From: Intoshia linei
Lineage: Eukaryota > Animalia > Orthonectida
Direction of reading: 5' to 3'
Assembly (NCBI GenBank): GCA_001642005.1
Contig: LWCA01000052.1
Span: 1-64,000 of the forward strand
Length of the DNA: 64,000 nt
The notes under the pieces were generated by a model. It did no database searches, was not told where the DNA came from, and saw only the letters and a program-made list of their open reading frames with translations. Positions 1 through 64,000 of the stretch are shown here, piece after piece. The translations under genes and the position numbers were made by a program. Numbering within the stretch: position 1 is the first letter of the stretch; every line of letters starts with the position of its first letter.

Positions 1-765
1 TTATGGGTTCGGCGTATTCAGATGAATAATGTACTTAATTTTCCATTATTAGAATAACATTTATGTGAAAATTAAATATAGTTTTGCATTTTGAGACTCT
101 AAAAGACTATTTTGATGAGTATTTTTCACCAGGCGAATTAGATGGCGATGAAGGGTGGATAATTAATCCATTGAAATTCAATATGGAAATAATTCCTGAT
201 AATGAAATATTTAAGAAAGATTTAATTGATTTAAAAGTTGATCAATTTATGGAGATGCAATTTGGTGTTAATGATTTAACAAATTTTTGGTGCATAGCAC
301 TTCAAATTATCCAAATATTGCAGAAATAGCACTTGATATACTTCTTCCCTTCTCAACCTCTATTTATCGTGAAATTGGATTTTCAGTATTATGTTACTTA
401 AAAAACAAATATCGTAATCGTCTTAATTTAAAAAATGACATACGCGTTTCTTTAACATCGAAACAACCAAGATTTCACAAAATAATTAAAAATAAAAATT
501 ATAAATAAATATAAATTAATATAGAATCGAAAAAGTTGTATTTAATAGTCTCTGTTACAACCATGCAAAGTATCTATTCTGTCAGATTAATAATTCTCAA
601 TTTTTCATGTATCTATTTTTGAGGAAGTAGAGTTTAACTATTTATTTTATTTGATTTTTTTTAATGCACATGGTATCATAGTTACAATAAATAGAAATTA
701 TGATGGTGTATCAAATTATGATTTTTTAGTTTAGGGTACCAACTGCCAATTATGTTGAGAACGTT
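1..765 (+). mobile_element. Decayed hAT (Charlie/Buster, SCAND3/ZBED-like) transposase 3' end
   Basis: ORFs 84-329 and 287-508 join through a frameshift to give FWC..YPNIAEIALDILLPFSTSIYREIGFSVL..KNKYRNRL..DIRVSL..PRF, the hAT C-terminal dimerisation region. The right boundary is approximate. Confidence 0.75.
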
Positions 766-1571
766 AAAATTAGAAGTAAGCTTGTCGTTTATACATTTAA
801 GTATTACATGTAATTAAAGGTAAAAAAGAAATTGAGTGTTATCTTTAGTCATAAAAATCACAGAAACCGCAAGAAAGGTCGTGATTATGCTTCAACAGTT
901 TGATTATGTTTATACATTAAGTTAAAAATGCAAGGTATTTTCTTTTTTAATTACCGTGAGAAATTATAACTCAAGCGAGATTACCAGCTATGTGAATCTG
1001 AATCAGCAATGAACATTCAACTCGTTGAAACTACATTAACTTTAAACTTTAAATCAGCATTTCTCAACCGGTGCACCCAGCGAAAACTTCTCTACATTAC
1101 TATACGCCCATAAACCAGAAATGTATATTAATCAGATGCATTATATTTTTATTTGTGTTACAGAATCGGTTGACTTAATTTTAGTTTTTCTACCACAATC
1201 AAATAAAACGGTAACATTTTTTATTTACCTGTCAGTTCCATAAAAAGGATAATATGGTTCCATCTATCAGTACATTATTTGGCACGCCCAAAATATTTAA
1301 TTTTTAAATACCAAACAAGTGAGCCCTTAAACAAATGTGAGTAACACTAGCAATCGATATACCGTTATAATTGTAAATGTATTAATTATTTAGCATTAAT
1401 GAAATTACTTTGCATAATTCTGAGATTCAAACTAATTTTCCGATTAAAATATGAATATAATTGAATCAGTTTCCATTTATTTTAAAAATAAAAAACAAGA
1501 CTTACAATAGATGAAACCAGTTTTAAACAATATACTATTAAATAATGTATTATGTAATGGTTGTTAACAAA

Positions 1572-4500
1572 TTATTTGTGCCATTTATAAGAGTCCGAGT
1601 AAGTATAAAATCTAGAAATAAGATTGTCTGCTTCCTTGAAACTTCGACTAAAACGACAAATTATTAATAACAAGTAAAATAAGTAAAATTATTAATATGA
1701 TTGAACCTGCCATATTGATAAGGAACAGGTTTGATATTGTTCTGAGTTATATAATCAAGTAATGGCGTAAAAATACGCCACGATTCTCTTAGTTCATCAC
1801 TTCTAACACAATTCAACTGACTTCCATTGATTACATCAAATATTAATCGCTCATAAGCGTCCGCGATGTATACACTCTAAAAATCGGATTAATTCACAAT
1901 AAAAACTAATAAATACCGGATATCTTTGATTATACGTTAAATCCAACTCAGTTTCCGATAAATCATAATGACTTCCTGGTTTTTTAACAGTAACCTTCAT
2001 GTATATTGATTCTTGCGGTTGAATGCGGATAATAAGTTCATTGTTTATTAATTTATTAGATAAACTTTTAAATAATTTAGTGGATTCTGTTTTTTTGAAC
2101 TGTATTCGAATTTCACATTTTCTTTCATTCATAGCTAGATTTAAATTTAACATTGGTAAAAATATGTTATGTTTACTGGTATATAGTTGTTTCTAAAAAT
2201 GTGTTTGTCTATGTATTACAATGTCTAATCATTCAAGTACAATCTACTTAGTGCAGTGTCCTCATCCACGTGTTCGCGATGAAATTTAAGTTTTTATGAA
2301 AAAAATTTTTTTTGTTACTATAAATTATGTAATATAAATAAATTACAATGTAAAAACACTCCCAGAACTTTTGGTCTTTTAAATTCTACGATTCTTTTTA
2401 TTTAAAAAAGGGCTAATTTAGGTTTTTGACCATGATGGCATCAATTCCGAGAATCAAATTTGCAAAAAAAGATCACTCTAGAAAAATGTAATAGAAATTG
2501 GTGTTTTCTAAATTCTAGAACTCTTATTTATGATTTCTATTTAGATGTTTTTTTTCGTGGAGCGCAGTGCTATTATTATAACTTTATTAATTTTTTAATT
2601 AAACGTTAACTGTTAACGTATACATAAAATAGAAATTTAATTTTATACAATCATTACTTATATAATATGCTAACCAATATTTGTGTATGTGTGTTCCACT
2701 TTATTTCAATAACTACCAGTCTCAGAATTTTATAAAGTCCATATTTCAATTACAGTTTTTTCGGGGTGATAATAATATAAAATTCAACCTCCCAAACTCA
2801 CATCTTACGGGTCAAAAAACAAAATTTTTCTTTTTTTTGAAAATCAAACGAGTTGGTGAATCTAAAAAAATATATACGCTCATACGGATTTTAAAATCAT
2901 TTTTTTGGAAAAGTCAAATAGAACATTATAACCTCTCACACTGCAAAATATTGATCCTATAATTTCAAAAAAAATGTGAATTGAACGTCTTCACATTTCC
3001 AATAAAGAAATATGGGTGAAAATCTATATAATTCTTTCCTTCGCAATTTTTAAATTTCAAATTCTCATTTTCAAATTTTGTTTCAAATTTAAACTACAAC
3101 AACGAAACTAAAAGTAATACAACTTTGTTATTATCATTTTTATATTTATTACAATCCTTTATAATATTGGTAAAATTCGCCGTAAATTTTAAAAATGTTT
3201 ATAAAGTGAAGATTCGGTTAATTATTGATACATAATTGGTATTTTTAAGTATTTATTAAATTGGTACTGAATATATATCATCACATTAAAAATGACAAAA
3301 TAGGTTTTTATAATTTTGTTTTTTCTGGAATTTATGCTATTTATGACAATTTTTAGGATTGGACTGTTTTTACTTTACTTTTAATATTATACACACATTT
3401 TACTAATAAATTAAAAAAATGGGATAAGAATTGTTTTTAAAATTCTGTATGCAAATGTTCACAAAAAAATTAAGATGGAATAATGCATTTTAAAGTAAAA
3501 AGTAATGTGATATGATGGTTCCACCTGAAAAAAGTTTGGGAAACACTCCTTTAAAGGATTGATAATAGTAAATAGTAGGATTTTCAACGTGAATTTATTT
3601 TTTGGTATAATAAAAATGTCCCTCGGCAGAGCTAGGTTGTGTTTGTACGTAGAACATAACAATCAACCTATATTTTATAGTTAAATTATAAAATGTGCCT
3701 ATCCGTCAAAAAGGTGAGGACTCTGAGTCGGGGCTTGACTTAGTATACCACCAAACCAATCATGAATACAAATATTTTGGTTTACAATGTAAACTTTACA
3801 TGAAAAAATTTTTATTCTCAATAACTGGTCTGCAAATATTGATTGTCAAGTGAATACGCTGAGTAAATAACATTGTAAATTTACAAAAGCTTACACAAAA
3901 AAGTCACTTTCATTCAACCATCTTTTAAGAAAAAATCCACTTTTACCATTTTATTTTGTCCAAAAACAGTACTAAATTGATGGTAAACCTTGTAAATTTC
4001 TGATTGAAATGTATGAAACTCTGCATTACTTTCTTATGGGTAAATTTAATGATGGCTTCATCGTGATTGGAAAGTTTTCGAGTTTTTATTCATTGAAAAA
4101 ATGGATATATGATTTAAGAGAACATTTAAAAGTTTTGTAGTAAAATTAATGAATATGAAGATGTTAAAAAATGGTTTTTTTCAATTTCACATACGACAGA
4201 ATCGACTCTAGTAAAAATAACAACAAAAAGTATGTTAAAGGTACATATCATTTATTTTAATTTAATATTAATTCTCGTCGGGTAGACTATAATCACTTAA
4301 ATCGGTAGATTCGTCATTATTAATTAAAGATATTTGCTCAACTTTAGCGTCACTTGTAAGATATGAGATTCTATATTTTCTTTTTTTTCTATGAAAATAT
4401 CCGTATTGCAATATAAACAATAACAGTATTATGGAAAAAACGAATGATACCGTGTAAACAATTCGATGGACTTTAATTACAACGGGATGAAAACTTGTAA

Positions 4501-7500
4501 TGTAAGTTTCTATAACATCATTAAATTTTGAATCGGTACAATTATCACCCGTGTCACTAATTGAATATTTTAGTAAAGACTGTATTTTTTCGGTGTTGCA
4601 CATATGAGGATAATGTAAATCACTGGCATAAGGTTCATAACCTATAGACGTTATTCTTGTTATTTTATTATTTATACACGTATACCCTACATTGATAGAA
4701 TTAAAGTCTTCATTCGGAAGACATTTATTAGTTTCTTCGTCTCTTAAATATCCAATAGAACAGATAAAATCGTTTTCGTCACACAAACAATTATTATTTT
4801 TTTCAAAGACACGTTTATATAATGAAACATAGCAAAAGTTATCTAGAGAACCAGAAATTTCCTTATCGGAATATATGTACAATTCACCACTATCACAATG
4901 GTTTGGAATTGATTTTTCTTCAATTTTGCATTCACTAATTTCAATTTTAATGATAAATTCAGTCATTGTAACGGAATTTATATCAAACACTACAAATTCA
5001 ACATTTTGTATTAAATGGTTATGCCTCGCATACATATACTTGTTCATATTGTGCTGACTTAAATCATTATCAGACGTCGATAAACTCTGAAAAATTTCTT
5101 GATGAGCAGATATATCAATTGTGTACCACGAAAGGCCTGCAGACAGAGAAATATAAAGGATGCTTTTGCAATGAATGATTATCATTTGATATCTACTAAT
5201 CGGGAAAAACTTGGTATCCATAGACAAATCTGACACCGGCATTTTCCACGACTTACAACCATCAAAAGTAATATAATAGTGAGATAAACCATTTTGAGGG
5301 CTTTCCCTAATTCCAATGAACCCCAATTTTTGTAAATAATCATCTACATGAACAACATGGATATTCTTTCCGTCAACTTGAATATTTTTCCAACTGTCAC
5401 CACTGTTAAACGATATAAAAGAGGAAGAATGAATTGTCAATATAGGAAACACGAATTCATCCTTTGAAGTACACCAAAATTGTATTTCGTTGTCGACATC
5501 CTTCAAAATGTTGATAAACTTGGTAGGTTGATAAACGTAGCCATGAATGTCACTAATAAACAGATCAGAATTCACCTTCCCACTTGAGGCATCCGTTTCA
5601 TGCATGAATAACAATACTCTATTTCGAATAGAAAAAATATTTTTTATGGAAAATTTGTTGGTATGATACACGCTTTCGTGGTTTTTTATGATGGAAGAAG
5701 GTAAATGAGAAACATTATTTAAATGGCTGCCTCCAATAATGTGCATACAAGTAAAAATATTACCCTGGTCCGCTGAAACCATTTTTTTCCCGTCCAAATT
5801 GACCAAAAAAATGTACTTATCTTTCGTATATAGATTCATAATATTATTATCCACATGTTCTATAGTTTCCTTTTCAGCGACATATCTATATAAACTATTT
5901 TTGGAATCACGTATATAAGCCACGTGTTCATTAAGATTAAAAAAGAATCCAAAATTCTTTCCATCAACCCAAACAATACTGACAATATCACCCTTAAGAT
6001 TATTTAGATTAACATTTACCATTGTATTTTTCAAAACATCAACAATGTACAATTTACGAGAATTATAAAGAGCAATAGATGAAAATGCATTTCCCCTTAT
6101 TGTAGACGCCTTTAAATCAGTTGCAACTATTTCCACGTCTCCAGAAATTTCAACACTATTTCCATCATTTCCGATTATGATGTGAACAACATATTTTTTC
6201 TTTTTGGGAATATATACATTCATACGAGTAAGACTGACATTATTTATAATGTACCCTCTGTCATTCGTACCATTTATGGAGAAGGGTGTAACACTTTGTA
6301 TATCATCTAATATTTCCATCACTTCCATTTTTTTATCGTCAAGATTCCACTTGAAAAGAGCACCATTTTTATCATTGTTGAATAATACAAAATACACATT
6401 TCGAGTTACCCACTGAAATTTGAGTTTACTTTGAGTATGTAAGTTTTGAGGGAAAATTTCTTGCGCCAATTTAATTAAATTTAAATGTTTAAAACATGCC
6501 ACGTAACGCAAAATATAAACAATCATCATCAGCTTTAGAATCATTTTATTTTGATGAGGAATCTTTAAATAAAAATTTGTAGTATTATAGTTTGTAAATA
6601 AAATCGTTTATTGACAGTATGAATTTGACATTGCAGATCAAATGATTATTTTAGTATTTATGGTACTATTAACTTGTAGAAAAAATTTTTAATCCAAATT
6701 TTCGAGGCGCATTGTTAAAATAAAATGAATAAACTATCTCACATTACATGTTAATAAGGTTGACTGTTATGTACTATGTACAAACAACTATGCCGAGGAC
6801 GGACTTTTTTAATTCTACACATAAAAATAAATTAACAATGTAAATAAAAAAATCTAACTTAAAAATGCTATTATTCACTATTATCAAAACTTTAAAGGAG
6901 TCGTTCCCAAACTTGTTTCACGTGGACCCGTCATATCACATTACCTTTTAATTTAATTCCACCAGGTGAATTATTCCACCTTAATTTTATTTTGTTAACA
7001 TTTGTGTAAAGCAAAGCAAGAATGTGGAGCGAAGCGATAAAAAAATTTTAGGGTCCCTTTTTAGAAAACAGGGTATACGGTTGGTTGGAGACTTAGATTT
7101 TTATTTCATTAAGTATTAATAAAAGCATTAAAAGATATTATGTAGGTTTCTAGTAACTTTTATTTCTTTTACAAAAACTTACTTTATATTGAACAAAGTT
7201 TACTTTTTCATTTGAAAATATGCATCATGCAGTCACAAAAAATTCTTGAAAATTCTTCACAAATGTTGTTTTCTCACTTTTTCTGAGTGAAATCAGATAT
7301 GATATTATCAAAACTGATATCATTCTCAATTGACATTAAGGAGAGCGCATTCAAACGAGGTTGATATTGAAATTCGGCGCCTCTTTTTAAGATATAAATG
7401 TAAAGTACTTTTATTAATTTGGGCCTTTTTTAATGAATGACCCTGGGCTACAGCCCATATTGGCCATGCCTTAAAACGGCTCTGCACTTGCATATAAAGT

Positions 7501-10437
7501 AATTGAGTTAAAAATGTAGGTCCATTTGTTTGTCGATCTGTTGATTTAAGAATGTAAGGAGTCAAATTTTAAAAATGCAATATTTCTTTTACAGTTTTTC
7601 TAGAGTGTGTTAAAATATGTAATGTTATGTTAATTTTATGGCAAATTTCTTTTTTAGAATTGAGTCCTTGAAGGTCAAAAACCCCAATTGTCCTTTTTTT
7701 TAAATTCAAACCCGACCTAGAATTATTAAAAATATACAATCTGATCAAGATTTTAAAATCATCAACATTATGATTAGTTTCAATTTCAAAATATTATATC
7801 TTTACGGCCAAAACCACAAATTACCTTTTTTTGAAAAAATGAAAAAAGGTCTAGGATTTTATACAACCTAAATTCCGGGATTGTTTTTAAATTCATAAGC
7901 AGTATCATAAATGGCAACCTAAAAAAGATCATTTTCATGATCAAAAACCCAGATTAAAAATGAAAAATCTTAGAATTTCAAAAAAAATTACAGATGATAC
8001 AGTTATATCAAGTTAACACACACAAAATTTTTTAATCTGACAAAGTGACGCTTTCACGGTCAAAAAACCACTTTAATATTCATATTTTTTTATTTCGAAA
8101 CTATTTTATTAAAACATATACAATAATGTAATTTGAAATAATTAACTGTCCTATAATTAGAAAAAAATTATTCTGATAGTTTATTCCAGTTGACATAAAT
8201 ACAAAATTTTAACCCTAGACATCTACGAATTCCCTTTGAAACATTTTTAATATATTATCAACGAATATTTTTTAAATGTTGGATTAAAATTAAAAAGTTT
8301 ATAATCATTCTACAATTTAAAAAAATAAATATGGGTGGAAATCTATATAATTGATTCCTTAGAAATTTTTTTCTTGCTACGTAATTTTTCATTCTCAAAT
8401 ACTCATTTTCAAAAAATTTGAAATCACTTTGTACAAAATTTTAATTTAAAATTGCTACAAAAAAGTACTAGAAAGAACAACTTACTTTCTTAAATAAGCT
8501 GGAATAGACGGAAAATAATCAAACAAATATACATTTTTAACTAGATTACTTTACATAAGTAAATATAGCTCTAAGAAAATTTATTAAGCTTCGTAGATAG
8601 TAAAAGTCAGTTTACTGGGAAAGACTAAATTTTAACAATTTTCCTTTATACATTTTTAATCAATAAAACACAACCAGTTGATTGATATGAAACGTATTCT
8701 GCAAGAAGATGATGTGTATGACATTTGTTTGTTTTAAAGTAGAGTGGCCAGAAAAAATACGTACTTTCAATTTTAGTTTATTTGGTGATAAATATACAGC
8801 CAAAACAATCTATGATGATTGATGACGAATAAAAATTTATTCCAAATAAACTAAAAGTGATAGTACGTATTTTCTGGCCACTTTACATAAATACGTTTTT
8901 GAATGATTAAATGATGGTTGAATTCCTCATAATTAACCAAAAACTCTAGATAAACCTCAATATGAACTTTGAAAAACCAGAATAAATGAGCTGGAACTGA
9001 ATTTAAAAAAATGGTAAACCCAATGTATTTAACCCATGAAATAAATTAGCCATAGCAACCAACTTAAAACTGACATAACACCAATTGTGTTCTATAAATG
9101 TTATAATTAATTCAAATACATTTAGTGAAGGGTAAATTTACTAATTTAAAAAAACGATTTCGTAACCAATATTCAAAAAAATATTAAAATAGTGACGGTA
9201 CCTTAAAAAGGACCATGCCAGATATAGTCGAACCGACAATGCTTGAGCCCTATATGTGAAAAATCTAAAAAACGTGCGTAACGCCATATACCTCTAGCCA
9301 GCTCTGAACCAGTTTATGATAAATTAAAAAAACCTTTTCCACATTTCAAAATAAAAGGAACACCTCTCCATCTGTTATTATCTATCGTGAGAACAGTGCA
9401 AGCATATGTAGGAGTAATTGAATTTTTGGGAACACCATCTTCATCAAGATACGAAGTAGATTCCGCAACGTCATTATTTTTAACATATTGTCCTAAAACA
9501 GTGGTATCCATTTCTGCTGGTAATATATTCATCAACACGTTAACCTTAGCATCACGCACATCTGAAACTGAATCAGAGTTTGGTTTTTCCATAGCCACAA
9601 GAGATACAAGTTGCATTAAATGGTTCTGCATAGCATCTCTAATCATACCGTACTGGTCAAAAAATGAAGCTCTTCCACTAATACCAAAAGGTTCCTTAAA
9701 TGTAAAAGTAATGTTTGCTATACGGTCATTATTCCAAATTGATTCGAATATCATATTCGAAAATCGTAAAACCATAATATTCTGAACCATCTCCTTTCCC
9801 AAATAATGATCAATCCTGTAGAGTTCCTCTTCTTTAAACAAATTTGACAAGGTTTTAGATAATTCCAAGGAAGAGGCACTATCGTGACCAAAAGGTTTTT
9901 CGATTATTAATCTTGTTTGGAAACCATCTGTGACTCTTCTGGGTCCTTCGATTTTTTCAACCATGTTACTTACAGAAATGAAAACATTAGATGGCAATGC
10001 TAAATAGTAAATTCTATTTGCGGATGGATCAATATCATTCAAAAAATTATCAAATTTGATAAAATCATCAAGGTTATCGTATGAACCTTGATAATATAGG
10101 TTCATTTCGCTAAAAAATTTATCAAACATTTCCTCTTCCTTTTCAGACTAAAAATAATGTAATTTGGCATTGAAACAAAATAAAAAACTTTTAAAGTAAT
10201 GTACTTTTTGACGCTACATTTTATTTTTTCTACACTAATATCAGATCTAGCATATCCAATCACTTTTATAATCTTGCCCATCCAGTTGTCTCGATATAAA
10301 CACCTAAAATTAAAATAAAACTTTCAATCTTACCATAATGATGGATATATCTTTTTCTTGGCAAGATCACCCTAATTCATAATAATATAGTGTATTATTT
10401 CAGATTTTACGGAAGCTCCAAATAGAACAAAGAACAT
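1572..10437 (-). CDS. G6PD: Glucose-6-phosphate 1-dehydrogenase, 7 exons: 10437-10411, 10371-10334, 10303-10189, 10147-9334, 2134-1917, 1876-1707, 1647-1572
   Basis: Spliced translation gives FGAS|[32 protein letters not shown]|[19 protein letters not shown] and SWRIFTPLL, ending YKWHK*. All introns are GT-AG and in frame. A further short 5' exon is possible. Confidence 0.95.
2690..3671. repeat. Copy of an abundant composite dispersed repeat (non-autonomous transposon-derived)
   Basis: Reverse-complement match to about 27320-28400. Sub-blocks recur at 6756-7010, 7660-8420, 11730-11830, 52980-53170 and 60970-61660. Confidence 0.8.
4268..6544 (-). CDS. VPS10-domain (sortilin-like) type I membrane receptor, intronless, nested in G6PD intron 4
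   Basis: 758 aa with an N-terminal signal peptide, Asp-box/BNR repeats ([32 protein letters not shown]), a 10CC-like Cys region ([14 protein letters not shown]), one transmembrane helix followed by RKKRK, and an acidic tail with the dileucine-type signal EQISLI. Confidence 0.8.
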   Translation of the reverse strand: MILKLMMIVYILRYVACFKHLNLIKLAQEIFPQNLHTQSKLKFQWVTRNVYFVLFNNDKNGALFKWNLDDKKMEVMEILDDIQSVTPFSINGTNDRGYIINNVSLTRMNVYIPKKKKYVVHIIIGNDGNSVEISGDVEIVATDLKASTIRGNAFSSIALYNSRKLYIVDVLKNTMVNVNLNNLKGDIVSIVWVDGKNFGFFFNLNEHVAYIRDSKNSLYRYVAEKETIEHVDNNIMNLYTKDKYIFLVNLDGKKMVSADQGNIFTCMHIIGGSHLNNVSHLPSSIIKNHESVYHTNKFSIKNIFSIRNRVLLFMHETDASSGKVNSDLFISDIHGYVYQPTKFINILKDVDNEIQFWCTSKDEFVFPILTIHSSSFISFNSGDSWKNIQVDGKNIHVVHVDDYLQKLGFIGIRESPQNGLSHYYITFDGCKSWKMPVSDLSMDTKFFPISRYQMIIIHCKSILYISLSAGLSWYTIDISAHQEIFQSLSTSDNDLSQHNMNKYMYARHNHLIQNVEFVVFDINSVTMTEFIIKIEISECKIEEKSIPNHCDSGELYIYSDKEISGSLDNFCYVSLYKRVFEKNNNCLCDENDFICSIGYLRDEETNKCLPNEDFNSINVGYTCINNKITRITSIGYEPYASDLHYPHMCNTEKIQSLLKYSISDTGDNCTDSKFNDVIETYITSFHPVVIKVHRIVYTVSFVFSIILLLFILQYGYFHRKKRKYRISYLTSDAKVEQISLINNDESTDLSDYSLPDEN
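6756..7010. repeat. Repeat block inverted relative to 3445-3671
   Basis: aggttgactgttatgtactatgtacaaac...tgccgagg...ctttaaaggagtcgttcccaaactt...catatcacattac aligns with the reverse complement of 3445-3671. Confidence 0.8.
7660..8420. repeat. Dispersed repeat family copy
   Basis: Shares atgggtggaaatctatataatt...ctcattttcaaaa with 3010-3075, and gtgacgctttcacggtcaaaaa with the reverse copies at about 28005 and 61360. Confidence 0.7.
8742..8883. mobile_element. Tc1/mariner-type MITE (about 142 bp)
   Basis: About 45-bp terminal inverted repeats (gtggccagaaaaaatacgtact..ttttagtttatttgg / ccaaataaactaaaa..agtacgtattttctggccac) with TA on both flanks. Confidence 0.75.
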
Positions 10438-11410
10438 TTTATTCTGATCCAAAATTATGCGAAATATCAACAGTAAAACTTTATTGAATGCTTTAAAACT
10501 ATCTTACCATACATCACAATAACATAACATGACCTTACAAAAGGAACTTGGAAACAAATATATAAATGGTGTAGTTGAACTATTTTTAGATGAGTATTTA
10601 ATACATTTTGTATGTTTAAACTTTAGACAGGTATATAGATACATTGCTATTGCACTAATCTTGATTCGAATGTATACTTTTTATATAACGCACATGTAAT
10701 GCTTACTTGATAGAGGGTTTATAGTCATTCATTATGTACTATGAGGTATGAGATGGAATCACGATTTAATTAAGCAAGTCACCCATAGTCTAACCTAGTG
10801 TTTCCCAAATGAGGCGCTTGGCCCCACCAGGGTGGCTTACAGAGTCTGAGGGAGACCGTAGATTTAAGAAAAATTTTAAAATTAACTTAGAATCATTATC
10901 ATTAATTTGAGTTAGTATTTGATATTTAATTAATATATTCTTGAAATTTGGATTAATTGTAAATTATAATAAATTTAAGTTATTAACCCTTACGCGACAA
11001 TAACATGTATATAAACAAAAAAGAACAATCATAAATTTACAATTTTTGTATACTAGGCCCTAATAACTAGGAGTCAACTATATTAAAGTATGATTTATAA
11101 CGAAAATAAAACTAGTAATATTAAAAGATAATATTTTTTTAATCGGTTATAATAATATAATAAACATTCACTATTTTGTGTGTTAAATTTAAACTCTGAA
11201 GTGGAAGACCTTGGAGAAGTGACTAGGAGATACATGATATTACATTTCGTTTAGTAATATTTATAGGGTCTATTTTTTATTTTTGGTTTGATCCGCCCGC
11301 ATGGTAAGTTTGTCTCTAAGTTCATCTTTAGGAAAGACTACTAATCATTGTCGTATATTACACTGTAAAATAGTTTGATTTTGAAATTTTAATGGAATAA
11401 ATACAAAATG

Positions 11411-13936
11411 TTAGTTCAAAATCACATTGTTCTTGCTCAGGTATCCGTTAATAAAATCTTTTGCAGTCATTCGATTACGATACAATAAATTCTCTACTTC
11501 AATCCAACCATCCTATAAAATATTCAATAAATAAAAATTAATGAAATTTAACTATAAAAATACTAATACTAGTGAAGGGCTCCCAACATTTTTTTAGCAT
11601 GGGCTGGTAATTTCGAAGTAACATCACGAAAGCATTATCACGATTTTTTTTAAATTCTAGAACCATTAATTATATCAAATTTTTTGAAATACAATAAAAT
11701 AGTTACCAAATAAAAAAATAAATACCAAAATGTTTTTTTGACCGTAAAGGCGTCACTTTATCAGATTCAAATTTTGTGTGTGTCAACTGAATATAAATGT
11801 ATCATCTGTAATTTTTTTTAAATTTTGGAACAAATTTCGCGATTACCCGATTACAGGATTACTGATAGAATATTATCATTACCCTCAGTTTTGGGGGCAC
11901 TTTTCAAAAAAGATGCCCCAACACGGGGTTATACTGTATAACAGAATCGGCAATCCTAATCATATTATAATTACCAGACATCGAATAATAACCCTTCCAT
12001 TATTGTAAAGTATTTGTCCATAACTATATTTTTGATTTTTTAATAAATCTAAAAATGTAGTTATATTTAAAATAAAATAAATAATTTACAAAACCTCCAA
12101 ATAATAATGGGTATTTCAAAAACTGACCCTGTGATTTTAAAACTTTAAAAAGTGTATGCCTATTCTACAATTGATAGAGGCCTCTTGGATTTGGGTCGAT
12201 GATAAATTTAAATAGTAACGATTTAGTGGCTAAAACGTAGTTCTCAAACTGTCCAACAAATGAGATGAGAACCTACAATGCTAGTCCAACATTGAAAGGG
12301 TAATTATCTTTCAAAATAACCACCACAATAATTTTGCTTTTAAACTTTAAAATCACCCATAAACATTTAAAATATATTACCTTGGGGAAAATCATCCAAG
12401 TTAGGGTTAAAACGTATATTTAAAAATCGAATAATGTGGTCGTTCCAATAAGAATACAGCATATTCTAAATTTAAATATATTTTAAAATCAATTAATTCA
12501 AATTAATTAAAAATTACTCGTTCTGAAAGAGCCAAATATTGACATTCAATAAACCGACACGAACGTGTCCAGTGAATTCTACTCATTTTCTTATTAATTT
12601 TAGGCGCTAAATAATCTGTTTTATTTTAAACTTGAAACAAGTTTTATGGTAATTTTTAAAACAAATTAAAGGAGTTTTTTGGTAAATTCAACTTTACATC
12701 TGTGGATAGCATCAGTTTTCAAAACATTTTCGTTGTACAGTAGTTATCCCATCATTAAAATGAAATGAATTAAAAACAAAACCAAAACCAAAACGTGGTA
12801 TCAAGATGATATAAAACAGTCATTCTTAAACTTAGAAACTTACCTACTGCTCGAAGTCACCGAAAATAAAAATAGAACCTGAAAAAATTTTGAAAACAAT
12901 GATTAATACCATATACCCAGCCATTTCTCCACGGGCCTGGATTCGACACTTTAAATTTGACACAAAAATTAATTAATAGTCAAAAATACAATTTTATAAT
13001 GTTCAATTTTGAAAAATGAGGGCTGATTTTACAAATATTTCGTCGAGGCCCTGAAGAGGGTACGGCAATCGTATACAATATATAAACTATACTATAAATA
13101 TTTACCTTTATTAGATACGAAACCAGTAATTTTAACTGGATTAAATAAATATTTCTGTGGGTTTTTCAAGACATTAATCACCTAAATAAAAAGTATCACT
13201 TAAAAACAAAATAAATGTACCATTGAAGCTCCATTTAAAGCCAATTTTTGCGTCAGTTGATTGGAGAACAATTTGTTGTCTGAAATATTAAGAGATTCTT
13301 GCATAACAACTGGACCTGAATCAAATCTAGTAAATAGAAAAATCAAAATAATGCATACGATTTAGGAATGATTTTCATCAATGTCACACCAGTAAACTCT
13401 TCATTATTTAAAATGACATGTTCAACTGGAGCTGGACCATAATATTTGGGCAAAAGGCTTGGATGAATATTGTATATTCCACTAAATCAAATTAAATTTT
13501 TTAAATTTTAAAAAAATTACAATTTACAAATATGAATATACAATTCAGGTATTAATTTACCAAAAGATGCAACAATACCAATATCAAATTGATTTTTTAA
13601 AAATTCACTGTTTGGCCAATTTGTACAAAAATTTAATTTTTTGTCTGTGCAATAATTGTGTACAATTGTCTAAATATTGAAATAACGAAAAAATAGACAA
13701 AATAAAAAAAATTAAAAAAATTACATTTTTCTTACAAATTACTGACAGATTAAATTCTTGCCTAAAAATATTTTTAAATTATAATTTAAATTATTATTTT
13801 ACCTTCTATATTCATTAATCTTTTTAAGATGTACAATGGAAAATTTATCGCTTCCAAAAAATAATAAACTTTTTATTTCGCTGTGAAAGTTCTGAAAGAT
13901 AAATTTCGAGAATTGCCATTTTTTACCCAGTATCAT
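11411..13936 (-). CDS. MTFMT: Mitochondrial methionyl-tRNA formyltransferase, about 10 short exons (absent from ORF track)
   Basis: Spliced translation: [72 protein letters not shown]|[19 protein letters not shown]. Confidence 0.9.
12840..13075. repeat. Short dispersed repeat (MITE-like); reverse copies at about 20435-20620 and 46350-46550
   Basis: acaaatatttcgtcgaggccctgaagagggtacg matches the reverse complement of cgtaccc..ctcttcaggacctcgacggaatatttgt at about 20432-20475. Confidence 0.65.
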
Positions 13937-14207
13937 CAATATACAACCATTATGAAATAACTTTATTTATTTTTATTTTAAAATCTTAGTTAAAAATCAC
14001 TAATTGTTATTAATACAGTACTGTACTTGTAAATTATATTATTAAAGTTTTATATAATACACTGTAATAACAATATAAAAACGTATCAACGAGGTTTGCA
14101 GGTGATGCAGATGTTAATTACTTTAACGAGTGCCCATTATTTTAAATAAAATTAGTTTTAAATTAAAATCGTGAAAATTACAACATTTTTATTTCATATA
14201 ATTGTAA
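13937..14207. promoter_or_regulatory. Putative bidirectional promoter, MTFMT/RCC1
   Basis: Only 271 bp separate the divergent start codons. Promoter function is inferred from geometry. Confidence 0.5.
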
Positions 14208-15889
14208 ATGAAGAGAAAATACAGCAATTCAAATAACATAAATGGGTCCAAGAGACGCAGGTCCAGCTTAGCTTATATGAGAGATATAAAAAGTAATATA
14301 AAACTAATTAAAATTTAACCTATATAGTTGATACAAATGTTATAATGCAACATGAACCGGGAATATTATGCACGGTTGGGCAAGGAGACATAGGTCAACT
14401 AGGATTAGGTCCAGATGTACTAGAATTGAAAAAACCTAGAATAGTTGATTTTGGAGAAAATGTGAGTCAAGTAGTTTGTGGTGGGATGCATACTGTAGTT
14501 TTGACCGTAACCAACAAACTGTATACCTTTGGATGCAGCGATGAAGGAGCTCTCGGAAGAAATATTTTGGCCGAAAATGAAACTAGTACCGATGCCGATA
14601 GAACAATGGAGTGTGTACCCGGAATAGTTAAAATACCAAACAGCAATAAAATTATACAAATTTCCGCGGGTGATTCTCATACTGCTGTTCTCGATTGTGA
14701 CGGAAACGTTTTCATGTGGGGTTGTTTTAGGGTACTTTTATTGTCTATTAACTTTATAATTTATATTTTTTACTTTTAAGGACTCTAGTGGAGTTATTGG
14801 ATTAATTAAAGAAAGCGAAATTGAAACTAAACCAATAATTATGAAATTCAAAAAAACTATAAAAATCAGCTCTGGGTCAAATCATATTGCCCTATTAACA
14901 GACAATGGAGAAATTTACACAGCAGGTTGAATTTGATTTAATTTTTAAATAATTAATGCAGGTGCAGCCGAGCAGGGTCAATTGGGTCGTGTAGCAGAAT
15001 ATTTTGTCAACAGAGGTGGAAGAAAAGGAATAAAAAGTAATGTTACATTTATTTTATGATTTATAAATTAGACACACTTTTAAACTTGCAAAAAATTAAA
15101 GTTGTCGGATCAAAAAAAATTTACTTTACTGACGTTTGGTGTGGAGCGTTTGGTACTTATGCATATTCATCCAACGAGAGACTTTTTGCGTGGGGATTAA
15201 ATAACTTTAATCAGCTTGGAACAGATTTTAATAATAATCAATTTATTCCAGTCGAGATCAATCTTCCGTTCGAGGGAAAACCCAATAATATCGCTGTAGG
15301 TCAACATCACACTCTTATTTCCAGTCAAAGCGGAATCGTTTATTCTTTAGGTCGATATGATTATGGACGACTCGGTGTTGGGGAAAAGGATATGAAAAGA
15401 GAAGAATTTGTCCATAAACCTACGAAAATAGACTCATCGTTATTATACACATATATTGCTTGCGGTGAAATTGTATCTTTTGCTATCGATAAATCCGGTA
15501 AGACATATGCTTGGGGAATGGGGACCAATGGCCAATTGTCTCAGAATGATGAAGAAGATATTTATTCACCAACTCTTATGAAAGGAAAAAACATTGTCAA
15601 TAGGTTTGTTTTAATTTTTTACTGCTTTAAATGTGGCCTAGTTGACGTCATTTTTTTGATAATCCAAATGATAAAAAAATAATTCCTCGGTTTTTTAAAC
15701 AGCTTGGTAAAATCGGGGTTTCTAGTTAAATTTTATTAACTATTTAAAATTTAAATTTAAGTAAAATTCAAAATTATTAACTAAAACTTTTATACTGTCT
15801 TTGTACTTTTATTTTAATATAGGAAATGCTATGCTGTATCATCCGGTGGACAACATACTGCTTTAATCGTTTCCAAAGATAATATTTAA
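14208..15889 (+). CDS. RCC1: Regulator of chromosome condensation 1 (Ran GEF), 6 exons
   Basis: Basic N-terminal tail MKRK..KRRR, then RCC1 repeats GQGDIGQLGLG, VCGGMHT, SDEGALGR, ISAGDSHT, AEQGQLGR, WGLNNFNQLG, YDYGRLG, WGMGTNGQL and SSGGQHT. Confidence 0.95.
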
Positions 15890-15997
15890 TTTTGATTTTT
15901 TTCAAGCTTTGTAATATTGTAAATATTCTGTTCCAAAATTTATTTAAATTTTAACCTATTCGGTTAACGCAATATTAATTAATAAAGTTATATTTTA

Positions 15998-18900
15998 ATG
16001 CCTACCTTTGTTAAAACGCGCAATGTTAATGTTAATTTTCCGTTTGAACCATATCCGTCCCAAATTGATTACATGTCAAAGGTTTTGGAATGTTTGGTAA
16101 TTTGCATGTGTGTATTTTTGTTTATATTATTTAGCAAGATGGTTCTAACGGTTTACTAGAATCACCAACTGGTACAGGCAAAACTTTGTGTTTGTTGTGT
16201 TCTTCGCTTGCATGGCTAGAAAATAAGAAAGCTCAAGTCCAAAACAAAAAATTTGTTGAAATTAACAAGGAAGCTTTAAATATGCCCAATTTAGATGACT
16301 ATAGGCATCATTTAACTCAAAACCTTGATAAAGCGTGTGGTAATTGATATATCATTTTTCCCAAGTTATTTTTAATGCAGAAAATATAATAATCATGCGA
16401 AATTAAAATAATAAAACTTGAAAATATTAATAACAGTTATTTTTAATTTATATGCTTAAAAAAATGTTTTTTCATATTTGAAGATTTTAGAATATATTTT
16501 TGATTTCAATTAAAAAAAATCGTAACGGCTAAGATTGATTTTTTTAGTTTTCTACCCTCCATTCTTAATTTAAATATTTAATAATATTTATCTGAATCCT
16601 GTTTAATCATACATGTATACTAGGGTGTCAATTTTTTTTAAAATTGAAACGTAGCAGAAATATCAATTGAAATTATTTCATTTAAAGAATGCCGTTTAAA
16701 TTTTACAAAAATAATTAATATTGAAGTCTTTGTTATAATGTATATGAGTAATGTTTTTATAATTTTCTCTTTCGATTTGTTTTTGTTTTTTTTCTGATAT
16801 CATTGGATTTTCTAATTGATTCCAAATATGGATGATTTATAGTAGTGGATGGTTTTGAAAATTAAAGAATTCAATATCCTCAAAGTGTGTCTTAGATAAG
16901 TGGTCATCTTTTGCGACTGAAAAAATATTATCTAATTTATTACGATATACTTGAGCTCTGGGTAATGTTGAACTTGGTAGAATAATTCGATATTCACCAA
17001 ACAATTTTTTGATTTTATATTCAATTTTAATTAATGATGTTATATTTAAGCCAGTTTTATTATAAATGGAAAGAACTTCTTTCGATATTTGTCGAAATGG
17101 GCGTACCTTCTTTGTTTCTGTTAACCATAATAACCTCTGCAATACATTTATTAGTGTACCCATTTTTCTATCATTGAAATTAAATGAAATCAATTTGCAA
17201 TGATAATGTTTCCATTTCTTTGAGACATTTTAAAATGATTAAAAGATAAATTAGTACGAAATATAACTTTTTTTTATTATAAATATTAAAACGAGAACCG
17301 CGAATTCGTTTATGATTATTTTTATCAATTTTTTACGGGTATATGCTTAAAATAATATTTTAATTCAATTTAAATCTACACTTTTATCAAAAACAAAAAA
17401 AGTTGACACCCTAATGTATATGAACATTATATTCTAACTTGACCCTACCAAAAACTACGTTTAACAGACTTGCATGAAATCCCACTGTTAATGATTTAGT
17501 AGTCACTTGAATTAAATTGATATTTTATATTTAGGAAATTATCATTGCGAGAATAACCCAAAAATTATATATGCAACTCGGACACACTCACAAATATCTC
17601 AAGTAATGTCGGAACTGAAAAAGACGGCCTATTCACATTTTAAAACGACAATTTTAGCATCTCGAAGTAGATATTGTATCCACCCTGTAGTATCAAAAGA
17701 AACTCATGATGCTGCTAGAAATTCTTTGTGTTCCCTAAAAGTTAAAACTAGAAAATGTATATATTACAATAGAGTTGAAAATAATTTGGGTAATTTTGAC
17801 AAAATTTACACTTTGGATGAAATGGTGACTAAATCTACCAAACTGGGGGTGTGTCCATATTTTACATCGCGAGAAATGCAAAGGAATGCAGATATAATTT
17901 TTGTTCCTTACAATTATTTGTTAAGTCAAGACATGCGGAAAGTTCACGACATTGACGTAAAAGATTGTATAATAATTTTTGACGAAGCACACAATTTGGA
18001 GGGGTTTTGCGAAGATAACTTATCGGTCGAATTCACTTCAATAGACGTAGCATTATCGATTCGTGATATTGTGGATATAACACCAATTTTTTTGAGTGAA
18101 CAAGAGTTTGTTAAAGATAAACTTGAAACAAAGGGTGATAAGAAAACTAATGAACCATTAAAAATTTCTCATTTAATTAAAGTAAAACAAATTCTCGAAA
18201 TAATTGAAAAAGAGTTGGAAGCTATTCAATTATCTGGCGATCCGCCGTCAATGACTTACCCTGGAAATTACATTTACACATTTTTAGATAAAGCTGGGAT
18301 ACATCAAGGTAACAAACGGTCCATTTTGCACAATATGGAAGTTATTATTGATTATATAACAGATAAATTTGACGGTGGAATAAAAACCAAAGGAAATGGG
18401 CTGAATAAAATGTATAAAGTTTTCAAGTCCATTTTGCGTAAATCTACCAAGGACAATGACAATATATTGAATTATAAAATTTATATTGAAGAAGTAGACC
18501 CTAAACAAAAATATCAAAATTCTAATTTTACAAATAAATACAAAAGTCTCAATTTCTGGTGTTTTAATTCAGCTGAATCAATGCAAGATTTAATGAGTTG
18601 TGGAACTGTATCAATTATTCTTACGAGTGGCACTCTTTCTCCGTTTAATTCATTCAAATATATGATGGGAATAGATTTCAAGGTTACCTTACAAAACTCG
18701 CATGTTATCGACAACGATCAAATGTTGATTAGAGTCGTACCACAAGGACCAGATCAAACTTTTTTAAACCCTTCCTATAAAACCAGATTTTCTCAGAAAT
18801 ACCAAGATTCATTAGGCAATACTATAATCAATTTTTGTCGACATTGTCGGGATGGTTTTCTTATATTTTTTCAATCTTACAGTTTTTTAAATTTAATCAT

Positions 18901-20006
18901 TTCAAGTTGGAAGACTTCGGGTATTTATGCGAGATTGGAAAAATTAAAAAATATTTACGTTGAACCTAGAAACAAGGGAGAATTGTCTGTTTTTATGCAG
19001 GACTTTTATTCCAGTATAGACCAAAACGTGAAAACTGGTTCGATTTTTATAGCAGTTTGTGGAGGAAAAGTTAGCGAAGGAATCGATTTTTCTGATAAAT
19101 ATGGTAGATGTGTCGTTTTGATTGGTATACCGTTTCCCCCCAAAAATGATCCACGCATTTCTCTGAAAATAAAACATTTAAATTCTAAAAAAGATGTCGA
19201 TTTAACTGGACAAGAATGGTATACTCAACAAGCGTACCGTTCTGCCAATCAGGCTATAGGAAGAATTATTAGGCACAGGCACGATTTTGGTTGCATTTTT
19301 GTTTTTAATGTTTATATATTTATTTTTAGGTGTAATTTTATTGGTGGACCAGCGATACACGTCAAAATTTTCGCAGGATCAGTTACCCAAATGGATACAA
19401 AAAAATGTTCGCGTTTACAATTCCTTTAGTAGTTCTATAGGCGAATTGATTCGATTTTTTAAAACTAGAAATTCAAAATGTTTCCCCAAGTCTGAACTTA
19501 AAGAATTGACACAAATTGAAAATGATGTACCTTCGACTTCCACTATGAACACTAGTCTGAAAATTAATATCAAGAATCTTAAAAGAAATAAATCTATAGA
19601 TGAGGTTCATTTTTTAATTTTCTGCTTCTACAATTGTAGTACATACAAATGGTATATTTAATTTTTATGTTTGATTTACAGAAATATCAAATTCCTCAGA
19701 AAGTACCGTTAAAATTGAATAATTCTATGAATTATCTTGGAGAAATTAGAAAATTTTTGAGTAATGATGAATACGAATGTTTTTCAACTATTTTGAAATT
19801 GTATAAACAGGATCAAAATATTTTAAAAGTTATTCAAGAGTTGACCACTTTATTTCTAACTAAAAAGGAACGCAATTTTTTGTACAGAGGTTTATATTCA
19901 TTTTCTTTTATTTTAAATCTTTTTTTTAGATTTTTCTCAATTTGTCCGCAAGAGTCAACAAAAAACTTTTAACGACAGTTGGGATAAATTTGTTTGCAAT
20001 ATATGA
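15998..20006 (+). CDS. RTEL1: Regulator of telomere elongation helicase 1 (Fe-S, XPD family)
   Basis: [40 protein letters not shown], four Fe-S cysteines, [21 protein letters not shown] and QAIGRIIRH, plus one C-terminal harmonin-N-like domain ([16 protein letters not shown]). Confidence 0.93.
16621..17413 (-). mobile_element. Internally deleted hAT-type (hATm-like) DNA transposon in RTEL1 intron 2
   Basis: TIRs tagggtgtcaa / ttgacacccta and an 8-bp TSD atgtatac/atgtatat. Internal ORF 16837-17193 resembles a transposase N-terminal fragment. The subfamily assignment is tentative. Confidence 0.75.
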
Positions 20007-20022
20007 ACAAATATTTAATGTA

Positions 20023-20036
20023 TAATAAATTTATTA
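20023..20036. terminator. Palindromic back-to-back poly(A) signals between the convergent RTEL1 and RSPH4/6 genes
   Basis: TAATAAATTTATTA carries AATAAA on both strands within the 65-bp gap between the stop codons. Confidence 0.5.
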
Positions 20037-20071
20037 CATAGGTTCAAGTTTCGTGAGTTATCTGGATTTAT

Positions 20072-23000
20072 TTAATCTTCTTCTTCGTCTTCTTCTTCAC
20101 CTAATTTTATCGTGTAGTTTTTAATTTTTAATTAATTATTAAATTTATTTTGTTAGTCATTTTATATATTTATTTTACGAAATCTTTGAGGGAGAACAAA
20201 ATTAAAGAAAAGAATAAAAACCTTATTTTTAATTTGGGTAGAATTTCTCATTTTATAAAACTAATTCTGGAAAAAATCATATTTTTTTTATTTATATTTA
20301 GAACAGGAAATATCATTTTATGATATTTTCTTGAGAAAAACCAATTATTTAAAAAAAAACAACTATATCTAAATCCTTCGAAATACACACGTTGTGAAAC
20401 TTTTTACAGAAAAACAAATCAATATATAGAATCGTACCCGAGGCTCCTCTTCAGGACCTCGACGGAATATTTGTAAAATATCAAATTTAGCATTTAAAAT
20501 ATTTTATTCTTTATTATTATAATAGTTATTGGTGTTAAATTTAAAATGTCAAGTCAACACCTCGTTTGCAATACAAAGCATAGTTTACGAAAATTGTGTT
20601 AGGGTCTATTTCAATTTCCATGGCTTCGCGATGGATAGATTCTGCTCTGTATTTATATGTTAAATAGAAATCTTACTTTTATATAAATTTTTTTATGAAA
20701 AAGTTTTATAAACTGATTTTTTTTTTATAAAAAAATTAATATTTTCACATTTCTGGAAATCTGCTTCTTTAATAAAATGTTTCTATAAAAAATATTTGAC
20801 ACAAAAATCGCAATGAAACTTTTTAAATAAAAATAAAATTTTTTAAATGTTAATAGCAAAACATAATATTGCTTTAATTTAGATACAAACTAAATTTTCA
20901 AGAAAAACTAATTTTTACTATGTCTAAAAAACTAATTACACATATGTATTCTCAATTTTACAAAAAATTAATTATTGACGAGTCTGACCGTTCATCTAAA
21001 TTTTTGAAAATATCAATGTCTATGAAACTAATTATTGAAAAAATGAAATTAATATAGATTTGAAGAAAATATATAGATTAAAATGTTAATAATATCGAAT
21101 TTCGTTAGAAATCTCAATTTTATGAGATTTTGCTCAGAAAAAATGAAATTTGAAAAATACAAAAGTTTAACATTATACATTTAACGGGAAAACCTTATTG
21201 TAGAGCTAGGGTTCTCACACTTTTTTCACCGCAAATCTGTTATTTCATATAAAATTTATCTGGGCCGCTAAAACGAAATTACTGTGTAAAATTTAAAAAA
21301 ATACGATTATATAAATTTAATAATTAAAATATTTATTGTCAAAAAATTTTAAAAAAACTTTTTGTAGAAAAATTTATTTTTACTTCATTTGATGAAAATA
21401 TTTCATTTTACATTAATTTTGTATGAAATAGTACTTGACATAAAAAATTTTGACTATAATTCAAATATAATGTATGTCGAAAAAGCCCTTTTCATAAAAC
21501 TTAAGACTTTAAAACATGTATAAATAACTTTTTAGAGATAAATCAAATTTTAATAGCATTTGACACTCAAGTACAATTTTATAAATTGACTAAATCAAAA
21601 TCCCAATTATTACTAAAATTGATGATAAATACCCATTTTTTTAAGCATTTCCGAGAAATATTAAATTTTACTGCACTTGACATGCAATGTTCGAGAGAAA
21701 AACCAATGTAGTATATAAAAATTATCAAATAATATTATTAAAATTTCATAAAACAACTTTCGATCTTTTTTCTGGGGTATACGGGGTGTTATTATCCAAA
21801 ATTATATGAAAAATTAAACAGGATCAATGATCTGTTTCAAATCAAATTTGCATATTTTAATTTCTAAAATTACCTTCTTCTTCCATTTCTGCGGCAATAT
21901 CGGCAGCTTCTTGTTGGGCAGCACGCAGTGAAGCCTATATTTAGTTTACATGTTTTAATCTTTAAATAATGTTACCTCTTCTTCAGGGGTCGGATCATCT
22001 GCTTCCGTAATTTCTGGACCACTTGGATATTCAGTCATTAACATTGGTAGTAATACTGGATCAAAGTTTTCGCCAAGGTATTTTAATCCCCAACCAACGT
22101 AAATATTTTCAAACTTTTTTTCGACGGCATAAGCAACGGCTCCCGGCCATAAATTTGATCGTATTACTGCAATAGAATATTGTGGAATAAGCCCACTAGA
22201 CAAACTTGTTGACCATGGACTAATAAATTTAATTTCAGCATCCTCTGAAAGTGGATTCAATAATGGTGGACCCGTTTCCGGCACTGGTGCATCTTCACTT
22301 TCTTCCTCCAATTCTTCTTCGTCCTCTTCAAATGCATCAGGTTGTTTTTGAACAGGATTCCACCATGTGCAACGGCCTTGTGGTAAAATATGCTGTACAT
22401 GATGTACCCAATTAGCTAATGAAACGTCGCATAATTCACGAATTGGCATGGGTTCGAAATCTACATTTACCATAAATGTATCTCGGCCATCGCTTTCCTC
22501 TAATTCCTCTTCTTCCTCATCGTCAAATTGATAATATCCTAATGGAGAAATTTGAGTTCCAGCACTGATTCTTGCTATTTGGGAACGTAGGTAATTTGAT
22601 TCGTTACCTGGGAAAGGAGGGTAGCTATTTATCTTTGAGTTTAAATTTCCACTGAAAAATGAACGAATTTGTCTTGAAATGTTTATTTGAATTGGTGTGA
22701 CATACTAAAATCTTGAAATTAAACTTTTTTAGAAAATTTAAATTTTACAAGTTTGAATTAGCATTTAGACCAGTGTTTCCCAACCCATTTGGCGTTATCG
22801 CCCATTTTTTAAAATTTTATATATTATTTTTATCGCCCATTAAAAATAAAATTTTAATTTCAAAATTTAAAGTTCTATATATTGTATGCACGAACAAATA
22901 CATTTATTTTTAGATCTAATATGTCAATGAATCTACTTTCTATGTCTTTTTTGGGATCATTGATGTGATCAACAAATTTCTTTATATCAGTACAATTTAT

Positions 23001-25546
23001 TTCGTTTTTTATAGAATGCAATCTAGGAAGTTGGTATAATTCCTTTTTTGCTAAATTATAACTAAAGATTTCTAATTTTTTAATAAACACTGAGATAATT
23101 TTGTTGCAGCATATCAGTGTCAAACTATTTTCTATCTTACTTACTACACAGATAATTGGTGTTAGATAATTTATATTTTCAAACTCTTAATAAATTAATT
23201 ATTGTTCAAATTAATTCAATTTTTTCTTATTTGATAAAATTGAAAATTTAATTTGTTGAAAAAAATTAAAAAAATATATTTTTTTTATATATTTTCGCAT
23301 TGGTCAGTAAAAAAGTCGAAATCGCCTACTATTGAGATTGGGAAACACTAATCTAGACTTTATTTATAAAAAAATATTCAAAATTTGAAAAAATGCGTAC
23401 AATTTTCATGTGTTGAATACAACTGATCCACAGTGCAGTCAATCCAAAAATTAATCAATTATAATAGAAAATAATATTTCTAATCTAATCGAAATCTCCT
23501 AAAATTTCGAATTTATTATAAAGTTTAAAGTATAAACTTTATAGGGTAACATTGAAAATTTTTAAAATATTTCTTTAAAAAATTATAATATAATATAAAT
23601 AATAAATTTAAATAAAATTTCCAAAAATCTCAAGATTTGAGTGTAATATTGGCGATTTTAAAAAAAAATTTTTGAAAAAATCGCTTTTTCCAACCAATAC
23701 CGAAAAAATCTCAATATGATTATAATTTTAACATCAATTTGAAAATTTTTTTGAAAAAGTATTATTTCTAATGAATACAGTTAAAATTTCCAAATTTTCT
23801 ATTTTTTAGGGTAACATTGACAATTTTTGAAATATTTCTTTAAAAAAATATTATTTCTAATGAATTTAAATAAAATTTCCAAAAATCTCAAGATTTAAAA
23901 GGGTAATATTAGCGATTTTAAAAAAATTGCTTTTTCCAACCAATACCGAAAAAATATCAAGAAAAGCTCAATATGAGTATAATTTTAAACCTAAATTTTT
24001 TTGAAAAAGTATGATTTCTAATGAATACAGTTAAAATCTCCAAAATTTAAAAAATTTCTTGAAAAAATTACTTTTTCCGTCTAATATAAAAAAGTGGAAG
24101 ATGGGTATAATTTTTAACAATGTTAAAAATTTTTTGTCACACAATATTTCTAAATTTCTAATAATCTTAGATATAATTTACAAAAGTATCAGGTGATTTT
24201 AGATAATATTAACGATTAAAAAAAAAATTTCAAAAAATTATATTTCTAGTGAATACAGTTAAAATTTCCAAAAGGCTCAAATTTACATGGTAAAATGACC
24301 GATTCTATAAAAATGTTATTTCTAATGAATCAAAATAAACCCACAAAAATTTAAAAACAAAAAATAAATATTTATAACCAAAATGAAAAAGTATAATATA
24401 CATTACCGGTAACCGCGTCCACGTTTCTCCGGGATTATTGCAAACATAGTAAATTTTCTTATTAACACCTGACCTCGGATCCTCACGTGGAACATCAACA
24501 GGTGGCTTGTAATCAGATTTAGGTAATTGATCAAACTCATTAGCCTCTTCATTCTCTTCTGCAGTTTCATCATTAACTTCTGCCTCTAAATTATTTGCAT
24601 TTTGATTTTTTGCGTTCTCATCTTCCTCTTCTTCTTCCTCTTCACCTTCTCGATATTCTGCTTCAACAATAATATAATTATTTACCGTTCCCAAAATTTT
24701 TCCCCAAAATCTAACATTTATTATAGGATGTAATTCCACAAGTTTTTTAATTGCTAGCCATATTTGCATAACTTCATTTGAATTAAATCCTACCCCAGCT
24801 TGCTTAAAATAGTAAAAGTTTTCCTGTAAATTTGGTAGTAGTTGTTCAGTTTCTTCATTTACAGCAGAGTCAATTATATCTTCCGTGTTTATTTTATATA
24901 ACTCGATTTGCTTTTCAGCCTTTTCGATGCTTTCTGGTACAGTTTCAATGGGTGTGAGTTTTGAGTCTATTTTCATTCTAAATTTTTTTTCTTCTCTACT
25001 TATATCTTCAAAAATATCTACAACGTCATCAGGTTGTTCATCAAGAGTTCTGGTTATTACATTTACCAAGTGGTCATAAAGTGATAAATCTGAATCTACT
25101 GAGCATTTCATTAAATACGCTTTTGCTCTTAAAAATTCTTCTTCGTCTTCTTGGTCAATGTCGTCTTCTGGTTTAATGTCCACGCCAGTATATACATTTT
25201 CTTCATTATACTCTTCTTTGTCTTTTTCTTCTTCGCCTTCATCTTCAATGGCGTCCATGCCCATTTCGCCTTCTAACGGTGCTTTTTCTACTTGGTCATT
25301 CTCTTTTTTATCTTGAGAAACAGTTTTATCTTTATTTCCATTTTCTTTTAACAATTCACTTGTTTCTGGGTTTTCTTGTTGTAAATCTTCCTTATTAGGT
25401 TCTATATCATCTGATACTACATCTTCTTCTGGAGGATCTTGTACTTTTGTTATTTCTTTTTCATCAACATTTTTAATATTTTCGACATTTTTTACTTCAG
25501 TGTCTTCAGTAGGACTTAATACTTCGACTTCTTCTTTGATAGACAT
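20072..25546 (-). CDS. RSPH4A: Radial spoke head protein 4/6 family; exons about 25546-24407, 22704-21976, 21934-21874, 20100-20072
   Basis: [83 protein letters not shown] and [10 protein letters not shown], with acidic tracts. Confidence 0.92.
22771..23350. mobile_element. hAT (Charlie/Buster-type) non-autonomous element in RSPH intron
   Basis: TIRs cagtgtttcccaa / ttgggaaacacta and an 8-bp TSD atttagac/atctagac. Confidence 0.85.
23540..24335. repeat. Degenerate tandem repeat array
   Basis: Recurring atttctaatgaatacagttaaaatttccaaa, ccaaaaatctcaagattt and gctttttccaaccaataccgaaaaaat. Confidence 0.75.
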
Positions 25547-25678
25547 TTAATCGGTCTGTTTATTATAAATTGCTACGATATTTCGAAAGCCCGATAAATA
25601 AGGTAAATAATGCTTAGATATAAATAACATAATTTAATAATAAATAATACAAATTTTGAAAATATTTTGATTAATTAA

Positions 25679-29136
<3,458 letters not shown>

Positions 29137-31064
29137 TTATGTATTATTTATAATTTATAATTGATACTTTGTGAGACATTGAAATACAATTTAGTTTCAT
29201 AGTAATTTGGATTGTATGTTTCTACAACACATGTTATTTATTGATAAATTAGAAATTTAATTAATTTGATATAATACATAAATATATGTAGTATTTTAAA
29301 ATGTAAATAAAATTGTATTCTTAATTATACAAAGTTGAAGAGTACGTCAAAATTATCTTTCATTAGCACCATTTATTTAATTTATATAGATTCTCATTAA
29401 TTAGGTAAAAATGGAAATTTCACGGTTAAACAAGTAAATAAAATGAAATTATAAATAAAACATCGGTGTCTTTTATGTTTGAATTTGTATAGCTTATCCG
29501 TATCGTATTCCATTAAAATGTAATGCTCATTGAACATTGGTAAAATCAAACTGACTTGTTTTTTATGCAAAATAAAATCAATTTCCATATATAAAATCAA
29601 TTTTAGACATGTTTCAAGTGATGAATTAAAATTTAATAGAAAGTTTTTAAATAATACATTTATTATTGTCATTTTAACATTTTCTTTTGAAAAGTTTTGT
29701 GAATATTATGAACAATTTCCGTACAGTGTAATTTGAACTTTAAAATGAAAAGTTTAAAGTTTAAATGATACATGTATAATTCACTAATTGTTGATTATAA
29801 TAAATAAATAGTGCCATACCAAACTCTCATTAATTTGTTAAATTTTTGATGCATGAAAAAGATGATGCAAGTTACAATTAAGATTTAATCTGGTATCAAG
29901 TAGACATTGGAGTAATGAGTATTTAAATAGTTCACTAAATTAACTAAAATAACTCCACTTTACCCTTTTAACACTTTAAGACTCGAGAACTGCATATGCA
30001 GTTTGGAATGTGAACTTCAAATTTACTTAAACAAACTTTTTAAAAACATATCAATTTTCTTATACATTTTTTCAGGTGACTGTTGAAATTGTGGCATCAT
30101 AAAAAATAAATTTAAAACAAAAAATGTCTGACTACGAAAGTGTCAATACAGTAAATTGATAAAGTCGTTACTTTTTATCTATTTGTCAAACGTGACAAAA
30201 AGAGGCACCTGTAGGTTTTTATAAATTAGTGATATAAAGGAAAAGTTTATGAACTCAATATTGAGGAATAAATTATTGTTTATAAATCATAAATGCAATG
30301 ACATGACATTGCTCTTTAATTGTTTTTTATTGTATGCCATAAAATGTTAAATGAGTTTGTTTGCTTATTTGCATCTTTTGTTGTTTAGATTTGTTAATAG
30401 GTGTAGGACATTGACTTTTATTATCGGTTGGAATTTAATAAACTCATTAATTAACGTATTAATGATGCTAAAAAAGGAATACAAAGTGTAGTCCTATTTA
30501 CATTATAACTTATAATTTATAAGTTATACATTAAATACGACCGACTAAAATTAAATTACAACTAATTCTAACTAACCAACGCTAATTCATAGCACATCAT
30601 CATATAGTCTTATTTTTTACAGTGTATAATTACAAAAATTAAAAAGTGTATATGAAAATGCAGCGTAATAGACAAATGTGGTTATGAGCCGTAAATCTAA
30701 CACAACAACAACATTTAAGCTGAGATAGGAAATGAATCAAGTGTCTATAAATAAAAGAGTACCACCTCAAAACATATAAATAAGTTGCATTGTTTGAGTT
30801 ATAAATGTGACAATTGGATAGTCTACTATAAATAAACCGTCTGCAAAACCTGAGCTATGTGGTAATGTTATTTGTAACATTTAGCAATCGAGATCATAAA
30901 AATCGACACAAAACTAAATTATGATGATTCGCAATGATCTTTCAGGTGTTAATTTAGGATATCCATATGCTCATCCAAAATTGACAATTACAAATATTTT
31001 GTGATTACATCAAATTATTATACCTTGTTGACCAAAATATACCTTATAAAATATTTCCAATATA

Positions 31065-32039
31065 ATGTCAAAACTAACAAAGACTGATTCAAATTCTTCA
31101 ACTGTATCACTCCCCACATCTAAAAAATACATGGAAAAGGGAATTTTACCATTCAAACCTTTTATGGAAGAACTCGACAATATAAAGAGTATGGCTCAAT
31201 CCATGAACCAAATTATTAACGAAGAAGATGTTATCGTTGATTCTCTTAAAAACAAACGAGTCGACTTTTGTAAGTGGAAATCACTTGATAATATCAGAGG
31301 TAACACATTCAATAACGTATTCAACTACAAACATATTTTTGATTCATGTTGTGAAGAACAATCAGATGTGGAGCAAGATTTTTTCAATGTAAAAATTTAC
31401 CAAAAAAGTTTTTTAAAAGAATTTGCTAGTCAGAATGATATTACTTTCTCTGGTTATGAAGCGGATTGTAATTCCAGTATTTCAGAATCAATAATAAATG
31501 ATATTGGTGATTTTGTCGATATTGATGAAATTGATGGTACTGATGACACTGACGAGTTTGTGTCGGAATCAGATTCTGGGTCTAGTTCTTGTAATTCTGA
31601 TTTAGAATTTCGAGAACTTGAATCAGAATATGAATATGATTATGATGAATTGGAAAGCATTTCTGACATTTTTCAAGAATGTGATAATGTGAATTTTACG
31701 AGTGATGGAGGGAGTGAATGTTATAATAAATATTGCAATTTTTATCAATTTGATTCAGATGATGTGTTTCTTGAATCTATGGTACCTGGGAATTTTTTTG
31801 ATATTGGATTAAGTATTAGTTCCGATTCAAATAAATTTAATCAATCTGTTGACCTTTTTACAAAACAACTCAAAAATTTTACATTTAAAAACGAAAAAAA
31901 TAAATCACATGACGTTTATCCAGTACAAACTAATCCACTTGATTTGTCCATTAAAAAGATTGAAAGAAAAAGTCACAATTCTAAAATTCAACATTGTTTG
32001 CTTCAAGAAATTTCAGGTTTGCATTTTAGTTTATATTAG
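31065..32039 (+). CDS. Acidic low-complexity protein of unknown family with RVxF and PxDLS motifs; probably spliced near 32016
   Basis: 324-codon ORF in very AT-rich DNA, Asp/Glu/Ser-rich, containing KNKRVDF and NPLDLSIKK. Candidate donor TCAG|gtttg near the 3' end. Confidence 0.7.
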   Translation: MSKLTKTDSNSSTVSLPTSKKYMEKGILPFKPFMEELDNIKSMAQSMNQIINEEDVIVDSLKNKRVDFCKWKSLDNIRGNTFNNVFNYKHIFDSCCEEQSDVEQDFFNVKIYQKSFLKEFASQNDITFSGYEADCNSSISESIINDIGDFVDIDEIDGTDDTDEFVSESDSGSSSCNSDLEFRELESEYEYDYDELESISDIFQECDNVNFTSDGGSECYNKYCNFYQFDSDDVFLESMVPGNFFDIGLSISSDSNKFNQSVDLFTKQLKNFTFKNEKNKSHDVYPVQTNPLDLSIKKIERKSHNSKIQHCLLQEISGLHFSLY

Positions 32040-32139
32040 GGGTCGAAATCTGTTCTGTGTGGTCGGGTGAGATTTGTTTGTAAAGTTATTTGCAAGTTTT
32101 AGAAAGTTACAATTTTAGGGGTAGTTGTAGTACGGTTAC

Positions 32140-32800
32140 GAAATTTTCTGAAAATACTCAAAAATTAAAAAAATAAAACTTTTAGAATAATTTTTAAATT
32201 TTTAGGAAAAATTTCTACAAAAACATTAAAGCAAAAAAATCAATGAATTTTAACAAAAATTCGAAAAAATAAATATTTTATAGTAATTTTAGCACTGTGA
32301 TGAAATTTTCTTAAAAAAATAAGTTAAATTAATGAATATTCACTATAATTTCAATAAATTGAACTTTGAGGGTAATTTTTTGATTTTTACCACAATTTCT
32401 TAAAAAACAAAAGAATCAATGAATTTTAACAATAATTTTAAATGAAATGATGATGAAAGAGATAAAATTTTCTTAAATAAAAAGATAAATCAATGAATAT
32501 TCACCAAAATTATAAAAAATAAAACTTTAAGAGTAATTTTTTATTTTTACCAAAATTTTTTTAAAAAAATGAAGAATTTTAACCAAAAGTCAAAAAATTA
32601 AATATTTTATTGTAATTTGAGCACCGTCTGATATTTTCAAAAAAGTATTTATATATTCAAATTAATACAACCAAGAATGCAAAAAAATAAAAGCTTTGGG
32701 TAATTTTTAAATTTTTACGAAAATTTCTATAAAAAAATCAGTGAATTTTAACTAAAATTACAAAAAATTAAACTATTAAGGTAATTCCAACATTTTCATA
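32140..32800. repeat. Degenerate AT-rich tandem array
   Basis: Repeated aatcaatgaattttaac, aaaactttaagggtaatttttt and ttttaccaaaattt variants. Confidence 0.7.
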
Positions 32801-35597
32801 AAAATATTAATTGTTTTTGAAAAAAATGTAAATATCTGACAACCGTCATGCATCAATTATTTACCCGGACATTAATGGAACAAGGTTGCCGACCTCTCAT
32901 GTTAAAATTACATAATATATCAATATATCGTATACATAAGTAAATAAACACAATACATAAATAAAGTAAGGATTATTTAATTACATCAAAATACGGTAAA
33001 ACCCTTGATAGCAAACATATATATTATCATTCGATTTTAACTAAAGAATCTGTCAGTATCACTATTCTATATACAATTAGCTAGTTCTGTAATTCATCAA
33101 TCCTATCGATTCATATGCGTTTTTTGTATAATTATATTTTTTAACGGGGTATGAAAACCAATCACCAAGACTTACCACACCGATGACTTACCAAAACCAG
33201 AAAATAAACGTATTGCTTTAAAAAAAATTTGCAGATATATTATACATAATGTAGGTAATTATATTTAAAAACCCATAGCCACCTCTAAACAACTTTCATA
33301 TCGGATTGTTTGATTTATTAAAAAAATTGTTATAAGCATGTTAAATTCCGACAAACAAAAAATTTAGAAAAATATTTTCCAAGATATACCATTTTCTGAC
33401 TGAAGTTTAACATGAGCTATTTAGTATAAACCGCCGTAATTTTATGGGCCAATGTATAATTAAAATTCTTGTAATGAAAAATCAATTTTAATGATTGGTT
33501 GTAATTTAAATGCCTTTATTATATGTATTGTAATATTGTATTTATTGTCCAACCCGATACAGATTATTTGCAAGAAAAATTCAAATTTTCAAAAAAATAA
33601 TTTGTAGTCATTATTATGTTAATTAAAAAAAATGGAGATGATGATAATTTTCATTTTTAAATGTCACTACCGATCTCGACCTAACCTAATTTATTGTTTT
33701 CTAATAAATTTAATTCTTTACTACCTTCTAATAATTATGAAAATTGATAAAATTAAGATGAAAAGATGAAAGAGTATCTGAAAAAAAATCAATTTTAACA
33801 TCTGCTAGTTTGTAATCTAATATATAGCGTTTCACAATATTACCATTAATAACATTACATATTTAAAATTTAGATTTCATTAGCGATCACGATATTTTAA
33901 TTTTGATTTAAAAAATGAAAAATATTTCTGAACCTTTTGTTAGTTTTAACATTTTTATTATAATATCTTGAGAGGAAGCTTAATATCCATGATACAGCCT
34001 GGGAAGCAAAATTAAGACAACTGGATTTATTTGTATTATTTTATGTTTATGTCGTGCTTACTGAGTAATAAAAGTAGTAGTATTTTATTGAAACGTATTT
34101 CCAATTTTATTATAATAAAATCTTTCAGATAATAGGGCATATGTTGGGTTGTCAATCGTACTTTAATTTTATAATACTCCTTTATTCTGAAAACTATGGC
34201 TGATTTAATTATAAGTATAGTCAGTTTAGAAATTTTATTTAACAATTAATTAAGCATCATTTACAATGGGTATTTTAATAGGTAAACTATTAAATATGGT
34301 AATTTTCAAAACGCAATGGTATTTATGTCGACATTGTAAATTTTGCCACATTTATTTAATGTGTAAATTTCAAATCAAGATATACATTTAACAATTTGTA
34401 AAACTAATTTACATTGACGTTATTATAATACAAATCTATTCATGTCCAATGGACATTGTCCATTTATATTCCCAGATGGATTTTAACCGTAGGGTGCAGA
34501 TAGCATCAAAAGACATTTAAACATTAATAAATTGAGATACTTAATATGTATTTAATGTTTTAAAGCATTATTGACGGCGAAATTAGTTTTTATAAACAGT
34601 AAAACCAGAATCATGCGTTGATTTGTTTTACAGTAAAATACATATATAATATACATTGCATGTTTTAGGATGAATGATTTTGCACCTGTTAAATGTGATT
34701 TCCTTTTTATAGAAAATATAGACCAGTATCTGGCACAGTGAATACACTTAAACAAAAAATTTTCATGAATGAATATATTTATATTTTGACGTTAATTTGT
34801 TAAAATTACTACTAAAATTGAATCCAAAAATTATAAATCTAAATTTAATAATTGTATTTGATAGGCAGTGATATATTTAACCATTTAGTCAAATTTAAAA
34901 TATGAACATTAACATTGAAAACACAAAAATGATAGTTTATTGGGTGTAATCTAAACCAATTAAATGTGAATATACGTAAACTATACGCCTGGGGGTTTAT
35001 ACATACAATTGTTATTGTCTAGATTTTATTTTAAATAAGAGTAATTTAGTTAAATGGTCACATCAAATTTAACACGTGCAAAACTATTCAAGCTTAAGCA
35101 TTTATCATTATATAACAACTCAATTGAAGGTTTATATACAAAATTTCACTTTCAAATTCAAGGCACAAAAATGTACTTTTTTTTATTATAAACGCGAATA
35201 TTGTTTACAAAATAGTTATTGGACAAATTTTACAAGTTGGTTTATATTTTAGTCAGATTGATGATTAGTGAATATCGGAAATAACATTAACATTATTATT
35301 TCATTAGTTTTTTCAATTTCGGTACTTGTTTCAAGTCTTAATTTTTTAAAATGTGTATATTTTAATGTCAGTGGGTGAAGATAATTAGCGCTCATCTTCA
35401 ATGATTACAGTTCATCGACTCGATCGACATATTGATAAATGTTATAAATTGTACAAACATTTATAAATAAACATCAAATGATTATAGTATAGTTGTAATT
35501 TTATTTTACAACTTGTAGTGTTTTTTCAATGTTTTAATGAGTTTCAAATTTAGAACCAATAATACAGGATACATATGAAAGAAAATTGAAAAATATA

Positions 35598-35936
35598 ATG
35601 CCATTATCTGTAAGCTCACCGAATTTGCCCAATATATATTATACAAAAACCAAAAGATCAAAATCATGCCCTTCGAGATGTATTGAAGAATATGTAGGGT
35701 CTGAATTGAGAAAGTATGGTGATACGTTTCATGAAGAAATACAAGTAGTTTTTATAAATATTTTTTTTCATGTTCAATTTTAGTCATACGAAAAGATTTC
35801 CAAAATTCAATTATTTCTTGTCACGATTACTGTTGTGTGCATGAACTGTTTCAATGTTTCATTTCAAGTTATTCAATTAATATTTAAAAATGTTGTATTA
35901 ATTATTTTATTATTTTTAAATTATTTTGATTTTTAA
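35598..35936 (+). CDS. Candidate BH3-only protein (BAD-like), exons 35598-35744 and 35784-35936
   Basis: RSKSCP (14-3-3 mode-1 type) directly precedes YVGSELRKYGDTF (BH3 LxxxGDxF). A 39-nt GT-AG intron leads in frame to a hydrophobic C-terminus, and AATAAA follows the stop. The 5' end may extend to an acceptor at 35553. Confidence 0.65.
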
Positions 35937-36181
35937 TAAATATTTTTATATACAAATTCTCATTCGATAATACCAAAAAAAAAAAATAATAGATTTAATT
36001 TCCTAAAATGATTTTAATTTTTGAATATTAAAACGAAGTCAATAGAATATTTTTTTATTTTAAAATCAAATACAAGTACTAAAATTTTTTAATGCTTTCT
36101 AAGTGGGTGTTTTAGACTTAAAAATGATGAAACACTTAATCGAAACGAATATACATGAAACATTTAATGTAATTTACAAAT

Positions 36182-39100
36182 TTATGCAATATGGAATATT
36201 GTTCCAGTTCTAGTTATACCTATTGTTCATAATGTAAAAATTTAATGAAATTGAAAAATACCGTTGAATACGAAAAAATTGTGTATAACAGAATCACTTT
36301 TCGAAATAAACTAAATTTTTGTATATAAATGTATAACGCAAACATTGTAATCGTATTACTTTAATCACATCTGCAGACAAAATTCCCCCAACTATTGAAC
36401 AAATTGAAACCATAGTAATAATAAAATTTCTAAAAATATTGATAAGTCTAAAATAGTAATAAACACAATATTTCGGGTCATTCTTTTTATTCTGACCATT
36501 AATTTTAATTTATAATAGAAAAATAACGTGATCAACACTTTAAATTTTTTTATTTAGAAAAAATCCAAAATAATGAAATTCTTTACTTATTGGAAATTTA
36601 AGACTCATTATTTTAATTGACAACCCTGGATTATGAAACCACTTGTTAGAACATATTCTAAATATTACAGTGTTCCTCGAATACTAGAAAATTAATGAAA
36701 TAATTAAAATGAATGGAAAATGTTTTTATTGCTTGTTCTGAAAAGTAGAAATTAGTATTTATGGTTAGTATTAAATTTTAAAAAGATGTTCTTTAGCTCA
36801 ACCCAGTTCAGTAATTTTTAATGCACTACCCAGCATATATCAAATGTGGATCGATGGAACGAAAGCAGTCCTTATAGAAAATTTTATATAAAATAACTAT
36901 CACTGATACAAAAGATTTTGGAACGTCTGTAATATCCTAATCTTTACAAAATCACCGGTTTAATTCCTTTCAGATTAATACAGAAATAGGGAAGCATTTA
37001 CTTTTCGAAGGCCGCATTAACGTCTCCAAAAAATTTAATAAGGCCACACATTTCTAAATAAAATTTAATCAAATAGAGCAGTGCTTCTCATGGGGTGACT
37101 GGTCACCCAAAATTGTATTATTTTAATATAAGGTGAATACAAAAATTTTCGATAATTGGGGTGAATTATAATTTTTAAGCATATTTTATTCAATTTAGTA
37201 AAATTGTTTGAGAAAAAATCAAAATTTTACCAACCCTTCAGAAAAAAACCGCTTTTACTAATATTTTTCTGAAAAATATCCATTTTACCAAACTTTTAGA
37301 TCAATAACCCTCTATCTCAGGGTATCTTAACCGGGGTGCTAGAATTAATTTCAAAGGTGCTAGAAAAAATATTCTTATTATTTAAATTTTGAATAAAAAT
37401 CTAATTAAACGTATTTTCAAATTGAAATTTACTTTATCACTCAAATAAGTGTATATTGATCTATGCAAAAAATTCGCAAATAGAACAATGAATACGTAAA
37501 GTATGGATTTACTGGGCTTATAGAAATTGGTAAGAATGATAGAGCTCAATGCATGACTGTCATTTTATAATATGTTATTCCAATCTTAAACCTTGTCGTC
37601 TAAACCTAAAACACCTAGAAAAACATTCAAACGATGAAAATACATCGATTGATAATTTTCTCATTAATAGAGCAAGATATGACCAAAAAGGGAAAATAGC
37701 TGTTGTAGAACAAAGTTAGACGTTATGATTTTATCTGAATTTTGGTGTTCACAAATTAATACACATCCTAAACTTTCTAAATTTGGATTGGAAAAAATTA
37801 GCCCTTTTCCAACAACATATCTCTGCGAGAAAGCATTTTCAAGTATAATTAGATCTTATGATAATTAATTTATAATATAGCTATGCTCCACATAAAATCG
37901 AAAACTAAAAATAGATTGGGATAAGTTGTCACACGATATGAGAGTTGCCTTATCTCGAACAAAACCCAGATATGATAAACTTGTTTCCGATAAACAGTAA
38001 CAAAAATCTCACTAATTATATAATCAGTGATGATTCATCACAAATTTATAATGTAAATTAAAATATATTTTTGATTACATAGTTTTGTTGCTTTTATACA
38101 CAAATTATATTCTAGAAAAACATTGGTTTAATTGATACATAATTTAAATCTCATCAAATACAGCATTTATTGATTAGGTTCGATATGGTGATTTTTTAAA
38201 ATCTCAATATAATACGATTTTTAAGTTGAATTTTAAGGTATCATTATATAATTTTTCAGGGATGCTAAGTTTAAAAAAAATTAAGAAACCCTGCTCTATT
38301 TGATCCCAAAAGAAAAAAATCTAATTTCATCAACCCTTAAGGAAAAAACCGCTTTTACCAATATTCTTCTAAAAAATCCCATTTAACCAAAAATTAATAT
38401 TTTAAAAATAATATAATCAATAAAATAGTTTTAAATGAAAAATAATTCAAATTGTTCAGAAGGCCGCACCAAAACGTCAATAAGGCCGCACTTTCCCGAC
38501 CTCTGGTTTAATATTACATTAAATAAACGTAAAAAATGCAAATTACTAGAAATAAACAAAATACCTTTGGAATAAATGTTCATTGAAGAAATCTTTATAT
38601 TCGTTGTAATCTCGTAAAATTATAGTTTTTATCTTTTCTGTTAATTCAACATTGTTTAAATCGGAAATTTTTAATTCTTTGTTAATTTCTGATAAAACTA
38701 GACATACTTATTTATTAGTTAAAATATATACGACAAAATACCAAAATAAAAAAAATTAGATTATCCTAAATTATCCATATTTTACCTTAAACAGCCTGAT
38801 ATATGTTACTTATTGGGCAATAATCGCCACCAATTTTTTAATATAAAAAATTAATTAAATTTGTTATGAAATCAGTTGGTAATCATCGGTCATAGCTTTT
38901 TAAAACAAAAATAACCTTTTTCAAGAATAAAAACAGCATTTTGAGTATATTGCCGTTTACTTTTATTTTTTTTAAGCCATTCTTCAATAGATATTTGGTC
39001 TCGTCTATTGTATTTAATAAGCTAAACATGTAAAAAAATTTAATATGAATTACTTTCAATATTTCTTCATCCTGATCATTAAGTCTAAACAGAAAAATTG

Positions 39101-40265
39101 TAAGTTATCAATAGAGTACCACTATAATAAACTATATTAATCTAAATTCAAAATCCTGTTACGGGTTCAAGATATTTTAAATAAAAAACAATTTTACTTA
39201 AAATTTTTTCTTATGGCCTGTTAAAATATAGATGAATTTAGGGTTCACGGGAAAAAGTTTAGATAAACTCAATTATATTATACGATAAAATTAAATACAA
39301 AAAAATAAAATTACTTGATATAAGAGTAAATATCAAAATCTGTAAAGATTGTCCCATAATAATCAAAACAATTTGCAACATAAAAACCGACATGAAAAAT
39401 TCTACAGTATAAATTGAGTTGCTGTAAAGCGTGTTCTGTCATCATGTATAAACTAGATACGACAATGACTTCATATTTTCTTAAAATGTTTAAACAACTG
39501 TCCACCTCATCTTCCGATTTGTGATTCAATAAACAAGTTTCTAAAACCATTTTAATCTGTTTTTCAGGTGTAACTTTGACATGAGGATTTAATTCTGATA
39601 ATTTTGATGCAACTGATTCCATAAGCTGAAATAAAAAATGACATTAATGAAACAAATTAATTGACACATAAAATATAAAATTTACAGTTTTATCCTCGAC
39701 TGTATCAACCAAAAAATTAGTATTTACATCTGATTCTGTAACTACTTTATCGTCATATACATCAATTGTTTCTATTCCGGCTAAAACCAAATTTTTACAA
39801 ATATCGGCACCAAGAGGGTTCAACCCAATTACAAGAATATTTGATGCTTTTAATCTAAACATTATATTATTAAGGTTACTATATTCTTTTGTCAGCAAAG
39901 AACCAAAAAAATATTTAGGAATATTAAGCTCAAATTTTTAATCCGATAAAAAAAGATTTAAATAGAATCATACCGTATCTACAAAATGTGCACATTCTAT
40001 TATTAGATTTACATTGCACAATGCTCAAAACGATACAAATGGTAAAATCTAATCATTTCAAGTAATTCCGAAATTTTTACGTATTCCTGGTTATTACGAA
40101 AGTAAAAAACCTTTTTTGAAGTTGAATACCCCACAACCTAATTTGTCGGTCATATCGGTCCATTTCCTCTTTGTTTTCAGTTTTATTGACAGGTGGACAA
40201 CCCTCATACTCTTTATAATAATTTATATTATTTTTGAAAGAATTTATATTCACTTTATCACTCAT
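36182..40265 (-). CDS. SAE1: SUMO-activating enzyme subunit 1 (AOS1), multi-exon
   Basis: RYDRQIRLWG..QKR|LKASNILVIGLNPLGADICKNLVLAGI, LSELNPHVKV, YGTIFTDF, SICSIVGGILSADVIK and HNFFVFNG. No catalytic-Cys domain. Confidence 0.9.
37318..38293 (+). mobile_element. Deleted hAT (Buster/ZBED-like) element nested in SAE1 intron
   Basis: TIRs cagggtatcttaa / ttaagaaaccctg and an 8-bp TSD ctctatct/ctctattt. Remnant coding sequence YVKYGFT..AQC, FPTTYLCEKAFSS and DMRVALSRTKPRYDKLV. Confidence 0.85.
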
Positions 40266-40482
40266 GAATTTTTTGTTTCTATAGAGATATATAGTAAAAT
40301 TTTGTATGTAACAAAAAAGTTGCTTTAAATTATTAATTAGTTTTCAATTTAATACTGGCATTCTCGCACCTCAAACTGTTCGCACTTCTTCCCGAATTTA
40401 TATTTAATTTTTAAGTTTTATAATTTAAAATTTTGATAAAATTGTGTATCTTTATTATCGTACAAAATAAAATTAAATTGAT
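40266..40482. promoter_or_regulatory. Putative bidirectional promoter, SAE1/SRP14
   Basis: 217 bp between divergent ATGs, containing a duplicated (tc)tcgcac motif at about 40363 and 40380. Confidence 0.5.
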
Positions 40483-42494
40483 ATGGTTTTGCTATCAAAC
40501 GAAACGGTTTAATTTTAAATTGAGACTATTCATTAATATTTAAAATACTAGTTTTTAAATGATTTAAACAATTTAATACAAAAAGCAAATGGATCCAAAA
40601 ATGGCTCATTATACCTTACCACCAAAAAATGTTTTAATTTTAATTTTAAATACCAATTAAAATTAATTTTTTATTTAGATGATGGACGAACCTGTCCAAA
40701 ACTCAAAGATAATTGTAAACCGACAAATAATTTGGTTTTAATTAGAGCCGTTTTCAATAAAATTAAAATTTCTACCGTGGTATGTATAAAAATATCCCTA
40801 TAATACATTTACTGGGTTCTATGTAAATCTTTTGGAATCAGATAGAGGAATTATTGATCTATGTTTGGTAAAATGTGATTTTTTAGAAAAATATTGGTAA
40901 AAGCTGTTTTTTTCCTTAAGGGTGGGTAAAATTAGGTTTTTTTTTGAATCGGATAGGAGCATTTTTGATTTAAAATTTTGGTAAAATAGGATTTTTCAAA
41001 ACAATATTGTTAAAATGGGATTTTTCAAATAAATATTGTAAAAGGGGATTTGTTCCTTAAGCGCTGGTAAAATTTTGGTTTTTTCTTATAAGATTTTACT
41101 AAATTGGATGATTGAATGAAATAAGCTGAAAATTTTAGATTCGCCCACAATCATCTAAAATTTTTGTATTCACAGCCTGGAGTTACCAGTCACCAACATG
41201 AGAAGCACTGTCGTAGAACGACATAATCATAGATTTGGTTAATTAATCATATTGATTTTTTCACACAATTTATAAAGATTTTGAAGGTAATTTTGGGATC
41301 AAAATTTGGTAAGGTTTTTAAGGGAAGTTTTAAATTCTCTATCTCACCAAATTTCCTATCTCGCCAACTTATAAATCTAAATCCCAAGAATGGCAAGTTA
41401 TATGGAGAATACTGTATATCTACTCTTATTTGTAAAAACTAAATTTAATTAAATAATATATTATTATTATAGTAAATAGTATTGTAAGAAAATTATCTAA
41501 CATAAAATTAAAATATGATATAAAAAATAAATAATTTTTTTAAAAAATTGTTAAATGATATGTAAAAACTAGCAACACAACATAAAATTTAAATGTTTTC
41601 TTTATTTTATATTTTGTAATAATTTATTTTTAAAATTTCAAAATTTTTAGTAAATAAGTCGGAAGGGTTAATAAAGTATCATTTTCGTATTTAGTTTCTT
41701 ACAAATTTTTTTAGTGTGAAGTTAAAGATGTCAACAAATTTCAAATGGTAATTTTATTATGATATCAAATAAATCAGCTTCAGAGAGTCGGAGGAAATTT
41801 TTACAAATCATTAATTAATGTTAAGATACTTTTTTCTGTACAATGTACTTTTACAATAATATCGCCCTGCATTCTCTACGGGTAATTCAGTAAGCAGAAT
41901 TTGGTTCTGCTTATTTATAATATAGTTTCATGTCCATTTTAAGTCCAATGGTCTCAAAATTCATAATAAAACAGGGCTGACTACATGGTCGCATAGTAAA
42001 TATCAAATTAATTAAATTAAATCTTTTTTTTGTTAGATTATCACCAATGTTTCTCAGTGTACCCTTTGATTATTTTTGCATTTAGCTCTTTTCGGGTAGG
42101 TAATTGAGCATGTTTAAAATTTATATTGATTACTTTTATTTTTTCATATGATTCACAGCGTTCTAGATAATTCTGCAAATTCCCGTGTAAGAACCGATAA
42201 CGTAATGTATTATACGACCAATATTATTATGATTTAATGTATTTTATGGATCTCACTAAATAGTGAATCACAGTAAAAAATAGAAGAGAACTAAAATCTC
42301 TTTGGTCAACTGTGATTCACTATTTAGAAATTTTTTACTTTGATTCACTGTTTAGTGTGACCGGTATTTTGTCATTCTCTTATAATTTTGTTAAGACTAT
42401 TTGAAAATTAATATTTTTAATTATTTAGGTTTATCTAAACAACTTGAAATGTATGTACAACACTAAAAAAACAATTTCCAATATGAAAGATTAA
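40483..42494 (+). CDS. SRP14: Signal recognition particle 14 kDa subunit, 5 exons (40483-40506, 40552-40630, 40679-40779, 41715-41747, 42429-42494); absent from ORF track
   Basis: MVLLSNET|FLNDLNNLIQKANGSKNGSLYLTTKKY DGRTCPK..LVLIRAVFNKIKISTV|CEVKDVNKFQM|VYLNNLK matches the SRP14 pattern MVLL..FL..L..GSV..T.KKYDGRT..KISTVV...VNKFQ.AY. Confidence 0.88.
40830..41210. mobile_element. hAT-type MITE, reverse copy of the element starting at 37079
   Basis: The end ccagtcaccaacatgagaagcactg is the reverse complement of cagtgcttctcatggggtgactgg at 37079. Internal ggtaaaa repeats are shared. Confidence 0.7.
42250..42366. mobile_element. Small Tc1-like MITE in SRP14 intron 4
   Basis: Inverted repeats cactaaatagtgaatcacagtaaaaaa / ttttttactttgattcactgtttagtg, with an extra internal copy. 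The right end is ccggTA. Confidence 0.65.
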
Positions 42495-42668
42495 AACTAG
42501 GAACCATGTTATCTAATTAAATATAATCACATTCTTGTGTTATAAATTGCTACGAGTTTTGAGTAAATATTAATTTAATTGAATTTTTATGATTTATTTA
42601 ATCTTTAATAATTATTTGCATATTTATCAATGCTATACTGAAGCACGTTTGATATTCAATATGTGAAT

Positions 42669-43175
42669 ATGGAATCAAATAAATTCAATATAGTGAAAGC
42701 AAAAAACAATTTGCGTATAACTTTCAATAAAGGAAAAATGTATAATAGCAAACAATTTGAATTGTCTTCAAAGGGAGTTATTCCTATCAATACCAACCAT
42801 TATCAAAAATCTGAATCATACGCTTGTTTGAATGAAGCTGCTCCCCGTAAAAAACGAAAAAGGAATTTTTCAAATGATTTTATTACACAATCTCGCGTCC
42901 GGCCCGTTTACGCTGTACCTGAAGTTATCACATCAACCAGACAACCTGGCAAGTCTTTTTTCAAAGATCCTCAACATCAACTTAAAAACCGAAAATTGAA
43001 AAAACCAATGTTCAAATTATTTGCTGCCATTGGGTACATTGCACTAATTTTTGCCCCAGCTGTAATTCTCGCCATTTACTACATTTATAATTGGTACCCA
43101 AATATCTTACTTTTGTACAGCAGTAATGTAATGAAAACTTACACATCCAATTTGTTCAATACAACAAAAGTATAA
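42669..43175 (+). CDS. Orphan single-pass membrane protein with classical NLS
   Basis: 168 aa, intronless. PRKKRKR and a basic stretch (KNRKLKK) precede the hydrophobic helix LFAAIGYIALIFAPAVILAIYYIY. Confidence 0.65.
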   Translation: MESNKFNIVKAKNNLRITFNKGKMYNSKQFELSSKGVIPINTNHYQKSESYACLNEAAPRKKRKRNFSNDFITQSRVRPVYAVPEVITSTRQPGKSFFKDPQHQLKNRKLKKPMFKLFAAIGYIALIFAPAVILAIYYIYNWYPNILLLYSSNVMKTYTSNLFNTTKV

Positions 43176-43200
43176 TTTTGTATATTTATTAAAAAATTTA

Positions 43201-46200
43201 TTAAATACATTTGTATATATGACTGTCCGGAACTTCGTCATTTTCACAGGCTTGGAATAAGAGAACTATAGAAAAATGGTTGTTTCCAAATTTGTCTGAA
43301 ACATCCTAATGAAGTATTAATTTACATAGATTAAATTTTTTTACGTTTATTAGTCCAAAGTTGTTCAGAATTTTGTTTATTTTGTTGATTTCGTGCAGTT
43401 GCTTCAATCGCCCAAAGAAATTTATGGTTATATCACAAAGGGGCATAAAGTTGAAATTATAGGCATATATGTTATTTTCGGGTACACCACATTCTTGCTA
43501 TATGAATTTTTACTAACATTTATCAATTCATTTTTACCTTTACAGCGTTAACGACGTTATTACCGGCTATGTACAAATTGACGGTCGATATCATTTCGTG
43601 GTTATTTACTGATGTAAATCTAAAATATTATACTTTTTATCTAATGTACCAAACTTTGATTTGAAAATATATTTGTTCAGAAGTGACATGTCTATTTTTG
43701 AGATATCAATCTAATTTAAATTAGATAGGTTTAAATACTCTTACCCAGCACTTTATAATATAGAATGGTCTTTTTATATCGGCATAGTTTATACCCAAAC
43801 GGGATAAAACACTGCCAAACTTTGATACATCATGTTGCTAAAAAAATGTTGAAAATTAAAATTAATTAGTGGTATTAGCATTGTAATTATAATATTAATA
43901 AAAATGTGTAAAAACTGGTGAAAAAAAATTACCTGAATGTTTGTTATTGAGTCTGCATGTACTGATAAAATTTCATCCGAGTAAACGTGGTTCTAATTAA
44001 TATCATTACATATTCAATTTTTGTATATACAGTAATAATCCTTAATAAAGACTATTAGCGGAAGTTTGAATTATTTTTTCTTAACGAATTTGTGTGAACC
44101 AAAAATTCCGTTAATAAAAATTTTAACTCTAGAACAGGGGTGTCAGAATCAATTTGCTTTGCGGGCCGCACAAAAAAAATCTTTACTCAAAAAATTATGT
44201 TAAAAGTAACAGATTTAATTAATTTTAATTAATAAAATAAAATATGAAACAATAAAAATGGAATAAGTGTAAAAATTGAAATAATGAATAAATAAATCAT
44301 GAAAAATATATGAAAAAATTGTAAAATAAGAAATATGTGTAAAAACTTGTTATAAAAAATAAAAATTTTTATTATAACGCGGGCAGCACATTCCATAATT
44401 GTGGCCTCATAATTGATACCCTGCTTTAGAATCTATTTTTACAGACTCATAATAATGAACTAATTTTTTTAATAATAGAAATCAATTTATTACATTTTTA
44501 TCATATTTTTAATAGATATTAAATTAAATAACGTTAATTAGAAATAATTACTATCATTGCGGAAATATCATTTTTAACTTTATTTTATTTCTGTAAATAA
44601 TTTAAAATTGATAAAATTTTTCATGAACCCTAAAAAACTGCTGTGGACCCCAGAATTCCACATGGACCCCGTTGATAATGTTTTCTGTATATTACTTCGT
44701 TATGTATTATTCAAAAACTCATAATAACAAGAAATATGACCATTTAATGGTTTTTATTTCAAAAAATTAAATTCCTGTATCAAGGGTGTTAGTACGGGAA
44801 AATTTCGTAATAATTTGAAAATAAGGACAAAGACTGTATAATTCAGTTTTGATGTCTCAATTCGACCGAAAATTATAAATTTCTTAAAAAATTAAATCCA
44901 ATTGAAAAAAAGTTGATAAGGCTGAGTTAGAATAATTAAACCTGAATACATTACAATATGTATGTTCAGGAAATTATTAAAATAATTGTGGTGTCAATTG
45001 AATTTGGAATCAGTTCATTATAACTGGTTTAAGTTTTTATTTATTGTAGAAAACAAAATATAATTATCCTATACATAATATTACGTACATAGGCTAATAT
45101 CAAAAGGTTAAATTCAAAATATACAACAGATACTACATTAAAATAGTATGTGGTGGTATCATACCACCACTGACATGCAACACGATAGAAAATACATTTT
45201 TTTATAAAAATTTTGAAATAATTTTGTTTCAGAAAGATTAAACTCCTAGATAAGAGGTTGCCAGATTGTGATATAAATATAATTGTAAATATGTAGGAGT
45301 TCCACAGTGGGACACATAAAAATTCGACAAACAAAAAATATACAACATTTATAAAGGCAGTAGCGAAACAGAAACTGCTCTTCATGCCCTAGACGAATTT
45401 TTTGTAAAATCGGGCCTCATATTTCCAATTAAACATTAAAAAATTAATGACTAACACGATTGTGAATCTCAATATATCCTTGAATATCAAACTATATTGT
45501 GGATAAATTTCAAGCCAAAAGCTATGGTGTTAAAGGATATTATATATTTTTCGAAAAAAAATTTTAATAGCTTATTTACTTTCGGTTGTCTCGATTATAG
45601 TAGGTTTAGCTCTGAGTGGAAGGAAATCGCCTAATTTAGCTAGTACAAGAAATTTAATTAATTGTGGTGTCAAACAAATTTTATTTAGAAATTTAGAGTC
45701 ACACTTTGAATATTTGTCAAATTTCTAACACATTATTTTTGTAATTCAAAGGATTTCAAAATAATAGTATGATTTAAGTCCTGTGAATAACGTACGTAAG
45801 ATGTGTTGTTTGTTAAACATGTTTCTAAGATGCTAGAAATTTAAATCAAAGAAAAAAATGTAAGGCACATGTAAGCAAAATACTGAAAATGTCGACCCGT
45901 GAAAAGTTCTATAATATTAAACTACTTAACCGTTAAAATATATTTTAATCGTTGTCTGTTTAATTAAATTATAATTCAATAACCTAGTCCTAGAATTTTA
46001 AAAAACAAAAATTTTCAGTCTAAATAGAATTACTGTTTGGTATTGGAGTAATATTAAATAAATTTTATCTTCAGAAACGAATTTGACCAGATTGGCCAAA
46101 TTTGTATTTTTATATATGCAATATTGGTAATCAAAAATAAAAATTTCAATACCCAACAATCCTAGTTGACATCATATAAATGTAATTAAACAGTAACAGT

Positions 46201-48145
46201 AAAAACTACATGTAGTCGAAACATATCATAAATTACAAAGCTTAACAAGCCAAGTACATTGTATATTGATATCAAAGACAAAAAGTTGAAAATCACATTT
46301 TTTTACCTTTGTACTCAAGGCTGGGTCAAACCTACACCACCGATACCATCTTCGGCATAGACGAAATTTTTCCAAATTGAGCATTAAAAAATTATATTCT
46401 TGAAAATCAATTATTTTGTGTTAAATTTAAAATGTCAATTCAAGACCATTAGAGAGATCGCTAAGGGCTGACACTACGTACCGTGTGTGAAAAATTGTTT
46501 TGGAATTCATTTTTCATTTTAGGGTGGCCTCGAGCTGAGTAGGTTCGGTTCTGCATACACCAATTGAATTAATAAATAATTAATGTTTATTTAAAAATAT
46601 ATATTATAATATAAGTAATTCTTCAATATGCAGTAATTGCATTGCAATTATGTTGATGTAGATATTGTCCCTGAAATTTTTCAACTTTTCCATTAAGCCT
46701 AAAAGCCAAAAGTCGGTAATAGTTTATTATCCCATTTATGCAAAGTGTACGTGACTTAAAAACATGCGTTATTACAAATAACAACTTATTACTTACACTC
46801 TGTTAATAGTTCTACTTAGCCACTTGCAATGACGTGTATAAACAAACGAAAAATTAAAATTTACAAAAATATTTTGAGATAGACACACATAACCCAGATA
46901 GAAAGTTGCAGACACTTAATTATATTGATGTGAATTAAATGTGACAAAATAATAGTTTTTAGAAATACATAATCAAGATTAAAAAAATTAATATTTTGAC
47001 CATTATCTTGAACAGTGAAATAACTATTAAGGCTTACATTTGTTTTTGTAAAAGTTGGATCAAGAATAGCTACATAATTTGATAATGCCAAATTTTCATC
47101 CCCAACTGTGTCACATAATCTAAAATATAAATCTAGTTACATTAAAAATATAGGTACAATCAAGACGATGAAACCCACTTAAAATGATCCAATAGTGGTG
47201 GAATTTTAGGAAAACTAAATCAATACTATATGAATAGAATAAATAAACGAATGTAAATGGAACGATAATATAAATAAGCAAAATTTGTGGACAATGGACA
47301 ATGTTGTCACAAGACAACGTTTTTCTAGATAATATGATGGAAAATCATCATGGATTTCGAACTGAATGTTGATTCAATTAAACGTACGAAACACATCTCA
47401 CAGGAAATGATTGATTTTGTAACAATTACATTTAATCATATTTAAATTTAATTATCCACTTTTTTAAAATGGATAATTTCGCATTTTGAATATCTAATTT
47501 TAATCGTATGCACATTTATTTTGTGAAATAATTTAAATTGTACAGGTAGTATAATATAATAATAGCTATTCTTGAATAAAAACGGTAAGTAAAATTACAT
47601 GTTTGAACTGGATGAATTATTTCCCTAAAAACAAATTAACAAGAAATAACCACAATGCAACCTTGATATTGATATATTCCTTGGATTTACGTCTCGCGAG
47701 AACCTGAATATGACTGGAAACTTGTTTTCTAGTCCTACTTTTACCCGTACGCAACTTTATGTACCTGGCAATCAATTCGTTACGACCTGAATTGAGATGT
47801 AATGAGAAAAAATAAAGAGGTATTGTTACCGTACATCTTTCCTTCGTTGGAAAGTATAATTTTACGTCGCCCGCAGGGCGGATAAATAGCCAGAGCCTCC
47901 TGGAAACTTTGTTCAATGTCACATGACCAAACTCCTTCCGCATCGACCGGAGTGAGCTCTGAAGAAGAAAGATTTTTCTCATCGAGAGATTCATTTGAAT
48001 TTGTCAAATCTTTCTTTGTATATGATTCATTATTGTCATACTTGGATTGTACGTTCGTAATGTACGCATTCAAATTTTCAATATTTTTTATGGACAAATT
48101 GCTAATTTTCTTTATAGGTGAATCCATATGCGAGTGGGGAATCAT
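43201..48145 (-). CDS. TEAD: TEAD/scalloped transcription factor, multi-exon
   Basis: TEA domain [39 protein letters not shown]|[33 protein letters not shown]. Divergent YAP-binding-domain exons at 43201-43995 ([32 protein letters not shown]). Middle exons are uncertain. Confidence 0.92.
44135..44423. mobile_element. hAT MITE in TEAD intron; reverse copy at about 60430-60715
   Basis: TIRs caggggtgtca / tgataccctg and an 8-bp TSD ctctagaa/ctttagaa. Confidence 0.8.
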
Positions 48146-50245
48146 TTAAAACTAGTCTACTGATAATATTTTATCAACATTAAAATTTGACTGATGAATA
48201 CACAATACAAGTTGAGATTTTATTATCTATGTAAACAAAATTATGCGTGTTTGAAATCGAACTATCACTGAGTCAAATTATATCATTGTGCCTATAAATG
48301 TGTCGTTGACAGAGTTACACTTGAATTTAACAACAGTTTAACGGTGTGATTATCGTCATTTCAGTTTTGTCTACCTGAAAATTAGACACTTTATTTCTAT
48401 ACATTCCATAAATAGAGGGTGTCATGTTTACTTAATTAAATTAAAATTATTTTAATTTTTTATATTTTATATAATTCCATTTATAGCGCAGATGTTTTCT
48501 TTATAAACAAATCTCCATTATTTATTATGAATCAGTTTGATATTTTTTTGAATTATAATTAATAGTATATTAATTAATTTGCAAGAATTTGTCAGCGTAT
48601 TACCGTTATTTTAAATATTTTATTTTGATTCATTATTTCGATATAAAATTTATTTTAAGTATATTCACTTGAATGATAGATTGACTATCGATATTAATTT
48701 AATATTAATCAATAAAATTATTGAATTTGTGAATCGAGAGGCCTGGAACGAAATATTGGACAAATTAATTTTTACAGCTTATTAGGTAAACTAGATTTTT
48801 TAAAAAATTGAATCTTTTTACACATTTCAGTTCCTAGTTCCAAAGTGGAATATAGTTTCATAACAGATTAACATGATTGTTTAATCAATTTAGTCAAAAT
48901 TAAGATTTATAAATCGTTGTATAAGACTTATTTTTGACCTACCCTTGTTTGATTGTACAACTGTATTATCAACTAATAATTTTGAATTAATTTCATGCGA
49001 AACTCGTATTCCAAATATAGTAAAGTGAAAATTGTGCATCAGGCATGTATAACATGATATTTTTAAAATTTGACCTAATACGGACAATATTATTAGACTT
49101 TTAATTTTAGTGTATCGGTTAATTCTCATCTTGGTAACAAATGTGTATTCATCATGAGACAAAATATTAAATACGTTAATCCTCTTAGAGTAATATAATA
49201 TACTAATAGAGATTATAATTAATCGATTTAATTAAATTTTAATTAAAAATATCATACGGTTCCGACAATATGTCATGGTAGGTGAACAAGCGATTTACTA
49301 TGAAATAAGCATTTATTAAAATCATCATTTACCAACTAAATTTTAGTTACTTGCTAAAATTATTGTTTTATAAAATCTGTATAGACTTGGCTGGTGAAAA
49401 TAAAAATCTTGGTAAAGTATACAATCATTTTATTACAATTAGTGTTGATAACCGGTTAATTTAATTCTAAAATACAAACAATAAATAAAAGATAAAGATG
49501 TTGTGCGACTACCTTGTAAAGATGGTTTAAGCTTTAATGTTATACCCAAGAATTAATTCATTCGGAATCTTTTAAAAAATATAATTGATAATTTACCACC
49601 AAAGAGTCATTCTTCCGTAAAAAATATTATTGTGAGATTTGCTGCTGACAAAAAACAATTACAAAAATATTATAAAGAAAAAATTTAATTGGGCACTAGG
49701 TATTCTCTAACCCTAGATGAGTACACTTCCATTAAAAACGAACGCTACATAAACATTCATGAGAAAGCAAAAAATTGGTCATTGGGTCTTATGAAATTAA
49801 ATGGATCAATTTGTAATACTAAACAGATTGAAATACTTTTCAAAAAATTAAAAGAATTCAACATTTATCAAAATATACTCATAGTTGGATGTACAATAAA
49901 TGAAGCGTCAGTTAAATTTAGAAAAGATGTTGAACCACTTCACCAAATCTGTATAGCTAACACAATCCATTTAGCGATAAGTGATACACTATGCACCTCA
50001 AATAATGATAATAATCTTTCAGATTCAGATACTGAAAGTGAAGACATCTATGTAGAAAAATTTGACGATTTCGAATATATTGAAAACATAACATCTTGAA
50101 TTAAACGAAAACTATAAAAAAATTATAAAGTAAGAATAATTAGTAAAATTTTTAGAAAATCTTCGATTAAAAACGAAAAATTGCAAGATTTCGTTTATGG
50201 CGAATTTGCTAAAGAAATCAATCTATTAGTCAACATTAAAATTAG

Positions 50246-50523
50246 GGCGCACTATCAAAAGATCATAAATCATAAGATCGTAAAAATATACTAATATTCG
50301 AATTTATAATTGAATTGGATGAAAAAATATTCTCTGGTGTAAACACCACAGAATATTTCTATTTTTTTTGTAATATGGTTTGTAGGTATAATATGGTATC
50401 TTAATATTTCAGTTTTAACTTATATCTGTAGATCTACGATCAAATATTATCATATATTAAAATAAATATTAACTACGATTATAAAATACGATCTTTTGAT
50501 TTACGATCATTTGAACGGACACG
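50246..50523. mobile_element. MULE-like MITE with 9-bp TSD
   Basis: Perfect TSD taaaattag at 50237-50245 and 50524-50532. Imperfect TIRs of about 37 bp (tcaaaagatcataaatcataagatcgta / tacgatcttttgatttacgatcatttga). Confidence 0.8.
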
Positions 50524-50545
50524 TAAAATTAGATGGAATAGTCTA

Positions 50546-52098
50546 CACTGCGCGACAAAACTATATCACATTCATATAACTTCATGAATATTCTTTAAAA
50601 ATTATGATTTTGTTAAAAAATTTATACCCTATTATGCAACAGTTTATTGTTATACTGGAAACAAAAAATTAAGATCGTTTGTTAATTTTATAGAACTTGA
50701 ATATCAAATAAACTTTTTATTCCAATTTCAACTCGCAACAAAAGTGTGCTATACAAAGTAATTTTAAGAATTTTTATTGTCTGTTTATAGTTTTGGTCAT
50801 ATTTTTGGCAATAATTTTATAAAAAATTTAGATCATTGCATTAATAATCCAAAATATGCCTCGTGGGAACCTTTCTTTCAGATTATGTGAAAGGTCAAAT
50901 TGATGCTTTATTGTCTGAAGGAAAAATGGTCACATATATTGCAAAATCCATAGGAAGAAGCCACAAAGCCATATATAACTATATTAATAGATCAGGATCT
51001 TTGAATACACCAGCAAAAATTAAAATTACCGGCAGACTTTCAAGATTAACATGTAAAGAAAGAAGAAGGATAATTAGAAAAGCCTCAAATTCTGTCTTAT
51101 CGGTTAGAGACACAAGAGATAAGCTAGATTTGAATAGTTTTGTACGGACAATACAAATAGCTTTGAAAGCCTGTCCACATATCGAACGCCGAAAACTCAA
51201 ATGGAAACCATTTTCTTATCAGAAAAACATCGAAAAGATAGGATGACGTTTGCCCGTGAAAATTTAAAAACAAACTGGTTTTCTTCTTTTCTTTTTTTCA
51301 TACAAAAAAAGGTTTAATTTGGAAGGTCCTGATGGAGAGTCGCATTATTGTCACGATTTAAGAAAAGATGAAATGTCTAAAATGGGAAGAAAGTTTGGAG
51401 GGGTAGTATTATATTATGGGCAGCATTTGGAGTTAACACGGACAGCAAATTATGCTTTATTAACATAAATATGAATTCTAAAGTTTATATTGACGTTTTA
51501 AACAACTACCTACTACCCTTTCGAAGGTCGTTCAAAATATTTCAGCAGGATAATGCATCAATCTCAAGAAACAAAAAGGTGGCTAAATTCAAAGAGGTTG
51601 AATGTTTTGGGATGGCCGGCATGCTCTTTAGATTTAAATCCTATTAAAAATTTATGAGCAGTTCTTTCTCACATGATATATAAGAATGGCACATAATATG
51701 TGTTTATTAATAATAATACAGAAATTTAAATGAGTTAAAAACGGCAATTGAAAGTCTGGACATCCATACCAGCAATTACCATTTCTAGCATGGACGACAG
51801 GATTTTTGAGGTTATAAAGAAAGATGGTGGCCACACGCATTATTAAACAGTATTTATATGATATATTTTGATCAAAAATAAAATGATAATTGTGCTATAG
51901 TTTTGTCACACATTAAATACTTATATTTTCGATATTTAGTCATTATTATTTTTTTACTTACCATATTATAATTTCGACGGTAAAATATTTATTTGAATGA
52001 CACTGAGTAGATTTCTTAATGTAATAAATTTTACTTTTTAAAGATAATTTGGAAATATCATCAAAATTTTAAATGTGCTATAGTTTTGTCGCGCAGTG
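50546..52098 (+). mobile_element. Full-length but inactive Tc1/Tc3-like transposon
   Basis: TIR cactgcgcgacaaaactata(t/g)cacatt at both ends with TA TSD. Transposase MPRG..HTH, FNLEGPDG, FQQDNA and WPACSLDLNPIKNL carries frameshifts and stops. Confidence 0.92.
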
Positions 52099-53169
52099 TA
52101 TTACCTATGATAACACCGTTTATAAAACTAAATTAATTGTATACATAAAGCTCTCAGAGTAATTGGATCAACGTATACAGTTAACAAAACAGAATTAACG
52201 ACTTTCAATATTTTATAGATGTTTTAAGTCCTATAGAAGTTGCCAAAAAAAATAGTAAGATCAAATATAGAAATAAAACTTAAAAGATTGAATATTGACG
52301 ATAATTTTAGTGAAAAAACAATTCCATGAACCCCAAATAGATCACGATATTTTAAATAATGATAACCAATTTCAATTTTTAAAAGAATACATGCATGCTA
52401 TGAATACAAACATTATACCTATCAATAATAACATCAGCACTGTATTAAAATGTTACGAAATTACACAACTAAGAATCATTATATAGGTTTATATTGTCTA
52501 TTCAAGCAACAAGTGTGGAAGCAGAAAGAATATTTTCATCAGTTGGTCTATTTCTAACTAAAATTAAATCTTGGCTTTCAGATGAAAGTATTGATGCACT
52601 ATATTTTTTAAAACAATTTTTAAAAATGTCTAATAAATTTTATTATATATAATTATATTTTGGAATTAATATTATAATAGTAATAATAAAAAATTTATTA
52701 TATAAATTTTTTTCGGTTATTTGTCATCTCTAATTACAATGTATACATCGGTTTTTGCGTTTTTATAATTTTTTAAATGGAATCATTACTATATCACTTT
52801 TTACTAAGCTTTAATGAGTTGACCAATGTAAACTCTATTTAAAAATGTATTTATTCATATAAAGAAAATTGATCTGAGTCAAAAACAATAGATCCTTACT
52901 TATATTATAATATATATAATTATATATATTCATAGCATATTATAATTATATGCTATGCAATAGTTGTTTGTGTACGTTACCGTTTATTTCAATAACTACC
53001 AGTCTTAGAAGTTTATAAAGTCCACATTTCAATTACAGTTTTTTCTGGGAGTGCTAACAAAATAAGTTTCAACCTTCCAAACTCACATCTTACGGATCAA
53101 AAAGACCAATTGTCTTTTTTTTTGAAAATCAAACGAGTTCGAGAATTTAAAAAAACATATACTCTGATA

Positions 53170-53974
53170 CCAATATTTTGGAGACGTGTATTGGTGCGTT
53201 ATCTTGCTGAAATATCCAACTTAATCCTCCAATTGTAGAACCAATATGTTTAAGATTCGATTTATTTAACATTTTTATGTATCCACTTGAATTTAAACGT
53301 CCATTAATTACTTCTAAATTTAGCTTTCCGTTATAACCGAACGCGCCCATCCCATTATTGAACCGCCTCCATGTGCACGAGAGGAAAACAATGAATCATT
53401 TTTTTTAATATCATTCCAATAATACTGCAATCCATCAGGACCATCCAGATTAAATTTCTTTTCATCGGAAATGATGACATTTCGCCATTCCTCTCGCCAT
53501 ATGTAATATTTTTTAGCAAAATCTAATCAGCACACTTTATAGCGTTTTAGTAACCTAGGCGAAACTTTTTTTTAGTAAATTCTACCATTTTTTTCAAATT
53601 ACGTTGGATTGTACTTTTTGATTCAAATTCAAAATGATTACTATTAAATTCAAATTTTTCTTTAATTGTGCCGCTGATTCACCTTCATTGTTACTACTAT
53701 GGCGTAACAATCGTCGAACATCACTCTTACCGATTGTCATTTTTGTCCAACCTTTATTATTTTTGCCGTAGGTAGATTTTTATTTTAAGTAGTTAAAAAT
53801 TACGGATTTACTCCTATTTAATATAGATGCAACATACCTAATACTTTTTCCAGTTGCGAGGAGACTGTCAGCTTTACCCATTTCAAATTTGGTTAGTCTT
53901 TTTCCTCGACCCATTGTTTATCTGTTAATTATTAATATTTTAAATAATTGTCCCTATTCAAGTGTCGCGCACTG
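53170..53974 (-). mobile_element. 3'-truncated Tc1/Tc3-like transposon (second family)
   Basis: TA followed by TIR cagtgcgcgacacttgaataggg. MGRGKRLTKFE at 53914, then SDEKKFNLDGPDGLQYYW and WIFQQDNAPIHVSK, after which it is truncated. Confidence 0.85.
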
Positions 53975-55048
53975 TATGTATTCCATGTTATCATATATAT
54001 GACAATAATAATTAAATATATTTATATACATTTTACAAATTTTATGACCATATGGTCACATCTCCTAACTTCTTCGTCTAGTTTCCCATTTACATAAAAA
54101 TCAAAATATGAAAGTTTGAGACAATATGTATTGACCAAAAATAATTTCGTTATGATTCATCATAAAAATGGTTCCGGTCTAAATGGGTTAACCCATGATT
54201 TTATTTACAAAATGGCAAATTGAGTTTAAATATATTTAAATATACTGTAACACACACCCAGATATTCAATTTTATATAAGTAAAGGATGCATACTATGCA
54301 TTGCATAGTTTACTCATAGATTCACATACTCCATTTTTGTATATTTGAAATTTTGATCGTCAAGAATTTTCAAGTTGTAATTTACGTTAATGTTCATGTT
54401 TTTAAAATCTGTTCATAATTTGAGTTTTTTAAAATTCCAAAACTCTGCAGTATAAAAAAAAATGGTCATTTGTGGATTTGTCCGTGAAAGTGTCAATTTT
54501 TGAATTTATCTTACTTTCTGCACCGGAAAAAACTGACTGACTTTGAATTTTTATTTTGCAATATCTGGGACTATCATTTTTCTACATAGACACATTTCGA
54601 AAAACTTTTACTTCATATAGTAAGGATTAAAGATATTAAAAAATAAACAAACTGTATTTTTCTACATGTATTCATTGACAAAACTAACCCGAATGCCTCA
54701 CTTTGAAGTTAAATTAAATATAGTATCAATTAGAAAAATCAACACCGCTATGACACATTTCCTATACAATTATACTTTCGATTTTTAAATGGGTATCATG
54801 CAGACATAATAATTAGATTTTGTGTTTATTATTGAATATATTCAACATTTTCGGAAATACATGCATATAATTAATGAAAATGTAAACTAGTGTTAAATTG
54901 AATTGTTCCATGATACAAATACTGTGTGATAATAATATATCACGATTTTTTAATAAGGTAAAAAAGTAGAACAAGTATATTATAATAAAGACTACATTTG
55001 TATAAAATTTAAAACTAAATAAAATTAAACATGAAAAATAGAAAAATA

Positions 55049-57677
55049 ATGTCGGCCAAAGAAAGGTGCAAATTTTCAATGCCGGGTCAATACGTTCATG
55101 ATGGTATAGCGTACGCTCAACACATACCATTAAATTCAATTTTCGATATAGACAGGATGAATTTAACACAGGAAGATATAATCATAGCCACCTACCCTAA
55201 AGCTGGCACAGCTTTACTTAGTAATATAGTGACACTACTGTTGAAAAATAAAAATTCTCAGGATTTTGTTAGCAATGCCAAATCAAACATATTCGATGTT
55301 ACGTATCAAATAGAAATTGAATTGGATAAACAACGCAATGTGGACTTAATAAACAGCATTGAACCTCCTAGAGTTTTGAAATCTCATTTACAACCTGGTT
55401 ACCTCGCTAACCAAATTGAAAACAATTCACCAAAGGTTATCTACGGAATCCGTAATGTGAAAGATACGATAGTTTCATTTTACCATTTTTACAAGGCCAC
55501 CAAGTTACACGGACCTTTTAAAGGTGATTGCAAAAATATAAAAATTTTAAAATTACATTTTTTTAATAGGAAACTGGAATGAATGGTACGAGTTGTTTGA
55601 AGATCGAAAAGTTGTATTTGGAGATTATTTTGACCATGTTGTAAAGTGGTACAATTACTCTGTAGGAAAATCAAATATTTTGGTAGTAACTTATGAAGAT
55701 ATCGTTACAGATATGTCAGGTAGTGTAGCCAAAATCGCAAAATTTTTAGACATTTCAGTTAATCAGGATATCATTGCAAAGATTACCCAGGAATGCAATT
55801 TTGACAATATGAAAAAAAATTTTTCAACAGGTTTACGCAAAAAGGCGGGGATAAAAAATTATTTTAAACAAAGGAAAATCGGAATCTGGAAAGTATATTT
55901 TAAATTACATTCTCTCTACCATATCCAACATTTTTTGTGAGTCGTTTATAAATCGGGGAAATATACATTGGGTCTTTCGTATTTTAGAGCCAATAGTTTG
56001 AAGATTTTATATCAACTTTATTGAAAAAATAAATATTATCGTAAAACCACTAAATTAAATTAAAATTTATTGTTTCTTAAATTAATCTCTATATTGCAAC
56101 TAAAGACATTGAAGCAAGCATAACTTTTTGCAAACAATTCGGTTTTTCTTATTTTAATTTATTTTATTTGTGAATAGGTCTAATCAGTTCACGTAAGATA
56201 TGTCCATTGTGCAACCGGCAGATGTTTTTTTCGAAAAAGGTGTGTATAGATGTTATAAATGCAGATGTTCAGCCCGTGCCGTGTAGCAAGGTATTATCGA
56301 TAAGGAAGGATACATTTTTTGAAAAAAGTCATCTTACAATTGCTCAAATTGTGAGATTGATATATTTTTGGGCATATCAACTCTCTAGCCACACAACATT
56401 AGAAAGAGAATTAAAAATTTCTCGAAACACAGTTGTGGATTGCAAAAGTTTCACGCGAGATATTTGTATCTCAATGATGATGGAACACCCACAGAAGATT
56501 GGTGGGATTGGCATAGAAGTCCAAATTGATGAAAGCCAATTCTCCAAACGAAAAAACGTGGACAGGTATATCTTGAACAATGGATATTTGGAGGAATTGA
56601 AACAAATTCCAAAAAATGTTTCATTGTGCCAGTAGAGAATCGTACGGCTGAAGTTTTAATTGGAATAATAATGTATGCTTATCTAAATTTATTTTAATGT
56701 CAACAATTAGGAGATATATTGAACCAGAATCTATAATTATATCAGATGGATGGAGATCATATCACTCGATACGAATGAATGTATATAACCATGAGGTTGT
56801 CAATCATTCCGAAAATTTTGTGAACTCTGTGACAGGTAAGCATACCAACAAAATTGAAGGTTTATGGGCAATACTAAAAAGAAGAAATAAAATTGGTAGG
56901 GACATTAATTTTATATTTTTTATAGTCAATGTAGAATGTGGTACTTCCAGATTTTTATTGGATACTTATTTAATTGAATTTATGTGGCGAAGGAGGTTTA
57001 AAATAATATCATAGATTCTCTGAAAATAGTCCATTTAAGAACGTAATAGATCATATTTCGTTATTATATCCTCAATAAAATCAATTTTATATTTCAATTC
57101 GTATACAGATTGTTTTAATATAATTAACATTAATTATTTATTTTTTAATTCATTGATTAATGGTCATTCCTTTTTCTGCATTTTCTTGGTATTTGATTAA
57201 AAATTAAATTTATCAATACACAAGTATTATTTTTAGTATAAAATACGTCAAATATGAATTTTTATCTTGTCTATTTGTACACTAAAACTTTTGCCATCAC
57301 TGATGTATATTGTTAACAAAGAAACAAACTTTATTGAAAAAATAAAGTTTATAAAAAAATCTTCAAACTATTGGCTCTAAAATACAAGACCCTATAAATT
57401 TTATAATTTATTACCGGTCCGCCGAGAAAAAAGTGTGGGAACCCCTGTATTATATATGGTTCATGTCTCTATCTCACCAAATTCAGTTCAGTCAAAAATG
57501 TTTCTATTCCCAAGTTGAAACTCCCACCATGACAAGTAGAGAGAATAGTGTCTATTTAATTTTTATCAAAAAATTTAAATTTTTTAGGAAACCATTTCAG
57601 TTAGCCAAAATGAAAAAATTGATAGAAGAATAAACAAAGAACTAGACAAAATTGATATAGAATTTGTATACGATTAA
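55049..57677 (+). CDS. Cytosolic sulfotransferase; exons about 55049-55523, 55570-55892, 57588-57677
   Basis: DIIIATYPKAGT (5'-PSB), PRVLKSHL, RNVKDTIVSFYHF (3'-PB), FGDYFDHV, YED and IGIWK|ETISVSQNEKID. The start may be 55031. Confidence 0.9.
55970..57392 (+). mobile_element. Merlin (IS1016/IS1595-like DDE) transposon in the last sulfotransferase intron
   Basis: TIRs gggtctt..gtattttagagccaatagtttgaagatttt / aaaatcttcaaactattggctctaaaatacaagaccc and TSD tatacatt/tataaatt. Transposase SIRKDTFFEKSHL, IGG..VQIDESQF, WIFGG, IISDGWRSY, VNHSENFV, HTNKIEGLW and YLIEFMWRR, with a frameshift near 56555. Confidence 0.92.
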
Positions 57678-58071
57678 CTAAAATAAACTTAAATTAGTTT
57701 TAATGATACTTGATTACAGTTGATGGGGATATTTGATGTTTTGGCGGTTATTTTAAATGTAAAATTTACTTGTAAATGACTAATTAATTATGCCGTTGAT
57801 GATACCTTGTAAGTCCGCATCTAATATAACGCTGCCATGAATCTGGTGAAATTTTTTTTTATTTTATCCTATTCATCAACACAAACCGATGAAATAGTGA
57901 AACTAATAAACATAAACTAAACTTTATTCTCAATTCAACTTTGTTTCAATCTTAATATATTTGTAATCTTGAAGATGAAATACTTTAGAACAAATAAATA
58001 ACAAAATTCAGATCAAATTGTTGTATTGACTATAAACTACTTGATATCAGTATAAATTACTGAATAAAAGA

Positions 58072-61000
58072 ATGAGTACAATTTTTTCCTTCATCAGATC
58101 AGTCGATTTGAGCAGCAATTGTTTCCACGATTCTAATCAGATTAATGATGTAATTAAAGTAGTTTCTGGAGTAAGAAACTTGTCAATAAATAAATCATGT
58201 ATTCAAAAATTACCCGAGAATTTTCATATTCTTGAAAATTTGGAAACCTTACATTTATCCTACAACGATTTGGAATTTTTAGGTGACTGCCTATCAAAAT
58301 TGAAAAATTTGCAAACCTTTGTTTGCAGACACAACAAAATTTCAAATTATAGTTTCCCATCCTCTTTTTTTCAATTGGAAAACTTGACAGTTTTGGATTT
58401 AGCATACAATACTCTGGGTTAGTTTTATTTCTCTAATTTTAAGCATTATTAATTTAATTTTTATTAGAATCTATTCCTGACGACCTAGATTCAGCAAAAA
58501 ATCTTATCTCATTGAATTTGAGCCATAATAAACTGACATGTATACCCAACCAACTTTTTATAAATTTGACAGACATTTTGTTTTTGGACATTAGTCACAA
58601 TTCAATTGAAACTATGCCGCCTCAATTGAGGAGATTGACTAGAATAAAAGTTTTAAAATTAAACAATAACCCCCTTATTCATGCTCATTTGAAATCATTA
58701 ACACTTTTGACCAACTTGGAATCTCTAAACATTTCAGATACTAAAAGAACCCTCAATACTGTTCCCGCGGGGCTAGTAAATTTGAAAAATATGCAAGATT
58801 TTGATTTATCTTGCAATGATTTACAACTTATTCCCACTGATGTCTATGAACTTTACAATATCAAACGATTACACATTAATGATAATAAAATTTTTGAAAT
58901 TTCGTCTGAATTAGACGGATGGGCTAATATTTCTATTCTCAATCTATCCAGAAACAAACTCAAAAGTATTCCAACCAGTATTTCTAAATTAAAAGGCTTA
59001 ACGCATCTCTACTTAAACGAAAATCTTCTCACGTTTGATGGGATTCCAGGTTTAAATATTGTGTATTTTATTTCAATTTTTATCTAGGTTCAATTGGAAA
59101 ACTAACATCCTTAAAGGTTCTCAGCTTGATTGCAAATCAATTAAAAATTTTAACTGAAGGAGTTTCGAGGTGCACAAAACTTGAAGAATTATTTTTAACT
59201 GACAATTCTCTGGTTACGTTACCAGATTCCATTTATTTTTTGAGAAATTTGAAAATTCTTGAAACCTCAAATAATCCAAATTTAGTTATGCCAGAAAAAC
59301 CGAAAGCAGTCATCGATCCGGCTAAGCAATTGGGAATTGACTTTTCTTTGGAATATCAGCTTGATAAATGCGCTCCTTTATTAAAAGAAAGGTTTAGAAA
59401 AAATTCTGTCAAGCAACATGACAGGTTCAATCGTCGTATTAGAATGCACCAAGGATGGGAGAAACGTGCTGATACGAAATGTGTATTAGATGGAATGAGA
59501 AAGATTGCTGATATTACATTATCCGAAACAGAAAGTTATATTGAAAACGGCAACCATAATATTAAGACATGGACCGATGGACTCAAAAAACCAAATTTAA
59601 ATTACAATGAACTCTTTTCTGATAACACTGGAGTTGAAGTTGGGGTATTTATTCAGTTTCTTTTGTGTGTATTTATATTGGTGATAATTGTGATCAAATT
59701 TTAAGAGGTTTTTTATGTTTTTAGGAAAAAGTAAATTTGATGAATTGCGACAGTTTGTTTATTATTAAAATAATTGAAGTTAGGGTTATTTCAGAAAAAA
59801 TAAAATAAATAATAATCGAAAACCATCAGTGATATCAAAAATATTTTTGCCCTACAAACACAAACAGGGCCGTGGAGAACCAGCAGTAGGTCCGGGTTAG
59901 ATGGAAATTATAGGCCCCTATTCAGTGTTTAATCGATCTTTCATTATCTAAAAATTAAAAATAACCGTTGGAAACCGCATTGGTTATCGAATTTTTGGTA
60001 TACTTAAGAAATTTCCAATATTACCTATTAATACATTAAAAACGTAGGTCCCTCATGCTTGTAGACACGGACTATATGGCCCCTAGTCCCTCTCCACTGT
60101 CCTGATCACAAATGTTTATGATTATAAAAAAAATTTATTTTTAAAAACAAAAATCATGGTTTTTATTTGAAAATTTTATCGCTTTTGATGTCGTAAATTA
60201 CGACTCCCAATGTTCTGATGTGAAGAATAGATTTTTATATTTTTAACAAAATTTTCTGATATTATACAACTTACTTCAAATTTTTGGATTTTTATATGGA
60301 ATTATGGAATATGAAGGAATTTTTAATATTGTAAATTAATGAATTGATTATTTTTTATTTTACACCTAGATTCTATACATAATATGTATTACATATATGA
60401 TTATTTTAGAATAAATGTGTCAATTATGGAATGTGGCGTTATGATATAAATTTTTATTTTTATAACATAATTTTTTACAAAATTGTACCTGTACTTTTTA
60501 AACAGTTTTTATATATTTTCATGATTACAATTTTAACATTAGTTTTATACACTTATTCCATTATTATTGTTTCTTATTTCATTTTATTAATTAAAATTAT
60601 TATTAATTAATTAAAACTGAGTTTAATTATGGTTTAAGTAAAGATTTTTTTTGCGACTTGCGTAATAATTTTTTTCACATTTACCCCCTTAAACAAATTT
60701 AGTCTGACCCCCTAATTCTAGAACAGGATTCAGCAACCAGTGACCTACAGAATAATGTTGGTGGCTCTTTGAATAAATGTGTAAATTATTTATTTTTAAA
60801 CTTTTAAACACAGTTTTAAACATTTTCTACTATAATTGACTCATTATATACTAGAGCCATTTCTCGTCAGTTATAATTGAAATATAGCATGTGTAAAATT
60901 CAAAAACGGGGCCGGTATAATTTTTGGTATAAAAAAATGGCCCGAGATTCACTAGGTTGCCGATCTCTTTAATTTAAATTTTAAATAAAATATTTTGAAA

Positions 61001-64000
61001 ATGAGAATTTGAGAAATAAAAAAATCCCGAAGGAATCAATTATATAGATTTCCACCCATATTTATTTATTGGAAATGTGTAGACGTTCAAAGCACTTTTT
61101 TTTTGAAATTGTAAGATTATTTTACTTTTTCATTTTTAATTTTAATCGAACATTTGAAAAATATTGGTTGATAATATATTAAAAATTATTTTTCATCTTG
61201 GGCATGCATAGACTTCTGGGGCTGAAATTTTGTATTTATATCAAATGGAATAAGCTCTATCAGAATATTTTTAATTTTAGGACCATTAATTATTTCAAAT
61301 TTTATGTTAATAAAATAGTTTCCAAATAAAAAAAGAAAGAATATTAAATTATTTTTCGGATCGTGAAGGCGTCACTTATTCAAATTAAAAATCTTTATGT
61401 GTCTTAACAGGATACAACTGTACCATCTGTAATTTTTTTAAAAGCTAGGGCTGTTTTCATTTATAAAAAAATGGTAATGTGGGGTTTTGACAGTGAAAAT
61501 TATTTTTTTTTAGGTTTCCATTTATAATAATGTTTATAATTTTAATAACTATACCAAAATTTATGTTTAAATACATTTTAAAACAAAGGATAATTTATGG
61601 ATTTGACCATGAATGTATGCGTTTCTGAGTCTGAAATTAACGACAATGTTAATGATTTTAAAATGCGTCCCAGAGTATGTTTCATTACATTTTTGGGCTG
61701 ATTTTTTTTTAAACAAAATCGATTTCTTAAGTTCTACGACTGTCAATTTTTTAAATAAACGGTAACAGACACATTCATTTTTATATAAGTAAAGGATAAT
61801 ATAATTTATTTTTTATTTACATCGAAAATCAGCGACATAAATTTTATGTTTTGAATTTTATACGTTTTGTGAACGAAGTACTTTTACTAAAATTTGAAAA
61901 AAATACTTACTGAGTTTTTATTTTGTAAAACTAAATACTTACATTATGATTAGTAACTTTATAACATTCAAATTTTTTATATATGTTAATTGGAATAAGG
62001 TGCATTAAATGTCATGTTTTTTAAAATTTTAGGACTTTTCACTTTTTACTTTTGAACTTTTTAAAATAATGTGTAATGGTTTTGGCTGTCCAGATATAAG
62101 CTTTTGAGGTTGAAATTTAAGATAATTCTATACTAATTTTATTTAAAAAAAAGGATAATTTGTGTTTTTGACCCTGAAGGACTCAATTTCTGCAAATAAA
62201 ATTTACGATAATACCTTAATCTCAAAAAATTATATTAGAAATTGTTAATTTTAAAACTCTACATCTTTTACTTTATTTAATAAATTGGAACAACCAACAT
62301 GCATTTTTAACTAAATTACATTATGTAGCAAGGGGTTTTAAAGTTTTAGAATGATTGTGATTGGGAAAATGTTACAATGTATTTTATTTTATATAATATA
62401 TAATATTTTTTATTATTTAGCTCAGTTTATGGGAAATTGATCAATTTTTACCTGTTGAAATGGAATTGGAAGATATTGGAATATTTTACCTATCTGATTG
62501 CTATATTATACTTTCATCTACACGTAACGCGACCTCAAGGAACCTAGATTACAATATATACTATCTGATTGGACCTGATTGTAGTATAGATAAAGCTACA
62601 TGTGCTGCAATGCACGCTGTAAATTTGAGAAATATGATTTCTGCTCAATGCAGAACTGTTAGAGAAGAAATGCAAGAAGAATCAGATGAATTTTTAATGT
62701 TATTTCCGCATGGGCTTCAATATTTACCTGGAGCTCACTCATCTAGCGGTCTCTTTACATTATATGATCCGATCAAAGAACACCACTTTTTTGCCGTTAC
62801 AAAAGATGACGTCCAGACTAGACCAAAATATTACCTTATACCTTACCCTTACTGCTACAAATCATTATCCTCGTCGTCCATATATATTTTAATTAGTAAC
62901 GACAAAATTATGCTGTGGATTGGAGAAAATGTACCTACTCCTCACAAAATACAGGTATTTTATTTTAAAGCATTTCATTATTTTTTTAACTTTTTGAACT
63001 GGTTCCCGATAAAGGCTTGAAATTGTGGACCCCTGAAATGTATACCCGTTGATAATCTCTAGATTTCATTGTACTATAAAGACATACAGAAAAATAAAAT
63101 ATTTGTTAAAATTATTTAAGTTTTTTTATTTTTGATGATAACATTTTTCATTTTAATGCATTTGTGCACAAAATGCGGTACACGGACCGCATGCGACCCA
63201 TTTACCGATTATGTGCGGTCCAGTAAAAAAAATTTTAAAAAATATTTCTTTTTGTTACTACCCAATTATGTTTTAATTGCTGAATTTAATAAAATTAAGA
63301 GAAGAAATTAGGAAATTTAATAGGAATGACAGGGTAAACATTTTGTATATAAGAATATTTCTAATAATATTACAGCCCATCTCTCCATACTTAATTAAAT
63401 TTCATTGAAATGCGCTTTATATTCATTTTCATAGTGTTGATGTATAAAAATGTTCATTTGTGTATTAAAATTATGATTAATTTCGTATATGCCTAATATG
63501 TACTTACATTATAATACAATATTAAAAGACTTATTTTTCAACATACGTTTGTTCAAACGAAAAAGGTTCTGCAACATTTTTAAAAGTATTGGTTAATAAA
63601 AGGGTAAAAAGTGTTTTTGAGATTGAAAATGCTGAAACTGCATTATACATTTCGTATAAAATGTAATTTGTGTTTTATAATTTCTAGGGCTTTTAAATAA
63701 TCTAACACAGAGTTGAGATTTGATGTAAGAAATCCTTACTGAGGATATAGGAGTATATGTACAACCTTAAAATTTTATTTTAGACAAAATTACTTGTAAC
63801 ATCGATATGTAACACTGATTATCAAAAAAAACCAAAAATTGTTGAATTTGAAAGAAATCATGAACCTAGTGATTTTATGAATAAATTTCACTCAAATTGT
63901 AATGAGTGCAACAATACTCTCGAAACATCTCATAGTCACAATAAACGGTTTCCAATTTTATACACAGTTGAAATGGGTTCTGGGTATTTACAACTCATCC
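58072..64000 (+). CDS. FLII: Protein flightless-1 homolog (LRR plus gelsolin repeats), runs off the window; exons about 58072-58417, 58468-59049, 59088-59644, 62421-62954, 63784->64000
   Basis: FIRSVDLSSNCF, LRRs with IPNQLFINLTDILFLDIS..MPPQLRRL, IDFSLEYQL, LKKPNLNYNELF, LWEIDQFLPV, FYLSDCYIIL, AMHAVNLRN and LYTVEMGSGYLQL. Confidence 0.93.
59865..60104. mobile_element. hAT (Tip100-like) MITE in FLII intron
   Basis: TIRs cagggccgtggaga / tctccactgtcctg and an 8-bp TSD aacacaaa/atcacaaa. Confidence 0.8.
60970..61660. repeat. Dispersed repeat family copy, reverse to 7660-8420
   Basis: ttttgaaaatgagaatttga..tatatagatttccacccata and gtgaaggcgtcacttatt blocks. Confidence 0.7.

What the first reader, a model, noticed from the sequence alone, without database searches (positions are those of the whole stretch)
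35554..35940. Candidate BAD-like BH3-only gene: 14-3-3 site, BH3 motif and hydrophobic tail in about 100 aa
Seen: splicing a 39-nt GT-AG intron (35745-35783) gives MPLSVSSPNLPNIYYTKTKRSKSCPSRCIEEYVGSELRKYGDTFHEEIQ|SYEKISKIQLFLVTITVVC...VVLIILLFLNYFDF*, followed by AATAAA. Known: vertebrate BAD has RSRSAP (Akt/14-3-3 site) shortly before its BH3 YGRELRRMSDEF, and the BH3 consensus is LxxxGD(E)F. Order and spacing here closely parallel BAD. The GD core and hydrophobic tail are more like BIM/BIK/HRK, and a second possible phosphosite is SVSSPNL. Inference: a phospho-switchable apoptosis initiator in a reduced invertebrate genome. Such short disordered proteins are easily missed by homology search.
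Basis: partly seen in the sequence, partly recalled or inferred. Interest (0 to 1): 0.85.

Follow-up and report, generated by a model that had tools for sequence, protein, structure and literature searches.

The report
Unannotated BH3-only-like gene in Intoshia
A small, expressed and spliced gene missing from the public annotation of the parasite Intoshia linei encodes a 99-residue protein that looks like, and in a computer model docks like, a "BH3-only" cell-death trigger, although it is not a relative of vertebrate BAD.

Summary
The ATG (35598), the 39-nt GT..AG intron (35745-35783), the stop (35934-35936) and the AATAAA are all as written. Transcript-derived contigs of two public runs carry the exact 35744/35784 junction. 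The exon starts at an acceptor at 35554 and is spliced over a 6.4-kb intron from a non-coding exon ending at 29140. The junction codon is a stop, so the 99-aa ORF is complete. By shuffling, this ORF over the RNA-defined exons has a chance probability of about 5e-5 to 9e-5.

The genome is Intoshia linei. It has two Bcl-2-fold genes, two 14-3-3 genes and at least three caspase genes.

The peptide has no detectable homologue, no Pfam hit (BAD included) and no paralogue, and it is absent from the protein database.

[quoted passage not shown] Its protein-language-model features lie nearest BMF/BIM/NOXA clusters, a weak pointer.

It is predicted to sit in the canonical groove of the Intoshia CARD–Bcl-2 protein: ipSAE 0.82 against a best control of 0.03.

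Verdict: a real gene (about 0.85), probably a lineage-specific tail-anchored BH3-only-type protein (about 0.55). BAD orthology is not supported, and the 14-3-3 switch is untested.

The parts
29105..29140 (+). 3' end (minimum extent) of an upstream non-coding exon. Its donor GT is at 29141-29142. It lies antisense to exon 1 of the NAD-dependent epimerase (GALE-like) gene, whose ATG is at 29136 on the minus strand.
   Evidence: The 30 loose letters before 35548 in the 1033-nt contig of X4 and the 1035-nt contig of X5 map uniquely to 29105-29134. GT follows 29140. The epimerase exon was identified with Pfam PF01370.
29141..35553 (+). 6,413-nt GT..AG intron. It contains an unrelated 324-aa acidic ORF (31065-32039, +).
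   Evidence: The contig reads ...29140 joined to 35554...; the aligner's single mismatch is T (29140) against G (35553).
35554..35597 (+). 5' UTR part of the second exon. It holds a 4-codon uORF (ATG 35574, stop 35586-35588). The junction codon T|AA closes the main frame upstream.
   Evidence: Both RNA contigs start at 35554, right after AG at 35552-35553.
35598..35744 (+). Coding exon, residues 1-49. The N-terminal half is polar with low model confidence, followed by a predicted amphipathic helix at residues 26-44.
   Evidence: GC is 0.33, like bona fide coding sequence of the window (0.29-0.325).
35655..35672 (+). R20-S-K-S23-C-P25, an exact sequence match to the mode-1 14-3-3 motif RSxpSxP. 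Function untested.
   Evidence: the only RSxSxP in all six frames of the 64-kb window.
35682..35732 (+). BH3 motif: h0 I29, h1 V33, small G34, h2 L37, h3 Y40, small G41, D42, h4 F44, H45.
   Evidence: In the predicted complex the interface is residues 27-49, with L37 and D42 in the canonical places.
35745..35783 (+). 39-nt GT..AG micro-intron, phase 0, ending in an in-frame TAG.
   Evidence: The joint 35744->35784 appears in X4 (side 85) and X5 (side 37) and is absent from the DNA run X1.
35784..35936 (+). Last coding exon: residues 50-99 plus the TAA stop. Residues 57-99 (35805-35933) form the hydrophobic tail.
   Evidence: Kyte-Doolittle 19-residue means of 1.0-2.3. RNA contigs cover only 35784-35868; the rest is read from the genome.
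35935..35940 (+). AATAAA poly(A) signal overlapping the stop codon.
   Evidence: The poly(A) site itself was not observed.

Best explanation
A three-exon gene of Intoshia linei, missing from the public protein set, encodes a 99-residue orphan protein that most likely acts as a tail-anchored BH3-only-type death ligand.

Shown: the transcript exists in two runs. Both introns are spliced at canonical GT..AG sites on the + strand. The ORF fills the two RNA-defined coding exons and cannot extend upstream.

Inferred mechanism: the hydrophobic last exon anchors the protein in an organelle membrane, probably the mitochondrial outer membrane. The otherwise poorly ordered N-terminal part folds residues ~26-49 into an amphipathic helix. 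That helix inserts I29/V33/L37/Y40/F44 into the groove of a Bcl-2-like domain and pairs D42 with the BH1 arginine (R292 of the CARD-coiled-coil-Bcl-2 protein P0003, and possibly also P0004). This would neutralise a pro-survival-like Bcl-2 and release caspase activation.

More speculative: phosphorylation of S23 in RSKSCP by a basophilic kinase, followed by capture by one of the two 14-3-3 proteins, would keep it inactive, as in BAD.

It is an analogue of vertebrate BH3-only proteins, not a detectable homologue.
For: - Transcript and splicing: one search shows the joints 35744/35784 and 29140/35554 in X4 and X5. Searches place the upstream exon.
- Coding: shuffles give P about 0.005 for the first coding exon and 0.011-0.017 for the last, a product of 5e-5 to 9e-5. 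Exon GC is 0.33, like known coding sequence.
- Motif: the full BH3 consensus is present. The strict pattern is rare (2 per 128,000 residues) and lies 8 residues after the window's only RSxSxP.
- Partners exist: two Bcl-2-fold genes, both closest to pro-survival Bcl-2/Bcl-xL among solved structures (E about 1e-10). There are also two 14-3-3 genes and at least three caspase genes.
- Predicted complex: score 0.82, best of 3 controls 0.03. That mark was reached by 51 of 78 solved complexes and 2 of 108 mismatched pairs; on eukaryotes, by 39 of 65 solved pairs and 2 of 126 unrelated pairs. The runs agree in at least 78% of contacts and the partner's pLDDT is at least 57.
- Geometry: L37 lies against T278, V282, S295, I296 and F299, and G41/D42 against N289-W290-S291-R292.
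- ESM Atlas features: the nearest named clusters are BMF, BMF2, PXT1, BIM and NOXA/PUMA at 0.76-0.82. A control peptide from the same window retrieved none of them.
- The confirmed Bcl-2 protein of this genome has a similarly AT-biased hydrophobic tail with N/H inside (L001:1246-1449, minus strand).
Against: - No homologue was found anywhere, so no conservation or dN/dS test is possible.
- Pfam BH3-only profiles are negative.
- BH3 is a short degenerate motif found in many unrelated proteins.
- The complex predictor is untested on peptides and disordered chains, and it can score Bcl-2/BH3-like pairs from memory. Only one job was available, so no Leu/Asp-mutant or other-motif control could be run.
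- Atlas scores below 0.9 are only leads.
- The last exon has non-coding-like GC (0.196). Its 43-residue hydrophobic stretch is long and contains N, Q and K. Its last 68 nt lack RNA contig cover.
- No clear Bax/Bak-type effector was identified.
- Translation has not been shown.
Confidence: 0.55

Rival explanations
1. It is a real small membrane protein of unrelated function, for example an organelle or ER micro-protein, and the BH3-like string and RSKSCP are chance short linear motifs.
For: It is an orphan with no homologue. BH3-like patterns arise by chance at about 8e-6 per position, so tens per proteome. The tail may form two membrane segments rather than one anchor. The docking score may reflect only motif likeness (caveats).
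Against: The full h0-h4 + Gly-Asp pattern, its position just before the tail, the penultimate-exon rule, the Atlas neighbours and the canonical predicted geometry all coincide. The chance of a strict BH3 in one given 49-aa peptide is about 3e-4.
Confidence: 0.27
2. It is a non-coding or barely translated transcript, a by-product of the divergent/overlapping promoter region of the epimerase gene, and its ORF is accidental.
For: The first exon overlaps epimerase exon 1 in antisense. There is a uORF at 35574. The last exon has intergenic-like GC of 0.196. No annotated protein and no homologue exist.
Against: An ORF that fills both RNA-defined exons has a shuffle probability of 5e-5 to 9e-5. The coding exon has CDS-like GC. 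The ATG has A at -3.
Confidence: 0.1
3. It is a true orthologue of vertebrate BAD that keeps the Akt/14-3-3 phospho-switch.
For: RSKSCP lies 8 residues before a BH3 of the form GxELR+xxDxF, an order and spacing like BAD's (BAD's own sequence is from my knowledge). 14-3-3 genes are present.
Against: The Pfam BAD profile has no match in the peptide or the genome. phmmer found no BAD among 1.84 billion proteins. Gly replaces the BAD-type Ser inside the BH3. There is no Arg at -5 for Akt. A hydrophobic tail is present, which BAD lacks. By PMC8998228, BAD-seeded searches give probable hits in deuterostomes and only potential ones in Lophotrochozoa.
Confidence: 0.04

Closest known systems
HRK, BIM and BIK (vertebrate tail-anchored BH3-only proteins)
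   Same: Each is a short protein with one BH3 of the LxxxGD type followed by a C-terminal hydrophobic anchor. [quoted passage not shown] At 99 aa the candidate falls within the human range of 54-198 aa. BIM and BMF clusters are among the nearest ESM Atlas neighbours.
   Different: There is no detectable sequence homology. Tyr sits at h3. The tail is longer (43 residues) and more polar-interrupted. A mode-1 14-3-3 motif lies upstream.
BAD (Pfam PF10514)
   Same: An RSxSxP-type site lies shortly before a BH3 with the E-L-R-basic ... D-x-F pattern, and the N-terminal half has low model confidence.
   Different: The profile search is negative. There is Gly rather than Ser before the Asp, and no Akt-type Arg at -5. 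The candidate has a hydrophobic tail and is about half BAD's length (BAD's features are from my own knowledge).
Schistosome BH3-only proteins (Lee et al. 2011, as summarised in PMC7022251 and PMC8998228) and C. elegans EGL-1
   Same: These are lineage-specific invertebrate BH3-only ligands of Bcl-2-fold proteins that ordinary homology searches cannot find. They show that spiralians can keep a BH3-only/Bcl-2 system.
   Different: Those proteins were shown to bind and act experimentally. Here the evidence is a transcript plus a model.

Membership tests
BH3-only proteins (functional class of Bcl-2 ligands, polyphyletic) | A BH3 motif with four spaced hydrophobic residues (h2 = Leu), a small residue and an invariant Asp | tested here: met
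   V33, G34, L37, Y40, G41, D42 and F44, plus h0 I29.
BH3-only proteins (functional class of Bcl-2 ligands, polyphyletic) | No BH1, BH2 or BH4 motif and no Bcl-2 fold | tested here: met
   There is no PF00452 or any other Pfam hit on either exon peptide at E up to 10. The whole protein is 99 aa.
BH3-only proteins (functional class of Bcl-2 ligands, polyphyletic) | BH3 within one exon, the second-to-last, with any membrane segment on a separate last exon (PMC7022251) | tested here: met
   The exon limits 35554-35744 and 35784 onward come from RNA contigs.
BH3-only proteins (functional class of Bcl-2 ligands, polyphyletic) | Multi-motif Bcl-2 partner in the same genome | tested here: met
   Two loci, corresponding to P0003 and P0004.
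BH3-only proteins (functional class of Bcl-2 ligands, polyphyletic) | Binds the groove of a Bcl-2-fold protein through the Leu and the Asp | tested here: inconclusive
   The model supports binding: score 0.82 against a best control of 0.03, and the mark was reached by 51 of 78 solved complexes and 2 of 108 mismatched pairs. Contacts agree in at least 78% across runs and the partner's pLDDT is at least 57, with L37 and D42 in canonical positions. This is a prediction, not a measurement.
BH3-only proteins (functional class of Bcl-2 ligands, polyphyletic) | Induces Bcl-2-regulated cell death | not testable with these tools
   This needs expression experiments.
BAD (Pfam PF10514 Bcl-2_BAD) | Significant match to the family profile | tested here: not met
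   There is no hit at E up to 10 on the peptide and none in six frames of the whole genome.
BAD (Pfam PF10514 Bcl-2_BAD) | 14-3-3 binding phosphoserine site(s) upstream of the BH3 | tested here: inconclusive
   The RSKSCP sequence fits mode 1. Phosphorylation and binding were not tested.
BIM/BMF/NOXA/PUMA families (PF06773, PF08945, PF15185, PF15150, PF15826) | Match to a family profile | tested here: not met
   There is no Pfam hit. PF08945 finds nothing in the genome, although that search had no positive control. The only link is Atlas feature likeness of 0.76-0.82, below the 0.9 lead threshold.
Tail-anchored membrane proteins | A single C-terminal membrane segment close to the C-terminus and no signal peptide | tested here: inconclusive
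   Hydropathy is 1.0-2.3 over residues 57-99 and the N-terminus is polar. The stretch is 43 residues long with N, Q and K inside, and its end lacks RNA cover.

The most novel reading that the evidence does not exclude
Intoshia keeps a minimal, rewired death switch. In this reading an orphan tail-anchored BH3-only protein, gated by a BAD-like phospho-Ser/14-3-3 site, binds a Bcl-2 domain that is fused in one polypeptide to a CARD (P0003). BH3 binding would then signal straight to a CARD partner or caspase, doing in a single protein what the two-protein CED-9/CED-4 system does, without a recognisable Bax/Bak effector.
Probability: 0.12. Interest if true: 0.8.

Novelty: new member of a known kind. 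Interest (0 to 1): 0.55.

Why it matters
BH3-only proteins are the sensors of the mitochondrial death pathway. They are short, disordered and polyphyletic, so they are almost invisible to homology searches and are known experimentally in very few invertebrates. An expressed candidate in an orthonectid would show that the sensor/guardian logic survives extreme genome reduction. Orthonectids are among the most reduced bilaterians; this genome is 41.6 Mb. The finding also gives a directly testable peptide/Bcl-2 pair, and it adds a gene that the public annotation missed. The partner it is predicted to bind is itself unusual, a CARD-Bcl-2 fusion. That makes the pair a good entry point to ask how apoptosis is wired in this lineage.

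Tried and rejected
- Pfam on each exon peptide and on the unspliced 65-aa ORF gave only a sub-threshold DUF3975 hit on the hydrophobic exon.
- PDB sequence search of exon 1 gave only a chance vicilin hit, E 4.4.
- The search for homologous proteins with the 65-aa ORF (region 5-53, length window 36-114 aa) returned no candidate, not even the protein itself. So it is not in the public protein set at that size.
- phmmer of exon 1 against 1.84 billion representatives gave two hits, P0001 and P0002. Both are tandem-repeat proteins whose scores sum 5-7 weak repeats. I rejected them as artefacts.
- No paralogue and no second DNA copy exist in the genome.
- I considered that the ORF is the C-terminal end of a larger protein, because the frame is open from 35554. 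I rejected this because the spliced junction codon is T|AA.
- I considered that the 29140/35554 joint belongs to the minus-strand epimerase mRNA. I rejected this because the intron would then be CT..AC.
- The joints 32568->35455 and 33801->35754 have sides of only 21-23 nt with mismatches in AT-rich sequence. I treated them as spurious.
- AF2 of exon 1 alone gave low confidence (pLDDT 54) and only suggests a helix at 26-44.
- Each exon was searched by reference, so no whole-protein search exists.
- The second Bcl-2 protein (P0004) and the 14-3-3 proteins could not be tested as partners, because only one complex job was allowed.
Full report
**What is in the sequence.** The window is AT-rich (about 26% GC) animal DNA with micro-introns. 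The genome is 41.6 Mb in 3,520 contigs. It is Intoshia linei, because its Bcl-2 loci match NCBI proteins of that species at 99-100% identity.

At the reported place the ATG is at 35598. The first coding exon, 35598-35744, encodes 49 residues. The interval 35745-35783 is a 39-nt GT..AG intron ending in an in-frame TAG. The next exon, 35784-35933, encodes 50 residues and is followed by TAA at 35934-35936, which overlaps AATAAA at 35935-35940.

**Transcript evidence.** Six public runs hold parts of 31000-36999, and I laid four of them on it. Run X1 (2016, DNA) is collinear with the genome across the intron. Runs X4 and X5 (2024, same organism label) have no recorded library type. Their contigs skip canonical introns of genes on both strands, so they derive from transcripts. 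The own-genome DNA search finds only one, unspliced, copy.

X4 has a 276-nt contig and X5 a 228-nt contig covering 35554-35744 joined directly to 35784-35868 and 35784-35820.

Both contigs begin at 35554, the first base after an AG. A contig of 1033 nt in X4, and of 1035 nt in X5, ends on 35548-35583 with one mismatch. Its preceding 30 letters map uniquely to 29105-29134 on the + strand. The genome reads ...ATTTAT|GT at 29140/29141. So a + strand exon ending at 29140 is spliced to 35554 over a 6,413-nt GT..AG intron. Read on the minus strand that intron would be CT..AC, so the joint does not belong to the minus-strand gene.

The upstream exon lies antisense to exon 1 of an NAD-dependent epimerase (GALE-like) gene, whose ATG is at 29136 on the minus strand. 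The long contig probably merges the two overlapping transcripts.

The frame of the ORF is open from 35554, but the junction codon is T|AA. The protein therefore cannot extend upstream, and Met at 35598 is the first in-frame start. A 4-codon uORF starts at 35574.

RNA contigs stop at 35868. The last 68 nt of the ORF are read from the genome only, and DNA contigs also break in this low-complexity stretch.

**Is it coding?** I tested the two exons separately, without joining them. For shuffles of exon 35554-35744, an ATG-initiated frame stays open for at least 49 codons to the exon end in 0.5% of cases. For shuffles of 35784-35960, phase 0 stays open for at least 50 codons in 1.1-1.7% of cases. 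The product is 5e-5 to 9e-5.

The first coding exon has 0.33 GC, like confirmed coding sequence of the window (0.29-0.325). The last exon has 0.196 GC, like intergenic DNA. However, the hydrophobic tail exon of the Bcl-2 gene of this same genome has a similar look. I put the chance that this is a translated gene at about 0.85.

**Homology.** None was found.
- Pfam gives nothing on either exon.
- The BAD profile and the BIM-type BH3 profile find nothing in the whole genome.
- PDB sequences give nothing.
- The word-indexed search over proteins of 36-114 aa finds no candidate, not even the protein itself, so the gene is missing from the public annotation at that size.
- An exhaustive phmmer against 1.84 billion representatives returns only two tandem-repeat proteins whose scores are sums of weak repeats.
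- There is no paralogue.

All searches were exon by exon, by reference.

**Why BH3-only is still the best reading.**
1. The motif is complete: h0 I29, h1 V33, small G34, h2 L37, h3 Y40, small G41, D42, h4 F44. The strict pattern occurs only twice in 128,000 six-frame residues of the window. RSxSxP occurs once, 8 residues upstream. The expected chance of a strict BH3 in one given 49-aa peptide is about 3e-4, and the joint expectation with RSxSxP is about 1e-9 per position.
2. [quoted passage not shown]
3. Partners exist. There are two Bcl-2-fold genes, both nearest to pro-survival Bcl-2/Bcl-xL among solved structures at E about 1e-10. There are also two 14-3-3 genes and at least three caspase genes.
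4. The ESM Atlas feature search puts BMF (0.82), BMF2 (0.81), PXT1 (0.77), BIM (0.76) and NOXA/PUMA (0.76) clusters among the nearest named neighbours. These scores are below the tool's 0.9 line and count only as a lead. A control ORF of similar size from the same window retrieved only anonymous bacterial clusters.
5. In the complex prediction of the exon-1 peptide with residues 185-350 of P0003, the model supports binding but does not show it.

**Details of the complex prediction.**
- The score is 0.82 and the best of 3 controls is 0.03.
- The mark was reached by 51 of 78 solved complexes and 2 of 108 mismatched pairs. On eukaryotes it was reached by 39 of 65 solved pairs and 2 of 126 unrelated pairs.
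- The runs agree in at least 78% of contacts, and the partner's pLDDT is at least 57.
- The interface is residues 27-49 of the peptide.
- L37 lies against T278, V282, S295, I296 and F299. G41/D42 lie against N289-W290-S291-R292, which is the BH1 NWxR arginine that pairs with the BH3 aspartate in solved complexes (PMC7022251).

The tool warns that it is untested on peptides and that pairs resembling solved complexes can score from memory. The result therefore shows that the motif is BH3-compatible with this groove, not that the two proteins bind in the animal.

**BAD or not.** The resemblance to BAD is limited to an RSxSxP site placed before a BH3. Profile searches are negative. The residue before the Asp is Gly, not the Ser of BAD. 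The site lacks Arg at -5 of the Akt consensus. The protein has a hydrophobic tail. In architecture it is closer to HRK, BIM and BIK. BH3-only proteins are regarded as polyphyletic (PMC11463336), and those of schistosomes and nematodes cannot be linked by sequence (PMC8998228). An orphan BH3-only protein in an orthonectid is therefore plausible and would be a new member of a known kind.

**Surroundings.**
- Upstream lies the epimerase gene (minus strand), which overlaps the candidate's first exon.
- Inside the long intron is an acidic 324-aa ORF with no Pfam match and no RNA contig.
- Downstream, a ThiF-family (SAE1-like) gene on the minus strand converges on the candidate. Its last three exons are at 36154-36431, with 42- and 49-nt introns, and its next exon starts at 38567. 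That leaves roughly 200 nt between the two 3' ends.

**Verdict.** The BH3-only-type function is supported by several independent but purely computational lines (confidence 0.55). BAD orthology is not supported, and the 14-3-3 switch is an untested sequence match.

Noticed in passing
L001 (G000:C3300:4403-7675), ORF L001:1459-2514 minus strand; protein P0003: The Intoshia protein annotated as 'Bcl-2-related protein A1' is a fusion. It has an N-terminal CARD (PF00619, residues 8-90), a coiled-coil stretch, and a Bcl-2 domain (PF00452, residues 248-338). After GGW there is a 42-nt intron. The next exon (L001:1246-1449, minus strand) encodes a hydrophobic tail that the public 391-aa model appears to splice out.
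   Followed up: partly
G000:C2803:19660-19887 (-); G000:C2038:106976-107293 (-): The whole genome has only two CARD matches: the Bcl-2 fusion and one in a 988-aa open frame. There is a single weak NB-ARC match, on another contig. None of the caspase loci (C3277, C2268, C973, C86) showed a CARD. The apoptosome arm may be reduced or rewired.
   Followed up: no
window 29002-29140: The + strand 5' exon of the small gene overlaps exon 1 of the minus-strand epimerase gene in antisense. Its splice donor lies 4 nt beyond the epimerase ATG. In both RNA runs the assembler merged the two transcripts into one contig (1033 nt in X4, 1035 nt in X5).
   Followed up: partly
window 31065-32039 (+): A 324-aa Ser/Asp/Glu-rich ORF sits inside the 6.4-kb intron on the same strand. 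It has no Pfam match, and no contig of any of the four runs was listed over it.
   Followed up: no
window 36154-36431 and 38567 onward (-): The 3' exons of a ThiF-family (SAE1-like) gene are confirmed by a 1671-nt RNA contig. Its introns are 36216-36257 (42 nt), 36311-36359 (49 nt) and 36432-38566 (about 2.1 kb). It converges on the small gene.
   Followed up: partly
window 33169; 35325; 35759: Some run contigs differ from the window. A 16-nt deletion at 33169 appears in X1 and X2. C>T at 35325 and T>A at 35759 (inside the 39-nt intron) appear in X1. None falls in the coding sequence.
   Followed up: no
window 35574-35588 (+): A four-codon upstream ORF lies in the 5' UTR, 10 nt before the main ATG.
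   Followed up: no
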